The translations under genes were made by a program, and so were the position numbers. This document shows, piece after piece, positions 1-64,000 of a stretch of 64,000 bases of DNA (positions within the stretch are counted from its first letter, which is position 1; the number at the start of each line of letters is the position of its first letter). Below the pieces are notes generated by a model. That model was not told where the DNA came from, did not search any database, and saw only the letters and a list, made by a program, of their open reading frames with translations. This DNA comes from Candidatus Heimdallarchaeota archaeon (GTDB lineage Archaea > Asgardarchaeota > Heimdallarchaeia > Heimdallarchaeales > Heimdallarchaeaceae). The stretch spans positions 1-64,000 of the forward strand of contig JAHLWR010000009.1 of the NCBI GenBank assembly GCA_019057815.1. The letters run 5' to 3'.

Positions 1-281
1 TGGAATATATTGGAAGAGTACTCAAAAAACAACCTTCAGTTCCAGTGGAATAGTAAAAAGTAGAGTTAACAAAACACAGAATGGCTATAAGCGAGTATTT
101 TAGTAATTAGAGCGATTTTTCAAAATAGTGCAAAATGAGTTGTTTTGACAAAATTTTAGCTTTTTGAAACTTCGATTTTATTTAGTAAATTGAGAGAAAA
201 GGATTGTCTTGTTCTCCTGACGAAAGATTTAAATCTCCTAAAGCACAATTCTAGGTGAATCTATAATTTTAAGGTGAAATT

Positions 282-2069
282 ATGAAAAAGCAATCAAAAC
301 AATCAAAAGTTTCAATTAGAAGATTTTTATGTGTTTCAATTTTAATTGTTGGAATAAGTATATTCTCTAGTATGAGAATAAATGCTACAACTGTCTCCTA
401 TGACCCATCATCTTACTCCTCATTAACCCTACATGATCCAATATACATTAATTCTGACAGTGGACTAGAGGTTTTTCTAGGAACTGGAACAGTTGAGGAT
501 CCTTATGTTATTGATAGTTACAATATTACAACAACGAGTAACTATGGTATTCATATTACTGATACAACGAAATTCTTCATTATTCGTAACTGCTATGTTG
601 ACGCAGACTATGATGGCATTCACATCAATGATGTAGCTGATGGTACTGCAACTGTCATTAACAATACGTGCAACAATAACTGGAATGGCATCGTTCTTTG
701 GCATTCTGGTAGTTCTACTGTAGCTAACAACACTTGCAGCAACAACAACAAGGGCATCTATATTTTCGATTCTAGTAGTTCGACGGTCGCAAACAACACG
801 TGCAATAATAACTACTGGAACGGCATCTGTATTTACGAGTCTGGTAGTTCTACTGTTGCTAACAACACTTTTTCTAATTGTGGATTGTATATAAGTGAAA
901 GTACAGTTGATGCTTACCTCTCGTATACTGTCGAGAATAATTGGGTGAATGGTAAAAAACTAGGTTTTTACACTAACCTTGACTCAACTACTATTGCTGA
1001 ACCAGTTTATGGTCAATTAATATTAGTCAATTGTACTAATGTGACAGTACGTGACCAGATACTAAATGATACTTCACTTGGTCTATTTCTCTACTCCTGT
1101 ACATCTTCAGTTATTATTAACAACACGTGCAATAACAACAAGCAAGGCATCTTGCTTTCCTCTTCTGGTAGTTCTACTGTTGCCAACAACACTTGCAGCA
1201 ACAATGTCGATGGTAGCATCCATCTTCACGATTCTGGTAGTTCTACTGTTGCCAACAACACTTGCAGCAACAACCATCAGAGCATCTTGCTTTCCTCTTC
1301 TGGTAGTTCTACTGTTTCCAACAACACTTGCAGCAACAACAACGACTGGGGCATCTTGCTTGACTCTTCTGCTTCTTGTGTCTTTACTTACAATCTTCTA
1401 CAAGAAAATAAAGAGCATGGGATTTTCTTAAGATCTGGTTCTGATAATAATCTTATTCACCATAATACCTTTGTAGACAATAATCTAGGAGGAACTTCAC
1501 AAGCGTTTGATGAAGGAGCTAACAACTTATGGTATGACTATACAATACAAGAGGGCAACTACTGGTCCGATTGGTCAGGTATAGGTTCTTATTCTATTGA
1601 TGGTTCTGTTTATTATGTAATTGATCCCTATCCTCTTGATGAACCTGTTGTAGATGTTAATCCTCCACTTATTGTTGATATTATTCACTCACCCTCTACA
1701 CCTACAGAGCTAGATACTGTTACTATTAATGCTACTGTTATTGATGCTTCTGGTGTTCAATTTGTTACTCTCTATTACAAGATCAATGATGAATCATGGC
1801 AGATAATCAGTATGACACTTGTGAGTGGTGATATTTACAGCGTTACTATCGGTTCCTTTGTAGTTGGTGACACTATCGAATATTACGTTAGTGCTATAGA
1901 TAATTCTACTAACCACAATGAAGCTATCAATGACAACGCAGGTCTATATTACTCATTTACTGTTTCTGTGTTTATGCCAGAATTTCAAATGCTCTCTCTT
2001 CTCCTCCCCACGTTAACTTTTCTATTCATAGGCTTTGGTTTAGTGGTGCTACAACGAAGAAAGAAATAA
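282..2069 (+). CDS. Secreted, membrane-anchored right-handed parallel beta-helix (NosD/PbH1-repeat) protein with C-terminal Ig-like domain and PEF-CTERM-like anchor
   Basis: Signal peptide; repeated GIxLxxSGSSTVANNTCSNN units; conserved EGNYWSDWSG cap; tail MPEF + hydrophobic helix + RRKK. Confidence 0.9.
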   Translation: MKKQSKQSKVSIRRFLCVSILIVGISIFSSMRINATTVSYDPSSYSSLTLHDPIYINSDSGLEVFLGTGTVEDPYVIDSYNITTTSNYGIHITDTTKFFIIRNCYVDADYDGIHINDVADGTATVINNTCNNNWNGIVLWHSGSSTVANNTCSNNNKGIYIFDSSSSTVANNTCNNNYWNGICIYESGSSTVANNTFSNCGLYISESTVDAYLSYTVENNWVNGKKLGFYTNLDSTTIAEPVYGQLILVNCTNVTVRDQILNDTSLGLFLYSCTSSVIINNTCNNNKQGILLSSSGSSTVANNTCSNNVDGSIHLHDSGSSTVANNTCSNNHQSILLSSSGSSTVSNNTCSNNNDWGILLDSSASCVFTYNLLQENKEHGIFLRSGSDNNLIHHNTFVDNNLGGTSQAFDEGANNLWYDYTIQEGNYWSDWSGIGSYSIDGSVYYVIDPYPLDEPVVDVNPPLIVDIIHSPSTPTELDTVTINATVIDASGVQFVTLYYKINDESWQIISMTLVSGDIYSVTIGSFVVGDTIEYYVSAIDNSTNHNEAINDNAGLYYSFTVSVFMPEFQMLSLLLPTLTFLFIGFGLVVLQRRKK

Positions 2070-2283
2070 TTTCTTCATCCCTTTTTTTTCTTTCAACATT
2101 TTTCTCCCATTCTATACCATCCCTTTATGTTGTAGATTTTTTATCTTTGCTGCAAGCTTTTTGAAACTTGAAGAGACTGTAAAATTTGAATATCCACAAT
2201 TCTTTTTATTAACTCTACTACTTTCCATAGTTCCTTAATTTCTCACAGGGATATCTCAAAGTAAGCAAATAAAAAATAAATAT

Positions 2284-2472
2284 TTGGTATCAAATCTAGT
2301 ACGGTTCGAAATTGATAAATGCCAATTGTCTTCTATAGATTTAAGCCCATTAGAAAAATTAACAGAATTAAAGCAGCTCGGTCTTTCTAATAACCAATTG
2401 GAGACTATAGATTTAAGTACGTTGGAGAAATGCCCAAATTTAAGTTGTCTCTCCCTTAGTCCTAAGAATTAA
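2284..2472 (+). pseudogene. Leucine-rich repeat gene fragment
   Basis: Two LRR units (LSSIDLSPLEKLTELKQLGLSNNQLETIDLSTLEKCPNLSCLSLS), TTG start, only 62 aa. Confidence 0.6.
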
Positions 2473-2585
2473 CTTTGGGGTTCTAAATCTCTAAAACTCT
2501 CTTTTCTGAGTCCTTCTAGCTAATTGAAGTTTCTTTGAATAGGAATATATTTATATTTTTTTTCTACAAGTAGAATTGATCAATA

Positions 2586-2873
2586 ATGTCATCAGTAAAA
2601 ATTAGTCGAAAAGATCAATTAGAAAAATTAGCAGCTAAAATTTTATTAAAAACAGGAAAAAAAATCACTCAACAAGAGCTGTTAGCTTTATGTGTTCAAT
2701 ATTCAGATGAGAATCTTGACGAATTTATATTACAAGTAACAAAAGAAAATCGAAAATGGGATGCTGAAGAAATAAAACAGTTGGAAATGGAATTTATAGA
2801 AGATTTTGGTGAAGGAACAGAAACACTATCCTCAGATGTCGATAAGATATTATACGGTGATGAAAAAAAGTGA
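2586..2873 (+). CDS. Putative antitoxin (VapB-like DNA-binding protein)
   Basis: 95 aa, acidic C-terminus ending SSDVDKILYG, 4-bp overlap with downstream PIN gene. Confidence 0.75.
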   Translation: MSSVKISRKDQLEKLAAKILLKTGKKITQQELLALCVQYSDENLDEFILQVTKENRKWDAEEIKQLEMEFIEDFGEGTETLSSDVDKILYGDEKK

Positions 2874-3286
2874 TTTTAATTGATACAAATGTTTTCGTTT
2901 CTTTTTTGAATAAAAGAGATAAGAATCATCAAAGAGCAATAGAGCTAGTTAGACAAGCGTTATCAGGAGATTTTGGGAATAGATATACAATTTCAGAAGT
3001 TTTTACAGAAGTATCTACTGTTCTATTTCGAAAAACAAAAAACATGAACATTGTGAAAAAAGCATGGGATTTAATGTATTCAAGTGATAGATCTTGGGGA
3101 AAAACAATAATAATAACAAAAGATCATATTGAAAAAGCTTGGAAAATTTTCCAATCATATACAACGATTAAAAAACCCTTGAGTTTAGTAGATTGTTTAT
3201 TAATTGCTGTTGCCCGTAACTTAGAAATTGTTAAAATAATAAGCTTTGATGATGAATTTGATGGTATATTAGAAAGAATTTACTAA
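2870..3286 (+). CDS. vapC: PIN-domain ribonuclease toxin (VapC family)
   Basis: ILIDTNV, E, LSLVDC and SFDDEFD acidic PIN motifs. Confidence 0.9.
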   Translation: MILIDTNVFVSFLNKRDKNHQRAIELVRQALSGDFGNRYTISEVFTEVSTVLFRKTKNMNIVKKAWDLMYSSDRSWGKTIIITKDHIEKAWKIFQSYTTIKKPLSLVDCLLIAVARNLEIVKIISFDDEFDGILERIY

Positions 3287-3362
3287 AGAGAAAAGAATTT
3301 TTTTTTGTTAATGAAATAGAGAGTTCAGGGAAGAAAATAAGAGGAAAAAGAGAAGAGCAGAA

Positions 3363-5852
3363 TTATCTCTTCTTTTTTCTAAAAGATATTAAAAGTACTG
3401 GGATTAAAATAAGTATAATCATTTCTGTCTTATATTCAGAAATTACTGGTATTGGTTGAGCACCTAAAGGATAAAGGTCTTCATTATGAGTAATAAAACC
3501 TCCATCTAGAACATAGCTTCCCACTCCTGACCAGTCTGACCACCAATTCCCCTCATTTTCAGAAGCATCATACCAAAGGTTAGTAGTTTTAGAATCATAT
3601 CCTTGCGCATATCCAGTAAACATTCCATCATGATATCCTAGTGGATTGTTTTCATAGAATGTATTGTGATGAATTAGATTGTGATCAGAAACCCCAAGTT
3701 TAATTCCATAGTATTTATTTTCTTGTAAGAGATTGAAAGTCAATTCATTATATTCCCCAAAAGCTAGCTGAATTCCATTATTTTGATTATAGGCTACCTT
3801 ATTATCTGATATAGTACTATTATCAACATCATATAAAGTACTTCCATCAAAGGAATTGTAGAAGAAATCGTTGTTATGAATATTGATGTATTTACAATAC
3901 TCTACCGATAATCCAAGAAAGTTATATTCAAGAGTACAAGAAACAATTTCAATATTCTCAGAAAAGCTTATCCCTATTCCATAATTTCCATTGATACTAA
4001 CAATGTTGCTGATAATAGAGTTATTACAATAAACTAGCATTAAACCATTTGAAGCATATGAGAAGGTCATATCATCGATTGTAAAATCTGAACAGTTAAT
4101 AAGAAACACTTGACCGTAATCTGAACCTGATATTGGAAAGTTGTTTAGATCAACCAAATAACCGTATGGAAGTCCATTCACTTCATTAGATGTTAAATCA
4201 TAAGTTCTGTAATCTGCAAGTGCAGGTTCATAAATCTTGACACCATTCATCAACAAATCATTATGTGTAATAGTCGAATTGGGGGAATTGTCAAAATTTA
4301 TACCATTGTCAATTAAATCAAACATATCTGAAAGACCATTTTCTTGAATAAAGTTACTCCTAACTGTTGAATTTGGACTGTAAGATAACTGTATTCCGTC
4401 GTAAGAGTTTCCTATCACGTCGTTATTATTGATAGTAGTGTATGGAGCATTATAACAGTGAACTCCAGCATCATTAAAATTCAAGTCACTGTAGATCACA
4501 TAAGTATTATTGGAGTTATAAATTCCAACACCTTGTACTTCGTTGTTATTAAAGGTGTTAAATTCTGTAAAAGTGTTGAAACATTTGTATACAGACATTC
4601 CTAGGAAATTATAATTCATCACATTACTACTGACTAGAGTGTCATTACATTCCCAAAGGTACAAGCCTATGTCGGTGTTGTAGAGTTCTTGGTTGAAAAT
4701 CTCTGTAAATGTACAATTAACTAAAATCAGTTGACCATAAGCAGGAGTATCAAAAGTAGCTGATTCGAGGTCAATAAAGAACCCTAAAGGTTTTTCATTG
4801 ACAGTATTGCTTTCAACAGTATAGGTTCTATAATCCGCTATTGTATCAGCAGAAATGAGCAAACCATCATTATTGAAGGTATTGAAACGTACTGAAGAAG
4901 AAAGACAATCATAGATATCCATTCCATAGGTTCCAACATCACTTATTTTATTGTATTCAAATTCACTATTAGCACATCTAAAAGCAGAAATACCATAATA
5001 GACAGTTTCATGTATTTCGTTATGGTCTAGAATAACTTCATCGGAGTCTTCAACTGAAATACCATAGGTTAAGTTATAACATAAATTGTTAGCTATAACT
5101 GAATCAAAGCAGAATTCTATTCGTAAACCATAGAAATCTTTGCTGTCATAAATGGTGTTATTGTAGGCATAAATGAAATCAGACAATCTAACATATATGT
5201 TATCTCTGTTATTATTCCAACATTCATTGAAGCTAATTTCAGCTCCATCTGTATTTTGAACATAGATAGGATTGTTATTATTATCATACAGCTTATTATC
5301 CTTAATTTTAGTCCCAGCTGCACCATTAGCATAAATACCGTATCCCCAATTGTTGAAAATAGTATTATTCTCGATAAGCGTAAAAGCTTCATCATTTACA
5401 TATATTCCACAATAGAAGTTTTCTGTTACTATACAATCCTCAATCGTTGTATTTCCAATGGTTCTGCTGTAAAGTGAAATACCATATTGGTCGGCATCAA
5501 CATAACAATTTCTGATGATAAAGTAATGTGTTGTATCGTGAATACTAATTCCAGTATGATTTGTTACATCAATGTAATAGTTTTCAATAACATAAGGGGT
5601 AACTTGAGACCCATCACCAGCAAGAGATAATAGATCTAGATCCGAATCAGAGCTAATTTCGATAGCTTCATGATTTATTAAATCTTTAAATACAGGCTTT
5701 GAGTAGCCTGGGATTGCAAACTCTTGACTTGCTAGAATGCCATTATCTGCAAAAGTAAAATAAAAAAGACTGCCTAGAACAAGAAGAGTGATGATTGACA
5801 TTTTCAGTTTTTTGAATTGAGAGAAAATCATTAAGAAAAAGATACTCAGCAA
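3363..5852 (-). CDS. Large NosD/PbH1 beta-helix surface protein with C-terminal membrane anchor
   Basis: Many GIxxxxSxNxxIxxN repeats, two VNxxPxG..YGQxxLxNC modules, EGNWWSDWSG cap, TM + RKKKR; true start may be at 5830 or 5801. Confidence 0.88.
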   Translation of the reverse strand: MLSIFFLMIFSQFKKLKMSIITLLVLGSLFYFTFADNGILASQEFAIPGYSKPVFKDLINHEAIEISSDSDLDLLSLAGDGSQVTPYVIENYYIDVTNHTGISIHDTTHYFIIRNCYVDADQYGISLYSRTIGNTTIEDCIVTENFYCGIYVNDEAFTLIENNTIFNNWGYGIYANGAAGTKIKDNKLYDNNNNPIYVQNTDGAEISFNECWNNNRDNIYVRLSDFIYAYNNTIYDSKDFYGLRIEFCFDSVIANNLCYNLTYGISVEDSDEVILDHNEIHETVYYGISAFRCANSEFEYNKISDVGTYGMDIYDCLSSSVRFNTFNNDGLLISADTIADYRTYTVESNTVNEKPLGFFIDLESATFDTPAYGQLILVNCTFTEIFNQELYNTDIGLYLWECNDTLVSSNVMNYNFLGMSVYKCFNTFTEFNTFNNNEVQGVGIYNSNNTYVIYSDLNFNDAGVHCYNAPYTTINNNDVIGNSYDGIQLSYSPNSTVRSNFIQENGLSDMFDLIDNGINFDNSPNSTITHNDLLMNGVKIYEPALADYRTYDLTSNEVNGLPYGYLVDLNNFPISGSDYGQVFLINCSDFTIDDMTFSYASNGLMLVYCNNSIISNIVSINGNYGIGISFSENIEIVSCTLEYNFLGLSVEYCKYINIHNNDFFYNSFDGSTLYDVDNSTISDNKVAYNQNNGIQLAFGEYNELTFNLLQENKYYGIKLGVSDHNLIHHNTFYENNPLGYHDGMFTGYAQGYDSKTTNLWYDASENEGNWWSDWSGVGSYVLDGGFITHNEDLYPLGAQPIPVISEYKTEMIILILIPVLLISFRKKKR

Positions 5853-5949
5853 GAACTTATAACTGTTTTGTGAGTATTAGTGCTTCACCTCATTTTCTAC
5901 AATTCAAATTAAGAATAAAAGGTGAAAAAACCAAAAAAGATATACTAAG

Positions 5950-6495
5950 CATTTACATATGGTATTCTGATAATTCTACGGTTGCTAATAACACGTGTAG
6001 TAATAACATCCATGGCATTTATCTTTACTTTTCTGGGAGTTCTATCGTTACATATAACATATGCAACAACAATAGTGATGGTATCTATCTTCTCTCTTCT
6101 GATTTTTGTGTCGTTACTTACAATCTTCTACAAGAAAATAAAAGCTATGGAATCGTGCTTTCAGATTCTGATAATTGTACTATTCACCGTAAACCTTTGT
6201 AGACAACAATCTAGGATTAACTTCTCAAGCTTTTGATGAAGGTACTGACAATACTTGGTATGATACTGCAACACAAGAGGGTAACTATTGGTCTGATTGG
6301 TCAGGTACAGGTTCTTATTCTATTGATGGTTATACTGGTTCAGAAGATCTCTATCCTCTCGATGAACCCACTGTATATTCAGTTGAATCTTCTACAGATG
6401 AAAATCGATTAAGCTTCACATTTACTCTCCTAATGTTAGTTTTTCCCTTAATGCTTTCAAGGATAATCTCAAAGAAGTCCAAGAAAAAAACATAA
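5950..6495 (+). pseudogene. 5'-truncated, frameshifted beta-helix surface protein gene (C-terminal half)
   Basis: Homologous to 282..2069 and 37860..38870; 1-nt deletion near 6192 (caccgtaaacc vs caccataatacc); second frame continues through EGNYWSDWSG to TM and KKSKKKT stop at 6495; no signal peptide. Confidence 0.85.
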
Positions 6496-6610
6496 ACTCA
6501 TCGGTTGAATGGGTTCTAAGTAGAAGTTAAATCCAATTTTAATAAATAGTTAAAATTATTGTGTTGAATAGTAAAAGCATACCTATTTATACATTTAAGA
6601 TATTACTACA

Positions 6611-7492
6611 TTGGTGTTTAAAATGACTTATGGTTATCAAGTTCATCCTTTTGATTTAGCAAAACGCAGAATTTCAGATAGTTCAAATAAGTTGTATTCT
6701 TATCTTTTGGCAACTGTGATTATCAGTGTAATTCTAGTTATAATTTCTGTGATCATGTTCTTTGTTGTACTCCTACCTTTAGGGTTTACTATAGCAGATT
6801 TCGATCCTAATAATATCTATTCTTCCCTAGAAACCATAATTGATGTTAGTTGGATAGCTATTTTTATAATATCTACAGGTGGAATAATTTTAGTAATATT
6901 ATTTATCATAATTTATGTCCAATATTACAAACTAGGCTCAGGATTTAGGCTTTTACAAAAAGCAGATCCTATGTTTATGAGTCCTCAATATGCTAGCTAT
7001 GGTATAATAGGTTATGTCATTGCAATTATTATTGGATTTTTTGTGCAAGGATATGCTGGAACTGCAATCTCCCTTGCAGGAAATCTCTCTCTTGTTGTAG
7101 GATTTTATTTTATTTACAAAACTTTTACGGATTATAGACAACAAGGAAGATTCAGTAAACCACCAACTAAAATGCTTTTTATCGCTGTTACAATCAATTT
7201 TATTTCTTCAATAGTGGCTTTTTTCACTTTGTTTTCTTCTATTGGGACTATCGTGGGATTTATCTTTCTTCTAATAGGTTATAGAGATTTAAGTAGAGAT
7301 ATAGCACTCATCCTTCCTCCAGGTGCAACACCAACTTCCTCACAAGCAGCTGTTCCTGTTAAAACAGAACAATACCCCATCCAACAAGCAGCTGTTGAAC
7401 CAATTATATCCGGAAAAGCATTTTGTTCGAGTTGTGGAGCGAAAATTGACCACGAGGATAAATTCTGCCCTAACTGTGGTGCCACAACTTAA
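6611..7492 (+). CDS. Multi-pass membrane protein with C-terminal zinc-ribbon
   Basis: About 6 TM segments; terminal FCSSCG...FCPNCG; start probably ATG 6623. Confidence 0.85.
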   Translation: MVFKMTYGYQVHPFDLAKRRISDSSNKLYSYLLATVIISVILVIISVIMFFVVLLPLGFTIADFDPNNIYSSLETIIDVSWIAIFIISTGGIILVILFIIIYVQYYKLGSGFRLLQKADPMFMSPQYASYGIIGYVIAIIIGFFVQGYAGTAISLAGNLSLVVGFYFIYKTFTDYRQQGRFSKPPTKMLFIAVTINFISSIVAFFTLFSSIGTIVGFIFLLIGYRDLSRDIALILPPGATPTSSQAAVPVKTEQYPIQQAAVEPIISGKAFCSSCGAKIDHEDKFCPNCGATT

Positions 7493-7594
7493 AATCTCTT
7501 TTTTCAATCTTTTCCTTTTTACTACTTTTTCGCAATAGAACGATTTAAACTTCTAATTATGTTACTTCAATTATTTTCAAATTGGAAGTATATA

Positions 7595-7767
7595 TGACAT
7601 GAATTTTGTACAAATCCTTTAGAAGTGCTTAGGGCACATCATGGGTACGCCACATACCCTCCTACACCGCCCACACTCCCTTGGGGGAATGCTTACGGTT
7701 TCGCTTTTGGTTTTTTGTTGGATGTAGATCCGAGGATCACCATGAAGTTGGTGCATATCTACAATCC
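7595..7767 (-). ncRNA. Predicted ~170-nt structured RNA of unknown family, copy A
   Basis: GC-rich island in AT-rich DNA; stems conserved with compensatory changes versus copy B; TATA-like TTGATATA (7799-7792) 24 nt upstream of GGAUUGUAG. Confidence 0.7.
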
Positions 7768-7828
7768 TTAAAAGTATAATCTATACTACCCTATATCAAC
7801 ACAACAAAAATGTACACAAAGCTTCTTA
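7595..7828 (-). mobile_element. Non-autonomous ~234-bp element (MITE-like), copy A, carrying a structured RNA
   Basis: Reverse complement ~82% identical to 39043-39274; ends TAAGAAGCTTTGTGTACA...TGTACAAAATTCATGTCA; TA on both flanks; no ORF. Confidence 0.8.
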
Positions 7829-7853
7829 TAAGAGAGTGTGACATTATGGATTT

Positions 7854-8810
7854 ATGATTAGCACAGCTATCCGAACTGTGACTCTAACAAAAATTTACAA
7901 ATCTAACAACTTAAAAGCTGTAGATAATCTTGATTTAGAAATTAAAAGTGGAGAAATCTTTGGATTATTAGGACCGAATGGCGCAGGTAAGACAACTCTA
8001 ATTCGTATGCTTGTAGGTTTGCTTAAATCTACTTCAGGAGAGATTTTCTACGATGGTGATAAGCTCTCATCTACATCCTCACAACTGCACAGAATCATAG
8101 GTTATGTACCTCAAGAATCATCCTTTTGGAATCATCTTACAGTTTATGAAAATCTCTTCTTAATAGGCTCAGCCCACAAAATCCCTTCTAGTATTCTAAA
8201 GGAAAGAATAGATTTTATCTTGAAAGGTCTATTTCTTACAGATAAGAAAAAAGAAAGAACAAATAAATTGTCTGGTGGAATGAAAAGAAGGCTAAACATT
8301 GCTCTCGGGTTAATTCATGATCCTGAAATTCTTTTTTTAGATGAAGTTTTCGTGGGGTTAGATCCTCAGAGTCGAGTGTTTTTGTATGATTTCCTTAAAC
8401 AACTCGCCATTGAAGGAAATAAAACAGTAATCATCACTTCTCATTTAATGGAAGTTGTTGATATTATGAGTGATAGAGTTGGTATTATGGATGATGGAAA
8501 AATGTTAGCTATAGACAGTCCTGAGAATCTGAAAAACACTTTTGGTAAGGGAGATGTTATTGAACTGACAATTGATAAGAAGTTCAACGATAAATTGTTA
8601 GCTGTTATAAAAACTACTTACAAGAATCTTGATCTAAAGCAAGTAGATAATCAGATTTTTATCGGTGCATTGAATGCTATAAAAAAACTTCCTACAATCC
8701 TAAATACAATCGAAAATGAGGGATTTGAAGTTGTTGACACTAGATTACGAAAACAATCTTTAGAGGATGTCTTTATTTCTCTAACAGGAAAACAATTGAG
8801 GGATAATTGA
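7854..8810 (+). CDS. ABC-2 type transporter ATP-binding subunit (DrrA-like)
   Basis: Walker A GPNGAGKTT, LSGGMKRR signature, LFLDE, C-terminal SLEDVF. Confidence 0.95.
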   Translation: MISTAIRTVTLTKIYKSNNLKAVDNLDLEIKSGEIFGLLGPNGAGKTTLIRMLVGLLKSTSGEIFYDGDKLSSTSSQLHRIIGYVPQESSFWNHLTVYENLFLIGSAHKIPSSILKERIDFILKGLFLTDKKKERTNKLSGGMKRRLNIALGLIHDPEILFLDEVFVGLDPQSRVFLYDFLKQLAIEGNKTVIITSHLMEVVDIMSDRVGIMDDGKMLAIDSPENLKNTFGKGDVIELTIDKKFNDKLLAVIKTTYKNLDLKQVDNQIFIGALNAIKKLPTILNTIENEGFEVVDTRLRKQSLEDVFISLTGKQLRDN

Positions 8811-8811
8811 T

Positions 8812-10134
8812 ATGATCGAGTTAGATAATAAATCAACTAATAAATTGCTCAATTTTGGAAAAGGAATCTATTATAACAGTAGACTTGTTTATCAACTCTC
8901 CTTAAAGTTTGTAAGAGAATCTTTTAGAACAAGAGTTTTTATCATTTTTGCACTCCTCTTTCCAGCTGCTTTCATGTTTATCTATTCCTTTGCATTTGGC
9001 TCGTCATTTGCAACTCCAGGAACGATGAATATCTATGTTGTTAATGATGACATAGCTCCAATTGGTCATCCTATGTATGAAAATGTTATAGGAAATTATA
9101 GTAACTTTGTTTTAGAAGGTAATTATTCTAATTTCGGTGAAGCTTTAGTCAAGTTTCTAAGCAATGCTTCGTTCTCTAAAGGTGAAACAGCAGGTGATGC
9201 TATGTTTCACATTACATTAATAGATGAATATAATGAAACAATTGAAGATAGATTAAGTCGTCTTGATCAATATGGGATGATTCTTGTCTTAAGCATCCCT
9301 GATAACTTCAGCACATCTATCCTCAATCTCACTTCTTCTGTTATGATAAATGTTAAAGGTGATCCTTCACTCACGAGTTTTCTTTACGCTACAGGTCTAG
9401 TAAATGGCCTCTTTGACGCTTATTTTTCAATAGTTAGACAATTCATAGGCGATACATCAGGTAAAAGCGAAACAATTGTAGATGCTACAATAGATGTTGA
9501 AGATTGGACATGGTTTGATTTTTCAGTACCTGGACTGATCATTTTTGCGATGCTTATGACTGTTGCTGCAGTTGCCACTCAGATAACAGAGGAAGTTGAA
9601 TTTAGAACTATAGAACGATTACAATTAACTGCTATGCGTCCGGGACATTTTATAGGAGGACTTTTGGGATCTCAACTTTTTATAGGTTTATTCCAAGTCA
9701 CAGCTATGTTTGGCTTTGCTCTACTAGTCGGATTTAAAGGTGAAGGATCATTCATTCAAGCAGGATTGATTTGTTGGCTATCGATTCTGCCCATTACAGC
9801 CATAGGATTCATGGTCGGTGGACTTGTGAAAAAATCACAAATGGCTAGTGCTGTTGCAACCTTAATCGCTGTTCCTTTAAGTTTCCTTACTGGAGCGTTC
9901 TTTCCTCTCGATAATCCTACAATAATAGAGAATTTCTTTGGTCACAAATTCGGTCTTTTTGACTTTCTTCCCATGCGTCACTCTGTAACTATGATGCAAA
10001 GAATATTAATTTACCAAGAACCTTTAAGCAATCTTACTTATGAACTCACAATGTTCTTATGCCTTTCAGCTATCTATTTATTAATAGGATTAGCAATCGT
10101 TACTCTATTCAAACTCAGATCGAAAAAAGAGTAA
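8812..10134 (+). CDS. ABC-2 type transporter permease
   Basis: N-terminal TM, extracellular domain, 5 C-terminal TMs, EEVEFRTIERL and LTGAFFP motifs; follows ATPase by 1 bp. Confidence 0.92.
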   Translation: MIELDNKSTNKLLNFGKGIYYNSRLVYQLSLKFVRESFRTRVFIIFALLFPAAFMFIYSFAFGSSFATPGTMNIYVVNDDIAPIGHPMYENVIGNYSNFVLEGNYSNFGEALVKFLSNASFSKGETAGDAMFHITLIDEYNETIEDRLSRLDQYGMILVLSIPDNFSTSILNLTSSVMINVKGDPSLTSFLYATGLVNGLFDAYFSIVRQFIGDTSGKSETIVDATIDVEDWTWFDFSVPGLIIFAMLMTVAAVATQITEEVEFRTIERLQLTAMRPGHFIGGLLGSQLFIGLFQVTAMFGFALLVGFKGEGSFIQAGLICWLSILPITAIGFMVGGLVKKSQMASAVATLIAVPLSFLTGAFFPLDNPTIIENFFGHKFGLFDFLPMRHSVTMMQRILIYQEPLSNLTYELTMFLCLSAIYLLIGLAIVTLFKLRSKKE

Positions 10135-10327
10135 AATTTTTCTTTATTTTTCTTTTTTTCCTTCAACATAATTCAACTACATAAAACTAAAAAGTTTGAT
10201 TTCGTTAGTTTGAGCCCTGAAATCACAAACTTTTGTATAATGTTTGAGATTAGAAAAAATGTATTTATTTCTTTAGTAGTTATTTTCTTTTCTTTGGATA
10301 AAACTTTTATTGTTCTAATTACTACCT

Positions 10328-11098
10328 TTGAATTATACTATGAGTGTCACTAAATCTATTTATCCTTCACATTCAGATCTAGTAAGCAATAAATTCATTT
10401 TAATGTCTTTTATTGTTTCTTGTGTTTCAGCCATCTTCTCTCTAGCTTCCTCAATATTCTTAGTTTCAGTAAATCCTCTGGATCCTATTTTTTGTATTGT
10501 ATTTGAAGAATCTGGAAAAAGATTTGCCATGTCTTTAGCAATTCCTCATTTCTTGAGTTTGTTTTTCCAGATAATTATTCTTACAATCATCTCTATATTT
10601 TGCATTAAATTTTTCATCATATCCAAAAATATCCCAGAGATAAGACAAAAACTGGTTAAAGTGATATTTTCAATAATTCTTTCAATTCTTCTCATAACAA
10701 TCATTTTAGTAATTATCAGTGTTTTAGTTCTTCATTCACTTACTTTTGTTCCTTCGATTCAGTTGAATGATTCTCTTTTTAATAGAATATGGAGTTTAAT
10801 TGATATTCTCGGTGGTTATGTTTTCTTTGCAATTTTACTTAGCATTTTTATAAATTTGATAATCTTTTGCTTAGTAGATTTTCTGAGAAATCAGTCACCT
10901 ACCCCTGAGATGCGATTAATGATTTTCATAGCTATTTTCATATTTATTCTACTACTTCACACTTTGATTTTCAAAGTAATAGAAATAAACATGATGGATA
11001 AAATTAATAATTTTACTAACTATTTCATTCTATTTCTCAGCTTTGGATTGTTAAGCTTTAGTTTTTTTGATTATAATAAATCCAAGAAAATCAAATAA
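10328..11098 (+). CDS. Hypothetical multi-pass membrane protein
   Basis: 256-aa hydrophobic ORF, about 6 TMs, no recognised motif. Confidence 0.65.
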   Translation: MNYTMSVTKSIYPSHSDLVSNKFILMSFIVSCVSAIFSLASSIFLVSVNPLDPIFCIVFEESGKRFAMSLAIPHFLSLFFQIIILTIISIFCIKFFIISKNIPEIRQKLVKVIFSIILSILLITIILVIISVLVLHSLTFVPSIQLNDSLFNRIWSLIDILGGYVFFAILLSIFINLIIFCLVDFLRNQSPTPEMRLMIFIAIFIFILLLHTLIFKVIEINMMDKINNFTNYFILFLSFGLLSFSFFDYNKSKKIK

Positions 11099-11147
11099 TT
11101 GATCAAAAAGAGAGTTAAATTGGTTAGAAATTTAACCTATACTTTTA

Positions 11148-12638
11148 TCAACTGGGAGGTTGATTTTTTATTTCTTTTTCTTGCTCTCTTTCTGGTCCTC
11201 TAAAGTAGGAGAGGACGGTTGCTAATATCGCTATAAATGCAAAAACAGCAAACATTACACGCATTGCAGGGACATAATTGATGGGATTCATTTTCTCTTT
11301 GCCATTAATATTTGAGAAAATACTTAGGTTAATGGAAAAAACAGCTGTTGCAAGAGCTGTACCTAAGGCAAAACCTACGTTAGTCGCCATACTTAGGAAA
11401 CTGTTTGCTACGCCTAATTTCTTTTTAGAAGCAGAAGACATTACTGAATTAGCATTTGGTGCTATAAAGAATCCTAAACCAACTCCAATAACTAGAGCTA
11501 TTACAACAAGTGTCCATAAAGGAACTGTCATAGTGATAAAAATTGCACCTAAAACTAATGATAAGGTGATTCCTCCCATTCCAATAGTTGCAAGATAACG
11601 CGCATCTATGGTATTAGAGAGAATTCCAGAAATTAACCCACCAACAGCTATTGCTATAGGAGCAGCCAATATAATAATACCTGTTTTGATTTGCCCATAA
11701 TCTAACATTTCTTGTAAGAAAAAAGGTAATTGATAAATAATGACACACAAACACAAATAAGCCAAAATTGCTGAAAAGATCCCAACAATAAATCGTCTGT
11801 TTTTCACAAGTTGCAAATCTATAATTGGATTCGCTGAACGTTTTTCTACAAAAAGTAAAACGAAGAACATACAAATACTGCAAGCTAAACTACTAATACC
11901 AAACAATATAGCGTTAGGCATTTCCGGATTCGCAAAGATACTTAGGCTAAATACAAAGAGAAGTAAGAATAGAGCTAAAGATACTGAACCTGGTAAATCT
12001 GCTTTTCTGATTTTTGATTCATTCTGAGTGAATGAAGGAATCGCTATTTGAACCCAAACTAGTCCAATAATTCCAATTGGGACATTAACAAGAAATATGC
12101 TGTTCCATCCAAATTTTTCTGTTAGCACTCCTCCAAGAATAGGACCCAAGGTTACTCCTAAAGCAATAACAAACGCGTTAAGACCTATAGCTGTTCCTCT
12201 GTTCTTGGGCGTAGTTAAGCGCGTTATGATTGCCATGCCATTCGCAATTAATCCTGCCGCACCTATGCCTTGTAATATTCTAGAAAGAATTAGAAGTGTT
12301 AAAGTGTTCGAGAAGAAACACAGCAATGAACCAATAGTGAAAACTAGCATCCCTATTTGGAAAATAAGCTTATTACTAATTCTATCACCAAGATCCCCAG
12401 CAATTGCTGAAAAAGCAATCATAGCCAGTAAATAGGATAAAATGACCCACTGAATTAGATATTGTTCAACCTTAAGCGAATCTTTCATTGTTTTAAGGCT
12501 GATGTTGACAATTGTACCATCAAGCGAAGCTAGAAAAACACCTATTCCTGTTGCACTAATCAAAACGCTAATCCTGATGTTCTTTTGAGTGGGTGATGAA
12601 GTGCCAATAGATGGAGATTCTTTAGAATCCATTGACAT
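11148..12638 (-). CDS. MFS drug-efflux transporter, DHA2 (EmrB/QacA) family
   Basis: 14-TM pattern, LDGTIVNIS, GDLGDRI, RILQGIG, LGPILGG, WNSIFLVNVPIG motifs. Confidence 0.93.
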   Translation of the reverse strand: MSMDSKESPSIGTSSPTQKNIRISVLISATGIGVFLASLDGTIVNISLKTMKDSLKVEQYLIQWVILSYLLAMIAFSAIAGDLGDRISNKLIFQIGMLVFTIGSLLCFFSNTLTLLILSRILQGIGAAGLIANGMAIITRLTTPKNRGTAIGLNAFVIALGVTLGPILGGVLTEKFGWNSIFLVNVPIGIIGLVWVQIAIPSFTQNESKIRKADLPGSVSLALFLLLFVFSLSIFANPEMPNAILFGISSLACSICMFFVLLFVEKRSANPIIDLQLVKNRRFIVGIFSAILAYLCLCVIIYQLPFFLQEMLDYGQIKTGIIILAAPIAIAVGGLISGILSNTIDARYLATIGMGGITLSLVLGAIFITMTVPLWTLVVIALVIGVGLGFFIAPNANSVMSSASKKKLGVANSFLSMATNVGFALGTALATAVFSINLSIFSNINGKEKMNPINYVPAMRVMFAVFAFIAILATVLSYFRGPEREQEKEIKNQPPS

Positions 12639-12756
12639 TGCTATTCATATCTTTCTAATATACTTTCCCCACATTTGTTAAATAAGTACTAGAAAGAGAA
12701 ATTATATATAAAAATAGAAATAAGAAGAAAGGATTTTCTTCCTTTGATTTAATCCT

Positions 12757-12846
12757 TTATTTTCGTTTCCGTTTTATTACTATAGTAGCAACAAAAGGAA
12801 CTGAAAAAACTAAAACAGTAGTAAGGAAAGTAGATCTTGGGACCAT
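12757..12846 (-). pseudogene. Remnant C-terminal membrane anchor of a surface-protein gene
   Basis: Reads ...STFLTTVLVFSVPFVATIVIKRKRK*, same TM + basic tail as neighbouring surface proteins; no intact upstream ORF. Confidence 0.45.
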
Positions 12847-13074
12847 TAGTTTCTATTTCACTTTCATTTTCTGTGTTTTTTCAGATATTTTTGACTGATG
12901 ATTGTTACTCCAACTATTGACAAATATAAGGTTAAACCACTACTTTTCTCTGTTACAACAGATTTTCCTAGAATGAAGGTTAAATAACAAACGAATTCAT
13001 TACCTAAATTCAGTTTATATATTTAAACAAAAAAATTGTTGTTGTAAGTTCCTTTTTTTTCAAAGTTAAATGAG

Positions 13075-13102
13075 TGTAAATTTTCTCCTTTTATAATCTA
13101 GA
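13075..13102 (+). repeat. 28-bp direct repeat, copy 1 (copy 2 at 16595-16622)
   Basis: TGTAAATTTTCTCCTTTTATA(A/C)TCTAGA, 27/28 identical, flanking the 1084-aa gene. Confidence 0.8.
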
Positions 13103-13199
13103 ATGACTGCTCCTACCTAAGAAGGAGCTTCATATTACAAACTTTTTATATTAGAATAAATACCACTTATAATAACATACTCAAAGAGGTTTATTAATA

Positions 13200-16100
13200 A
13201 TGACTCAAAATAAGACAAGGAAATTTCTAACGGTTTTAATTTTAACTACATTTATTATCAGTATTAGTATTAATTATACTTCGCTGATTTCCTCAAATAT
13301 TGAAAATGTACAAACTGAATTGCTTGATTCATTCAAACAAGGAGATGTACAAGCTGAAAATCCTCATATTATGGATCTAATATATACTGTTGGTATTTTA
13401 GACTCGACAGATAGGGGATCATACTTCACTGGTGGAGGTAGCAATGATTTCAATTCGATTAATAATGGTTTAATTAGTAATGGTATAACTACAGCTATTC
13501 TAACAAACGCTGATATTATTGCTGGAGAATTAGCAACAGTAGGATTATTTATTCTAATTGATAATGTTCCAAATGATGATGCTTCTGAAGTTCTTAAAAC
13601 TTGGTGTTTAAATGGAGGAGCAATAATATCTTTCGATAGTAGTATCTGTTTTCTTAATTGGGCAGGTTTGCTACCACAGGAATCTGCTGGGACAAATGGT
13701 TATAATACCTATTGGGACTATGATTCACCGAGTTCAGGAGTTGTTATTGATAACTCACATCCTGTAATGAAAAGCTATTTAATCGATGAAACCATCTATG
13801 GTACTTCTGGTGACGCTCAATATTTTTCATCTTCCTTAGTAGGAACTAGTATTTATCCATATTACACTCCTTTAGTAAAATCATCTGTAGGAAGTGATTA
13901 TGATCTTGTTGTTGCTTTAGACTCACCTTTTAGTGGTAGAGTAGTACAACATTGGGATTCTCATCATTGGACAACCAGCTCTAACCAACAAATGATATTA
14001 GATGCAATAAATTGGACAATTATTGGATCTTCTGGTAGTAACGATATTTTTGTAACATTAGAAGTGCCTTCTCCAATTTACATCGATGAAACCTTTTCAA
14101 TTGATGCTACTATTGGAAATTATGGTGCATATAATGAAACTGATGTTGAGCTTATTTTAGAACTTGATGGTGTTCCAGTATCTGGTACTCCATTAATCAT
14201 TCCAACTCTTAATATTGGTGAAACTTACACTTTTACATATAGTTGGACACCAGTTGTAGTTGGGAATTATAATTTCACAGCTATCGCAACTCCAGTGTTT
14301 AACGAAAGCTACATATCAAATAACTATGTCACTAAGATTATTCCGGTGTTAGATTCCTCAAATTCTCTAGGTTTTGTATACTCTCATGGTGAAAATACTC
14401 TTGATTCTTCTTTGAAGTCTTACTATGAAGGTTTAGGTTATACTGTAACTGATATATATTCAACTCTAACAGAAAGCCTATTAAATAGTTTTAGTCATAT
14501 TTTCATCAGTGAATCTGGTTCTGCTTGGATAGCAAGTGAAATCATTGCATTAGAAAATTATATTATTAGTGGAGGAGTTGTTGTTTCTATTGCAGATAGT
14601 CCTGCTTCTGATGGAATAATACAGATTGCTAGCACGTATGGAATTAATTTCACAGGTCTTTCAACAGGTTCAAGTGGTACTACAAGCGTTTTAGACTTTA
14701 ACCACCCCTTAATGGACGGTGTGACATCTTTATACCTCGATAGTGTATATAACGCTCTAGAACTAGATGGTTCTGCACTACCAATCATATGGGATAGTAC
14801 AGGAACTGGCATTTATGGGGCTATAGCTTCTATTGGAGTAGGATATTTAATTGTCCTATCTGATGATTTTGATGATGTTTTATATGATCAAGATAATGAA
14901 ATATTATTTGCTAACATACTAAATCAAATACACTTTGATCACGATTTAACTGTTAATCTAGACTTGCCAGCAAAGGCCAATATTGGTAAAATGCACACTA
15001 TTACAGCTTCCGTAGAAAACTCAGGAACAAATCCAGAAACTGACGTGAGTATCTATATTTACCTAAATGAATTAATTGTAGCTTCTAATACAGAGGTCTC
15101 TGCTCTTGAGGTTGGTGAGAGTTTAAACATTAGCTACAATTGGGTTCCTTTGACAGAAGGTTCTTACAATTTCACAGCTTATTCTCCTCCAAAAGTAGAT
15201 GAAGGAAATCTTCAGAATAATAAGATAACGAAGATTGTGAATGTAGTTGATATTAGAAACTATCTTGTGGAAGAAACAACATATTCATGGTTTGATGCCT
15301 ATGAAAATGGAGATAATTTATATATATCTGGTGATAACACTTTTGGAGTAATAGATTTACCTTTTGATTTTCCATTCTACGGTGGGATATTTAGTAATAT
15401 TTATGTGAGTTCAAATGGATGGTTATCCTTCTATGATACAAGTCCTGTTGATTCTTCAAACCCAACATTTCCGACAGAATTCTATAATTATGTTGTTTCT
15501 CCATTCTGGTTTGATTTAGAAGCGGATAATAATATTTATGTTTGGAGTTTCTTTGGTTGTGTTGTTATTGAATTCCATGACTTTTATTACGATTATGGAG
15601 CTTCTGCAGGAACATTTGAAGTAATTCTTTTCTCTAATGGAGACATTATTTTCCAATACCAAGATATTTACACTGACGATGGTGTTACTGTTGGATTAAA
15701 CTATGGGTTAGATTTAGAATATTCTACTAGTTACACTGATGGTTTAGAAGGATTAAGTAACCTTGCGTTGAAATTTACTTATGAGGTAGATGATGAAACT
15801 AGTCCAACAATCTCTTCTCCACCCGATGTTGTATATGTTCTAGACGAAACAGGAAATACTATTAGTTGGACAGCAAGTGGTAAGAACTCTAGTGTTTATT
15901 TTATTACTAGAGATGGCGTAGAAATATCCTCTGGAGATTGGGAAAATGGAGTGCCAATCACAATAGATATCGATGATTTAGCTTTAGGAACTTATGTTTA
16001 CAAAATAACGGTGATTGATAGTGAAGGAAATTATAGCACAGATGTTGTAAAAGTGACTGTTATTAATCCTGATTCAACCTCTCCAACCTTAACTAGTCCA

Positions 16101-16454
16101 AGTGATCTTACATACATAGAGGGTGAAATACGTAATACTATTAGTTGGACTGCAAGTGATGCATATCCTAGTACTTATGTTGTCACAAGAGATGGCATAG
16201 AAATATCTTCTGGAAATTGGATCTCAGGTGATTCTATTAGTATTAATGTTGATGGACTTGAATCTGGAACATATATTTTCAAAATCACTGTATATGATCT
16301 ACTAAGAAATTCAAATTCAGATGTTGTAACAGTTACAGTAGAACCTGTTTCCACTGAAACACCTGTATCTACCACTGAAACTGGAGGATTTGTAATGCTT
16401 ATTTCGTTATTGTCATTAATAAGTGTAATTACAATTATGAAAAGGAGAAAATAA
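13200..16454 (+). CDS. Large secreted multidomain surface protein (glutamine-amidotransferase-like folds, two CARDB, nidogen-like, two Ig-like domains, C-terminal anchor)
   Basis: Signal peptide; two CARDB-like repeats (NxGxxxETDV...WxP...GxYNFTA); DLPFDFPFYG..SSNGWLSF; two PTxxSPxD...GNTISW repeats; TM + KRRK. Confidence 0.85.
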   Translation: MTQNKTRKFLTVLILTTFIISISINYTSLISSNIENVQTELLDSFKQGDVQAENPHIMDLIYTVGILDSTDRGSYFTGGGSNDFNSINNGLISNGITTAILTNADIIAGELATVGLFILIDNVPNDDASEVLKTWCLNGGAIISFDSSICFLNWAGLLPQESAGTNGYNTYWDYDSPSSGVVIDNSHPVMKSYLIDETIYGTSGDAQYFSSSLVGTSIYPYYTPLVKSSVGSDYDLVVALDSPFSGRVVQHWDSHHWTTSSNQQMILDAINWTIIGSSGSNDIFVTLEVPSPIYIDETFSIDATIGNYGAYNETDVELILELDGVPVSGTPLIIPTLNIGETYTFTYSWTPVVVGNYNFTAIATPVFNESYISNNYVTKIIPVLDSSNSLGFVYSHGENTLDSSLKSYYEGLGYTVTDIYSTLTESLLNSFSHIFISESGSAWIASEIIALENYIISGGVVVSIADSPASDGIIQIASTYGINFTGLSTGSSGTTSVLDFNHPLMDGVTSLYLDSVYNALELDGSALPIIWDSTGTGIYGAIASIGVGYLIVLSDDFDDVLYDQDNEILFANILNQIHFDHDLTVNLDLPAKANIGKMHTITASVENSGTNPETDVSIYIYLNELIVASNTEVSALEVGESLNISYNWVPLTEGSYNFTAYSPPKVDEGNLQNNKITKIVNVVDIRNYLVEETTYSWFDAYENGDNLYISGDNTFGVIDLPFDFPFYGGIFSNIYVSSNGWLSFYDTSPVDSSNPTFPTEFYNYVVSPFWFDLEADNNIYVWSFFGCVVIEFHDFYYDYGASAGTFEVILFSNGDIIFQYQDIYTDDGVTVGLNYGLDLEYSTSYTDGLEGLSNLALKFTYEVDDETSPTISSPPDVVYVLDETGNTISWTASGKNSSVYFITRDGVEISSGDWENGVPITIDIDDLALGTYVYKITVIDSEGNYSTDVVKVTVINPDSTSPTLTSPSDLTYIEGEIRNTISWTASDAYPSTYVVTRDGIEISSGNWISGDSISINVDGLESGTYIFKITVYDLLRNSNSDVVTVTVEPVSTETPVSTTETGGFVMLISLLSLISVITIMKRRK

Positions 16455-16594
16455 AGCTATAATAAATCAACAAAAACTCTCTCTCTTTCTTTACATTTTC
16501 TCTTTTTCTCTAACATAAGGTTCAAAATCAATAATTAATTCATTTTCATTTCTTAGCAAAAGCATGTTTGTGTCAGTATTCCTTTCGTGAAGAT

Positions 16595-16622
16595 TGTAAA
16601 TTTTCTCCTTTTATACTCTAGA
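16595..16622 (+). repeat. 28-bp direct repeat, copy 2
   Basis: Matches 13075-13102 with one mismatch. Confidence 0.8.
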
Positions 16623-16875
16623 TAAAATTTTCGTGAGCTTTATTTATTCACCATTAACTAACCTTATACATGGAAACCTTATTTGATACCTTCATCTCAA
16701 AAATTAAAGAAAAAAGAGCAAGAGACTTTAAAATTTATCATCTTGGGATTCTTTTATTTCAATAGGTGTTTAAACAAGACAGAAAAACACAAATAAATAC
16801 TGATAATAATCAACGAAAAATAATAAGTATAACTAAAGAAAGGATTAAAATAGATAATATTTTAGCAATTATCAT

Positions 16876-18231
16876 ATGCTTATTCCGGAAATGGGTTTAA
16901 TTATTCTTCAAATAGGCTCAATATTGGTAGTAGGTTTTATAAGCGCATTTCTATTTAAAAAACTAAAAATTCCACAGGTATTAGGTTTTATTATTGTTGG
17001 TATTTTGATAAGCATACCTAATATGTATTGGTTTGAATTTATTTCCTTTGAAGCTATTGACACTCTTATGCCTTTAGTTGTTACCATAGCTCTGGGATTG
17101 ATAGGTTTTAATATAGGAGCTGAGCTCTCATGGGAAAAACTCAAGCAAATAGATAAAAAGATTTTATTCATTCTCTTTTCAGAGAGCATAGGTTCATTTC
17201 TATTAGTCTCACTTCTAGTTGGTTTATTAACAAATCTAGGTTGGAGTTTTGCCTTTATTCTTGGAGCTTTAGCAAGTGCAACAGCTCCTGCAGCTACAGC
17301 AGAAGTCCTGTGGGAGTATAAATCAAAAGGTCCATTAACACAAGCTATTCTCTTCATCTTAGCTATTGATGATATAATAGCAATCATTCTAGTTCAGGTA
17401 ACAACTCAAGTTGCAAAAAGCCAAATACCTGGAGAAACATTCAGTGGATCTTCTATTGTGTTAGATTTTACAAAGGAAGTTCTTTTGGCTATTTTAATAG
17501 GCATTATTGCAGGTATTGCTATCAGTTGGGCTATAAAACGCGTAAAACATCATGGAGAGATTCTAGAAGTTACAATTGGTACTTTGGTTGCTTTAATTGG
17601 TTTTTCTATGTTCATAGGAACATCTGCCATTCTCGTTACCATGTTTTTAGGAATCTTGATAATGTCATTTGCAAAACAAAAGGAAAAAGAAACAAAAATG
17701 ATTTTTCAAGAAATCTCAAAATTGAGCTCTCCTATTATAGCTTTTTTCTTTATCCTAGTAGGATTTAATATGGATTTTAGTTATATCAAGTACATTGGAA
17801 TAATAGGCTCAATATATCTAATAGGACGAGTAGTAGGAAAAATAGGTTTTGCTAACATTACAGCAAGAATCACAAAATTGCCAAAAGAAATTAAAAGCAA
17901 CATAGGTTTTTGTTTATTAACGCAAGGAGGAGTAGCTTTAGGTTTAGCTGTACATATTAACACAGTTTTTCTGGGGACGATTTTCGAAGAGCAAGCAAGG
18001 ATAGTTCTTGCAGTAGTAACTGGAACCATTATAGTAGTTGAAATTGCTGGACCTCTTCTAGTTAAGTGGGCTATTCATAGAGCTGGTGAAGTGGGAGTAG
18101 AAGATCAACAAAACGGAATTCTCACAGGATTAAATGGTGTGGAGAAAACAGATAATAACGAAGTTGATATTGAAAAAGATTCAAATATTAAACAAGAAGA
18201 GAATAATAAAAATGATTCAAAAAGTGGTTAA
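16876..18231 (+). CDS. Cation:proton antiporter (CPA2/KefB-NapA type)
   Basis: 12-13 TMs, ASATAPAAT, ILAIDD, GRVVGK, TQGGVALGLA motifs. Confidence 0.9.
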   Translation: MLIPEMGLIILQIGSILVVGFISAFLFKKLKIPQVLGFIIVGILISIPNMYWFEFISFEAIDTLMPLVVTIALGLIGFNIGAELSWEKLKQIDKKILFILFSESIGSFLLVSLLVGLLTNLGWSFAFILGALASATAPAATAEVLWEYKSKGPLTQAILFILAIDDIIAIILVQVTTQVAKSQIPGETFSGSSIVLDFTKEVLLAILIGIIAGIAISWAIKRVKHHGEILEVTIGTLVALIGFSMFIGTSAILVTMFLGILIMSFAKQKEKETKMIFQEISKLSSPIIAFFFILVGFNMDFSYIKYIGIIGSIYLIGRVVGKIGFANITARITKLPKEIKSNIGFCLLTQGGVALGLAVHINTVFLGTIFEEQARIVLAVVTGTIIVVEIAGPLLVKWAIHRAGEVGVEDQQNGILTGLNGVEKTDNNEVDIEKDSNIKQEENNKNDSKSG

Positions 18232-18286
18232 ATAGAGTAAAAGGTTAACCTTACAAAAAACAATAAGGCGCAATGACACAGTAACT

Positions 18287-19294
18287 TCATAAAGAGTATA
18301 TTTTAACAATTCCAAATTGCTTATTCCAATCATCATCGTTATAAATTCTTAGTGAATAATGTTTTGTTATAACCTTCGTATGAATGAAAAAAACCTGTTT
18401 ACTCAGTTTTTCAGCTAGTTTCACTTCGTCAAAAACACCTCTTCCCACAAAATATCTTCCATCTACTTCTAATGCTGAAAAAACGATTATATCTGCATTG
18501 CGAACGAAATTCTTACATTCATTCATTATCTCTCTTCCTGGCTTATTTTCCCATTCTTTAGTGTATTCAGATGAATTAATAATTGTTGATTTTCCATAAA
18601 TGTTTGTTATTATTTTCAATTCTCTTTTTTCTTGTCTTGTTCCATAGATCTGCATGGAATGGGAATAGTATATCTTTGGAGTGAAATCGTACTCTCCTCT
18701 TATCCATAGTTCTAGAAGTATGCATGAAGCATAAAACGAATCATAGCTTGCTCTATGGAATCCTTTCTCTTCTATCTTTAGAGCCAGTTCTTGATTATTT
18801 TTTAAAATGGTAGATTTTTTGCTTACAATGTTTCTTTTTGCATTGTGTAGACTTACAAGTTTGACCTTATTATCTTTAAAAGAAAGTTTGAGATATTCTG
18901 ACGCTGAGATCATTATACAAGGAGCAAATTTAGTATTGCTTTTTTCTTCATTAATATTCCAAATTTCATGTTTAAGGAATTTCTCAAAATCAAACTTAAT
19001 GTTAAATGAAGTAACGTACCTATTCTGAAGGATTCTTCTGACTTCTAGAACAACAGTTTCAATGTCCTTTTCAGTTTCTTGAATTTTCTGAAGTGTAATA
19101 TCTGTATTTTGAAAAATCCAAGAATTGCGTAAACCCTCGTCCCAACGTTCTACATCGTAGTGAATCAAAGATTGATAGATTAGTTTAATTCTATTATTTT
19201 GCAAGTCAACCTTCATAACTGCAATCTCTACAACATAATCATCAAGATAACCCTTGAGTCCTGTAGTTTCAAGATCAACAACGAAGATTTCCAT
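18287..19294 (-). CDS. DEDDh 3'-5' exonuclease fused to nucleoside 2-deoxyribosyltransferase-like domain
   Basis: VVDLETTG, SFNIKFD, FHRASYD; C-terminal IYYSHS...ADIIVF...GRGVFDEVKLA. Confidence 0.8.
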   Translation of the reverse strand: MEIFVVDLETTGLKGYLDDYVVEIAVMKVDLQNNRIKLIYQSLIHYDVERWDEGLRNSWIFQNTDITLQKIQETEKDIETVVLEVRRILQNRYVTSFNIKFDFEKFLKHEIWNINEEKSNTKFAPCIMISASEYLKLSFKDNKVKLVSLHNAKRNIVSKKSTILKNNQELALKIEEKGFHRASYDSFYASCILLELWIRGEYDFTPKIYYSHSMQIYGTRQEKRELKIITNIYGKSTIINSSEYTKEWENKPGREIMNECKNFVRNADIIVFSALEVDGRYFVGRGVFDEVKLAEKLSKQVFFIHTKVITKHYSLRIYNDDDWNKQFGIVKIYSL

Positions 19295-19542
19295 AGAATC
19301 AAGTACTCTATAGATTGTTGGTATTTAAATTATATCAGTTTGAGAAGATTCCTTTTAAGAATAAAATAAGCATTGACAAATGGTTATAATAATAGAAAAG
19401 CGATAATAGCAGTATAAATAACCTCAAAACAATGGAGAGTAACACCAACCTGAAATAAAAGCTCTTTAATTTTTTTTCACATTTCATGGTTGAAACTTAA
19501 TTAAAGTAGTTTATCAACAATTTTCCTCGTACTTAACTAATT

Positions 19543-19677
19543 TTTTAAATGTCATATTTGTAAATTGCTTTAGTGAATAAAGTGGAAATTAATCGAAGAG
19601 GATACAATAAGATTGCATCTAAGTACAATGAGGAAAGAAATATCTACAACAATTCTAAAGACTTAGATTATTTCCTT
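19543..19677 (+). repeat. 135-bp degenerate duplicate of the methyltransferase 5' region (second copy 20481-20615)
   Basis: Encodes MNKVEINRRGYNKIASKYNEERNIYNNSKDLDYFL versus MNKVEINKRGYNKIASKYNEERSIYNNSKELEYFL, then diverges. Confidence 0.9.
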
Positions 19678-19823
19678 GTAATTATTTTTGGAAAAACACT
19701 TATTTATATTTCATTTTAGTATAAATAAGCATTATCGATATATCACATGAAACAAAAAAAACAAAAGCTTAAAGATAAAAGTTAAAACAATGTTAAAACA
19801 TATTATTATTGGTGAGATAAAAA

Positions 19824-20030
19824 TTGAGTCAGACAAATGAATTTCTTAAAAAAATCTATAAAGTGTTAACAACAGTAAGGGAAGACATGGATGATATAAA
19901 ATCACTGCTTATTCAAGAGGTAGAACCTACAGAAGAAGAAGAAAAGGAGATTTTAGAAGGTTTGAAAGAAATTAAGGATGGAAAAACAGAATTATGGAAC
20001 AGTGTTAAAAAAGAACTCGAATCAAACTGA
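19824..20030 (+). CDS. Putative antitoxin (RelB-like)
   Basis: Small acidic protein (EPTEEEEKEILEGLKEIKDG...WNSVKKEL) upstream of RelE; GGTGA SD. Confidence 0.75.
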   Translation: MSQTNEFLKKIYKVLTTVREDMDDIKSLLIQEVEPTEEEEKEILEGLKEIKDGKTELWNSVKKELESN

Positions 20031-20079
20031 GTCTATAATTGACCTGAGTGTATAAGTTAAATAATAGAGGTATTCTATT

Positions 20080-20343
20080 TTGATAAAAATTAAAATAACT
20101 GAAAAAGCAAAGAGACAAATAAAAAAAATAAATAAAGAAGAATTGAAAATAATTGAAGATTTGCTTGAGTTTCTTGAAATTTCAGCTTTTCCAAGAGGAT
20201 ATGATATAAAAAAGATGAAGAGTTATGAAAAAGAGAATATTTATCGTATAAGATCTGGAAATTATCGTATTTTATATACAGTAGTTTCTAATGAGGAAAT
20301 AGTAATATTGTCAATTGCTCCCAGAAAGTCAGTATATAAATAA
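20080..20343 (+). CDS. relE: RelE/ParE family toxin
   Basis: IKKMK...YRIRSGNYRILY...IAPRKSVYK signature. Confidence 0.9.
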   Translation: MIKIKITEKAKRQIKKINKEELKIIEDLLEFLEISAFPRGYDIKKMKSYEKENIYRIRSGNYRILYTVVSNEEIVILSIAPRKSVYK

Positions 20344-20510
20344 ACTAATGGGATTATTTGAAAAAGATTTTGCTCCATTTTTTATCCTTTTCTCCTATTA
20401 AACAAAACTGAGTTGAAGTATTCTTCAACAAAAATATTCGTTTGTCAAACTATCTTATCACCTTCTCATCTTTAAAAAGATTTTAAATGTCATATTTGTA
20501 AATTGTTTAA

Positions 20511-21110
20511 GTGAATAAGGTGGAAATTAATAAAAGAGGATACAATAAGATTGCATCTAAATATAATGAGGAAAGAAGTATCTACAACAATTCTAAAGAA
20601 TTAGAGTATTTTCTTCAACTTCTTCCTTGTAATGCGAAAGTATTAGATGTAGGTTGTGGAGCTGGAGTTCCTGTTGCTCAATTTCTAGTAGCAAATGGAT
20701 GCAATGTTATAGGCATTGACATTTCTGCTAATATGTTGGAACTCGCCAAAAAACAAGTACCTGAAGCTAAATTCATAGAACAAGACATGATCCAACCAAT
20801 CTTTCCAAATGAATCATTCGATGGAATTATTTCTCTTTATGCCATCTTCCATGTTGCTAAAGAAGAACATCTGTCACTTTTCCAGAATTTCTATAGAATC
20901 TTAAAAAAACGTGGAATTTTGCACTTTTGCCTCAGTACATCTGCGAATGAAGGTACTGATTTCATGTATGATGCAGAACTATTTTGGAGTAATTATTCGC
21001 CTGAAAAATCGATTTCATTGGTTAAACAAGCGGGATTTAAAATACTCTCTGATGAAATCCTAAATAGAGGAAATGAAGAACAAAATTGGGTATTTGCGCA
21101 GAAGAAATGA
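20511..21110 (+). CDS. Class I SAM-dependent methyltransferase
   Basis: VLDVGCGAG, GIDIS, FDGIISLYAIFH. Confidence 0.93.
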   Translation: MNKVEINKRGYNKIASKYNEERSIYNNSKELEYFLQLLPCNAKVLDVGCGAGVPVAQFLVANGCNVIGIDISANMLELAKKQVPEAKFIEQDMIQPIFPNESFDGIISLYAIFHVAKEEHLSLFQNFYRILKKRGILHFCLSTSANEGTDFMYDAELFWSNYSPEKSISLVKQAGFKILSDEILNRGNEEQNWVFAQKK

Positions 21111-21126
21111 TAAATGTTTCAAATAA

Positions 21127-22959
21127 TTAATTCTGAGGTATACTAATTATAAATGAAGTTGTCTTTTCTGTTGTTTCTAATCTAAGTTCCCAACCATGAG
21201 CTTCTACATATTTTTTAGCTATTATGAGTCCAATACCTGATCTTTTCTTCGTTGAGTATCCACGTTTGAATATTTTTTCAAGGTTTTCTTCTGGAATCAC
21301 ATCACCATCATTAATTATTAAAATTTCTAACTTCTCTTCAAAAATTCGCTTTTTTATTTCAATCTTTTTTGGATTTGCGTGAATCACTGCATTATCTAGA
21401 AGATTTTTGAGAGCTCGTGAAAGCTTATCAGGATCACAAATCACTTCTGATAGTTTTTCAAGATTGCAAACGATTGAATCTGGAATACTCAATTTTACTA
21501 TCTTCGCAAATAGTTCATTTAAATCTATTTTTTCTTTCTTTTCGATTTGATGTTCCATTTGAATGAAATCAAAAGAACTAGTAGTAAACTCTCTGAGGAA
21601 CTCTATTTGATTTAGAATTTTCTTTATATATGATTTATCATAATCTTCGTCAAGAATATTCGCATAACCTTCTATAATAGAAAGGCTATTTGTTATGTCA
21701 TGAGCCAAGAAACTTGAAAAATCCTTTAGTTCTTCTTTTTGATTCTTCAGTTCACTTTCTATTTCTTTATATCTTGAAACATCAACAAAAGTAATGAAAA
21801 CCTGTGTAATTTCGCCATTATTTATAAATGGAACCATTTTGTATTCCAAATAACTAGCTTTTCCCCATTTCGACGTGTAAAACACTTCAGAAGTAACTTC
21901 TTGCTTTTTAGTTATGCATTGCTTTAGATGAGATGAAAAACTAACTTTTATTAAAAGAGGAAATGTTAATAGATTAATTTTTTTTGTTTCTTCTTTTGAA
22001 GGTGAACCGAGAAAACCAAGTGCATATTTATTAATATTATCAATGTTCCCGTCTAAATCACATGTCAGAATCCCAACAGGGCTTTCTTCGAATAGTGTTC
22101 TGAATCTCTTTTCACTTTCCAACAATTCCTTTTCATGTTGCTTTTGCTGTGAAATATCAACCATTATACCTCTCAAACCGATAGGTTGATTTTCATGAAT
22201 AATAACATTGGAGAAAATTAGAGAAGGGAAAGTAGATCCGTCTTTTCTCATAGCAAGAATTTCCAATGGAGGTGCATATCTTTCATCTATCAATTTTTGA
22301 AAAGTTTTCACTACTCTATCGTGGTATTCGGGAGAAACAATTTGTAGGGCGTTTATTCCTTGATTTATTTCATCAAGATCATAACCAAACTCTTTAAGAA
22401 AGAAATTATTCACGAAGGTTATATTCATTTCTTTGTCAAGCTCAAAAACAGTCTCTGGTAGCAATTCTGCAAATTCTCTAAATCTTCTTTCACTTATTAT
22501 CAAATCTTCTCCTACTCTTTTGTGGTCAACTACTTTTTGAATAATATGATAGAGTTCTCTGAATTGACTTTCAGGTTCTCCCTCTTTCTTAATATAATAG
22601 TCTGCTCCTAGATTTAGAGCCCTTATCGCAACCTCTTCCCTCCCTCGCCCTGTGAATATAATAAAAGGGATTTCCGATTTTTGAGTTTTTAATTTACTGA
22701 GAAGTTCAAGTCCATCCATTCTTGGCATTTGGTAATCACAAACAATAACATCGATATTATTAGCATCTACTACATCTAGAACTTGTTCAGAATCAGATAT
22801 ATTACTAATATCTACCTTTCCTTCACTAATTTGTTCTAGAAACTTCTTTGTCAGAAATAGAAAATCCTTATCGTCATCTATATGTAAAATTCTAAGGGTT
22901 TCGCTTTGTGATTTGATATTATTATCTTCTTTTGCAGAATTCAGATTTTTTTGGTCCAT
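21127..22959 (-). CDS. Hybrid signal transduction protein: receiver-PAS-PAS-histidine kinase
   Basis: LHIDDD...CDYQMP...FTGRG receiver, two PAS, LAHDITN H-box, NLLDNA, NDG, GIGL. Confidence 0.93.
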   Translation of the reverse strand: MDQKNLNSAKEDNNIKSQSETLRILHIDDDKDFLFLTKKFLEQISEGKVDISNISDSEQVLDVVDANNIDVIVCDYQMPRMDGLELLSKLKTQKSEIPFIIFTGRGREEVAIRALNLGADYYIKKEGEPESQFRELYHIIQKVVDHKRVGEDLIISERRFREFAELLPETVFELDKEMNITFVNNFFLKEFGYDLDEINQGINALQIVSPEYHDRVVKTFQKLIDERYAPPLEILAMRKDGSTFPSLIFSNVIIHENQPIGLRGIMVDISQQKQHEKELLESEKRFRTLFEESPVGILTCDLDGNIDNINKYALGFLGSPSKEETKKINLLTFPLLIKVSFSSHLKQCITKKQEVTSEVFYTSKWGKASYLEYKMVPFINNGEITQVFITFVDVSRYKEIESELKNQKEELKDFSSFLAHDITNSLSIIEGYANILDEDYDKSYIKKILNQIEFLREFTTSSFDFIQMEHQIEKKEKIDLNELFAKIVKLSIPDSIVCNLEKLSEVICDPDKLSRALKNLLDNAVIHANPKKIEIKKRIFEEKLEILIINDGDVIPEENLEKIFKRGYSTKKRSGIGLIIAKKYVEAHGWELRLETTEKTTSFIISIPQN

Positions 22960-23192
22960 AATTGAACAACATTTATTTTATTAATGAATTGTATCTATTT
23001 ACCCTTAATAAATGATTTGAGAAAAAACCAATAGACATATCGAATTAATAATAACTAATTTTGATTACTACCTATCTACGAATGCTTAATTTAGAAAGAT
23101 TAAATATTTGAGTAAGGATTAAAACTGCTATACTAGAATCCCTTCCTGTGTATATCACTGATTGCTGAATTTTTTTTCTATTACTTTGTTCT

Positions 23193-24149
23193 TTATGTAG
23201 GAGTAGTTCTTACAAGATAAGGGTCATAAATTGTTACAAATTCTAATTTTTCTACTTCCAGAAAATCGTTTGCGATCAAATCTCTAATTGCTGAAATATA
23301 AAATGGTAGTGAAAGCATTTGTGATAGACTCTTTAATATCTCCTCATACACTTCCAAAAGCGTCATTTTTTCATTATTTTCACACAATCTAAGAATAGAA
23401 TTGTAAATTCGGTGGTTGTTTACAGGTTTATTTGGGAATATTGATTTCCATTGTATTCCTTGAAGATCTTCTTGTGAAAATTTCGATATTGTAAGACTTG
23501 TTGTTAAATGCAAAAGTAAGTCAAGTTCCAATGTCTCTCTTTCTATCGGTTCATAACTTAGCCAATAGTCTAGATATGTTGGAATATATTTATAGATATT
23601 TTCATCCAAAAATTCTAACGACTCTAGGTATTTACTAAGAATTTCTAACCATTTCTTTGTTACAGTTTTTTCTAGTTCTTCACAATATAAAGCTTCAATT
23701 TCAATAAATTCCATTGGAGAATTTACTGTTATTATTATTCCTTCTTCCTTTAAACCTATTACACACACACAATTTCTTAGAGAGTCTTTAATTTTTATTT
23801 TCCTAAGATTAAAAGCTCCAAAATCACTAGTCGGTTCTATTTTTTTAACTTTCAATTCGGTTTTTTTCGGAGTAGGGATTGAGAAAATATCCTTTTTTGG
23901 TTCTTTCTCTTCTTTTCTTTCTCTTGGAGAATCTAAGACTACTTGAGATCTTACAGAATATGAAACATCAACACAAAGAACATTAGCTACTAATTTCTTG
24001 TCTTTACAAGTATGAACATCAATATATTCTACATATCCTTGTATATCCACTTTCTCTTTTTTTAGTGCAGGAGGGATTAACATAAGGCGTATTTTATGGC
24101 ATTTATTGCATTGATATTCAATTTTTGACCTTGAATCTGAAGGAATCAA
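23193..24149 (-). CDS. Hypothetical protein with N-terminal putative Zn site
   Basis: CNKC...DVHTC; 318-aa ORF. Confidence 0.75.
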   Translation of the reverse strand: MIPSDSRSKIEYQCNKCHKIRLMLIPPALKKEKVDIQGYVEYIDVHTCKDKKLVANVLCVDVSYSVRSQVVLDSPRERKEEKEPKKDIFSIPTPKKTELKVKKIEPTSDFGAFNLRKIKIKDSLRNCVCVIGLKEEGIIITVNSPMEFIEIEALYCEELEKTVTKKWLEILSKYLESLEFLDENIYKYIPTYLDYWLSYEPIERETLELDLLLHLTTSLTISKFSQEDLQGIQWKSIFPNKPVNNHRIYNSILRLCENNEKMTLLEVYEEILKSLSQMLSLPFYISAIRDLIANDFLEVEKLEFVTIYDPYLVRTTPT

Positions 24150-24270
24150 AATTAAACCTCTTATGTTCTCCTAATAAACAAACCAACTTGTGATTTATTT
24201 ACTTTTTTGAAGCGTCAATTATACTTAACCTTATTCTAAGAGAATATTATAAATGAAAAAAAATCTTTAT

Positions 24271-25938
24271 TTATTCTTCTTCCTTTTCAGCTTGCTCTTC
24301 TTCTTTCTTTTCAGCCTTAAGAACATTATATATTCCCCCCAGTTCTTTGAGTCTCTTCTTAACATCAAAATCTTCGTAATTCATGACCTTCTCAGCTCTT
24401 TGTTTCGCCATATGAGTTTCAAGTTTATCTAATTTGTCAAAATAAGAGCGTTTTCTTTCCACACGTTCATCTCTTTTCTTTTGTTCGAAAGAGAGTGTTT
24501 TAAAGTCTAATCTGGATTTGATGAATTCTTTTAAAGTCATTTTAGTTTGATCAAGTTTTATATTAATTAGAACATATACTGCTACAAGTTCCATTAAAAT
24601 CGTGCAAATAGCAATAATCAGCTTAAAAACTAAAGGACTCATATCAGTTATAGCTCTGTCTGCTCCCCAAGCAATTCCATATGAAATTAAAGCAAAAACA
24701 GAAGGAAGTAAGATAAACATGAAGGCTAAGTCTATCAGTAAATTAGTGAATTTAAACCCTCTCTCTAAAAAGAAAAGTAGAATATAATTTGTAATTAAAA
24801 ACGCAGAAATTAGTCCTATTCCAATATAACCGTAGATTTTAAGAGTTATATTATCTGATAACACTGAGACAATTATGAATGCTATTAATGAAGTATATAG
24901 CAATACTTGTTGAATGATTTTTTCTGAAGTAAATTTTTTCCTTTCGGCTTTTTCAGAGTACATTTTTCCAACGCTAATAACTGGTATATCTTTAATTTGT
25001 GGCAGTGGCGCTGGTTTTGCAGCTTCTTTAAATTCTCCTACTTTGACAGCTTCTGCTATTGCTTTTTCTTTTATGGTTTTTTCAACTTTATATTTCTCTT
25101 CTAAAACAGCTGCTGTAGGAACTTCAGCTTCCTCTTGTTTTTCTTTCAATCTATCTAAAAAAGAAACTGAAGATTGTCTTTCTTTCCATTTCTGTTCAGC
25201 TACATCTTTACGATATCTAACAACCCAAGAATCAGCTAGTGTAAAGGGTTGAAGATTTTGTTTTATAATAAAACTTCGGATTATCAAGGTATCAGTTATT
25301 AACTTTATACCTACAAGGAGTAACAAAAATGTGTTTCCAATTCCATTGAAATAAAATAGTGTATCTACAAAATTTACATCTTGTGCTAATCCCGCAATAT
25401 TTGCTAAAACAGACATAACTATAGCATAAAAAGCATACAAATAATAAATAATACTACCTACTTTTATTTCCCACAATTTTTTGATTTTGAGTAGTGCTTT
25501 GTTTAATTTATAAAAACCAATAACTCTTCCAAAAGCTGTTGCAATTAGAGCAATAGGAGCTATTAAAGGCCATCCTAGAGTGAAGAAATTGACAATAGTA
25601 ATGATTGTGAATATAAGAAGCCATTTTTTAGCTTGTTTACCAACAACTATGATATGATCTTCACCATAATCAGCGGTAATTTTACCAATACCGAAAGCTA
25701 TAGGAATCAAACTCACAGTCAATATTAAATACAATAAATATCCAATGTAAGCCCCAGATCTTGACCAAAATACCATATATTCATCATAGAAAATAAGCAC
25801 TCCTACGATCATGAAAAACAAACTTCCTGCTATAAGTAATAAAGAAGAAACGTTAACAGGTTTTTGAAAGAATTCCTTCTTGCTTCTTGACTCTGAATCT
25901 GATGTTTGCACTTCTGCAGGAACTATATTTTCACTCAT
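24271..25938 (-). CDS. Hypothetical multi-pass membrane protein with charged cytoplasmic regions
   Basis: Two TM clusters separated by a charged linker; likely start ATG 25938 (ORF extends to 25995). Confidence 0.8.
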   Translation of the reverse strand: MSENIVPAEVQTSDSESRSKKEFFQKPVNVSSLLLIAGSLFFMIVGVLIFYDEYMVFWSRSGAYIGYLLYLILTVSLIPIAFGIGKITADYGEDHIIVVGKQAKKWLLIFTIITIVNFFTLGWPLIAPIALIATAFGRVIGFYKLNKALLKIKKLWEIKVGSIIYYLYAFYAIVMSVLANIAGLAQDVNFVDTLFYFNGIGNTFLLLLVGIKLITDTLIIRSFIIKQNLQPFTLADSWVVRYRKDVAEQKWKERQSSVSFLDRLKEKQEEAEVPTAAVLEEKYKVEKTIKEKAIAEAVKVGEFKEAAKPAPLPQIKDIPVISVGKMYSEKAERKKFTSEKIIQQVLLYTSLIAFIIVSVLSDNITLKIYGYIGIGLISAFLITNYILLFFLERGFKFTNLLIDLAFMFILLPSVFALISYGIAWGADRAITDMSPLVFKLIIAICTILMELVAVYVLINIKLDQTKMTLKEFIKSRLDFKTLSFEQKKRDERVERKRSYFDKLDKLETHMAKQRAEKVMNYEDFDVKKRLKELGGIYNVLKAEKKEEEQAEKEEE

Positions 25939-26061
25939 CAAAAAGGAATTACTTGATACTCTTATAAACCTAGTTAAACAAGAAAAACTAAACATATGAA
26001 CTTGTAGATTTAAGTCAATATGATGTTCTTACACCAAAAGATATTTAATATCATGAAAGTC

Positions 26062-26097
26062 TACAAGTACAATCTTGTATACAAGTACAATCTTGTA
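26062..26097. promoter_or_regulatory. Two tandem 18-bp palindromic operator-like sites (TACAAG-N6-CTTGTA) upstream of the ECF operon
   Basis: TACAAGTACAATCTTGTA repeated exactly twice, just downstream of an AT-rich TATA-like box (~26042-26050). Confidence 0.6.
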
Positions 26098-26107
26098 TAC
26101 ATTCGAA

Positions 26108-26935
26108 GTGGTGGTTAAAATTTCAGAAGAATTCTCTTTGAGAGAGCATATAGCTCGAGATGTTTTATCGATTAGAGGAGTAAGTCTAATGGCTACTTTT
26201 GTAGGATTGGTTTTCTTATCTACTTCCTTATTTTATATCGCGATTGCGTCTTCAACAGGTTTCTTCAATTTGGGTGAAGTATTCATCTTTCTTGCAGCAT
26301 TTATCGGAGGTCCCATAACTGGAGCTGTTGCTGGAGGCGTAGGAGCATCTTTAGCTGATTTAGCTCTAGGTTATGGCATTTTCGCACCTGCAACTTTAGT
26401 ACTTAAAGCAGCAGAAGGATTTGTGGCTGGATATTTATTCTTTCTAGCTAAGAAGGTGAGAAAATCTATTAAATTCACCTTTTTATCTTTAATTACTACT
26501 TTTCTACTAGGTTTTTCAGTTTACTTTGTTCATCTTTCATTTGATTTTGGAGTCGATTTTTATGGAGCTAAATCATTCGAATTTTCAATTCCTGGTTTTG
26601 TACTTCTATTGATCGCCATGGTTCTAAGTAGTCTACTTTGGATTGCTGCCTTAATTTTTGAGGAAAAGGGAGACATGGCTATTTCATGCGTAATAGCTGG
26701 AAGTATCATTGTAGTAGGTTATTTCTTGTATGAAATCTCTATAATAGATATTCCTATTGCTGGTGCTATAATTGAGATTCCTTTCAATATCGCTCAAGTA
26801 TTATTCGGGTTGGCAACAGCTATACCAATAGTCATGTATCTTCGTGATTTGGGCATAATAAAGCAAGAAAAGGGTATAGAGAAAGATAGTTCAGTGAAAT
26901 CTTCAGAAGAACTCGAAAAATCTGATAAAAAATAA
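26108..26935 (+). CDS. ECF transporter S component
   Basis: GFFNLGEVFIFLAAFIGGP..GAVAGGVGASLADL..GY...APATLVLKAAEG; likely GTG start near 26108. Confidence 0.88.
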   Translation: MVVKISEEFSLREHIARDVLSIRGVSLMATFVGLVFLSTSLFYIAIASSTGFFNLGEVFIFLAAFIGGPITGAVAGGVGASLADLALGYGIFAPATLVLKAAEGFVAGYLFFLAKKVRKSIKFTFLSLITTFLLGFSVYFVHLSFDFGVDFYGAKSFEFSIPGFVLLLIAMVLSSLLWIAALIFEEKGDMAISCVIAGSIIVVGYFLYEISIIDIPIAGAIIEIPFNIAQVLFGLATAIPIVMYLRDLGIIKQEKGIEKDSSVKSSEELEKSDKK

Positions 26936-26961
26936 TCTATCTCCCTACTAAAGGTGAAACA

Positions 26962-28581
26962 ATGCTCAATATAACCAATCTTAGTGTGATTTATCAGGGA
27001 GAACATGAAAAAGCATTAGATGGTGTAAGCTTCAGTTGTAAAAAAGGTGAGCTAGTCGTTATTGCTGGTCCTAGTGGTTGTGGGAAAAGTACTATAGCTA
27101 AAGCGATACTTGGTTTGATTCCTGCATTTATAGAAGCTACAATCAATGGTAAGATAGAGATAAATTGTGATAACATAGCAGAAATAACTAGAAAGCACCT
27201 TATCGAACTAGTTGGGTATGTTCCCCAATATCCACATGATTTTACAACTTCCCTTTTAGTTGAAGAAGAAATAGTCTTCCCTTTAGAAAATATGCAAGTA
27301 GAACCTAACGAGATTCATGAACGATTAGATATGGTTCTTTCTCAACTCGATATTGCTCATTTAAAGAATAGGTTGGTAACTGAATTAAGTTCTGGCGAAT
27401 TACAACGCGTTTCTTTAGCAACAGCTCTTGCTTATTCTCCTCCTTTGTTAATTCTTGATGAACCCATGGCAAGAATTGATTCTCAAAGTGAAACGAAAAT
27501 AGCTCAAATATTAAAAGAGTTAGCTAAAAAAGGTCATACTGTTTTAGCATTTGAACACCATCTAGATTACCTTCTACCTTTAGCTGATAGATTGATAATT
27601 GTAGAACATGGAACAATAGTAGCAGATAGTAATCCTAGATCTTTAGTTTCTAGATTATCGAATATTGATGCTCCTGATGTTTCAATGATTAATTTCAAAA
27701 ATGGACACGATTCTGTTTTATCGATTCAAGAAGCTCTTGAACTTTTAAAAAACACTGAGTTAAAAAAACTCCCACACATTCCTAAGATTAATGATATTTC
27801 AAAGAAAGATGTTATTGTAAATGATGTGGAATTCTTTTATCAAAAGAAAAGAAAGATCCTTAAGAATATCTCTCTGGATATTTCAAAAGGAAAAAATCTT
27901 GGGATAATTGGGTCAAATGGAGTAGGAAAATCTACTTTTCTGAAATTGCTTGCTGGAGTCATAAAAGCAAAAGCAGGAGAAATTTGCTATTTTAATAAAC
28001 GTGTACGGGGATTAAGACAAACAAAGAAAGAAGTCATTTACATTCCAGAAAATGCTAGGTTATTCTTATTGGGTCCAACACCTAGGAAAGACCTTAGAAG
28101 AATAATTGCCAGTGATCATGAAGTAGAAGATATTTTTGATAAGTATGGGATAAAAAGGTTGTTAGATAAGAAAATATACCATCTTAGTGAAGGGGAGAGA
28201 AGATTAATATCTTTGGTAATAACCTTTCAATTTCCTGCTAGAATCATACTATTAGACGAGCCTACTATAGGTCTAGATAAATCAGGAAGAGAGTTGTTAT
28301 TTTCTCTAATTAATCATGCAAAAGAACAGGAAAAAATCATAATTACAGCTACTAATGATGCAAGAATATTTTCACTTTTTGATGAACTTGTGATTTTAGA
28401 TAGAAGCAGAGTTAAAACAATAGGTCACCCAAGAGACGTACTCTATGGATTAGAAGAAGAGACAGAGATAGCACCCAATCAGATAGTACGATTAATTAGT
28501 CAAATTGAGCAGGAACAGAGAAGAATATATCCACATTTTATCAGTGTTAAAGAACTTAATAATTCTATTGAGGGGGGCTAA
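26962..28581 (+). CDS. ecfA: ECF transporter fused double ATPase (EcfA-A')
   Basis: Two ABC domains: GPSGCGKS/LSSGE/LDEP and GSNGVGKS/LSEGE/LDEP. Confidence 0.9.
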   Translation: MLNITNLSVIYQGEHEKALDGVSFSCKKGELVVIAGPSGCGKSTIAKAILGLIPAFIEATINGKIEINCDNIAEITRKHLIELVGYVPQYPHDFTTSLLVEEEIVFPLENMQVEPNEIHERLDMVLSQLDIAHLKNRLVTELSSGELQRVSLATALAYSPPLLILDEPMARIDSQSETKIAQILKELAKKGHTVLAFEHHLDYLLPLADRLIIVEHGTIVADSNPRSLVSRLSNIDAPDVSMINFKNGHDSVLSIQEALELLKNTELKKLPHIPKINDISKKDVIVNDVEFFYQKKRKILKNISLDISKGKNLGIIGSNGVGKSTFLKLLAGVIKAKAGEICYFNKRVRGLRQTKKEVIYIPENARLFLLGPTPRKDLRRIIASDHEVEDIFDKYGIKRLLDKKIYHLSEGERRLISLVITFQFPARIILLDEPTIGLDKSGRELLFSLINHAKEQEKIIITATNDARIFSLFDELVILDRSRVKTIGHPRDVLYGLEEETEIAPNQIVRLISQIEQEQRRIYPHFISVKELNNSIEGG

Positions 28582-28584
28582 AAA

Positions 28585-29310
28585 ATGTCATTCATGATAA
28601 GAAGAGTATATGAAGGTCTATTATTCAAACCTGATAATCTAACAGTTCATCCGTTAATAGGACTAATTATTGTGTTTGTGCAATTTGGTTTCCTAATCCC
28701 AAATAATAAATGGTTGTTAATGTTACTTCTAATATTCATAATCGTTGAAACTGTAATATATGGAAACATTAAAGGTGGTTTGAGCCTACTTTGGGCAATA
28801 TTTCCTTTGATAATCTTCCTAGGAGGTATAACTTATTGGTTCGGAGGTCCAGCTCAAACATATAAGGTTCTGATGAGGTTAATTATTGGTGCTTTAGGAT
28901 TCTCACTTTTTTTTGCTATTACAAACCCTTCTGATTTATTTAGAGCATTGGAAAAAATACGTTTTCCCTCAAAAATTGCAATTATTCCTTCTTTAGCTTT
29001 AACTATGGCACCCAGAATAGCTAAAGATGCTGAAGAAACATATAATACTCTTGTTTTAAGAGGAGAAATTAGAGGTTTTTTTCTGAGATGGTTACCAAGA
29101 ATGCTAGCCATCTTTGTAGCCTCTTTGTTATATCGATCAGAATTCTTAGCTCATTCGCTCTATTATAGAGGTTTTTCAATACAAAAAAGGACACATTACA
29201 AACAACAGAAATTCTCAAAGACTGATTGTTTAAGAGTTGCAACATGGGTAGTATTTATTGTTTTTTTCATTTTAATAGTTCAATTTGGATGGTTACAAAA
29301 TCTTAAGTGA
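28585..29310 (+). CDS. ecfT: ECF transporter T component (CbiQ family)
   Basis: TM helices, TNPSDL..ALEK, LRG and YRGF coupling motifs. Confidence 0.88.
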   Translation: MSFMIRRVYEGLLFKPDNLTVHPLIGLIIVFVQFGFLIPNNKWLLMLLLIFIIVETVIYGNIKGGLSLLWAIFPLIIFLGGITYWFGGPAQTYKVLMRLIIGALGFSLFFAITNPSDLFRALEKIRFPSKIAIIPSLALTMAPRIAKDAEETYNTLVLRGEIRGFFLRWLPRMLAIFVASLLYRSEFLAHSLYYRGFSIQKRTHYKQQKFSKTDCLRVATWVVFIVFFILIVQFGWLQNLK

Positions 29311-29381
29311 AATTATGCGGTCAAAATGCATGTAATACATAGAAGTGACATATTTTTATATTTCATTTTCGTTAAGGAGCA

Positions 29382-29561
29382 ATGATGAATAAAGAAGAGG
29401 ATAAGAAAATGAAATTAATCACTGTTAGAATTCCTCAAGTATATATTGATAAACTAGATGAAATGGCCTTAAATAGAACCCATCGTCCAGGACGTTTAAC
29501 AAGACAGCTTATAGAGGACTATTTAAGGAAAGAAGAAGAAACATCGATGAAAAAGGAATAA
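29382..29561 (+). CDS. Ribbon-helix-helix (CopG-like) DNA-binding protein, 59 aa, absent from ORF track
   Basis: MMNKEEDKKMKLITVRIPQVYIDKLDEMALNRTHRPGRLTRQLIEDYLRKEEETSMKKE; AAGGAG SD. Confidence 0.75.
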   Translation: MMNKEEDKKMKLITVRIPQVYIDKLDEMALNRTHRPGRLTRQLIEDYLRKEEETSMKKE

Positions 29562-29564
29562 GTG

Positions 29565-29696
29565 TTACTTGCATTTAACCCATTTGAGATCAAGATGTTT
29601 GAAGTTGTCTAATTGAACATCTCTTAAATTATCCTTGATCACTTTTGCTTCTTTTTCTTTCCGAACTAACTCTTCTTTACCAATAACTCTCTTCAT
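29565..29696 (-). CDS. Small hypothetical protein (43 aa) or gene remnant
   Basis: MKRVIGKEELVRKEKEAKVIKDNLRDVQLDNFKHLDLKWVKCK with GTGA upstream; converges on RHH gene with a 3-bp gap. Confidence 0.4.
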   Translation of the reverse strand: MKRVIGKEELVRKEKEAKVIKDNLRDVQLDNFKHLDLKWVKCK

Positions 29697-29872
29697 ACTT
29701 ATCACTAATTCCATTTTTCTAATTATTGGGTTAAGAAAAAAAGAAGGTAGTAGACTTTAGGTTTGGATCAATTATATATTTATTATCTGATGTTCAAAGG
29801 ATGTAAAAAAAAGGAAGTTGAAGGTTTTGTTCTTGTTATTACTTATTTTCTATGTTGTTTCTGACCGCTTCT

Positions 29873-31381
29873 CTATTTTTTCTTTGCTTTCTTTGAGATT
29901 ATCCTTGTGAGGAATAAAGGAACAATTGAAAGTAGTAGAGTTATTAAAACTATTTGTGGATATTCAACTATTACAGGTTCTACAAGAGGATATAAGTCAA
30001 CTGAGTTAGCATCACCATCAATAGAATAAGAACCTATCCCTGACCAATCTGACCAGTAGTTACCTTCAAGTGTTGCAGTATCATACCAAGTATTGTTTAC
30101 GCAATCATCATACGCTTGAGAAGTTCCTTCTAGATTGTTGTCTACAAAGGTATTATGGTGAATAAGATTATTATCAGAATCGTATATTAAGTATACTCCA
30201 TATCCTTCATTTTCTTGTAGAAGATTGTAAGTAACAACACAAAAATCAGAAGACCAAAGCAAGATGCCATAGTAGTTATTGTTGCACGTGTTGTTTGCAA
30301 CAGTCGAACTACTAGAACAGTAAAGCCTAATACCTTCACAGTAGTTATTGTTGCATGTGTTGTTTGCAACAATAGAACTACTAGAAGAGCAAAGATAGAT
30401 GCCCATGCCATTGTTGCTGCACGTGTTGTTTGCAACCGTCGAACTCCCTGAAGACCAAAGATAGATGCCTCTGTTGTTATTGTTGTTGCATGTGATGTTA
30501 ATAATAACTGAATATGTACAGTAGCAGAGAGATAGACCAGTTGTAGCGTTGTTTAATATTTGGTCACGTACTGTAACATTAGTACAATTGACTAATTTTA
30601 ATTGCCCATAGACAGGCTCAGAAATAATAATGGAGTCAAGGTTAGTGTAAAAACCCAGTTTTTTACCATTCACCCAATTATTTTCAACAATATATGATAG
30701 GTAGGCATCAATTGTATCTTCGCTTATACATAAACCACAATTAGTAAAAGTGTTGTTTGCAACATTAGAACTACCAGAATAATGAAGCCAGATACCATAG
30801 TTGTTATTGTTGCTGCATGTGTTGTTTGCAACATTAGAACTACCAGAAAAGACTAGATAGATGCCTCTGTTGTTATTGTTGCATGTGTTATTTTCAACAT
30901 TAGAACTACCAGAAGACCAAAGCACGATGCTGTCATCAACATTGTTGTTACACATGTTGTTTTCAACAGTAGAATTTCCAGAATACTTAAGCTTGATGCC
31001 GTCATAGCCATTGTTGCTGCACGTGTTGTTAATGACAGTTGCTGTGCCATAAACTACTTCATCGATATAAATACCATACTCTTCTACGTCAACATAGCAG
31101 TTACAAACAATGAAATATTTTGTTGTTTCAGTAATATAAATACCATAATCTTCTGTTGTTGTAATATTGTAACCATCAATAACATAAGGATCTATTTCTA
31201 TTCCTGTTCCTGGGAAAACGTTAAAATCGCTATCAGAAGTAATGTATATTGGATCATGAGGTGTCAACTCTAACGAAGTAGACCTATAATTATTCTCTTC
31301 AACAGCACTTTGTGCGTTGAAATTCGTTGCGTAGATTGACAATGTCAGTATTAGTAGAATTAATATTGTTCTCTTTTTCAT
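29873..31381 (-). CDS. NosD/PbH1 beta-helix surface protein
   Basis: Close paralogue of 282..2069; signal peptide MKKRTILILLILTL; TM + KKAKKK tail. Confidence 0.9.
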   Translation of the reverse strand: MKKRTILILLILTLSIYATNFNAQSAVEENNYRSTSLELTPHDPIYITSDSDFNVFPGTGIEIDPYVIDGYNITTTEDYGIYITETTKYFIVCNCYVDVEEYGIYIDEVVYGTATVINNTCSNNGYDGIKLKYSGNSTVENNMCNNNVDDSIVLWSSGSSNVENNTCNNNNRGIYLVFSGSSNVANNTCSNNNNYGIWLHYSGSSNVANNTFTNCGLCISEDTIDAYLSYIVENNWVNGKKLGFYTNLDSIIISEPVYGQLKLVNCTNVTVRDQILNNATTGLSLCYCTYSVIINITCNNNNNRGIYLWSSGSSTVANNTCSNNGMGIYLCSSSSSIVANNTCNNNYCEGIRLYCSSSSTVANNTCNNNYYGILLWSSDFCVVTYNLLQENEGYGVYLIYDSDNNLIHHNTFVDNNLEGTSQAYDDCVNNTWYDTATLEGNYWSDWSGIGSYSIDGDANSVDLYPLVEPVIVEYPQIVLITLLLSIVPLFLTRIISKKAKKK

Positions 31382-31775
31382 TAAATCACACTTAATTAAA
31401 CTCTTTATCGAATATATATTTTATGTAATGGATTCTTCTGTTAATAATCTTAATGAGTTACATTTATTTCTTTATTTATTTTCATATTACACTTTGGTTG
31501 GTTAGAAACATTAGCTTAAAATGATTGCTTTTAATTTTCTTATTCTTTTTTGAAGAGTATTAAAATATCTTGAAGAATAAAATAATGCAAAAAAAGCTTT
31601 CAAGAAATACAATTGGAGATGCTTTAACACATTAAATACAAAATGATTAATCTCACATGATTTGACCGTCGTTTTTACCGAATATTTAAAAGCGCTTTCT
31701 ATAATCATATTAGATTAGTCAATTATTTCTCACGAATATTGAAATCAAAGGTATATACATTAGAGGATAAGTTCT

Positions 31776-34148
31776 ATGAAACTAGTTACAAAATATGTTA
31801 ATTTTTTACAAAAATACAAGTATGCTATTTTAATTTTCTGGACAATAGTCTTAGGTTTCAGTATCTGGTTGGCTCCAAAGTTTTTAGGAGAAACAAGCTC
31901 AGATTTCAATGTTCCTGGAGAAACTCCTGCTTCCATAGCCAACGCAGTTTTAGATCAAGAATTCCCTGAAACCGCTAATAAAACCACTTTCGTTTTAGTT
32001 ATTCAAAGTAATGAAGGAAGTGTTTTGAGTGATGCTATAGGAAATTTTAGTCTTCAGTTTTTAGATGATCTTATGTCTTCTGACTATAATCATCTAATCT
32101 TTGGAATCAATGGATATTATTATTTAATCGAAACTCTAGAACAAGCAGCTTGGGGGTATGTTTCTGCTTCAATGAATGCTACTATAATCGAGATGGAAAT
32201 TAATTCTGCCTCAGAGGAACTTGTAGTGGATTTGATTGATTTCATTAAAATAAAAGTAGAAGAATTAAAACCTGATGGTTACGTAATTGCCCTCACGGGG
32301 GAAGAAGTGCTGTTCTTAGAGATGCAAGAATCAGCGGAAAGAGATATTCTTGTTATGGATGCTATTGTTCTTCCTATAGCTCTAATAGTATTAGCTTTGG
32401 TACTTCGAAGTTTTAGATTAATGATACTCCCTATCTTATCTGTAGGCCTTTCAATAGCTGTTTCATTTTTTGTTATGTACCCAATAGCTAAACTAATGCC
32501 TGTCTTCAGTTTTGTACCTTCAGTTATGATGGCTCTTGTTATAGCTATGTCCATAGATTACAGTCTATTCCTACTCTCACGATACGGTGAAGAAATAAAG
32601 AATGGTAAAACAAACAAAGAATCGATAGAACTAATGCTAGAACATGCTGGTCACACCATCTCTGTAAGCGGATTAATTCTTTCTGTCACTTTTATGGGAT
32701 TAATCTTTTTCCCAGTTGGCTTACTATCATCTATTGGTATCGGAGCAGCTATCTGTATATTAGTTACACTAGTGATAAATTTAACACTTTCTCCAGCTTT
32801 ACTCTTTACTTTCGGTAAATTCTTCTCGAAAATCTCTTTAAAGCGTAAGAAGCAAAAAGAAACACCAAAAGATGAAAAGACACGAAAAGAAATAGCTCTT
32901 CAAAATCAACTAAAGAGTATTTGGTATAAAATAGGTAAGAAAGCAACAAAATATTCCATTCCTATTATCATCATTATTTTTGTTTTAGCCATACCTATGT
33001 CGATTCAGCTGATGAATTTTGATACTACTATAAGTAATAATCATGTTCTACCTAGAGACGGAGACTCAGCAGAAGCGTACGATATTATCAAATCTGAATT
33101 TAAACCGGGTATGGTTGGCCCTATGTATATAATAATAAGCACTAATGAAACAAATGGTGTTCTTACACAAGAGATATTTACGACTAGTGCTAATCTTATA
33201 CAGCAACTTGTCAATGATACAGAAATAACTTCCAATTCTTTTATTTCTATTTCATGGGCATCTTATGGCGATTCAGGCTTTTCAATTCCTTTCATACAAG
33301 CTATCACTTTGCTTTTTGACCCTTTATTGGATAACGATTCTAACGCTCAAGCTTATAGGATGATGTTCAATAGATATACAAATGAAGAAAACTCAACATT
33401 ACTTATTGATGTTCAACCAAATTTTGATCCTTTTAGTCGGTATACAGAAGAATGGATTAAAGATACAAGGAAAATACTCGAGGAATTTCAAGAATCATCA
33501 GATTATAAGTTCTACTTGGCAGGTGGCTCTACATCTGTTGTAGATACAGTGGACATTGTTTTTGACCTTTTCCCATTAATGATCGGTGTAATCGTTGCTA
33601 TAGTCTATATTATGCTAGCTTTGATGTTTAAGTCAATTTTTGTTCCATTGAGATTAATAATAACTGTTGGTTTAACGATTTCATGGATCTATGGAATGGC
33701 TGCGCTGATTTTTCACGTTGGTATATTGGACTGGATGTTTCCAAGAATATTAGGAGATATTAGCGCTGTCTATTGGGTTACGCCTGTGATGAGTTTTAGT
33801 ATATTACTTGGACTTGGTCTAGATTACGACATCTTCCTGCTCAGTCGAATTAGTGAGTACAGAAATAATGGGTATACGGAAAGGGCTTCTATTATCAAAG
33901 GACTTTACAAAACAGGTGGAGTGATTAGTATGGCAGGAATTATAATGGCTATAGCTTTTTCTGGCTTGATGTTAAGTAATGTTCTGGTAATGACTGAGTT
34001 CGGATTTATTCTCACATTTGCAGTTCTAGTAGACACTTTCATCATTCGCACAATACTCGTTCCTGCAATAATGTCTATAGCAGACAAATGGAACTGGTGG
34101 CCTGGAAAGAAACCTGAAGCTACAAAAGATGAGTATCATATGGACTAA
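31776..34148 (+). CDS. MMPL/RND-superfamily membrane transporter
   Basis: Two repeats, IAMSIDYSLFLLSRYGEE and GLGLDYDIFLLSRISE, C-terminal WNWWP. Confidence 0.93.
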   Translation: MKLVTKYVNFLQKYKYAILIFWTIVLGFSIWLAPKFLGETSSDFNVPGETPASIANAVLDQEFPETANKTTFVLVIQSNEGSVLSDAIGNFSLQFLDDLMSSDYNHLIFGINGYYYLIETLEQAAWGYVSASMNATIIEMEINSASEELVVDLIDFIKIKVEELKPDGYVIALTGEEVLFLEMQESAERDILVMDAIVLPIALIVLALVLRSFRLMILPILSVGLSIAVSFFVMYPIAKLMPVFSFVPSVMMALVIAMSIDYSLFLLSRYGEEIKNGKTNKESIELMLEHAGHTISVSGLILSVTFMGLIFFPVGLLSSIGIGAAICILVTLVINLTLSPALLFTFGKFFSKISLKRKKQKETPKDEKTRKEIALQNQLKSIWYKIGKKATKYSIPIIIIIFVLAIPMSIQLMNFDTTISNNHVLPRDGDSAEAYDIIKSEFKPGMVGPMYIIISTNETNGVLTQEIFTTSANLIQQLVNDTEITSNSFISISWASYGDSGFSIPFIQAITLLFDPLLDNDSNAQAYRMMFNRYTNEENSTLLIDVQPNFDPFSRYTEEWIKDTRKILEEFQESSDYKFYLAGGSTSVVDTVDIVFDLFPLMIGVIVAIVYIMLALMFKSIFVPLRLIITVGLTISWIYGMAALIFHVGILDWMFPRILGDISAVYWVTPVMSFSILLGLGLDYDIFLLSRISEYRNNGYTERASIIKGLYKTGGVISMAGIIMAIAFSGLMLSNVLVMTEFGFILTFAVLVDTFIIRTILVPAIMSIADKWNWWPGKKPEATKDEYHMD

Positions 34149-34262
34149 ACTTTCTTTCTTTTTTCTTTTATCTTTTTTCTTCTCATGTGCCCTTATTCAA
34201 GAATAAACTTAAACTATCAAGTGAATCTTTCATGTTGTTTCACTTCTTTAAAACACTTTGTT

Positions 34263-35801
34263 CTATAGAGCTCTTTTTAGTTGTTTTGCGTCCCTTTTGG
34301 ATTTTGGTAGGAAAACTGTGACTCTTGTTCCTTTTTCATATTCTCCTTCAACTCTATCTTCAATTTTGATTGTTCCATTAAAATGCTCTTTTACAATATA
34401 ATTGGACATAAACAATCCCATACCAAAACCTTTATCTGATGAAACAGGTTTCTGAAGAATCTTTTTCTTCAAACTGTCAGATATACCTATTCCATTGTCT
34501 TCAAAAACCAACTCTATTCCTTGATTGTTAATATTTGCACTAATTTTAATAGATACATTTTTCCTAGAAGAGTATTTTATGCTATTTTCTATAATATTAT
34601 GAAAAACATTTTTGATGATTTTATATCCTAATATCTTGTAATCAAAAAAAGAACACTGAATATCTAATTGTTTTTCTTTTGCTGTAATCTTTTTCTTGAT
34701 ATTTTTTATTACATTCGAAATTTCTTGATGAAGATCTATTATCTCTCTTTCAGTTTTAAATATGTTTTTTGTTGTCTCCAATAGTTCTGTTATTAATTGT
34801 TGTGCTTGAAGAATTGGTTGAATTGACTTCTCTACAAATTCTAACGATTTTGAATCGATACCTAAATCTAGGTAACCTACTGCTTTAGATAGTAAATTCG
34901 CAGAATCATGACCGATTATAGAGGAAACAACCTGTATTGATTTGGTTCTTTCTTCGAGTGTGAATTCTATTTTATCGTACGGATAATCAATGAATGTTCT
35001 ATAGATTGAGAATAGAGCAGCAACATGAGCAATAACCACAAATATGTGTCCAACGAAATGCATTATTTCTAAATTGAACTTCAGATATAGATAAGTAGAG
35101 ATGTTATATACAATAGTCAACGAGATGTATATTCCAAAAATGTTCTTCGGATAAATAATGCGAAACTTCTTTGAGAAGAAGTTAAAGATGATAAACACAC
35201 AAGTATCTATAACAATAAAAGAAGCAATCATCCAATAATTAAAAGAGATTTCTATTACACCAGTTAGATGTAAACACATTATTACATCTTCTATAACGAA
35301 AAAAGCTATAATAAAACCTTTGAATTTAGTTTTTAACTTTTTAAAATACCAAATAAATGTTAAGAAAACCATTGTTATTACTGATTGAATGGATAACCAA
35401 ATATTGATATGAAATTTTAATCTTGTTAAATATTCACTTACCTCCATAATGTTTGTTGTGATGCTGATTATTGTTAAGACAACAAAACCCATTAGTGAAA
35501 AAAAAGTTCCAAACCAGACAAAGGTACTTCTAATATCTCTACTGAGAGAAATGACTGAAACAATGCTGAAAATCACTGCAGCTTGAAAAAAAAGCAAAGA
35601 TAGATGAAGACTTCTTATTGCAATTGTTGAAAAATCTATACTAAAAGGATAAAGGTAGATGATAAGGATAAAAGCTAGTAAACCACTTGTTAACCATAGA
35701 GTCCAATGTATTGACGCAAATATTTTTTTCGTCTTCTTGAACATACGAGCAAGAACTTTTTCCTCTATATTCATTTTCAGATATAAAGAAAAACAAATCA
35801 C
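34263..35801 (-). CDS. Membrane-bound sensor histidine kinase
   Basis: About 8 TMs then IGHDSAN, NIIENSIKY, EDNGIG, GFGMGL; start may be 35774 or 35744. Confidence 0.88.
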   Translation of the reverse strand: MICFSLYLKMNIEEKVLARMFKKTKKIFASIHWTLWLTSGLLAFILIIYLYPFSIDFSTIAIRSLHLSLLFFQAAVIFSIVSVISLSRDIRSTFVWFGTFFSLMGFVVLTIISITTNIMEVSEYLTRLKFHINIWLSIQSVITMVFLTFIWYFKKLKTKFKGFIIAFFVIEDVIMCLHLTGVIEISFNYWMIASFIVIDTCVFIIFNFFSKKFRIIYPKNIFGIYISLTIVYNISTYLYLKFNLEIMHFVGHIFVVIAHVAALFSIYRTFIDYPYDKIEFTLEERTKSIQVVSSIIGHDSANLLSKAVGYLDLGIDSKSLEFVEKSIQPILQAQQLITELLETTKNIFKTEREIIDLHQEISNVIKNIKKKITAKEKQLDIQCSFFDYKILGYKIIKNVFHNIIENSIKYSSRKNVSIKISANINNQGIELVFEDNGIGISDSLKKKILQKPVSSDKGFGMGLFMSNYIVKEHFNGTIKIEDRVEGEYEKGTRVTVFLPKSKRDAKQLKRAL

Positions 35802-36063
35802 AATAAAACAATTGTGGTAATCCTATCACGAAGACTGAATTTCATTTTAAATACAACATTTAACTACTTACTTTTCTAATTTACACTAATTTTAATGTTT
35901 TATACTTATAACGCAATATAGAGTATTTTCTACTAATTTTTCCATTGAGCTCTTCTTCTAATTAAATATTTTTGGTGGTTGCTCTAATTGAAATTTATAC
36001 GAAACATTATTATTCAACTATTATCATCAGTATATTATTATCTAGAATGACGGGGGAATTACC

Positions 36064-36732
36064 TTGTTTGGTGTTTATTTAAAAGGACTTGACAAAGTTG
36101 AGAATCTCATATTTGAAGAAAAACTAGCAGAAGCAATGAATGAGCTCAATGTTCTTGAAAAAGGAGTTCAATTATCAGAGATTGAAAGATTGGCATGTAT
36201 GATTCTCTCAAGCCAAATCATGATTAAAAGTAGAAATTTTGATAAAGGTCTGTTGCTAGCAAAAGTTGCTTTTCGAAAGAGTATTGAATTATCCGAATAT
36301 TCTTTAGTTGTAGATTCTACATTATCTTTTTTTGATAGTATTCATGGTCTGAATATGTTAGAAGATCTATCGACGAAAGAAAAGAAAGAATACAGCAGGA
36401 TGATTATAAGAAGTCAGGACATCGTAAAAACAATAGATACTATGACGGTAAAAGAAAAGAAACTTCGAATGACAAAATTAGGTGATTACAGAAAGATATT
36501 AGCTGTAACAGAGAAAAAAGTAACAGAAAAGAAAGTCACAAAAGCTACTACTATTCCTATAGGACATGTTAAAGGTGTAGGTCAAAAAGCTGACATTCTC
36601 AAACAAGCGGGTATTAAAACTTCTAAAGATTTAGCAAAAGCAAAGATTGAGCAACTTATGGAATTGAAGGGAATAGGAGAAGCAACCGCTAAGAAATTAA
36701 TCAACAATGCTAAAGAAGCTATTAGAGGCTAA
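36064..36732 (+). CDS. Helical-repeat protein with C-terminal helix-hairpin-helix DNA-binding domain
   Basis: VKGVGQKADILKQAGI...LKGIGEATAKKLI double HhH. Confidence 0.8.
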   Translation: MFGVYLKGLDKVENLIFEEKLAEAMNELNVLEKGVQLSEIERLACMILSSQIMIKSRNFDKGLLLAKVAFRKSIELSEYSLVVDSTLSFFDSIHGLNMLEDLSTKEKKEYSRMIIRSQDIVKTIDTMTVKEKKLRMTKLGDYRKILAVTEKKVTEKKVTKATTIPIGHVKGVGQKADILKQAGIKTSKDLAKAKIEQLMELKGIGEATAKKLINNAKEAIRG

Positions 36733-36826
36733 AATCGTTTTTCTATCAATAACAAGTTTATATACCAAATTGCTTACTGTAAACACTTAGTATAGAGATA
36801 AATCATTATTCCAAGGTGTAATTTGG

Positions 36827-37519
36827 ATGAAAATGAAATTAGATTCAGAAAATGAGTGGGGATATTACGTAGACACTGAAACATTTCAAATTTCTAATAT
36901 AGAAGAGGATATCCCTGATGGAAGTCTTGTTATTATCAAAGAAAAAGAATACATAGAAGATATTTCTAGAACAGTCATTCAAACAACTTATGGGATTGTT
37001 AACAAAGATGAGTTTAGACCCATGAATAAGAGGGACATCAGCTCTCTTATGTCTGAGGCTTGCGCTAGATATATACTCACTTCTGACACTTTTCCTCCTA
37101 AAGTAAAAATCGAGAAAGATCTTAAAGAAGATAAGCCTGCTCAACTTGCTTTTATTTTAAGCAATTATGACATGTTTCATCTAAAAATCTCCAGTAAAAT
37201 GTTGGAAGGAAAGAATCCTTATGAATTAATCAGTGAGATGGTTAAACACGATACTGCTAGAATGACTCTTAAAGATAAAGAAGAAATATGGTTAATAGAA
37301 TACGCTAAAAGCAGCAGGTCAAAATGTCGTTCTTGTAGTTCAAAGATTGAAAAGGATACTGTGAGGGTAGGAGAACCTTATTACTATGAGGACCATCTAA
37401 ATTATAGGTGGCATCATGAAAAGTGCGTCTTTTGGAAAACAATTGATAAGAACCAAGTAACAGGAATAGATGAGCTAGAAGAAGATGATAGAAAAAGGAT
37501 TTCAGGTTTCATGAAATGA
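36827..37519 (+). CDS. Protein with C-terminal PARP-type zinc finger
   Basis: IEYAKSSRSKCRSC...IEK..VRVG...WHHEKC...GIDELEEDDRKRI. Confidence 0.88.
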   Translation: MKMKLDSENEWGYYVDTETFQISNIEEDIPDGSLVIIKEKEYIEDISRTVIQTTYGIVNKDEFRPMNKRDISSLMSEACARYILTSDTFPPKVKIEKDLKEDKPAQLAFILSNYDMFHLKISSKMLEGKNPYELISEMVKHDTARMTLKDKEEIWLIEYAKSSRSKCRSCSSKIEKDTVRVGEPYYYEDHLNYRWHHEKCVFWKTIDKNQVTGIDELEEDDRKRISGFMK

Positions 37520-37660
37520 TAGTTGTTAGTTTTTTTGTATCTTATTTTCTTTTGAAACCTTTTCTGATATCTTCTTTTTCCTTTTATCAAAAAGAATCAT
37601 TATACCTGCTATTCCACCAAGAACTAGTAGAAAAAAAATAAAAGATAATAACTACAACCA
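37478..37660 (+). repeat. Junction repeat copy 1 (zf-PARP 3' end plus degenerate lctP 3' end)
   Basis: Aligns to 38919-39042 (+39275-39289) and 41699-41881. Confidence 0.85.
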
Positions 37661-37859
37661 TTGAAGAGTATAGAACAAAAGAAAAGACATAGATATTAAT
37701 CTTTAAAAGAAATAGAATTCAAAATAGCAGATAGAATTTGGAAATAAGAGAACTACTATTATATTCACAAGGAATATTGCTCTAATATCTTAACTTCTCG
37801 ATAAAAATCTTCCTTGTTAGTTTCTCATTATATTTCTCGATCATTTCACTTAAAATATT

Positions 37860-38870
37860 CTATCCTTCCTTTGTCTTCTTTGAGATTATCCTTGTAAGTA
37901 TTAAGGGAACTACTAACATTAAGAGAGCAAATGTGAAGCTTAATTGATTTACATCTGTAGTAGATTCAATTGTGGTGTGTTCAGTTGTAGTATATTCAGC
38001 AGGTTCATCGAGAGGATATAAATCAACAGAGTTAGCTTCACCATCAATAGAATAAACACCTGTTCCCGACCAATCTGACCAGTAATTCCCCTCTTTTGTA
38101 GCAGTATCATGCCAATAGTTGTCAGTACCAGTATCACAAGCTTGGGATGTTCCTCCTAGAAAGTTGTCTACAAAGGTATTATGGTGAATAAGATTATTAT
38201 CAGAATCGGATGCTAATGCTACTCCACATTCTTCATTTTCTTGTAGATGATTGTAAGTAACGACACAAAAATCAGAATCGCCAAGCACGATACCCAAGTC
38301 GTTGTTGCTACATGTGTTGTTGGAAGCAGTCAAACTATCAGAAGAGGAAAGAAAGATGCCTGCCCAGTTATTGCTGCAAGTGTTGTTTACAACAGTCGAA
38401 CTATCAGAAGAGGAAAGAAGGATGCCACAGTCTTTGTCGTTGCACATGTTGTTGGAAACAATCGAACTCCCAGAAGTGTCAAGCTTTATACCATAGATGT
38501 TATTGTTGCATGTGTTATTGATGACAATTGCTGTTCCATCAGCTACATCATCGATATAAATGCCATATAAGACCGCGTCAACATAACAGTTACGAACAGT
38601 AAAATATCTAGTTGTACCAGTAATATAAATACCAACTCCACAAGTTGTCTTAATATAGTAACCTTCAATGATGTAAGGATTCTCGACAGATCCTGCACCA
38701 GGAAAAACCTCAAAAAAGCTATCAAAAGTAATAGAAATAGGATCATGCAGTGACAACTCTAGTGAAGTAGATCCATTATCATTCTCTTCTACAGAACTTT
38801 GTACATTGATATTCGATGCGTAGATTGGCAATGTCAGTATTAGTAGAATTACTATTGTTTTCTTTTTCAT
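37860..38870 (-). CDS. Short NosD/PbH1 beta-helix surface protein
   Basis: Same N-cap, repeats and EGNYWSDWSG cap as paralogues; lacks the central module; TM + basic tail. Confidence 0.9.
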   Translation of the reverse strand: MKKKTIVILLILTLPIYASNINVQSSVEENDNGSTSLELSLHDPISITFDSFFEVFPGAGSVENPYIIEGYYIKTTCGVGIYITGTTRYFTVRNCYVDAVLYGIYIDDVADGTAIVINNTCNNNIYGIKLDTSGSSIVSNNMCNDKDCGILLSSSDSSTVVNNTCSNNWAGIFLSSSDSLTASNNTCSNNDLGIVLGDSDFCVVTYNHLQENEECGVALASDSDNNLIHHNTFVDNFLGGTSQACDTGTDNYWHDTATKEGNYWSDWSGTGVYSIDGEANSVDLYPLDEPAEYTTTEHTTIESTTDVNQLSFTFALLMLVVPLILTRIISKKTKEG

Positions 38871-38918
38871 TAAATCACACTTAGTTAAACTCTTTATTTT
38901 ATATATGTCTTGTGCAAC

Positions 38919-39042
38919 GAAGAAGATGACAGAAATAGGATTTTAGGTTTCTTGAAAAGATAGTTGTCAGTTTTTTTAATCTTATTTTCTTTTGAAACCT
39001 TTTCTGATTTCTTCTTTTCCCTTTTATCAAAAAGAATCATTA
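38919..39042 (+). repeat. Junction repeat copy 2, interrupted by the mobile element (resumes 39275-39289)
   Basis: GAAGAAGATGACAGAAATAGG...AAAGAATCATTA | element | TATCTGCTATTCCTC. Confidence 0.85.
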
Positions 39043-39274
39043 TAACATGTTTTTTGTACATTTTTTTGGTGTTTAAATAGGTCGGTGTAAATTATACATT
39101 GAAGGATTGTAGCTATGCACCAACACATGGTGATCCTCGGGGTTACATCCAACAAACACTAAAAAGCGAACCGCAAGCATTTTTGTAAGAAAATGTGGGC
39201 GGGGTAGGAGGGGATGTGGCGTCCCCATGATGTGCCATAGGCACTTCTAAAGAATTTGTACAGAATTCATGTCA
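39043..39274 (+). mobile_element. Non-autonomous ~232-bp element (MITE-like), copy B, carrying a structured RNA
   Basis: 18-bp imperfect TIRs (TAACATGTTTTTTGTACA / TGTACAGAATTCATGTCA, 14/18); interrupts a sequence that is intact at 37597-37615 and 41818-41838. Confidence 0.85.
39104..39274 (+). ncRNA. Predicted ~170-nt structured RNA of unknown family, copy B
   Basis: TTTAAATA (39072-39079) 24 nt upstream; multiple stems with covariation versus copy A; G-U pairs define this strand. Confidence 0.7.
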
Positions 39275-39293
39275 TATCTGCTATTCCTCGAAG

Positions 39294-39396
39294 TCTTGTT
39301 ACTGCTATGTCCATAGATTACAAATTATTCCTGATTTCACGATGTGGTTAAGAATTAAAGAAAGGTAAGACAAACAAGGAATCAGTAGAAATGCTA
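39294..39396 (+). pseudogene. Degenerate ~100-bp internal fragment of an MMPL gene
   Basis: TCTTGTTACTGCTATGTCCATAGATTAC...GGTAAGACAAACAAGGAATCAGTAGAA aligns to 32534-32639; contains an in-frame stop. Confidence 0.8.
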
Positions 39397-39969
39397 CAAA
39401 TCGAAAGCATTAATTTCCTCAAGAAGCTTATATGTTGTAGCAACTGCTTCATGAACTTGTTCCACGCTTTTTCCACCAGTACAAACTAGATTCCCAGATT
39501 GAAATAGAAGGAGAACATTCTTGGGTTTTTCTAAACGAAAAATAAGTCCTGGGAACTGTTCAGGTTCATACATACAATGATCCAGCCAAAGTGCTATTAG
39601 TTCAAGATTTAATTGTTTTTTGTTAAAATTCCCTGAAGCAACTATATTTTGGATAATAATATCAGGTTCCTCTGTAATTATTACACCAACTTTTCTTAAT
39701 ATTTCAGATATTGTTTTCACACCAATTCTTACATTTTCAGTTGTTTTTGCCCCTGTCAATACTAGTTTTCCTGAACTAAAAACAAGACTTGAAACTTTGG
39801 GTTCCTTGATTTTTAATATCACTCCTGGAAATTTGTCAGGATAAAAGCTTATGTCGACTGCTTCATCATCTATTAGCTTCTGATACATTTCTTCTAATTT
39901 TATTGATGTGAACAAGTCTATTGATGCAACAATATTTTGAATCGTTATATTGAATTCAGGTTCTGTCAT
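39394..39969 (-). CDS. tbp: TATA-box-binding protein
   Basis: Two IQNIVAS repeats, FYPDKFPG / YEPEQFPGL, LVFSSGKLVLTGAK / LLFQSGNLVCTGGK; likely ATG 39969 (ORF extends to 40002). Confidence 0.97.
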   Translation of the reverse strand: MTEPEFNITIQNIVASIDLFTSIKLEEMYQKLIDDEAVDISFYPDKFPGVILKIKEPKVSSLVFSSGKLVLTGAKTTENVRIGVKTISEILRKVGVIITEEPDIIIQNIVASGNFNKKQLNLELIALWLDHCMYEPEQFPGLIFRLEKPKNVLLLFQSGNLVCTGGKSVEQVHEAVATTYKLLEEINAFDL

Positions 39970-40141
39970 TTGAAACCCTTGTCTAATTAAAAGCATGTTC
40001 ACTATTCATTAGAGCATGTAAGTATTTTGATACGTATACAAAATTTTCATACACATAAGTATTGGTAACCATCGTCAGTAAATTGTTTCTGACAACGATG
40101 ACAGTTATAAAGGAAAAAGAGAAAGAGAAGATATTTCCGAA

Positions 40142-41650
40142 TTAATTGTATTGTTTTCTCTTACGATTTAGAGAGATACCTCCTATGAGTATCAATGGAA
40201 CTATGAATGTAAAGAGAGCAAACGATGACTGCGAAGGGGTTATATATACAGCAGGTTCATTTAGAGGATAGAGATCTTCTGTACGTGAAATACCTCCAAT
40301 AGTATAGGTTTCATTTCCCGAATAGTCTGACCAGTAGTTACCTTCAAGTGTTTCAGGATCATACCAAGTATTGTTTGTTCCATGGTCCCACGCTTGGGGT
40401 GACGAAGAATTTTGATTATTATCTACAAAATTGTTATGATGAAGGATGTTGTTGTTAAGTTTATCTAATGTGGGGTAACGAAATCCGTATCCTAGTACTA
40501 TCCCACTTCTCTCATTTTCTTGTAATAGATTGTAAGTAATAAGACAAGAATTAGAATTATCCAGAAAAATACCCCCCATGTTGTTTGAACAGACGTTGTT
40601 AGTAAGAACTACTTCAGTAGAATATCCCAACCAAATGCCCCCGTTGTTGTTTGAACAAGTGTTATAAGTAAGAGTACAACCAGAAGAATAAATTACCCAA
40701 ATGCCCTCCAAGTTGTTTGAACAGATGTTATTAGTAATAGTTGTACTTTTACACCAACGAAGTATCAACCCCACTGAAGTATCAAACAATTCTTGGTTAC
40801 TGACTACCACTTCTGTACAGTTAATTAAGATTAGTTGACCATAAATGGGTTTATCGAGAGTAGTTCTAAATAGATTAGTGTAAAAACCTAACAGTTTTCC
40901 ATTCACCTTATTATCTTCAATAGTATAGGAAAGATAATCTTCAACATTTGACTCGGATATTGATAATCCATTATTAATGAAAATATTGTTGGTAAGAATA
41001 GTACCACCCGAACGAGACAATCCGATGCCAAATAGGCGGTTGTTTTCACAAGTATTTGTGCTTAAAATATTATTATAAGAAGAATAAAGAACTATGCCCT
41101 CCCAGTTATTGTTTTCACAAGTATTCTTGCTTAAAATATTATTATTCGAATATCGAAGTTGTATGCCATAATAGTTGTTTGAGCAAGTATTCTCACTCAA
41201 AGTATTATCATTTGAAGAATAAGGAACAATGCCTACCTGATTGTTTTCACAGGTATTGTCTGTTATTGTTGCCGTACCATCAGCAACGTTATCAATACAA
41301 ATACCATAACCATGTTTTCCAACATCTACATAACAGCTACTAATAACAAAACACTTAGTTGTATAAGCAATATAAATACCAATAGCGTAATACTTTGTTA
41401 TATTAGTAATACCACATGTGTTCGATGTTGTAATATCATATCCCTCAATAATGTAGGGATCTTCTATTGTTCCTGTTCCTGGAAAAACCTCAAAACCGCT
41501 ATCATTTGTTATAAATATCGAATCATGAGGTGTCAACTTTAATGAAATAGGTCTAAAATCGTTCTCTTCTATAGCATTTTGCACATTAATATTCAATGTG
41601 AAGATTGATAATGTTAATATTAGTAGAATAATTATTGTTTTCTTTTTCAT
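40142..41650 (-). CDS. NosD/PbH1 beta-helix surface protein
   Basis: Signal peptide MKKKTIIILLILTL, GIxLxYSxNNILSxNTCENN repeats, EGNYWSDYSG, TM + RKRK. Confidence 0.9.
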   Translation of the reverse strand: MKKKTIIILLILTLSIFTLNINVQNAIEENDFRPISLKLTPHDSIFITNDSGFEVFPGTGTIEDPYIIEGYDITTSNTCGITNITKYYAIGIYIAYTTKCFVISSCYVDVGKHGYGICIDNVADGTATITDNTCENNQVGIVPYSSNDNTLSENTCSNNYYGIQLRYSNNNILSKNTCENNNWEGIVLYSSYNNILSTNTCENNRLFGIGLSRSGGTILTNNIFINNGLSISESNVEDYLSYTIEDNKVNGKLLGFYTNLFRTTLDKPIYGQLILINCTEVVVSNQELFDTSVGLILRWCKSTTITNNICSNNLEGIWVIYSSGCTLTYNTCSNNNGGIWLGYSTEVVLTNNVCSNNMGGIFLDNSNSCLITYNLLQENERSGIVLGYGFRYPTLDKLNNNILHHNNFVDNNQNSSSPQAWDHGTNNTWYDPETLEGNYWSDYSGNETYTIGGISRTEDLYPLNEPAVYITPSQSSFALFTFIVPLILIGGISLNRKRKQYN

Positions 41651-41698
41651 TTAATCACACTTAATTATACTCTCTATCTAATATATATCTTGTGCAAT

Positions 41699-41881
41699 GA
41701 TGAAGATGACAGAAATAGGATTTTAGGTTTCTTGAAATAATAGTTGTCAGCTTTTCTGTATCTTATTTTCTTTTGTAACATTTTCTGATTTCTTCTTTTT
41801 CCTTTTTTCAAAAAGAATTATTATACCTGCTATTCCTCCTAGTGCTAGTAGAAGAGCTATAAACGACAATATCCACAACCA
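41699..41881 (+). repeat. Junction repeat copy 3 (degenerate zf-PARP 3' end plus intact lctP 3' end)
   Basis: 41699-41740 reads DEDDRNRILGFLK* versus EEDDRKRISGFMK* of the zf-PARP gene. Confidence 0.85.
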
Positions 41882-43456
41882 CCAAGGATAGTTGTTGGCC
41901 CAACTATTACAGATAACTGCAACTGAAAGAGTCATTAATATTGCTATAGGAGCTGTTTTTTTAATCACTTCCCCTTCAATACCAACCTTATCTATAACAG
42001 CTGCAGCGTTCTGAATTTTTGCAGGTGAGAGAACTGAAGCTAGTCCTCCTCCTATTCCATTTGCTGTTCCTACTGCCATTGCACTAATTCCTAAAGCTAT
42101 CGCTGTTTGTTGATGGTAACTTGTAAACATTGCTATTGCTGAAGTTTCAGAACCAGAAATAAAACCTCCAAATAAGCCTATGAAGGGTACAATTAATGGG
42201 TAAAATTTTCCAAATCCAATTGCTGAAGCTTCAGAAAGTACTTTGATCATGTTCGTACTAGAATCGGCTACTGCTGACCAATTTGAAGGATAAGATTGCC
42301 TCCCAGAATTGATCATCACAAAAGCAATAGCAAAAAATATAGCAGCAGCAAAAACTGGTCTTACAAATCTTTTACTCCACACTTTCAGTGTTTCTTTTAA
42401 TTGTGTTTTTTTCCAACCTAGAAAGGGAATTGACCCTAAAGTAGCAATTAATACCCAGAAGTAAGCATGAGAAAAGGGTGAAGTATTGATTTGACTTCCT
42501 TGAAGTGTTATGGGTAACGATATTTCATTTTTTAGGTAATTAAATATTTGTGGTATTAAGTTTGTAACACTCACAAAAACAATGAGAATGATCCATGGAG
42601 ATAATGCTCTGACGAGAGACATTGATTTATCCGTTTCTTTTTCTTTTTCTGTTAAGACTGTTGAATCAATTATTTTTATTTTTTTGAGTTTAGCAACAAA
42701 GATCAACACTAAAGCTGTTACAATTCCTGCAATTACGCCTGTTAAGGTAACAATCCCTAATAAATTGCTTACTATTGCAGAACATCCTGCTGTTAAGCCT
42801 CCTATTAAACTAAATGTAAGACCATCTTTGCTAAAAAGTAATTTTCTACCTCCCGCTAACCATAACATACCTAACCCTATTCCTGTTGTTATCAGCGGCA
42901 TATTATATGAAAATGCAATACCCGAAGCTGTTAATGAAATTCCCATAAAATCAGCAAAAAAGGATGCAGGAACAGCCAATAGAGCGTAAGTGCATAATGG
43001 ATCATATCCTATTGCAGGTAAAGCTACAGCTGCAAAAGATGAGTAACCCATCGCAGCTAAAATGGGTGGTAACATCGTTACTGGGGTTGCACCGATTGAA
43101 ACTAGAAAAGTTCCAAGGGCTAAGTTTATTATCATTATTTGAAAGGCTTTATTACCTCCACCAATTTTTTTGAATGATACAACTATCTTAGCCAACGCTC
43201 CTGTTTTTTCCATATAAGTCATCATCAAAATGGAAGTTAGAACCATCAATGATATTGGGAACGATTTAATTATTCCAGCAAGTGATGCAAGAAGAGACAC
43301 TTTCCAATCAGTTTTAAAATAGAATATGGCTAGAATGATGATTAAAACGAAAATTACCACCCCGACAGTATCAGCTTTAAAACGAAAAATGATTAAAAGT
43401 ATAATTCCGATAATAAAAGGTATTAGCATCAGTAAAACAGAGACTGCAAGACTCAT
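41747..43456 (-). CDS. lctP: L-lactate permease family transporter
   Basis: Many TMs; GLFGGFISGSETSAIAMF, GGGLASVLSPAKIQNAAA...GIEGEVIKKT. Confidence 0.85.
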   Translation of the reverse strand: MSLAVSVLLMLIPFIIGIILLIIFRFKADTVGVVIFVLIIILAIFYFKTDWKVSLLASLAGIIKSFPISLMVLTSILMMTYMEKTGALAKIVVSFKKIGGGNKAFQIMIINLALGTFLVSIGATPVTMLPPILAAMGYSSFAAVALPAIGYDPLCTYALLAVPASFFADFMGISLTASGIAFSYNMPLITTGIGLGMLWLAGGRKLLFSKDGLTFSLIGGLTAGCSAIVSNLLGIVTLTGVIAGIVTALVLIFVAKLKKIKIIDSTVLTEKEKETDKSMSLVRALSPWIILIVFVSVTNLIPQIFNYLKNEISLPITLQGSQINTSPFSHAYFWVLIATLGSIPFLGWKKTQLKETLKVWSKRFVRPVFAAAIFFAIAFVMINSGRQSYPSNWSAVADSSTNMIKVLSEASAIGFGKFYPLIVPFIGLFGGFISGSETSAIAMFTSYHQQTAIALGISAMAVGTANGIGGGLASVLSPAKIQNAAAVIDKVGIEGEVIKKTAPIAILMTLSVAVICNSWANNYPWWLWILSFIALLLALGGIAGIIILFEKRKKKKSENVTKENKIQKS

Positions 43457-43511
43457 AATATGAAATTATAAGGTCAAATAAAAATATTATTGATGCAAAA
43501 TAAAGAAAGAA

Positions 43512-44666
43512 TTATTGTTTTGAACCACATTTTGTACAAAACGTATTATTTTCGGGTATTTTTTCACCGCAAAAATGACAATGCTTAGTACTACCAAAAA
43601 AGAAAATATCTTCATCATCTTGAAAGGGTATTTCAACATCATCTTGAAAGGATATTTCAACATCATCTTTATTATGGTTACCTATTGGTTGTTGTTGATA
43701 TATGGATGAGTGAGGTTGATCAATAATCGAAGATGGTGGTTTGTATTGAATCGAAGAAGCTGTTATTTTTTGCTTTTTAATACTCTTTTTCTCAAGAATT
43801 ACAAAGAACCAGTACAGTAGAATGGATGATATAAAAAAGAATATTGATGACTGGTACCCAGCCAATCTCATTTCTGTCGCTTTGTTATCCTTTAAAGTTG
43901 ATGTTATTGAGGAAAGAGAAATAGCAATTATTACAATATAACCAACTAGCAGAAGACAATATGCTACATTGAAGTTTTTTTTCCTATCTTTATAATTCAT
44001 CATAAATTCAATAAAATAAGGAAAACCAATGATAGAGAATGATAAAAACCATAGCAACTGTTCAAATCCTTGATGGATTTCATCCCAGATAAGCTGTTTA
44101 AGGTCTAGACTACTTGTTCTCTGTATATATTCAGTTGAAATATCTATATAAATGCAAGAACCTTCATAATAAACGGTGCACGCAATATATTTATAGAAAC
44201 CAGATAAGGAGATATAGTAACAATCACTTTCAGGTATAATAACTGATTCACTTGATGTAAAATTAAGTATACGTCCATAAAGTTGAGTCCTTGCACTATT
44301 ATATATGGCTATATCAAATTCCCAATAACCATAGCCACGATCATCAGTAGTAATTGAAGTAAAAGTTATTTTAGTATGAGTATTATTAACAAGTTCTATT
44401 GTAAAATCGACAGTGTAGGAATGAACTATTTGATTAGTAAAATAGACATATAGTTCATCGGTAGAATAAACCTCCCACGTAGATCCTACAAGACCCTTAA
44501 AATGCCATGATGAGGGATAATACTCTTTTCGTTGATCCAATGTTGTAGAAAAATCATCTGACATTGGGTGAATTCTATCCGCGGAAGCGATTAATGAAAT
44601 GCTTACTATTATTGTTACTAAACTAATTGGTATTAATATTTTACTTGAAAATTTCAAATATATCAT
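43512..44666 (-). CDS. Membrane protein with extracellular domain and C-terminal zinc-ribbon
   Basis: Signal peptide, 3 TMs, CHFCG...FCTKCG. Confidence 0.8.
   Translation of the reverse strand: MIYLKFSSKILIPISLVTIIVSISLIASADRIHPMSDDFSTTLDQRKEYYPSSWHFKGLVGSTWEVYSTDELYVYFTNQIVHSYTVDFTIELVNNTHTKITFTSITTDDRGYGYWEFDIAIYNSARTQLYGRILNFTSSESVIIPESDCYYISLSGFYKYIACTVYYEGSCIYIDISTEYIQRTSSLDLKQLIWDEIHQGFEQLLWFLSFSIIGFPYFIEFMMNYKDRKKNFNVAYCLLLVGYIVIIAISLSSITSTLKDNKATEMRLAGYQSSIFFFISSILLYWFFVILEKKSIKKQKITASSIQYKPPSSIIDQPHSSIYQQQPIGNHNKDDVEISFQDDVEIPFQDDEDIFFFGSTKHCHFCGEKIPENNTFCTKCGSKQ
43613..43669. repeat. 24-bp in-frame tandem repeat (2.4 copies)
   Basis: CATCATCTTGAAAGG(G/A)TATTTCAA, encoding DDVEI(S/P)FQ. 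Confidence 0.85.
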
Positions 44667-44866
44667 TTATACTAATATAATCAGTTTATAAATATTCTCA
44701 CTTAAAACGCAGTTTCGTTGCATTTTGTCTTACCATGATTTAATTATCTTAAATTCTTTTTACACTCTAGGAGGTTGAATAATTGATTTGTAAATAAAAA
44801 TATTTGTACATGAAAAGGCTTATTATTCTTTTCTTGTTGATTATCATAACAATTACAGTGATGCTA

Positions 44867-45334
44867 ATGAGCGATAATGAAATTACTGATTTTATTAAAA
44901 ATCAAATAAAACTTGAGCACGAAATCATTGAAGCAGCTCAAGATTCTGTTAAAGATGTTAAAAATGAGTTAATAAAAGAGCTAATTCTTGCGATTTCAAT
45001 TGATTCTGAGAAACATGCTAGCTTACTTAATGCTCTCCTCACAATAAGAACCACTACAACACCATTTATCTCTGAAGAAAAAATGAAAGAACTAGCAGCT
45101 AACATCCAAAAACATATTGATCTTGAAGCAAAAGCAATTGAAACATATAAAGAACTTCTAACATATATTAGCGATGAAAAAGAGAAAATCATTATTAAAA
45201 CTATTTATCAAGATGAATTGAGACACCATGCATTACTTAAGAAGATACATAAAACAATAGTGGAGGCTGAAACTCTAGTTATTAACGATGATATGTGGAA
45301 TTTCTTGATGGAAGATGTAATTCCAAGATTTTGA
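44867..45334 (+). CDS. Ferritin-like (rubrerythrin-type) di-iron protein, paralogue 1
   Basis: LE...DSEKH / LE...DELRH motifs; likely ATG 44867 (ORF extends to 44804). Confidence 0.85.
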   Translation: MSDNEITDFIKNQIKLEHEIIEAAQDSVKDVKNELIKELILAISIDSEKHASLLNALLTIRTTTTPFISEEKMKELAANIQKHIDLEAKAIETYKELLTYISDEKEKIIIKTIYQDELRHHALLKKIHKTIVEAETLVINDDMWNFLMEDVIPRF

Positions 45335-45361
45335 TTATAATTCGAAAAAGTAGGTGATTCT

Positions 45362-45838
45362 ATGGAAGAAAAAGAGAGAATAGAATTTTTCAAAAAACAA
45401 ATCGATCTTGAGAAACTTATTATTAAAACAGCTGAAAAATCAGTAGAAGGCTTGAAAAACGTTTTAATCAAAGAATTAATACTAGCTATATCTATTGACT
45501 CTCAAAAACATGCCAACTTGCTTAAAGCTCTTGTAGCAATGCATACACTCCCAACTCCTATGATAAAGGAAGAATTATCTGAAGAGTTAGCAGCTAACAT
45601 TCAAAAACACATTTATCTTGAAGCAAAAGCAATTGAAACTTACAAGGAATTATTGACTATAACAGTTGATGAGAAAGAAAAGATTATTATTCAAACTATA
45701 CTTAAAGACGAGATAAGACATCATAAAATATTGAAAACGATACATGAAACAATAGTGAAAAAAGAGACACTCACAGAAGAAGCAATATGGCAAATGATGT
45801 GGGATGATTCAGTTTCGCACGGAAGTCCAGGCGGATAA
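45362..45838 (+). CDS. Ferritin-like (rubrerythrin-type) di-iron protein, paralogue 2
   Basis: DSQKH / DEIRHH motifs, C-terminal MWDDSVSHGSPGG; GGTGA SD. Confidence 0.88.
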   Translation: MEEKERIEFFKKQIDLEKLIIKTAEKSVEGLKNVLIKELILAISIDSQKHANLLKALVAMHTLPTPMIKEELSEELAANIQKHIYLEAKAIETYKELLTITVDEKEKIIIQTILKDEIRHHKILKTIHETIVKKETLTEEAIWQMMWDDSVSHGSPGG

Positions 45839-45905
45839 TAACTTCGTAATATTAAAAGAATGGAAAAAAGAATAAAGAAAACCTTTACTCTTATTTTTTA
45901 TCCCA

Positions 45906-47627
45906 CTAGTTTTCTTTACTAATTTTCATATTTTTGCTTGGTATTGGGATATCCACGGTTTTTTGTTCCTCTGTAGATTTCTTTCGTAAATCTTTTCTCA
46001 GAACTTTACCCAAGGTTGTTCTTGGTAATTCCTTAACATATTCTATTTGTCTAGGAACTTTGTATGGTGCAAGACTTTTCTTACAGTATTCTCGTATTTC
46101 TTCCAGAGTTAGTTCTTCATGTCCTGGTTCAGCTACGATGTAAGCTTTGACTAGTTCTGAATGTTTATCATCTTTGATACCAATTACTCCTGTCATGTTA
46201 ATTGCTGGATGAGCATATAGAATTTCTTCTACATCTCTTGGCCAAACTTTGTAACCAGAGACAATAATTAGATCCTTAGCTCTGTCAACAATTCTGAAGA
46301 AACCCTCTTCGTCAGTTTTTGCAATATCTCCTGTTCGAAGCCATCCTTTTACTAACACGTTTTCACTTGCTTCTTTAGCATTCCAATATCCTTTCATCAC
46401 ACAAGGACTTCTGATCCAAAGTTCTCCTGTTTTGCCATATTCTTGAATCTCTTCTTGAGTATCTAAATCAACTACCATTGCCAAAGTATTAGGAATTGGT
46501 AAACCTATTGATCCGATTTTTCTTTTCTTCCTATTCGCAGGATTAATATGTGTTACTGGAGAGCTTTCAGATAAACCATATCCCTCAATTAAAACTGTTC
46601 CAGTGACATTTTCAAACTTTTGTGTGGTTGTTTGAGGTAATCCTTCACCACCAGAAATACACAGAATCAATGAGGAGAGGTCATATTTCTTTATATCAGG
46701 GTGTTCAGCTAATTTTTGGAAGAGAATAGGTACTGCGTTCATAAAATGAGGTTTACATTTGTTAACCACTTCTAATATGTTTTTCAAGTTTCTTGCATCA
46801 GGTATGAGAAGGATCAATGCTGCAGTAATTGTACCCCATAAGAATGAAGTAGATAAGCCAAAAATGTGAGAAAAAGGTAAAACACCCATCATTATATATT
46901 GTTCTTTAGGCTTTACAATCCAATTATCCCATACAGCAATCATTTTAGATTGAGCTACTAGATTGAAATGTGTTAACATAGCACCTTTCATGATACCTGT
47001 AGTTCCGCCTGTATACTGCAAAACTGCTACATCTTCTTTTGGATTCATTTCGGTTACTATTCTAGTATTTTTACCTTCTTTTACAAGTGCTTTGAACCTT
47101 TGTTCGTTCTTTATTTTGGGATTTTTAATACCAATAAAGAGCTTGTATAGGAATTTTGTTATAGGTGGTAATTCTTCTGCTATTGAAGATATAATAACAT
47201 GTTCTAACTTTGTTTCATGTTGAATCTCTCTGATTTCATTAAGAAACATATCAAGTGATATTAGAATCTTAGCTTCACTATCTTGAAGTTGATATCTGAT
47301 CTCTTTTGCTGTATATAGTGGGTTTATAGCTGTGATAATTGCTCCTAGAGATAAAGTCGCCCAAAATGATGTCACAAATTGAGGACAATTAGGCATTAAG
47401 ACTGCTACTCTGTCTCCTTTTCTCACTCCAAGTTTTTTAAGAGAGTTTGCAAATCTATTTACTTGTTCTTCTACTTCTTGATATGATTTTATTTTTCCTT
47501 GAAAATGTATTGAAGGACGTTCAGGATAACTATCAGCTGATTTTCGAAAAATATCTATTAATGTTATGTCAGGAATAGACATTTCGTGAGTTATTCCATC
47601 ACAATATTTCCATCGATTTTGCTCCAT
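45906..47627 (-). CDS. fadD: Long-chain fatty acid-CoA ligase
   Basis: YTGGTTGIMKG, EGYGLSE, WLRTGD, DRAKD, GKVLR. Confidence 0.92.
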   Translation of the reverse strand: MEQNRWKYCDGITHEMSIPDITLIDIFRKSADSYPERPSIHFQGKIKSYQEVEEQVNRFANSLKKLGVRKGDRVAVLMPNCPQFVTSFWATLSLGAIITAINPLYTAKEIRYQLQDSEAKILISLDMFLNEIREIQHETKLEHVIISSIAEELPPITKFLYKLFIGIKNPKIKNEQRFKALVKEGKNTRIVTEMNPKEDVAVLQYTGGTTGIMKGAMLTHFNLVAQSKMIAVWDNWIVKPKEQYIMMGVLPFSHIFGLSTSFLWGTITAALILLIPDARNLKNILEVVNKCKPHFMNAVPILFQKLAEHPDIKKYDLSSLILCISGGEGLPQTTTQKFENVTGTVLIEGYGLSESSPVTHINPANRKKRKIGSIGLPIPNTLAMVVDLDTQEEIQEYGKTGELWIRSPCVMKGYWNAKEASENVLVKGWLRTGDIAKTDEEGFFRIVDRAKDLIIVSGYKVWPRDVEEILYAHPAINMTGVIGIKDDKHSELVKAYIVAEPGHEELTLEEIREYCKKSLAPYKVPRQIEYVKELPRTTLGKVLRKDLRKKSTEEQKTVDIPIPSKNMKISKEN

Positions 47628-47835
47628 AAGAATCTCTTCACTACTCTTCTAATTTGGGATTTTCTACTAGGTTACTTATATAATTTTCGAAAATACCGAA
47701 ATAAAACTGAAAATAAGAGCACCTAAACAAGTTTTAATATTTTCTTAAACTAGTTTAGCAACACATACCCGATATATCTACAAATCGTAATAGATTTATA
47801 ACAAAACCTTTTTCTTTCTGTTTTCCACACTTAAC

Positions 47836-48036
47836 ATGATGAAGATCGTTGTTAGTTCAAAGAGCGAGAGAGATATTATGATGAAATTGCTTGATTATCT
47901 CAAGAATAAAGATATAGACTTTTACTTAGATTTTGAAGATCCTTTATCTTTTCAGTTAGAGGAATTCATGGTAGAATTATGTTTAAGTGATATAGAAATC
48001 GATAAAAATGAACCAGCAACTGAGATTCTCAAATAA
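47836..48036 (+). CDS. Small acidic hypothetical protein
   Basis: 66 aa directly upstream of the ThrC-like gene, preceded by TTTATAA. Confidence 0.55.
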   Translation: MMKIVVSSKSERDIMMKLLDYLKNKDIDFYLDFEDPLSFQLEEFMVELCLSDIEIDKNEPATEILK

Positions 48037-48056
48037 TCAACATAACTGGGATAAGA

Positions 48057-49400
48057 ATGACTAATATTGAAGTATTCTGTGAAAAATGCAAGACGATTAC
48101 AAACACAACAAAACTTTGGTGTGATAAATGCAAAGAACTGAACAAAGTACAGCCTATAGAAGCGTATTCTTATTCAAATTATAAACTTTCAACAATGTGG
48201 TCATTAAGCGATTTTCTTCCTCAATTCAATAAAATAATGACTCTTTCTGAAGGTAACACTCCTTGTACAAAAATATCTAGAGATAAACAAATTAAAGATT
48301 TGATACTGAAACTGGAGTTCCGTAATCCAACAGGTTCTTTTAGAGATCGAGCAGCTTCAGTTATTGTATCTGATGCATTAAATAAGAAACAAAAGAAAAT
48401 AGTTGGAGCAAGTACAGGATCGTTTAATATTAGTCTAGCCGCTTATTCCGCTAAAGCAGGAATTATATCGACCAACATATTACCTCTTAATCTTGATTTG
48501 TCAAAAAAAGAACAAATACAATTATACGGAGGAGAAATTAAAGAGATAGGAGAAACAGTAGAAGAAGCAGTAAAATTTGCATGTGAATATTCAAGAACTA
48601 CAAGCAGTTATCTAGCAACTCCTGAGAGTAATATACTAACAATAGAAGGACAGAAAACAATAGCGCTAGAATTAGTCATCCAAAAGAAAGAAATAAGCTC
48701 CATAATAATTCCAAAAGGTTCAGGAACTTTGATTCTTTCTATCTTCAGAGGATATGAAGATGCCATTAAATCAGGATGGATTGAGGATATTCCGAGTATC
48801 TATGCTGTATCTCTAGAACGAACCCATGTTTCACATTTTGCAGAGTCTTTGGAATCAAAACCCTCGAAATTGCATGAAGAAGTGAAAAAAATAATCGTTC
48901 AAACAAAGGGAAAAGAGATTAAGATAGATGCAAGTGAAATGATAGAAGAAGCAATGAAACTAGCTAAGAATGAAGGTTTATTTATTGAACCTGCATCAGC
49001 TTCAGTTATAGCAGCAGCTCATCAACTAGTTAAAACAGAACAGATTAATGTTAGCCAATCAGTAGGTATACTTACCGGAACAGGTATAAATGCATTGAAT
49101 ATCTTTGCTTCACAATTAAGAGGACATCAGAAAGCTGTTTGGGGGCTTTCTCAGAGTTCAACAACTAAATTTGAGATTCTAAATCTCATTACGAATAAGA
49201 AAGCAAACTATGGAATCTCAATTTGGAACTCGCTAGGACGAAGCCCTACAAAACAGTCCATTTATCAACACTTAAACCAATTAGAAAAAAAAGGGTTGAT
49301 AAGTGTCCTAGAACCAAAAATGAAGCAGAAAAAGTACAAAATAACAAGAAAAGGATTGGAAACAATAGAAAGAATGAGAGCACTAATTGATTATGTCTAA
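48057..49400 (+). CDS. Threonine-synthase-like (fold type II) protein with C-terminal winged HTH; PLP lysine replaced by Arg
   Basis: N-terminal CxxC..CxxC, LSEGNTP, NPTGSFRDR, EGQKT, IEPASA; C-terminal QSIYQHLNQLEKKGLI...YKITRKG. Confidence 0.85.
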   Translation: MTNIEVFCEKCKTITNTTKLWCDKCKELNKVQPIEAYSYSNYKLSTMWSLSDFLPQFNKIMTLSEGNTPCTKISRDKQIKDLILKLEFRNPTGSFRDRAASVIVSDALNKKQKKIVGASTGSFNISLAAYSAKAGIISTNILPLNLDLSKKEQIQLYGGEIKEIGETVEEAVKFACEYSRTTSSYLATPESNILTIEGQKTIALELVIQKKEISSIIIPKGSGTLILSIFRGYEDAIKSGWIEDIPSIYAVSLERTHVSHFAESLESKPSKLHEEVKKIIVQTKGKEIKIDASEMIEEAMKLAKNEGLFIEPASASVIAAAHQLVKTEQINVSQSVGILTGTGINALNIFASQLRGHQKAVWGLSQSSTTKFEILNLITNKKANYGISIWNSLGRSPTKQSIYQHLNQLEKKGLISVLEPKMKQKKYKITRKGLETIERMRALIDYV

Positions 49401-49693
49401 TTCTCCAAGAATATTGAAAGAGATAAAGATGACCTTTTCTATAGTAGATAGTTTCTGAAATATGCGAAATGCATTCCATTTATTTGCCTTGGGATTAACT
49501 CTCCCATCATATCTCTCTCTTATTTTGTCTTATAAATAACTCATTCTATCCAAAAAAAGTCACTTTTTATACTAGATATTTCACCTGAAAATAAAGGATT
49601 GAGAAAGGATTAGTTGCACTAATATTCTTCTATATACTTCTTCATTCAAAAAATTTTATAAACCGAATAAAAAAGAAAAGTAACTGTGATTAT

Positions 49694-52600
49694 ATGAGGT
49701 ATAGAAGATTTATAGTTATTAGTTCCATACTTGTCTTACTTCTAAATGTTAGCTTGACAGTTCAAGCTGACGAAGAGAATTTGTTATATTTCATCAGTTT
49801 AACTAGCAATGAAGAAATCTTTGAAGCCTATCCTGTACTTGATTCAGATGGATATCTTCACCTTTTCATTCACATGATCAATAAACAAGGATACGTGTTT
49901 CTTCACCAGTTTTATAATGAAACAGGACTCCAAATTGAAACACTTGAAGAGGATGTTCAAGAGATAGAAATTATAACTCACCATCTTTATGAAAATCCTT
50001 ATGTTTCACTTCTTTACGTTGTTTACTCTGTAACTTCCTCTTCTGGTGGAAAAGAAATCAAACGCTTTACTTGGACTTCTGAAGAAACTCGTATTTCTTC
50101 GATTATGTATATTGATGAAGAAGATATCCGCAGTTACATGCCATATTTCGATGTTAAATTTAAGGATGGAGTAATGCACGTTTTATATGCTCTTTATGAT
50201 AGGGATGATATGGCTAATTTGAATGTTAGTCATATAATGGTGGTTGGACTTCCAAAGCAAGATGATTATATCATCCCAAGTATGTTAGATCCTTATACAA
50301 GATTCTCGAGAGATATACTCGATATTGTTATTGATGAAAATATGGATTTGTGGTATATATATCGAACAGATTACGATATGTTTGGTGTGAAACAAGACAC
50401 ATTTGGAATAGGTATTGCTAAACTTGAAAATAGTATTGCTAACTATACTACTTCTTTAGATATCCCTGAAGTTACTTATGATGTTGACAAAATCAAAACT
50501 CAAATAGGAGTTGATGGTCTTTTCTCTTTTATGTTTGTCGAAACTAGAAAAGTGCATTGGTGCAATTTTGATGGTACACATATTACAAAAGAATCTCAAT
50601 CAATTATTCACAACAATCCCATAGACTTTATCTATATAGCAGATTCTGAAAATAAACATATGTTACTAACAAATCTGCAAGATAATGGTGAATATGTTAC
50701 AAACTATTATGGTTACTTTGAATCAGGAATATGGAGTTACATACCTATTTCCACTGAAAAACCAATAGGTCTTGATGATTACAATAGTTATTTAGATTTT
50801 GAAAATTATCTTATTACATACGTTACAATCTTGAATCCAAGCAATTTTGCCCCAGAAGGATTAGAATTCAGAGAAACATCTGGTTTAGCTCTAAAAATTT
50901 TATCTAGTAATGATTTAGATACCTCTTTTCTTATGATAGGTTTCACTAGTTTTAACCCACGAAAAGAGTTCTGGCAGAAAAACTGGGAGTTGATAGCTGT
51001 ATCAATAGTAAGTTCTTTAGCTGGTTTAGGTTTGTTGACTTTTCTATGGATTAAGAGCTCTAAGAAGATAAAACGCTTTTTCTTTGATTCTCAAGTAGGA
51101 GATTTCAATAAATTCTTCCTAGTATTCTTAAATGTCTGGAGGGTGTTTTCCAATTTTGGAGGTTTAATAAAGTCAATCTGGCTTTCTAATAAGAAACGGA
51201 CAATTCTAACAATAATTGGTTTTGTGATAACTGGGTATCTTATAAGTTCTGCACTTGTGATAGCTCAATCTGAAGAATCAGCAATGATTAAAGCTTACTA
51301 TCGTGCCAACCCAATGATTTCAAATCGTTTAGCAACAGGAATTATCGATACAACGTTCTTCTCACCTAATGAGCCTGTAAATATATCAGCATCATATGGT
51401 TTTCAAGCTAATCAAGAATTAGTTGATCTATATTCTAATTCCAACTTACAAAATTACATAGGTAGAATAGATAGTGTGTTTTATTTCCTATCAAAAGTAT
51501 ATTCGCCGAATTACACAATGACACAAGATTATAGAATGACAGGTTTACCTGATTCAACAATTGATTACTTCTCATCGATAATTACAGAAGGTCGTGCACC
51601 TCAAAACTCCAATGAAATTCTCATTAGAGGGGATGTAGCCCGTCTAGCTCATGTAGAAATAAACGATACTTTTTCTATGATTGCTAGTAGAGAAGATGTA
51701 GGATCTGAGGTACAAGATTATCTACTTCCAATGAAGATTGTAGGAATATATGAAAGGTACAATGTCGCTCAAATACGCAAAATTTCCGCGTTTTTAGATG
51801 TGTCTAATGATCTCTATTCTTTGATTGAAACATCTGCAATTCTGACACTTCAAACAAATTTCTTCTATATATTATCTGAAGGGGATCGGATGAATCTCAA
51901 TGTGAGAGGTGTTTTCCAGATATTTTTTGATTTTCACGATTTTAAAATAGCGGATAGAAAAACGATTATTAGTGGACAAAAAGCTATGCAAGGTATAATC
52001 TTTTCTTTTAGTTTTGATAATAAAGCTTCAATCGTAACATCAAACGAAATTGAGACATTTTTTACAAACTTTGATGATTATTATATAAACAATATTTCAA
52101 GATTGATAGCTTTTGCTATACCTGTAGTGCTATTATCAATTTTTATGGTCTTTGATGTTTCAGAACTGTTTTCCAACAGCTATAATCGAGAGATAGAAAT
52201 TCTAAAAGGTCGGGGATTATCCACGAGAAGAGTTACATTTATCTATTTAGTAATAAGACTTTTGGAGATTGTACTAGCTAGCATAATAAGCTATGGATTA
52301 GCTCTTCTAACAGCGATACCATTGATAAAAATCAATGGTTTCATAAAATTCACTAATACTGATACACAACTTGTTCCTGGTAACGTTGTTGCAATAATGG
52401 GTATCGTAGCATCTTTATTGTTTGTGATTTCAATTCCAAAAATAATTATTATAGCTGTTAGAAGAAGGAGAATAGAAAAACAACCTAATAAAATTGTGAA
52501 AATCCTCAAATTTATCTCCTGGCGGGATATGTTCTTCGTAGGTATGGGACTAGGATTGTTTATATATTTCTTAGGAATGACACAAGATGCTCATCACGCG

Positions 52601-53923
52601 CAAAATATAACAGAATTTACAACCTATCTGGGGTATACAATCGTTGGTGCTATTTTTTCTTTACTTGGAGGATTACCAATAGCAATAAAATCACTTTCTA
52701 TGGTATGGAAATTCATAGGTTTTAGTGTATGGAAAATAAGTAAGAACAGAATGAGTTTCCTATTCATTGAAATTAGTAAAGATATGAAATACTTTGAGAA
52801 TCTAGCTTTAATCTTTCTAGTAGTTTCAATGATATTTACTCCAGTTCTCGTTGTCCCCTACTCTAAAGAAGCAAGTTTGGTCGAACAATCTTTTCTAGTG
52901 AATGGAGCTGAAATATCAATAAATAACTGGGATAAAGTTGAAGGTTTAACTGAGGAAGATATTGAAGCGATAGATGGAGTTGTAGAAGCTACTTATGCAA
53001 GAATGTATACTCTCTATATGGGGACTTATCAGGGAATGAGACTGCTTGTAATTAACACAACAGAGTTCTTAGAAACAATGTATAAACCACCACAATCGCT
53101 ATTAGGATTCGATTGGGATTCGCTTAATATGTTAACAAATAATACTGCACTAATTTCAAAATCTATAGAAAGTGCGTTTCATACTCAAGTTGGATGGTAT
53201 ATGTCCTTTAGACACCCTGCAATATCAGGATGGTTTTACTCTATTCATATTTCCGGTATTTATGACCTGTTCCCAGTATTCTACGACAAAATAGATATTG
53301 AAGATGAAGCTTATATGATGGTTATTTCTGTAGAATGCTTTGAAGCTATAGAACATATAGTAGAAAATAGGTTACTTACGATAAACAAGCTTTTTATTAA
53401 AACAGAAAATGATAGAGCTATTCAAGAAGTTAAAGAAGAAATATTTTCACACAACCCTGAAACAATAACTAAATCATATCTAGATGTAATCGACTCGCTA
53501 AAAACACCCCTCTACAATGTTTTCATCATAGAAATGATTATTTCACTCTTTGTATCTGTAATAATTCTAGCCTATTCAAGCTTTACGACTTCAACAAAGA
53601 TACTAGAACGAAGAATTATTAAGCACGATATTATGAAAAAAATGGGTATTAAATCATCTACAATCATTAATACAACAGTAATTCAAGTGCTGATAGCAGG
53701 GATCATACCGTCACTGATAATAGGCTTTTTTGTAGGACTGAAACTTGTTCCATTTAGTCTCCAACAAATGAGTTATGGGGCTATACCATATCCAGTAACT
53801 ACAATCTATCCAACAATGTTGTTGTTAGCAATATTCTTGGGAGTACCTATACTAGTTTATCTGGGGATGACGTTGATGCTTAGAAGAGAGTTTTGTAAGT
53901 ATTCACCAACACAACTGGAGTGA
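49694..53923 (+). CDS. Very large FtsX/MacB-type ABC permease with N-terminal extracellular domain
   Basis: Signal peptide, ~400-aa ectodomain, EGRAPQNSNE, REIEILKGRG and HDIMKKMG FtsX-like motifs; 4-bp overlap with ATPase. Confidence 0.85.
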   Translation: MRYRRFIVISSILVLLLNVSLTVQADEENLLYFISLTSNEEIFEAYPVLDSDGYLHLFIHMINKQGYVFLHQFYNETGLQIETLEEDVQEIEIITHHLYENPYVSLLYVVYSVTSSSGGKEIKRFTWTSEETRISSIMYIDEEDIRSYMPYFDVKFKDGVMHVLYALYDRDDMANLNVSHIMVVGLPKQDDYIIPSMLDPYTRFSRDILDIVIDENMDLWYIYRTDYDMFGVKQDTFGIGIAKLENSIANYTTSLDIPEVTYDVDKIKTQIGVDGLFSFMFVETRKVHWCNFDGTHITKESQSIIHNNPIDFIYIADSENKHMLLTNLQDNGEYVTNYYGYFESGIWSYIPISTEKPIGLDDYNSYLDFENYLITYVTILNPSNFAPEGLEFRETSGLALKILSSNDLDTSFLMIGFTSFNPRKEFWQKNWELIAVSIVSSLAGLGLLTFLWIKSSKKIKRFFFDSQVGDFNKFFLVFLNVWRVFSNFGGLIKSIWLSNKKRTILTIIGFVITGYLISSALVIAQSEESAMIKAYYRANPMISNRLATGIIDTTFFSPNEPVNISASYGFQANQELVDLYSNSNLQNYIGRIDSVFYFLSKVYSPNYTMTQDYRMTGLPDSTIDYFSSIITEGRAPQNSNEILIRGDVARLAHVEINDTFSMIASREDVGSEVQDYLLPMKIVGIYERYNVAQIRKISAFLDVSNDLYSLIETSAILTLQTNFFYILSEGDRMNLNVRGVFQIFFDFHDFKIADRKTIISGQKAMQGIIFSFSFDNKASIVTSNEIETFFTNFDDYYINNISRLIAFAIPVVLLSIFMVFDVSELFSNSYNREIEILKGRGLSTRRVTFIYLVIRLLEIVLASIISYGLALLTAIPLIKINGFIKFTNTDTQLVPGNVVAIMGIVASLLFVISIPKIIIIAVRRRRIEKQPNKIVKILKFISWRDMFFVGMGLGLFIYFLGMTQDAHHAQNITEFTTYLGYTIVGAIFSLLGGLPIAIKSLSMVWKFIGFSVWKISKNRMSFLFIEISKDMKYFENLALIFLVVSMIFTPVLVVPYSKEASLVEQSFLVNGAEISINNWDKVEGLTEEDIEAIDGVVEATYARMYTLYMGTYQGMRLLVINTTEFLETMYKPPQSLLGFDWDSLNMLTNNTALISKSIESAFHTQVGWYMSFRHPAISGWFYSIHISGIYDLFPVFYDKIDIEDEAYMMVISVECFEAIEHIVENRLLTINKLFIKTENDRAIQEVKEEIFSHNPETITKSYLDVIDSLKTPLYNVFIIEMIISLFVSVIILAYSSFTTSTKILERRIIKHDIMKKMGIKSSTIINTTVIQVLIAGIIPSLIIGFFVGLKLVPFSLQQMSYGAIPYPVTTIYPTMLLLAIFLGVPILVYLGMTLMLRREFCKYSPTQLE

Positions 53924-55701
53924 AAACAATGATAATATGCAAAGATTTACTCAAAGTTTTCTGGGATCCTGTAACTGATGTTAAAGTTTCAGCACTAAGA
54001 GGTTTAGATATTTATGTAAAAAGTGGAGAAGTTGCATCAATCATAGGTCCTTCTGGTAGTGGAAAAACAACCTTAATTAAGATTCTATGTGGAAACGAAA
54101 AACCAAGCGGAGGATCAGTTTATATCGATGACGTAAACATCGCTGAATTATCAGAAAGAAGGATGCGAAAATTACGATACAATAAAATGGGAATAATAAA
54201 CCAATTCATACACCAGAACTTGCTTTCACATCTAACAGTTGAACAAAACATAAGACTTCCAATGAGATTCAAAGCAGTAGCAAGGGAAAAAGCTGTTGCA
54301 AAAGTAGAAGAATTAATTAAAATACTCCATCTAGATAAAATCAGATACAATCCTGTTACAAAAATTAGTGGAGGAGAAGCTGTTCGTACTAGTATTGGCG
54401 TTGCTTTAGCAAAGGATACACCAATAGTGCTTGCTGATGAACCAACTGGTCAGCTTGATACAACCAATACTAACCATATTATAGATGCTTTTAGAGATCT
54501 TAACGAGAACTTAGGTACAACTATTCTTGTAGTGACTCACGATCTTAGATTTAGAAACGCGTTTAAGAAAAGCTATATCATCCGAGATGGAAGATTAGTG
54601 GGTATTAATGCTGATATTAATAGAGGAGAATTAGATTTCATTTTGAAACCTCAAGAATCTACTTTGCAATCAATTATAGATGGATCACAGTTTCTACGAC
54701 TTCCAGACGAAGTTGTAATTACAGGTGCTTTCGAAAATTTTGCGGAATTCATGATTCACCCTTCAAAACAATTCTCGCTCGTATTTAATCCAAACCAATT
54801 AAACCAAAAAGAAATCTATGAAATTCTGAAAGACACAAAATATGAATTTGACGATTTTTCCACAAGAAGCGATAGGACAAAAGTTTCTTTCAGAGAAATT
54901 CAACCAATCATAGAACAACAATTCTTAGCTCCAACGAAAGCAAACAAAGTGATTACAGTTAAGAAACTTTTCAAATCATTCCAAATTGGTGATAGAACAC
55001 ATAAAGTCTTGAAAAATCTCAATTTTAAAATAACCAAAGGAGATTTTGTTGTTATTTCAGGTAAAAGTGGTGCTGGTAAAACTACACTCATGAATGTTCT
55101 ATCAGGAATCGAATCTCCAGATTCTGGTACAATTGAAATTGATGGTTTTGATGTCACAGATAGTAGCAAAAAGGAAGTAGCTAGTTTTAGATTCAATAAT
55201 ATTGCGCTAATCAACCAAGTGAATAATCTATTCGAACAATATACTATCAAAGAAAATATGATAATACCTCGAATATTCAGCAAGAATAAAACATTAGGAA
55301 AGGTTAATCTAGATAAAACCGCTGAGAGCGTAGAAATCGAGCACAAAATTAAACATTATGCAGCTGAACTATCTGCAGGAGAGAGGCAAAGAGCAGCATT
55401 AGCAATAGCACTAGCAAAACGTTCACCTATTCTTTTCGCTGATGAACCTACTGCTAACCTTGACTCGCGTCTGGCTAGAAATATTGTCGCTCTTCTAATG
55501 GAAACAGCTCAGAAATATGGAACCACTGTTCTGATGAGCACTCATGACTTATCCTTAGTTCGACCAGGTTTTCGCTTGATTCGATTACAAGATGGTGAAA
55601 AAATCGAAGATGTTAGAGTTACAAAAAATAGACTCAAAGGCATTATAGAACTCTATCTTGGTATAACTATTGACGAAGAAGAATTTGAGATTGAAAAATA
55701 A
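53920..55701 (+). CDS. LolD/MacB-type ABC ATPase with two nucleotide-binding domains
   Basis: GPSGSGKTT/ISGGE/ADEPTGQLD and GKSGAGKTT/LSAGE/ADEPTANLD. Confidence 0.92.
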   Translation: MKTMIICKDLLKVFWDPVTDVKVSALRGLDIYVKSGEVASIIGPSGSGKTTLIKILCGNEKPSGGSVYIDDVNIAELSERRMRKLRYNKMGIINQFIHQNLLSHLTVEQNIRLPMRFKAVAREKAVAKVEELIKILHLDKIRYNPVTKISGGEAVRTSIGVALAKDTPIVLADEPTGQLDTTNTNHIIDAFRDLNENLGTTILVVTHDLRFRNAFKKSYIIRDGRLVGINADINRGELDFILKPQESTLQSIIDGSQFLRLPDEVVITGAFENFAEFMIHPSKQFSLVFNPNQLNQKEIYEILKDTKYEFDDFSTRSDRTKVSFREIQPIIEQQFLAPTKANKVITVKKLFKSFQIGDRTHKVLKNLNFKITKGDFVVISGKSGAGKTTLMNVLSGIESPDSGTIEIDGFDVTDSSKKEVASFRFNNIALINQVNNLFEQYTIKENMIIPRIFSKNKTLGKVNLDKTAESVEIEHKIKHYAAELSAGERQRAALAIALAKRSPILFADEPTANLDSRLARNIVALLMETAQKYGTTVLMSTHDLSLVRPGFRLIRLQDGEKIEDVRVTKNRLKGIIELYLGITIDEEEFEIEK

Positions 55702-55808
55702 ACTGTTAGCATCAAGAACTGTCATTCCTTGGATTTACGATTATATTATATGTCCAAAAACGCTTTAAATATCCAATTTCAATTTCAACATAATCAAAGG
55801 TAATTATA

Positions 55809-56417
55809 ATGAATTCAAAAAATAAATCTACAAAGAATAAAAATGAAATGGATTTAAAGGAATTATCTATTTCAACATTAGAAATAGCACAAATCAATTT
55901 TCTTATGTCATTTAAAGGAATTAATCCAGAGAGCATTTCGAAGCGGATTCATATCGAAATCAACCCTATTTCCTGGATAATTGGTCATTGTATTTCTCAT
56001 ATGGATTGGTATTTGTCCTTATTTACTGGTGAGAGAATCTATTCTGAAAAACAACAGAAATATTTAGCTTACGGTGCTTCAAAAGAGGATATTACAGAAA
56101 AATTACCTTTTTCCTTTAGAGAGATATTAGATAAATATCTCCTTATATCTAAAAGCTTCTTTGAATATCTAAAAGGATTTCAAGAAGAGAAATTTCATCA
56201 GATAACATCTCAAGAAAATGGAGGAGAAACTTTAATTCAAAAGATTCAAAGAATTACTCTTCATTACATGGGTCATACAGGACAGATTGTTATTATTAGG
56301 AGAGCACTTGGTGTGTCTTCTTGGAGTTTTGTTAGTGGAATTAAAAAAGAAGAGAGACAAAAGTATATGAAAGAGTGGATAAAGTGGTGGGAAGAAAATA
56401 GGATGAAGTTCGATTAA
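55809..56417 (+). CDS. DinB/DUF664 family protein
   Basis: NPISWIIGH and LHYMGHTGQI metal-binding His motifs. Confidence 0.85.
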   Translation: MNSKNKSTKNKNEMDLKELSISTLEIAQINFLMSFKGINPESISKRIHIEINPISWIIGHCISHMDWYLSLFTGERIYSEKQQKYLAYGASKEDITEKLPFSFREILDKYLLISKSFFEYLKGFQEEKFHQITSQENGGETLIQKIQRITLHYMGHTGQIVIIRRALGVSSWSFVSGIKKEERQKYMKEWIKWWEENRMKFD

Positions 56418-56492
56418 TACTTGTTGATTAATTGAAAATATATAATCAACCCCATACTAAATATTTATGTAAAACCTCTGAAAACTAAACTA

Positions 56493-57386
56493 ATGCGCTC
56501 TTTACCTATAATAAAAATAGACACAACTTGTATTAAGTGTAATAAATGTGTAGATGTATGCCCTAGATACATTTTCTTTCCTTCTGAAAACGAGATAAAA
56601 CTTAGAGATTTAGAAACATGTAATGATTGTGGTCATTGTATAGCTATTTGCCCTGTTGACGCTATCTATCACAATAAACTAATCAAAAGTTCTGTTGAAG
56701 CGGAATATCCTTTAGCTAATGAACATTTCAATTACGATCAAACACTGATGCTAATAAGACAGAGGAGATCTATCAGATATTTCTCTGATAAAACACTAAC
56801 AAAAGAACAAATACTCAAGCTTATTCAATTTGGGAGATTTGGACCCACTGGTCATAATGCACGAAAAGTTAATTACACTATTGTAATGGGTAGAGAGAAA
56901 GTAGTAACAATTTTATCTGAAGTAATTGAAGCATTCAAGAAAATCAGAGAACAGGTAACCAAGCCTATTTTTCGGTTTCTTGCGTTGCTTATGGGTAAGA
57001 GAAAAAAAGTAGAAAAAGTAAGGAGAAATCTTTATCGTCTTAACAGTCACATTACTTATTGGGAAGCCAAAATAGATAAAGTGTTCCACAACGCTTCTTC
57101 TCTGATACTTATACACGCAGATGAAAACATGCCCTCACCTTTTGAAGATTGCGTAATAGCTGCAGAGAATATAATGCTAGGAGCTCAAAGTTTTGAGCTG
57201 GGTGCAACCTTCATAGGTTATTTGGTTAAAGCTTGGGAACACTCCAAAGATGTTAAAGAGTTGATTAATTTACCCAATAATCATAAACTTTATGCGGTTT
57301 TAGCTGTTGGAAAACCCAAGCACAAGTTCAAAAGAGTTGTGTCACGACCTGAACCTAAACTGATTTATTGGAATTTAAAAAACTAG
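56493..57386 (+). CDS. Nitroreductase family protein with N-terminal 2x[4Fe-4S] ferredoxin
   Basis: CIKCNKCVDVCP, CNDCGHCIAICP, RRSIRYF, PTGHN. Confidence 0.92.
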   Translation: MRSLPIIKIDTTCIKCNKCVDVCPRYIFFPSENEIKLRDLETCNDCGHCIAICPVDAIYHNKLIKSSVEAEYPLANEHFNYDQTLMLIRQRRSIRYFSDKTLTKEQILKLIQFGRFGPTGHNARKVNYTIVMGREKVVTILSEVIEAFKKIREQVTKPIFRFLALLMGKRKKVEKVRRNLYRLNSHITYWEAKIDKVFHNASSLILIHADENMPSPFEDCVIAAENIMLGAQSFELGATFIGYLVKAWEHSKDVKELINLPNNHKLYAVLAVGKPKHKFKRVVSRPEPKLIYWNLKN

Positions 57387-57396
57387 CCAGAAACGC

Positions 57397-57852
57397 TTAA
57401 TCAACAAAATAAGATAATACATTTCTGCTTCCTTCGAGTACTTCATCTGAAATTTTACCCATAAATTCTGTTGTTTTAATTTGAATTCCGCATAGAACAA
57501 CTTCTTTATTATTATCAGTTAAGATTTTTACTATTTGTTGAAAAGGAAGCTGATGAGAGGATATTTGTCTAACAGCTTTATCTGTACTTGAGGTAATTAG
57601 TAAAGTACCAGGCAACGCTCCAAAATCTATAGCATCGATAATTATTACAACTTTGATTTCTGTATTATCAATTATCTCTAGAAGATACGATGTTATATCT
57701 ATTTCATCCTCTGATATTACTTTGTCTGGGAATTTCTCTTTAAGACTCTTTGCTACTATCAACCCAATTCCATCATCAGATCTGTCAATATTTCCAAAGC
57801 AAAGGAAAATAAAATCCTCTTGTTCTTTGTGAAAAAAAGAGGAAAAAAACAA
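57397..57852 (-). CDS. hycI: Hydrogenase maturation protease (HycI/HybD family)
   Basis: GNIDRSDDGIG, IIDAID, SSHQLP; directly downstream of the large subunit. Confidence 0.88.
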   Translation of the reverse strand: MFFSSFFHKEQEDFIFLCFGNIDRSDDGIGLIVAKSLKEKFPDKVISEDEIDITSYLLEIIDNTEIKVVIIIDAIDFGALPGTLLITSSTDKAVRQISSHQLPFQQIVKILTDNNKEVVLCGIQIKTTEFMGKISDEVLEGSRNVLSYFVD

Positions 57853-57866
57853 TTAACAAATCCCCG

Positions 57867-59156
57867 TTAATCGTGTTTCACTAGTTTAACCATGTGACAA
57901 GAACAACTAATACATGGATCATATGCTCTAGCAATCATTTCTAGATGTAATTCTGTTTCTTCATTATCTTCAGCTACAAGTTTTTCAGCAGCTGTTCTAA
58001 TGAATTCTTCTACATCATCCAGAAACTGTGCTGTCGGAGTAATAATATCTGCATTAACAATCTTATGATCTTTAATCTCATAAGAATGGTATAGAATTCC
58101 TCTAGGAGCTTCAACTGCCGCTGTTCCTATTCCATCTTTCACTTCTGGTATGATGATTTCTGTATCAGGGAGAGCTTTTATTTTCTCTATTAGATCTGGT
58201 ATTTGTTCAAATGCCCATAAGGCTTCAATTGCTTGAGAAATATTGTTATAGAGAGGATTTACTTTCCATCTGTCAGTTTTATATTTCTCAAACTTTTCTT
58301 TAGCTATGCCTGTTAATCTATCACCTATTAGTAATAATCTTGCAAGAGCACCAACAGTGAAAGGTTTGTTATTATATCGAGAGCGCTTTGCGTAACTATG
58401 TGGGACAACTCTTTCATTTGTAAGTTTTTTGTATTCATTAACAGGATATTCCTCTCCAGTAGAAATCAAAATCGAATCACCTTCAAAACCAAATTTTCCA
58501 TCAGCTGGATTGCAACACATGAAAACTGTTTCTCTTTCGCAGTAATCTGGAATTTCAAGAGATGCAAGAACATCTATTGTTGATGCTATCATTGGTGCAT
58601 ATTCTTTAGCTTTTTCTGAAAAGTCATCTAGTTCTTCGTTAGTAGGTATTTTTCCAAAACCACCAATTTGAGGGTTTTCTCCGTGAATTTTTCTTCCCAT
58701 AAGAAGTTTCATCAATTCTGTTCCGTATTTCTTCAAAGTTATTGCTTCTACAACTGTCTCTCCATGTGTTGGGAGTAGAGCTATAGCTGAAGGCTTCCTA
58801 AAGAAATCTGGTAAAGCTAGGAAATAAACATGTAAAACATGTGATTCAACATATTCAGCTAAATGTAATAAATATCTTAAAAGTTTAATTTTTTCAGGAA
58901 CTTCAACCTTTAGAGCTTTCTCAATAGCTTTTATCGAAACATACCTATGTGAAACTGTGCATATGGCACAAATTCGGGATACAAGAGAGATGCTTTCATG
59001 AATTGTTTTACCTCTTATTAAAGCCTCAATCATTCTTGGACCTTCGAAAATGTCTACTAAAACGTCTTCAACTTTACCATCTTTAACATGAACTTGAATC
59101 CCGCCGTCACCTTCAACTCGAGATAATACGTCAACTCTTATTGTCTTTTCTGTCAT
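57867..59156 (-). CDS. hydA: Group 3b [NiFe]-hydrogenase (sulfhydrogenase) alpha/large subunit
   Basis: RVEG, L1 SRICAICTVSH, EAPRG, L2 RAYDPCISCSCH plus short cleavable tail. Confidence 0.95.
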   Translation of the reverse strand: MTEKTIRVDVLSRVEGDGGIQVHVKDGKVEDVLVDIFEGPRMIEALIRGKTIHESISLVSRICAICTVSHRYVSIKAIEKALKVEVPEKIKLLRYLLHLAEYVESHVLHVYFLALPDFFRKPSAIALLPTHGETVVEAITLKKYGTELMKLLMGRKIHGENPQIGGFGKIPTNEELDDFSEKAKEYAPMIASTIDVLASLEIPDYCERETVFMCCNPADGKFGFEGDSILISTGEEYPVNEYKKLTNERVVPHSYAKRSRYNNKPFTVGALARLLLIGDRLTGIAKEKFEKYKTDRWKVNPLYNNISQAIEALWAFEQIPDLIEKIKALPDTEIIIPEVKDGIGTAAVEAPRGILYHSYEIKDHKIVNADIITPTAQFLDDVEEFIRTAAEKLVAEDNEETELHLEMIARAYDPCISCSCHMVKLVKHD

Positions 59157-59950
59157 TAGTTATCACCATCTAAATTCTTTTCAAGGACATCGCCCCCAAA
59201 CATTCGAAGTTTTCGTTTAGCTTCTTCTTCAGTTAACCCTATTTCCATCAATTTATCGATCATGGAAGGATAGTTTGAACCTTCATATGGACCAAAACAA
59301 CCTACGCAGGAAACGTCTATAGAAGGACAGATAGCATCACAACCAGCAGCTGTTACTGGACCAAGACAATATTTACCTTTCAACAGGAAACAATCATTGT
59401 CTTTGAATTTGCACTCAACGCAAACAGGATAAGGGTATTTCTGGGGAATAAGTCCGGATATAAGCTTTGTGTAAATGGGGATGAAGTTTTCTGGAGCAAT
59501 AGGACAGCCTGGAATCATTACATCTACTTTTATGTATTTACTGATAGGTTCTGCAGCTTGAGGTTGTCCGATTAAATCTAGAAATTCGGGGTTCTTACCT
59601 TCTTTTCCGTAAACGTATTCCATTCTTTCTTTGAACACATCTTCATTGCTACCCAAATACTGGATACCCCCGTAACAAGCACAAGTTCCTAAGGAAACTA
59701 CAATTTTTGCTTTTTGTCTGATTTCTTTTAATTCTTCTAATTGTTTTGAGGTGTTAATGCTTCCTTCAACTAAAGCAATATCTACTTCAGGGACTTCTTG
59801 ATGAGATTGAGCCATGTGAAAGAATTTAATATCAGCGCTGGTAAAGAAATCTACCAAAGCATCTTCCATATGCAAAATAGCTAGTTGATCACCAGCACAG
59901 CCAGAAAAACCAAAAACACCAACAATTGGTTTATGTTCTCTACTCCACAT
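59156..59950 (-). CDS. hydD: Group 3b hydrogenase delta/small subunit
   Basis: GCAGD, EGS, GTCACYGG, PGCP, VCVEC, CLGPVT..GCDAICP...CVGCFG. Confidence 0.93.
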   Translation of the reverse strand: MWSREHKPIVGVFGFSGCAGDQLAILHMEDALVDFFTSADIKFFHMAQSHQEVPEVDIALVEGSINTSKQLEELKEIRQKAKIVVSLGTCACYGGIQYLGSNEDVFKERMEYVYGKEGKNPEFLDLIGQPQAAEPISKYIKVDVMIPGCPIAPENFIPIYTKLISGLIPQKYPYPVCVECKFKDNDCFLLKGKYCLGPVTAAGCDAICPSIDVSCVGCFGPYEGSNYPSMIDKLMEIGLTEEEAKRKLRMFGGDVLEKNLDGDN

Positions 59951-60808
59951 CTAAATCAACTCCTTTAATCGTTCAATGTCCCAATAAGTAAAAACTGGTC
60001 CGTCTAAGCAAGTATAAACTCCTCCGATTGCACAATGACCACAGTGCCCTTGTCCACATTTCATACGTCTTTCAAGTGTCATGAATATCTTTTCTTTTGG
60101 TATTTTAAGTTTAAGAAGTTCTTTGATTACGAATTTGTACATAATTGGAGGACCACACATAATAGCGTAGGTATTTTTATTATTGACCCTATCAGCGATT
60201 TTTTCAAAAAGTTTTGTCACAACTCCAATATGATAAGGCCAATCACCTTTAGGATCTTCATCAACAGTTAAATGAGTTTCAAGCATTTCTCTTTGATGCA
60301 TTGCCATGAAATCTTCCCTAAAAAGCATATCTTCTGGAGTTCTAGCTCCATTTAGGAAATATACGTTTTTGAAATCTTCTCTTTTGTCACAAGCGTAAAG
60401 CAGTAAAGATCTCAAGGGAACAGCCCCTAAACCACCACTTACTATGATCAAATCATGATCTTTCATCTTATCCATCTCAAAGCCATTTCCATAGGGTCCT
60501 CGAATGTCAAATTTATCTCCGATTTTGAGTTTGTACAAAGCTTCTGTAATTGAACCAACTTTCCTAATACCAAACTCTAGAAATGATTGTCGAGTAGGTG
60601 TTGATGAAATAGAAAATGGTGCTTCTCCTACACCTGGTATAGAAAAAATAGCGAATTGTCCAGGTTTGTATTCACCTAATTTTTCTTGAATATTAGGGTC
60701 AACGAATTTTACTTTGAAATATCTAGTATCATAAGATAAATCCTTTAAATCAAGTATTTCAGCAGAATGTGCTTTATATTGATGATTTTTTCTTTCTTTA
60801 TTATTCAT
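59951..60808 (-). CDS. hydG: Group 3b hydrogenase gamma subunit (FAD/NAD(P)-binding, 2Fe-2S)
   Basis: PGQF, GEAPFSISS, RGPYGNGF, GGLG, CGPPIM, MKCGQGHCGHC...CLDGPVF; likely ATG 60808. Confidence 0.93.
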   Translation of the reverse strand: MNNKERKNHQYKAHSAEILDLKDLSYDTRYFKVKFVDPNIQEKLGEYKPGQFAIFSIPGVGEAPFSISSTPTRQSFLEFGIRKVGSITEALYKLKIGDKFDIRGPYGNGFEMDKMKDHDLIIVSGGLGAVPLRSLLLYACDKREDFKNVYFLNGARTPEDMLFREDFMAMHQREMLETHLTVDEDPKGDWPYHIGVVTKLFEKIADRVNNKNTYAIMCGPPIMYKFVIKELLKLKIPKEKIFMTLERRMKCGQGHCGHCAIGGVYTCLDGPVFTYWDIERLKELI

Positions 60809-61847
60809 TATTATCACACACCATTTCTTCGTAGACATCACTAAAGAGTGCTTGCGAGATAGTTACTACATTAATATCAACGGGACAGTAGGATACACAT
60901 CGACCACATCCAACACAAGCAGGTTGTCCCCACTTTCCAATGTACTCTTTGAGTTTATGAGTATAATAGAGCTTTATTCTCTGGGTTCTATTAGGTCTGA
61001 AATCATGCCCCCCTGCAACTAATGAATATCCTGGAAGAGTACAGCTATCTAGCATTCTTTCTCTCACACCTTTATCAGCTGACATTACTATTTTGTCTTC
61101 AACATTGAAGCAGTTACATGTTGGACACACAAGACTACATACCCCACAAGATAAGCATTTGTCACCAAATTCGTCCCAGACATCAGAATCATAATTAAGA
61201 TGGATGATATCAGGCATATATTTGAATGGTATAGAGGTTTCAAACATTTCTGAGCGGCTTTTTTGCCATCTAATATATTCAGCTATATCCTCTTTAGTAA
61301 TATCTTCAGAGAACAGATTTTCTGCAGAAGCGATTAGGTACAATCCCTTGCTTGACCCAACCCAGACTAAGTAATGATTTTCAAGTTCTGTTAAGAATAA
61401 GTCAAAGCCATCTTCTACAATATCAGTACCTGTAGATTGGCAAATACAGTTTTTGTCAGGTAAGCAAGAATGACCTACTAGAATTAGATTATTTCTTCTA
61501 CTTTCATAGTAAGGATCTTTTATATTATCTAAGAATAATTTATCAAGTATTTTTACAGCATGGATATCACAAGGATGGATGCCTAACACTATATTAGTTT
61601 CAGATTGAGGAAAGATATCTTCCACACTTTCTGAATCGAATTTTTGAGTAATGTATCTTGGAGGTGTTAAGAACTTTTTAATCCCAAGAATTGTTCTTTG
61701 ATAATTAAAATCCATTTCACTATATTCATTTACTTGTTCGAATGAGTGTTGATCCTTTTGTTTCACAGGACCATACAAGTTTCCTTTATTTGAAAGGAAA
61801 TTTATGAAATTAGGAAATTTATCTTTTGGAAGCTTATAAGTCTTCAT
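60801..61847 (-). CDS. hydB: Group 3b hydrogenase beta subunit (4Fe-4S dicluster)
   Basis: GIHPCD, CLSCGVCSLVCPTCNCF, CVGCGRCVSYCP. Confidence 0.93.
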   Translation of the reverse strand: MKTYKLPKDKFPNFINFLSNKGNLYGPVKQKDQHSFEQVNEYSEMDFNYQRTILGIKKFLTPPRYITQKFDSESVEDIFPQSETNIVLGIHPCDIHAVKILDKLFLDNIKDPYYESRRNNLILVGHSCLPDKNCICQSTGTDIVEDGFDLFLTELENHYLVWVGSSKGLYLIASAENLFSEDITKEDIAEYIRWQKSRSEMFETSIPFKYMPDIIHLNYDSDVWDEFGDKCLSCGVCSLVCPTCNCFNVEDKIVMSADKGVRERMLDSCTLPGYSLVAGGHDFRPNRTQRIKLYYTHKLKEYIGKWGQPACVGCGRCVSYCPVDINVVTISQALFSDVYEEMVCDNNE

Positions 61848-62003
61848 TAAGGTGTTTGAAAAGTAGCACCTATATATAATTTTTCAAACATACGGGGTTT
61901 TAAAGCGTTATAACTCATAAATACTGCTCTTTGATATACAGCATTTAATAGAGTAATTAGGAGAAAACATTTATCTAATAGTGAGAAATAGCCATAGAAC
62001 TAG

Positions 62004-63065
62004 ATGAAGAGAATTCTTGTCACGGGAGCTACAGGTTGTACAGGTTTAGGTGTTCTAAGATATTTTAGCTGTCGAAATGGATATGAATTATATGGTTTAG
62101 TTCGTAAAATACCTGCTCAACCCATTGATGGTGTAACCTATGTTACAGGAGATTTTACTGATTATAGTTCTCTTCTAGAAGCATTAAAAGGAAAAGATAT
62201 AGATACAGTATTACATATAGGAGGAGCTATTAGACAAAAAACAAAGAATAAAGATTTTTATCGAGTAAATGTTGATGGAACAAATAATCTCTTGAAAGCA
62301 TGTAAAAATTCGAAAGTCAAAAAATTCCTGTTTGTGAGTACAACAAGTGTTTATGGCACGAAATTGGAAATCCCAGTAAAAGAAAATCATAAAACAAAAT
62401 CTATAGGTCATTATTCTAAATCAAAGTTAGCTGCTGAGTTCTTAGTTCAAATTTTTTGTGAAGAAAATGGTTTGAATGCAGTCATACTCCGACCACCAAT
62501 AATTTCAGGGAGAGAAGATAGACACTTTTATCCTATTGTGAAAAATCTAATAAAAAGAAATATTTTTCCGATTCTAGGCAAAGCTGAACATCTCATTGCA
62601 TTTGTTCATCCATATGATATTGCTCAAGCAGTTGAATTAACATTAATGGAAAGAACAGTAAAAGTTGAGACATATAACGTAGTCTCATTTAATATAACAA
62701 TTAAAGAATTTATTAGAAAGTTAGAAAAGAATTTAATAGGAAAAAACCGTTTCAAAATCCATATTCCATATTTCATTGCTTATCTAGGTGCATTTTTAAT
62801 CGAATTAATAGGTTTTGTTATCTTTCCGAGAAGAGAGCCTTTTTTCAACAGAGAATACGCTGCTATGATCGGAAAAGACTGGATCTTTGAGACTTCAAAA
62901 CTTGGAGCTCTTGGTTATAAGCCTGTAATTACTTTAGAGCAAATTATTGATGATATAATGAAAGAAGAAGCTCTTATACCCCCACTAGCAGAAGATTTAA
63001 GAGAATTAGAAGAAGTAGTAGAAAGGTATAGAACAAAAGAACTTCAAGTCATAAGGGAAGAATAA
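62004..63065 (+). CDS. NAD-dependent epimerase/dehydratase (extended SDR)
   Basis: VTGATGCTG, VNVDGT, STTSVYG, YSKSK. Confidence 0.92.
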   Translation: MKRILVTGATGCTGLGVLRYFSCRNGYELYGLVRKIPAQPIDGVTYVTGDFTDYSSLLEALKGKDIDTVLHIGGAIRQKTKNKDFYRVNVDGTNNLLKACKNSKVKKFLFVSTTSVYGTKLEIPVKENHKTKSIGHYSKSKLAAEFLVQIFCEENGLNAVILRPPIISGREDRHFYPIVKNLIKRNIFPILGKAEHLIAFVHPYDIAQAVELTLMERTVKVETYNVVSFNITIKEFIRKLEKNLIGKNRFKIHIPYFIAYLGAFLIELIGFVIFPRREPFFNREYAAMIGKDWIFETSKLGALGYKPVITLEQIIDDIMKEEALIPPLAEDLRELEEVVERYRTKELQVIREE

Positions 63066-63119
63066 TAGGTTTAATTGTTTGAAAAAAAGTTATGAAAATA
63101 AAAAATTGGAAGCAAACCT

Positions 63120-64000
63120 CTAGTTCTGTTTATCTCTCAGAAATGTTATCAAATTGATAATTATCGCAGGATCAGAATAAGTGAAAATTTGACTTTCTTC
63201 CATTGAACCGTCTCTTAAAGAAATAACCAAATTCAGACTACTATCCTCATACTCTTGTATAACTGAAACAGTGGAGATTGGGCGAGCATAAACGCTTTTC
63301 CCTGGTGTTCTAATGAAAATCCTTTCCTCGGTTACCCAAATATTGCCGTCTTGCCCAGTTATTGCACCTGTTGTAGATATAATTGAATCAATATAGAGAA
63401 TCTTCTCTCCTCTTGCTGTACTTTCCATTTCTTCAGTAATTGCTCGATTAACAGGAGTTAGGGCAAAAAGCATATTGATGAACTTGTTGAAGAGAGAGTC
63501 TTCAATAGCTATAAATTGAACTCTAGATTCTTTCTCTAATAATATTACCATATTCTTTTCAGTTATTGCTAAGAGAGAAGAAGTAGGCCCTCCAACCTTA
63601 TAGTAATTAGTAATTTTACCTTCAAAGAATCTATTGAATAGACTATCATGGGGTTCATCAAATTGTTCAAAGATGTAAATGTAATCTCTAGCATCAAGCT
63701 TTTCAGAGAAATTTCCAACTGTGTAGAAACCATATTCGTGAGTAGGACCTGAAGTATCAAAAATACTTTCAAGGTATTCAGAAAGATCAGTAAATTGTTC
63801 CATCCATTGCTGAAAACGTTGTAAAGGGTTATGTGCAATGAAAACAGCAGGCTTTGAATCTTCATCTTTTCCTACAAAACCTTTTTTGTACAAATCGTCT
63901 AGTACTTCATAGATTTTAGCTTTAGGAACTTTAGATTCATCAGCAATAGTTGGAGCTGTTCCTTCTTTCAACTTGACAATTGCAAGATAAGCTCTGGAAG
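63120..64000 (-). CDS. TrmB-family transcriptional regulator (5' end beyond window) with C-terminal PH/GRAM-like domain
   Basis: Frame open to the window edge: SRAYLAIVKLKEGTAPTIADESKVPKAKIYEVLDDLYKKGFV; C-terminal GNIWVTEERIFIR. Confidence 0.82.
   Translation of the reverse strand, partial: SRAYLAIVKLKEGTAPTIADESKVPKAKIYEVLDDLYKKGFVGKDEDSKPAVFIAHNPLQRFQQWMEQFTDLSEYLESIFDTSGPTHEYGFYTVGNFSEKLDARDYIYIFEQFDEPHDSLFNRFFEGKITNYYKVGGPTSSLLAITEKNMVILLEKESRVQFIAIEDSLFNKFINMLFALTPVNRAITEEMESTARGEKILYIDSIISTTGAITGQDGNIWVTEERIFIRTPGKSVYARPISTVSVIQEYEDSSLNLVISLRDGSMEESQIFTYSDPAIIINLITFLRDKQN

Follow-up and report, generated by a model that had tools for sequence, protein, structure and literature searches.

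What is the short segment that lies between two genes in the 64,000-nucleotide stretch of Candidatus Heimdallarchaeota DNA analyzed here (the window; contig C30:1-64000 of G000, a 3.74-Mb assembly in 48 contigs), and how did it come to be there? The original prediction, made from the sequence of the window, placed at 7595 to 7828 a diverged copy of an RNA-carrying element, on the minus strand between a zinc-ribbon membrane gene and an ABC operon. That placement was borne out, with a shift of 2 nt to 7593 to 7826. The neighbors were a zinc-ribbon protein gene (6611 to 7492) and a gene pair for an ABC ATPase and an ABC-2 permease (7854 to 10134). The boundaries of the element were set by alignment of 10 copies from its own genome and 49 copies overall, and the focal copy was recovered with an nhmmer E value of 1e-75 in a profile search of its own assembly. 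The features referred to below, in window coordinates, were as follows.

7593-7826, minus strand: whole non-autonomous element, focal copy (234 bp, without a conserved ORF)
7827-7831, minus strand: TTATA target motif, presumed TAM, directly 5' of the left end
7792-7799, minus strand: TATA-box-like element, TTGATATA in the focal copy, consensus TTTAWATA, conserved in 49 copies
7593-7769, minus strand: predicted structured RNA of ~175 nt, omega-RNA-like scaffold, beginning ~21 nt past the TATA box
7720-7767, minus strand: 5' stem domain, GGAUUGUAGA...UCUACAUCC around CACCA/UGGUG, with covarying pairs
7643-7709, minus strand: core homologous to resident tnpB 3' ends (helix 4, 7666-7699; helix 5, 7643-7659)
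7593-7640, minus strand: right end, with hairpin GUGCC/GGCAC (7622-7640), AT-rich hairpin GGAUUU/AAAUUC (7601-7617), and tip (7593-7601)
7573-7592, minus strand: 3' flank abutting the right end, TATACTTCCAATTTGAAAAT, candidate guide segment
39045-39276, plus strand: second window copy (copy B), its site empty in the sister species G001

The focal element was without ORFs of ≥50 aa, and none was conserved among the copies, in which the longest ATG-started open stretches ranged from 12 to 65 aa and single-base indels were scattered throughout.

Copy number and distribution

The presence of two copies in 64 kb had been taken to suggest many in the genome, and this proved correct. At least 10 full-length copies (81 to 89% identity) and 3 right-end fragments were identified in the 3.7-Mb assembly by BLAST and profile search, with dozens more in relatives. 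The copies in the own genome were far above chance (E 1e-49 to 1e-87), and the focal copy was 82% identical to copy B. Among the other genomes of the same family, 13 of 24, across two genera, carried the element, and 16 genomes belonging to the same order but to different families had none. When 185,579 species genomes were scanned with a right-end pattern of 24 specified bases, 39 loci were obtained, all in Candidatus Heimdallarchaeota MAGs, AB_125 included. The same pattern returned 11 loci from metagenome contigs and 0 from viral contigs, and a blastn search of a phage database with the element gave no match. A tRNA/tmRNA scan of the window found none, and no Rfam family was matched by the window at the gathering score or by the element and three tnpB loci at an E value of ≤1.

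Apparent right-end-only matches in G010 and G006 were rejected as contig ends, and three further matches of this kind were solo right-end remnants. On contig C1 of the focal genome, two oppositely oriented copies bracketed a tnpB insertion sequence (G000:C1:105423-108558, around C1:106585-107829), and a right-end fragment (C1:114841-114915) was located 6 kb beyond this bracket. At L064:1044-1581 (G022:C81) and L122, one copy of the element was interrupted after ...AAAAGCAAACCGT by an insert of ~330 bp. This insert had a TTTATATA box of its own and a GC-rich structured part and probably represents a further small mobile element that lies nested within the first.

Target site, orientation, and empty sites

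It had been claimed that the similarity of the two window copies stops at their flanks. A flank-inclusive alignment of the copies gave the same picture, with TTATA preceding the left end and GTCATA closing the right end. The expected TTATA target was likewise recovered: among the 43 distinct copies for which both flanks were available, 37 had it immediately 5' of the left end. Past the right tip, the next base was A in 23 copies, T in 10, and G in 10, with no C, and a mirror AA at +1/+2 past the right end occurred in only 4 of the 43. The occurrence of TT before the left-hand ATA in 37/43 copies, compared with AA after the right end in 4/43, indicates an asymmetric target and a fixed orientation of the element, as would be expected for strand-specific IS200/IS605 insertion. 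No variable target duplication was observed among the copies or in the empty sites described below, with which a constant ATA duplication stays compatible. A 4-nt "ATNN" junction duplication was also considered for the 234-bp element and was rejected, A following the right-hand ATA in only 23/43.

Occupied and empty alleles were compared in the sister species G001 (MAG 8H_bin2), whose flanking sequences were ~90% identical to those of the focal genome. G001 was precisely empty at the sites of three focal-genome copies, copy B among them, and the focal genome was precisely empty at the sites of two G001 copies, where TTATA was followed by the flank without a footprint. The TTATA motif was retained in the empty sites, for example as AAT-TTATA-AGTTCAC in G001. 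With five precise empty sites between the two species, the element has moved recently, since these species diverged. The same five sites, found in both directions, rule out the possibility that only the two window copies exist and that orthologous loci always contain the element.

The focal site itself was uninformative for emptiness, because G001 was without the whole of window positions 7529 to 11159, a segment that contains the element together with the ABC operon and a further ORF. On contig C105 of G001, the zinc-ribbon gene joined directly to sequence orthologous to window position 11160 onwards. This 3.6-kb indel between the two species includes a 256-aa ORF (10328 to 11098), and its left edge is 64 nt from the element. 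No joined, empty form of the focal site was found among the contigs compared, where the assemblies break inside the repeat.

At another locus, G000:C9:22979-23111, a different insert of ~115 nt was found a few bases from the site of a G001 element (L121:4445-4678). It starts with GTTTGATTCTGTCAT, which is similar to the right end of a tnpB insertion sequence in inverted form, and the site looks like an insertion hot spot.

Relationship to resident tnpB insertion sequences

The core of the element (7643 to 7709) was 76 to 79% identical, over 66 to 84 nt, to the 3' ends of ORFs of 417 to 425 aa at seven loci (nhmmer E 1e-9 to 2e-6) and was more weakly similar to four ORFs of 424 to 427 aa. The core-matching ORFs were TnpB, with scores of 139 to 141 bits for NCBIfam guided_TnpB and matches to Pfam OrfB_IS605 and Cas12f1-like_TNB. 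A PDB sequence search with this TnpB returned weak Cas12f/TnpB-like matches alone, over the RuvC/zinc-ribbon part, at an E value of ~4e-4. About 30 intact tnpB genes, belonging to several subfamilies, were present in the genome.

The resident tnpB elements had TTAT as their left flank and ended in ...ATCAT at the right. A GTTTATATAGGG motif was located ~20 to 25 nt before the tnpB ATG in the resident insertion sequences and also at positions 26 to 38 of the element. Helices 4 and 5 of the element were predicted in the tnpB 3' regions as well, with the same details, namely, a nested CCGC...GCGG around a covarying inner stem and a GGGUA...UACCC helix. The shared promoter motif, core, and helices therefore identify the element as a gene-less relative of tnpB insertion sequences in which the omega-RNA region has been retained. 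Compared as whole units, the resident tnpB-only insertion sequences (7 + 4 copies, e.g., G000:C46:37143-38393) had GTTTATATAGGG, the TTAT flank, the ...TCAT tip, and helices 4 and 5 in common with the element. They differed from it in their length of ~1.5 kb, in coding for a TnpB of 417 to 427 aa, and in a tail, ...AAATCAT, and a left tip unlike those of the 234-bp element.

The 5' stem domain was found in gene-less elements only, being common to the focal family and to a sister element in G013, and it was not found in the resident tnpB genes. The G013 element had the same 5' stem and core but a tnpB-like right tip, ...CTCATCAT, which shows a repeated origin of such gene-less derivatives. In the focal element, neither the first ~25 nt nor the last ~50 nt matched any resident insertion sequence, and no parent tnpB with the same right end was found with the 24-base pattern, the 39 genome and 11 metagenome loci all being gene-less or cut by a contig end. 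With no tnpB that has the exact right end of the element, the choice of a cognate TnpB is a guess. Close homologues of the candidate TnpB family were present in 14/14 element-bearing genomes, the focal genome included, a co-occurrence that is weak evidence because the 14 genomes are kin.

Two further features of the tnpB-only insertion sequences were observed. Those on contigs C24, C37, C48, C19, C33, C44, and C1 of the focal genome had ends resembling inverted repeats of ~28 bp. In ~8 of 11 tnpB insertion sequences, the first 4 to 7 nt after the left TTAT resembled the start of the right flank; for example, ATAAATG was present on both sides of two different copies. This likeness of the flanks possibly reflects tandem or nested insertions next to TCAT/TTAT.

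Palindrome-associated transposable elements (PATEs), a name first used in Haloquadratum walsbyi, are protein-less derivatives of IS200/IS605. We consider it likely that the element at this locus is a PATE-like, gene-less derivative of tnpB-only (IS1341-type) IS200/IS605 insertion sequences that carries an omega-RNA. It is classed here by its PATE-like working with an omega-RNA, and derivation from IS200/IS605-type tnpB elements is probable.

Element ends and the mobilizing enzyme

Classical IS200/IS605 ends have clear hairpins. In the left end of the element, no conserved or significant subterminal hairpin was found. The right end had a weak AT-rich hairpin of 5 to 6 bp, 8 nt from the tip, and the single-stranded DNA of the ends folded no better than shuffled sequences; the right tip, CATGTCATA (7593 to 7601), was invariant, with 99% conservation among the copies, and ended in GTCATA. 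Two Y1 TnpA genes were present in the focal genome, both belonging to IS605 copies that target TTAC, end in TTCAA, and have different, GC-rich hairpins. Since these ends and targets differ from those of the element, no compatible TnpA, a feature of strict PATE membership, was found in this genome. In addition, and with the caveat that MAGs are incomplete, Y1 TnpA was not found in 20 MAGs (72 to 92% complete) of g3, the genus with the most copies, of which 13 carry the element; the 417-aa TnpB family was present in 17 of these 20, in up to 27 copies per genome. An IS607-type serine recombinase was considered as the mobilizer and rejected, none of the six resolvase-like genes being located beside the relevant tnpB genes.

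As no Y1 TnpA was found in the 20 g3 genomes and the ends are inverted-repeat-like rather than hairpin-like, the TnpB elements of Heimdallarchaeia and their guide-only parasites might be mobilized by an unrecognized enzyme or mechanism and not by TnpA peel-and-paste. We hold this to be unlikely; if true, it would bear on how, close to the emergence of eukaryotes, TnpB/Fanzor-type elements became linked to transposons of other classes.

Another alternative is that the element is a miniature inverted-repeat transposable element (MITE), mobilized by a DDE-type transposase (Tc1/IS630-like or similar) with duplication of TA or ATA, the TnpB omega-RNA being merely cargo. Several features are in keeping with it: the left-end TTTTGTACA is the inverse of the right-end TGTACAAAA, with ~16 of 20 positions mirrored in the copy-B subfamily, the flanking TAT included, and the inverted-repeat-like ends of ~28 bp in the resident tnpB insertion sequences are of a similar kind. 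The mirroring is, however, limited to the internal TTTGTACA and does not extend to the very termini. Variability peaks in the outermost 5 to 6 nt at the left, while the right tip is invariant, which is a poor fit to a transposase that acts on two like ends. At the junctions, ATA is found on both sides, and the empty sites are compatible with a constant 3-bp duplication, but C always precedes the right-hand ATA, which excludes a 4-bp TATA duplication, and no variable duplication was seen. The imbalance between TT at the left (37/43) and its mirror at the right (4/43), moreover, corresponds to a fixed orientation as in single-strand IS200/IS605 insertion. Although the failure to find a matching Y1 TnpA would also suit a DDE enzyme, the MITE explanation was judged improbable, and descent from IS200/IS605-type tnpB elements is preferred.

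Promoter-like box and gene context

To judge from its sequence and position, the conserved TATA-box-like motif of the element would be a promoter. Archaeal transcription is expected to start ~21 nt past the TATA box. The left-end tip and the 20-nt spacer past the box were the least conserved parts among the copies; conservation increased at element position ~57, with mean pairwise identities of 73% for positions 1 to 56 (the left-end part) and 86% for the remainder (the RNA part). The predicted start of the RNA would coincide with this rise, ~21 nt past the box. The GC content of the RNA part was 45%, compared with 33% for the genome.

Such a layout would also be consistent with a host-serving small RNA family, or with a mobile promoter or regulator, acting independently of TnpB through antisense read-through or through promoter rewiring at TATA boxes. 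In favor of this are the promoter-like box and the conserved fold of the element, and the setting of the focal copy is suggestive: its TTATA motif is 23 nt upstream of the ATG of the ABC ATPase gene at 7854, on the opposite strand and within a TATA-like TTATAA, and the copy faces the zinc-ribbon gene at its 3' end. The sister species differ in their insertion sites, however, and the orientation of the copies relative to neighboring genes was unbiased among 58 copies (p 0.14 and 0.51). The homology of the core to tnpB 3' ends and the invariant right tip that abuts the flank, which is what an omega-RNA requires, also argue against a host function, for which only a slim chance is left. An orientation bias relative to neighboring genes had appeared suggestive in the 10 own-genome copies and was dropped, as it was not significant in the 58.

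Within window positions 7827 to 7856, the focal target, TTATAA, is located where the archaeal TATA box of a leaderless ABC ATPase transcript would be expected. The insertion may have replaced everything upstream of the TATA box of the ABC operon.

RNA fold and its conservation

The RNA was analyzed with 49 distinct aligned copies from the own and related genomes, which gave a consensus fold of seven helices. Standard pairs were found in 97.9% of cells across the 49 copies, compared with 33 to 52% when the partners were slid by 1 to 3 columns. Pairs changed on both sides numbered 14, against 5.8 ± 1.4 in shuffled alignments, and none of 500 shuffles reached 14, a comparison to be read with the caveat that related sequences may beat shuffle controls without real structure. 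In the 5' stem domain, pair 70-101 was divided between AU (24 copies) and CG (23 copies), and pairs 66-106 and 77-89 also covaried; pair 144-154 included UA in 32 copies and CG in 8. The many G-U pairs indicate that the fold exists on the strand of the element only. The original prediction that a fold retained at ~18% divergence reflects selection on RNA structure was therefore upheld by the excess of double-change pairs.

It is very improbable that the copies are decaying relics whose apparent structure stems from shared ancestry alone, since, despite their mutual relatedness (by which shuffle controls can be beaten) and the degraded left end of the copy at C1:105423-105654, double compensatory changes recur across several helices and different subfamilies (pairs 70-101 and 144-154), identity is higher in the RNA part (86%) than in the left-end spacer (73%), and the insertions are recent.

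Candidate guide and proposed mechanism

Each copy had been predicted to bear a different potential guide in its 3' flank. The flanks did differ in every copy, which supports that part of the prediction; such a guide would be directed at the empty site of its own element and not at a virus or a distant locus. The 20-nt 3' flanks of 12 copies, searched against the host genome, gave self matches only, with the remainder at chance level. The focal guide (7573 to 7592) was unique in the genome and had no exact match in viral contigs. If the 3' flank serves as guide, as known TnpB systems suggest, then the sole sensible target would be the vacated site of the element itself, beside TTATA.

A mechanism can be proposed on this basis. 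The element would consist of a left end with a TATA-box promoter, an RNA of ~175 nt, and a right end finishing in GTCATA. The core of the RNA would be the omega-RNA scaffold, usually found overlapping the tnpB 3' end and here preceded by an element-specific 5' stem. Insertion is in one orientation, immediately 3' of TTATA, and leaves no variable target duplication. A transcript from the internal promoter would cross the right end and so yield, for each copy, an omega-RNA with its own 3' flank as guide. This RNA would be loaded by a TnpB encoded elsewhere in the genome, for which the best candidates would be the 417- to 425-aa family with its 7 close copies. After excision, TnpB would cut the empty site, recognized by TTATA and the match to the guide, and the copy would be regained by repair from a sister chromosome. 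In this way, both the nuclease and the transposase of the element would be borrowed.

Under the proposed mechanism, the structured, GC-rich islands that recur in this genome, each with a TATA box of its own, would be explained as copies of one mobile guide-RNA cassette. Together, the copies form a natural data set for the Asgard omega-RNA scaffold and for the candidate TAM (TTATA) of compact Heimdallarchaeial TnpB nucleases, comprising 49 diverged copies, covariation, and both occupied and empty alleles in sister species. They would add a case, of a kind already described, of selection on a guide RNA that is physically separate from the nuclease gene.

Comparison with known systems

The closest parallel is provided by the PATEs. 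Like them, the element is gene-less, is made up of two ends and an omega-RNA region only, and occurs in many dispersed copies, with its proteins supplied from elsewhere; its insertions, too, are adjacent to a short conserved motif and lack a variable duplication. PATEs often encode omega-RNAs, for which TnpB from other insertion sequences must act in trans (Meers et al. 2023, PMC10055086). Unlike PATEs, the element has a Heimdallarchaeota host, its left end has no clear palindrome, and no matching TnpA was identified. It differs from them further in its putative internal archaeal TATA promoter, ~21 nt upstream of the RNA, and in an extra 5' stem that is missing from the parent tnpB region.

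A second parallel is the TnpB/omega-RNA system of ISDra2 (Karvelis et al. 2021, PMC8612924; structure, PMC10097598). The element differs from ISDra2 in that no tnpB is present in cis, its sequence is unrelated, and no Rfam match was obtained. As in ISDra2, the scaffold corresponds to the tnpB 3' end together with the right end, the DNA just past that end would serve as guide, and the TAM would equal the target motif, which makes TTATA the candidate TAM here.

Follow-up and report, generated by a model that had tools for sequence, protein, structure and literature searches.

A segment that carries no gene occurs twice, in opposite orientations, in the 64,000-nt stretch of archaeal DNA analyzed here (the window), and the question it raises is what such a segment is and what maintains it. 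An earlier note on this DNA had recognized both occurrences, estimated their identity at about 82%, and proposed that they carry a promoter and a structured guide-like RNA. Both segments were found where the note had put them, with limits that differ by one base in our analysis. Copy B occupies 39044–39275 on the forward strand (232 nt) and copy A occupies 7594–7827 on the reverse strand (234 nt), and BLASTN aligned the two at 82.5% identity over 240 columns. The genome of the window (48 contigs, 3.7 Mb, 95% complete) was found to contain about 10 full copies, nine of them intact and one degenerate, as well as 2–3 fragments. Every copy lies at a different site, and the copies are 78–86% identical to the window copy, a degree of repetition far beyond chance. 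They fall into two subfamilies; copy A belongs to subfamily 2 and copy B to the other. We refer to these elements as minis.

The limits of copy B are sharp in alignments of 10 and of 25 copies, and they were fixed exactly by empty sites. The left flank of copy B is the tail of a repeated gene with paralogues in the window, and alignment identified two paralogous sites lacking the insertion, at 37600–37615 and 41821–41836 (both on the forward strand). Each reads TTAT|ACCTGCTATTCC, that is, TTAT followed by a 13/16 match to the predicted guide of copy B. The empty sites (...ATTAT|ACCTGCTATTCC) differ from the filled site (...ATTAT, the element, then ATCTGCTATTCC) by exactly 232 nt, which shows that the element is mobile. 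A cold-seep contig, drawn from the public contigs of four metagenome runs, also spans the copy B site minus the 232 nt; being a single low-depth contig, it is a weak hint when taken alone. Insertion occurs after TTAT without target duplication. An AT shared by both junctions (TT-AT and TC-AT) gives the same picture, a 2-bp crossover at AT being indistinguishable from the absence of duplication. The two junctions of copy B, ATAA on the left and ATAT on the right, have no more than AT in common. Because the filled and empty sites differ by 232 nt, the TA duplication of IS630/Tc1-type elements, which predicts a difference of 234 nt, is ruled out. The paralogous genes themselves are composed of 66–69-nt (22–23-aa) tandem repeats. 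Their 3′ tails and the sequences downstream are conserved, and the genes lie at 400–1600, 5900–6500, 29900–31500, 37860–38950 and 40140–41730 of the window. Copy B is located in the apparent remnant tail of one of them.

Both ends of the element carry conserved features. On the left, copy B is flanked by TTAT (39040–39043, forward strand), the transposon target and the predicted TnpB target motif (TAM), which is shared by the minis and the tnpB elements described below. TTAT is present at this place in 18–19 of 25 minis and xxAT in 22 of 25; for copy A the TTAT target motif lies at 7828–7831 on the reverse strand. The element starts with AA(G/C)... and has the subterminal motif TTTTTTGTACA inside (39050–39060, forward strand), which is conserved in the copies and is an inverted copy of the TGTACA core of the right end. 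It terminates with ATGTCAT (39269–39275, forward strand), invariant in all 25 copies, with TCAT as the element end; to the right of this there is host DNA, different in each copy. At the right end there is a clear hairpin (helix 7); the left end shows nothing more than the 6-bp palindrome TGTACA between T runs, with no IS608-type hairpin. By our reading, 13 of the outermost 17 nt at the two ends match as inverted repeats in subfamily 1, and the outermost bases of the ends are unmatched in subfamily 2. Inside the left end lies a TATA-like box, TTTAAATA at 39072–39079 on the forward strand (TTTATATA in most copies), which is a predicted archaeal promoter. Every copy keeps it at the same place, 24 nt ahead of helix 1, exactly the spacing that the earlier note had given between this octamer and the first paired G (39104). 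No ORF is conserved among the 25 copies, in which the longest stop-free stretch covers 28–76 codons in differing frames and strands, and none was found in any mini copy, including those of relatives and metagenome loci.

The centre of the element indicated where it came from. By BLAST, query positions 119–180 match the 3′ ends of 10 tnpB genes in the same genome, all of them ORFs of 415–420 aa. These ORFs, which we call family A, have tails of the form I-N-A-D-V-N-A-A-Y-N-I-L-x-K-x-D-P-x-A-L-P-x-R-x-V-G-G-V-G-G-Y-V-x-Y-P-L-R-V-S, in which I-N-A-D-V-N-A-A-Y-N-I-L is the RuvC-III motif. One family-A protein (P0001, C24:150718-151977) has Pfam matches to OrfB_IS605 and to the Cas12f1-like TNB domain and weakly matches solved chains with IS605 OrfB / OrfB_Zn_ribbon domains; from its sequence we read it as a TnpB in which the acidic residues of RuvC-I, RuvC-II and RuvC-III are present. 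A single Cys stands at residues ~330–385 in place of the CxxC...CxxC zinc ribbon before N-A-D-x-N-A-A, and the zinc finger appears to have been lost in the family-A clade. In total, the genome has 39 TnpB TNB domain matches.

A covariance model built from the minis alone (R1) was used to search the whole genome. It recovered the ten minis at 153–204 bits (203 bits, end to end, for the scaffold of copy B and 202.7 bits for copy A), two fragments and, for each of the 11 family-A tnpB genes, the 3′ end (26–40 bits, E 9e-10 to 4e-5). The other ~25 tnpB genes gave no match in this genome-wide search, and a second tnpB family, family B, scored weakly (13–18 bits) when its loci were searched alone. 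R1 places helix 1 on GGUUUGUUG...CAACAUC inside the part of tnpB that encodes RuvC-III, and it aligns helices 3 and 5 with the codons for K-x-D-P...G-G-Y-V. Helices 1 and 2 are a remnant of the codons for G-L-L-I...Y-N-I-L in the RuvC-III region of TnpB. Past helix 5 the mini and the full-length elements diverge; none of the tnpB elements found resembles the mini in the final ~70 nt of its scaffold, which comprise helix 6 and the right-end hairpin, so that compatibility with family-A TnpB is assumed. A search for relatives of P0001 with one genome per species returned 35 loci, the closest 32 in 'Candidatus Heimdallarchaeota' MAGs and three distant ones in cyanobacteria. All 28 Heimdallarchaeota loci that were searched gave an R1 match at the tnpB 3′ end and the cyanobacterial loci gave none, and the scores of R1 at tnpB 3′ ends range from 20 to 46 bits over the loci of the window genome and the MAGs.

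The ends point in the same direction. Family-A elements have a TTAT left flank in 9 of 10 cases. Their left end has TGTCAT twice and, at the place of the subterminal motif, TTTGTCAT twice, and their right end has ATGACA twice and ATGACAAA twice before a terminus of ...AATCAT or ...CATCAT. Their TATA box lies ~30 nt before the tnpB ATG in the context GTTTATATAGGG, which is also the context in the minis, with about 30 of 42 positions around the box identical between mini and family A. The TTAT flank, the TCAT end, the TATA context and the inverted subterminal motif are common to the two kinds of element, the inverted end motif being present once in the mini and twice in family A. The frame that encodes the TnpB tail is disrupted in the mini, and the pairing is retained. 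This homology, the shared ends and TATA box, and the relatives in Heimdallarchaeota MAGs support the earlier proposal of an omega-like guide-RNA scaffold in an Asgard archaeon that is probably linked to a nuclease; the partner it called for is absent from the window, as it had said of any cognate protein, and 11 family-A tnpB genes are found elsewhere in the genome. The longer copies it had envisaged, with the same ends enclosing tnpB, were found neither in relatives nor in metagenomes, and the relatives and the metagenome scan also yielded no tnpB-bearing parent with the 3′ half of the mini.

Two other observations concern the tnpB elements of this genome. Family B (C1:96483-97873 and C12:126750-128150) encodes proteins of 419 aa with an intact CxxC zinc finger, and its ends resemble those of the mini: the left one reads CTAT| followed by TTTTTTGTACA, and the right one has a hairpin with a GTAC loop ahead of ...AGCTCAT|. 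A chimera of family-B ends and a family-A scaffold was considered and dropped, the ends of the mini being about as close to family A. At C1:105423-108561 a degenerate mini (reverse strand), a family-A tnpB element (reverse strand) and an intact mini (forward strand) follow one another, and a mini fragment (C1:114840-114913) lies 6 kb beyond. The cluster suggests a hot spot or nested insertions.

The explanation in which we place good, if incomplete, confidence is that the element arose by deletion from a TnpB-only insertion sequence and that its omega-RNA scaffold is used with TnpB in trans. The parent would have been a TnpB-only insertion sequence of the IS1341 type in the IS200/IS605 superfamily. 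The sequence comparison fits best with an internal deletion in a family-A-like element, which joined the left-end promoter to the beginning of the omega-RNA scaffold. Nearly all of tnpB would have been lost in this way, and what remained would be the left end with its TATA promoter, the full omega-RNA scaffold and the right end. Most likely it borrows the TnpB of related elements in the same genome. For what follows we take established TnpB biology as the model (PMC8612924; preprint 10.1101/2023.03.14.532601) and infer by analogy that the mini is transcribed, bound by TnpB, and engaged in cleavage and homing. The TATA box at 39072–39079 would direct a start near 39101–39104, about 3 nt before helix 1. 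The transcript would comprise the predicted ~175-nt omega-RNA scaffold (39101–39275, forward strand) and read past 39275 into 16–20 nt of the flank, which would serve as the guide. TnpB from the ~11 full-length family-A elements would bind this RNA in trans, and the complex would recognize and cut TTAT followed by a guide match. That combination would exist only at the scarless empty site left by excision of the mini, the occupied site having TCAT instead. Recombination of the cut empty site with a sister copy would then restore the mini. If restoration proceeds through TnpB cutting in this way, the mini would be a parasite of the retention system of TnpB elements.

The guides of the minis were examined across the genome. 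By analogy with TnpB, the guide of copy B is predicted to be the host right flank at 39276–39295 (forward strand), and copy A, whose scaffold occupies 7594–7770 on the reverse strand by its match to R1, has its predicted guide in the right flank at ~7574–7593 on the same strand. The sole perfect match to the copy B guide in the genome is its own locus, where it is preceded by TCAT and not TTAT. All ten guides of the genome are unique, and at their own loci the place of the TAM is taken by TCAT. Apart from one chance-level case, no second target flanked by TTAT was found in this genome at 2 mismatches or fewer; at 3 mismatches the search is uninformative in an AT-rich genome. On sequence grounds, unique guides without second targets would fit self-retention and not host regulation.

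How the minis move is a separate matter. Just two Y1 tnpA genes are present in the genome, each of them within an IS605 element that has TTAC/TCAA ends. These two autonomous elements (approximately C8:9950-11750 and C4:62350-64150) are 96% identical and carry a Y1 tnpA and a tnpB of 427–429 aa. Their ends comprise TTAC on the left, the hairpins CCATG..CATGG and CCACCGCC..GGCAGTGG, and TCAA on the right. Since these ends are unlike those of the mini, the Y1 TnpA of this genome was rejected as its mobilizer. No Y1 gene stands beside any mini or family-A locus fetched (~1.5 kb around the related loci). Serine recombinases were also rejected, genes for them being present at loci that lack the end motifs of the mini. 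No matching transposase was found for the mini in this genome, which is 95% complete. Because none was found, the minis may persist by TnpB-guided copying. In its strong form, this would mean that they persist and spread mainly or only by TnpB-guided cutting and recombinational copying, as hyperparasites of TnpB, with possible spread into near-identical paralogous sites such as the two paralogues of the copy B site. We consider this strong form unlikely. Were it true, a guide-RNA-only element would be a self-sufficient TnpB hyperparasite with an RNA structure selected across genera of Heimdallarchaeia.

The use of TnpB in trans, which we prefer, makes the joint distribution of minis and family-A TnpB relevant. 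Of 30 genomes searched in the same family, 15, from two genera, carry minis, some of them at least 12 copies; many of the copies in relatives lie at contig ends. All 15 mini-bearing genomes of the family have family-A TnpB, and none of the six genomes without family-A TnpB has a mini. Six further genomes of the family have family-A TnpB without a full-length mini, although one of these (G026) retains a right-end fragment. The co-occurrence amounts to consistency only, the genomes being kin and incomplete. In another family of the class, one genome (G048) has a partial copy that is 73% identical, and family-A TnpB is absent from it at E≤1e-60. A mini-specific 31-mer was also used to scan metagenomes, where all 15 loci that it detected were protein-less minis, and a viral collection, where it found nothing.

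The RNA fold was tested on aligned copies from about 15 genomes. RNAalifold applied to the 25 copies recovered the stems that had been listed from the two window copies, and a slightly edited version of its structure, with 51 pairs in 7 helices, was scored on 24 distinct rows. Standard pairs are formed in 96.5% of cells. Both sides have changed in 11 of the 51 pairs, as compared with a mean of 5.8 in shuffled alignments (0 of 500 shuffles reach 11) and 4–6 pairs in slid controls; this covariation is partly one inherited subfamily split, and independent events are fewer than cell counts. The four double changes reported between the window copies are real and correspond to alignment columns 13:43, 88:97, 89:96 and 119:129, the first of which is C-G in 12 rows and A-U in 11. 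On the forward strand, helix 1 with the nested hairpin helix 2 spans 39104–39150, with compensatory changes in three pairs of helix 1 and two of helix 2. Helix 3 (39171–39202), CCGC..GCGG with a variable hairpin, has a core in common with the tnpB elements, and its hairpin arms covary both in minis and in tnpB elements. The three-way junction of helices 4–6 (39205–39249) has one compensatory pair in helix 5 and two in helix 6; helix 4 is nearly invariant, helix 5 is common to the tnpB elements, and helix 6 is mini-specific. Helix 7, the right-end hairpin GAAUUU-GUAC-AGAAUUC (39252–39268), is paired in 97% of cells and shows wobble changes only. The candidate partners of a terminal pseudoknot, AUGAU (39233–39237) and GUCAU (39271–39275), are both invariant across copies. 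The scaffold runs to the right end, as the earlier note had it: conservation stops at the transposon boundary that the empty sites fix. As for known RNA families, nothing in Rfam matches the window at gathering thresholds, and at E≤10 the locus gives only chance-level matches outside the element.

These results show that the base pairing is under selection, and they bear directly on the possibility that the minis are dead deletion derivatives whose RNA-like fold is inherited from tnpB elements and whose RNA now has no function. The copies within the genome are certainly old, being only 78–86% identical to the window copy, and one of them is degenerate and several others are fragments, all of which an inert relic would lead one to expect. 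However, both-side pair changes exceed the shuffled and slid controls, and the pairing has been retained while the tnpB-tail frame was destroyed. Long motifs and both ends are also invariant across many genomes while loops and linkers vary, and insertion at new sites has continued in at least 15 genomes. Inertness thus seems quite improbable.

A function other than retention is another possibility, and here too we see only a small chance. The RNA could be a decoy that absorbs TnpB, or a guide that the host has recruited for gene control in the manner of the TnpB-derived TldR repressors. Minis do outnumber any single tnpB subfamily, and PMC10691335 describes published stand-alone omega-RNAs as having an 'unknown biological role'. 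But the guides described above all differ and lack a second TTAT-flanked target, arguing against a conserved regulatory target, and fixed orthologous copies with conserved guides beside the same gene have so far not been found. Moreover, by our reading family-A TnpB appears to retain all three RuvC acidic residues, and a decoy role alone would leave the invariant ends and ongoing mobility unexplained.

The folds might instead act as single-stranded DNA, in the form of top-strand structures recognized by a transposase like the end hairpins of IS200/IS605 elements. Transposition in IS200/IS605 does use top-strand ssDNA, which also predicts strand-specific pairing, and the right-end hairpin beside TCAT resembles the IS608 type. 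Y1 transposases require only subterminal hairpins, though, whereas seven helices are conserved here over 175 nt, and these coincide with the omega-RNA region of tnpB elements. Many of the conserved pairs are G-U, so that the fold is specific to the strand running from the TATA box to the right end, and several such pairs would be weak as G-T in DNA. A predicted promoter also stands at its fixed distance before helix 1 in every copy. We therefore give this reading a slim chance. Slimmer still is the chance that the element belongs to a cut-and-paste or serine-recombinase transposon as an ordinary MITE, with terminal inverted repeats, a 2-bp AT junction and incidental tnpB-like cargo: the inverted match of the subfamily 1 ends, the AT at both junctions (as in an IS607-like 2-bp crossover) and the presence of serine recombinase genes are in keeping with it, but a TA duplication is excluded by the lengths of 232 versus 234 nt, the outermost bases of subfamily 2 are unmatched, the serine recombinase loci lack the end motifs, and in any case the proposal concerns the mode of movement only and leaves the omega-RNA homology standing. 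An identity as an IS110 bridge RNA is unlikely because the homology found is to tnpB 3′ ends.

A deletion derivative that supplies its RNA to TnpB in trans has clear precedents, and the element is not the new class of mobile noncoding RNA that had been suggested as one possibility, since the kind has already been published (PMC10691335; 10.1101/2023.03.14.532601). According to the summary of Altae-Tran 2021 in PMC10691335, stand-alone omega-RNAs work in trans, and Meers et al. (10.1101/2023.03.14.532601) describe PATEs 'which often encode omega-RNAs' and for which TnpB is required in trans. Like these, the mini is mobilized and protein-less, consists of a scaffold and transposon ends, and has effector loci in the same genome. 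The published stand-alone omega-RNAs need TnpB or IscB in trans, and we propose that the mini would do likewise. It differs from them in being archaeal (Heimdallarchaeota-like), in its predicted left-end TATA promoter with a start ~3 nt before the scaffold, in having a short inverted 8-mer at its ends instead of two IS608-type hairpins, and in residing in a genome without a matching TnpA. Another close system is the omega-RNA (reRNA) of ISDra2 TnpB (PMC8612924; structure, PMC10097598), in which the scaffold likewise overlaps the tnpB 3′ end and stops at the right end, the flank is the guide, and the TAM equals the target motif. There is no detectable sequence similarity between the two, however, and the predicted TAM of the mini is TTAT, compared with TTGAT for ISDra2. 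The ISDra2 omega-RNA has a pseudoknot; in the mini the candidate columns are invariant. In archaea, ncRNA from the tnpB 3′ end is known in the form of sense-overlapping transcripts (PMC4615843), and the PATEs of Haloquadratum arose from IS605-type elements by core deletion (PMC3119063). The Haloquadratum/Halobacterium PATEs and IS1341-type elements resemble the mini in this core deletion and in being protein-less, numerous and without target duplication (PMC3119063). The PATEs differ in being defined by near-terminal palindromes, in belonging to another phylum and in having no sequence relation to the mini, and guide-RNA analysis is absent from their description.

The IS607 family combines a serine-recombinase TnpA with TnpB. 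It resembles the mini in a target duplication of 0 or 2 bp, in subterminal motifs repeated at both ends, and in a TnpB with an omega-RNA. In contrast, at the IS607-like loci of the present genome the recombinase is accompanied by a TnpB-like protein of 652 aa, and the TTTGTCAT / TTTGTACA end motifs are missing. TnpB-like ORFs of 642–652 aa are found at C27:145985-148548, C12:124101, C21:21585 and C22:29816, and the one on C27 directly follows an IS607-type serine recombinase gene with in-frame stops.

The mini is a further example of a kind already known in bacteria and other archaea, and it leaves the known picture of OMEGA systems unchanged. Its particular features are the Asgard host, a predicted TATA promoter that abuts helix 1, ends with inverted motifs instead of the two hairpins, a scaffold whose 3′ third is divergent, and the retention of pairing over many genomes. 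It can be regarded as a natural minimal omega-RNA cassette in an Asgard lineage, composed of a predicted TATA box, a scaffold and a guide. The minis also delimit the functional scaffold of an uncharacterized archaeal TnpB clade with a predicted TAM of TTAT. That the pairing has been kept after gene loss in many genomes is indirect evidence that use of TnpB in trans aids survival of the element, and the absence of a matching transposase bears on how TnpB-only elements move.

Fragments of the element were also encountered on their own. No tnpB was found beside the solo left-end or right-end fragments in relatives. Solo right-end fragments of ~50 nt, composed of the hairpin and ATGTCAT without a left part (L081, L082, L083, L084 and L067), come from four relatives (G017, G014, G029 and G026) and may be footprints of partial deletion or of abortive events.
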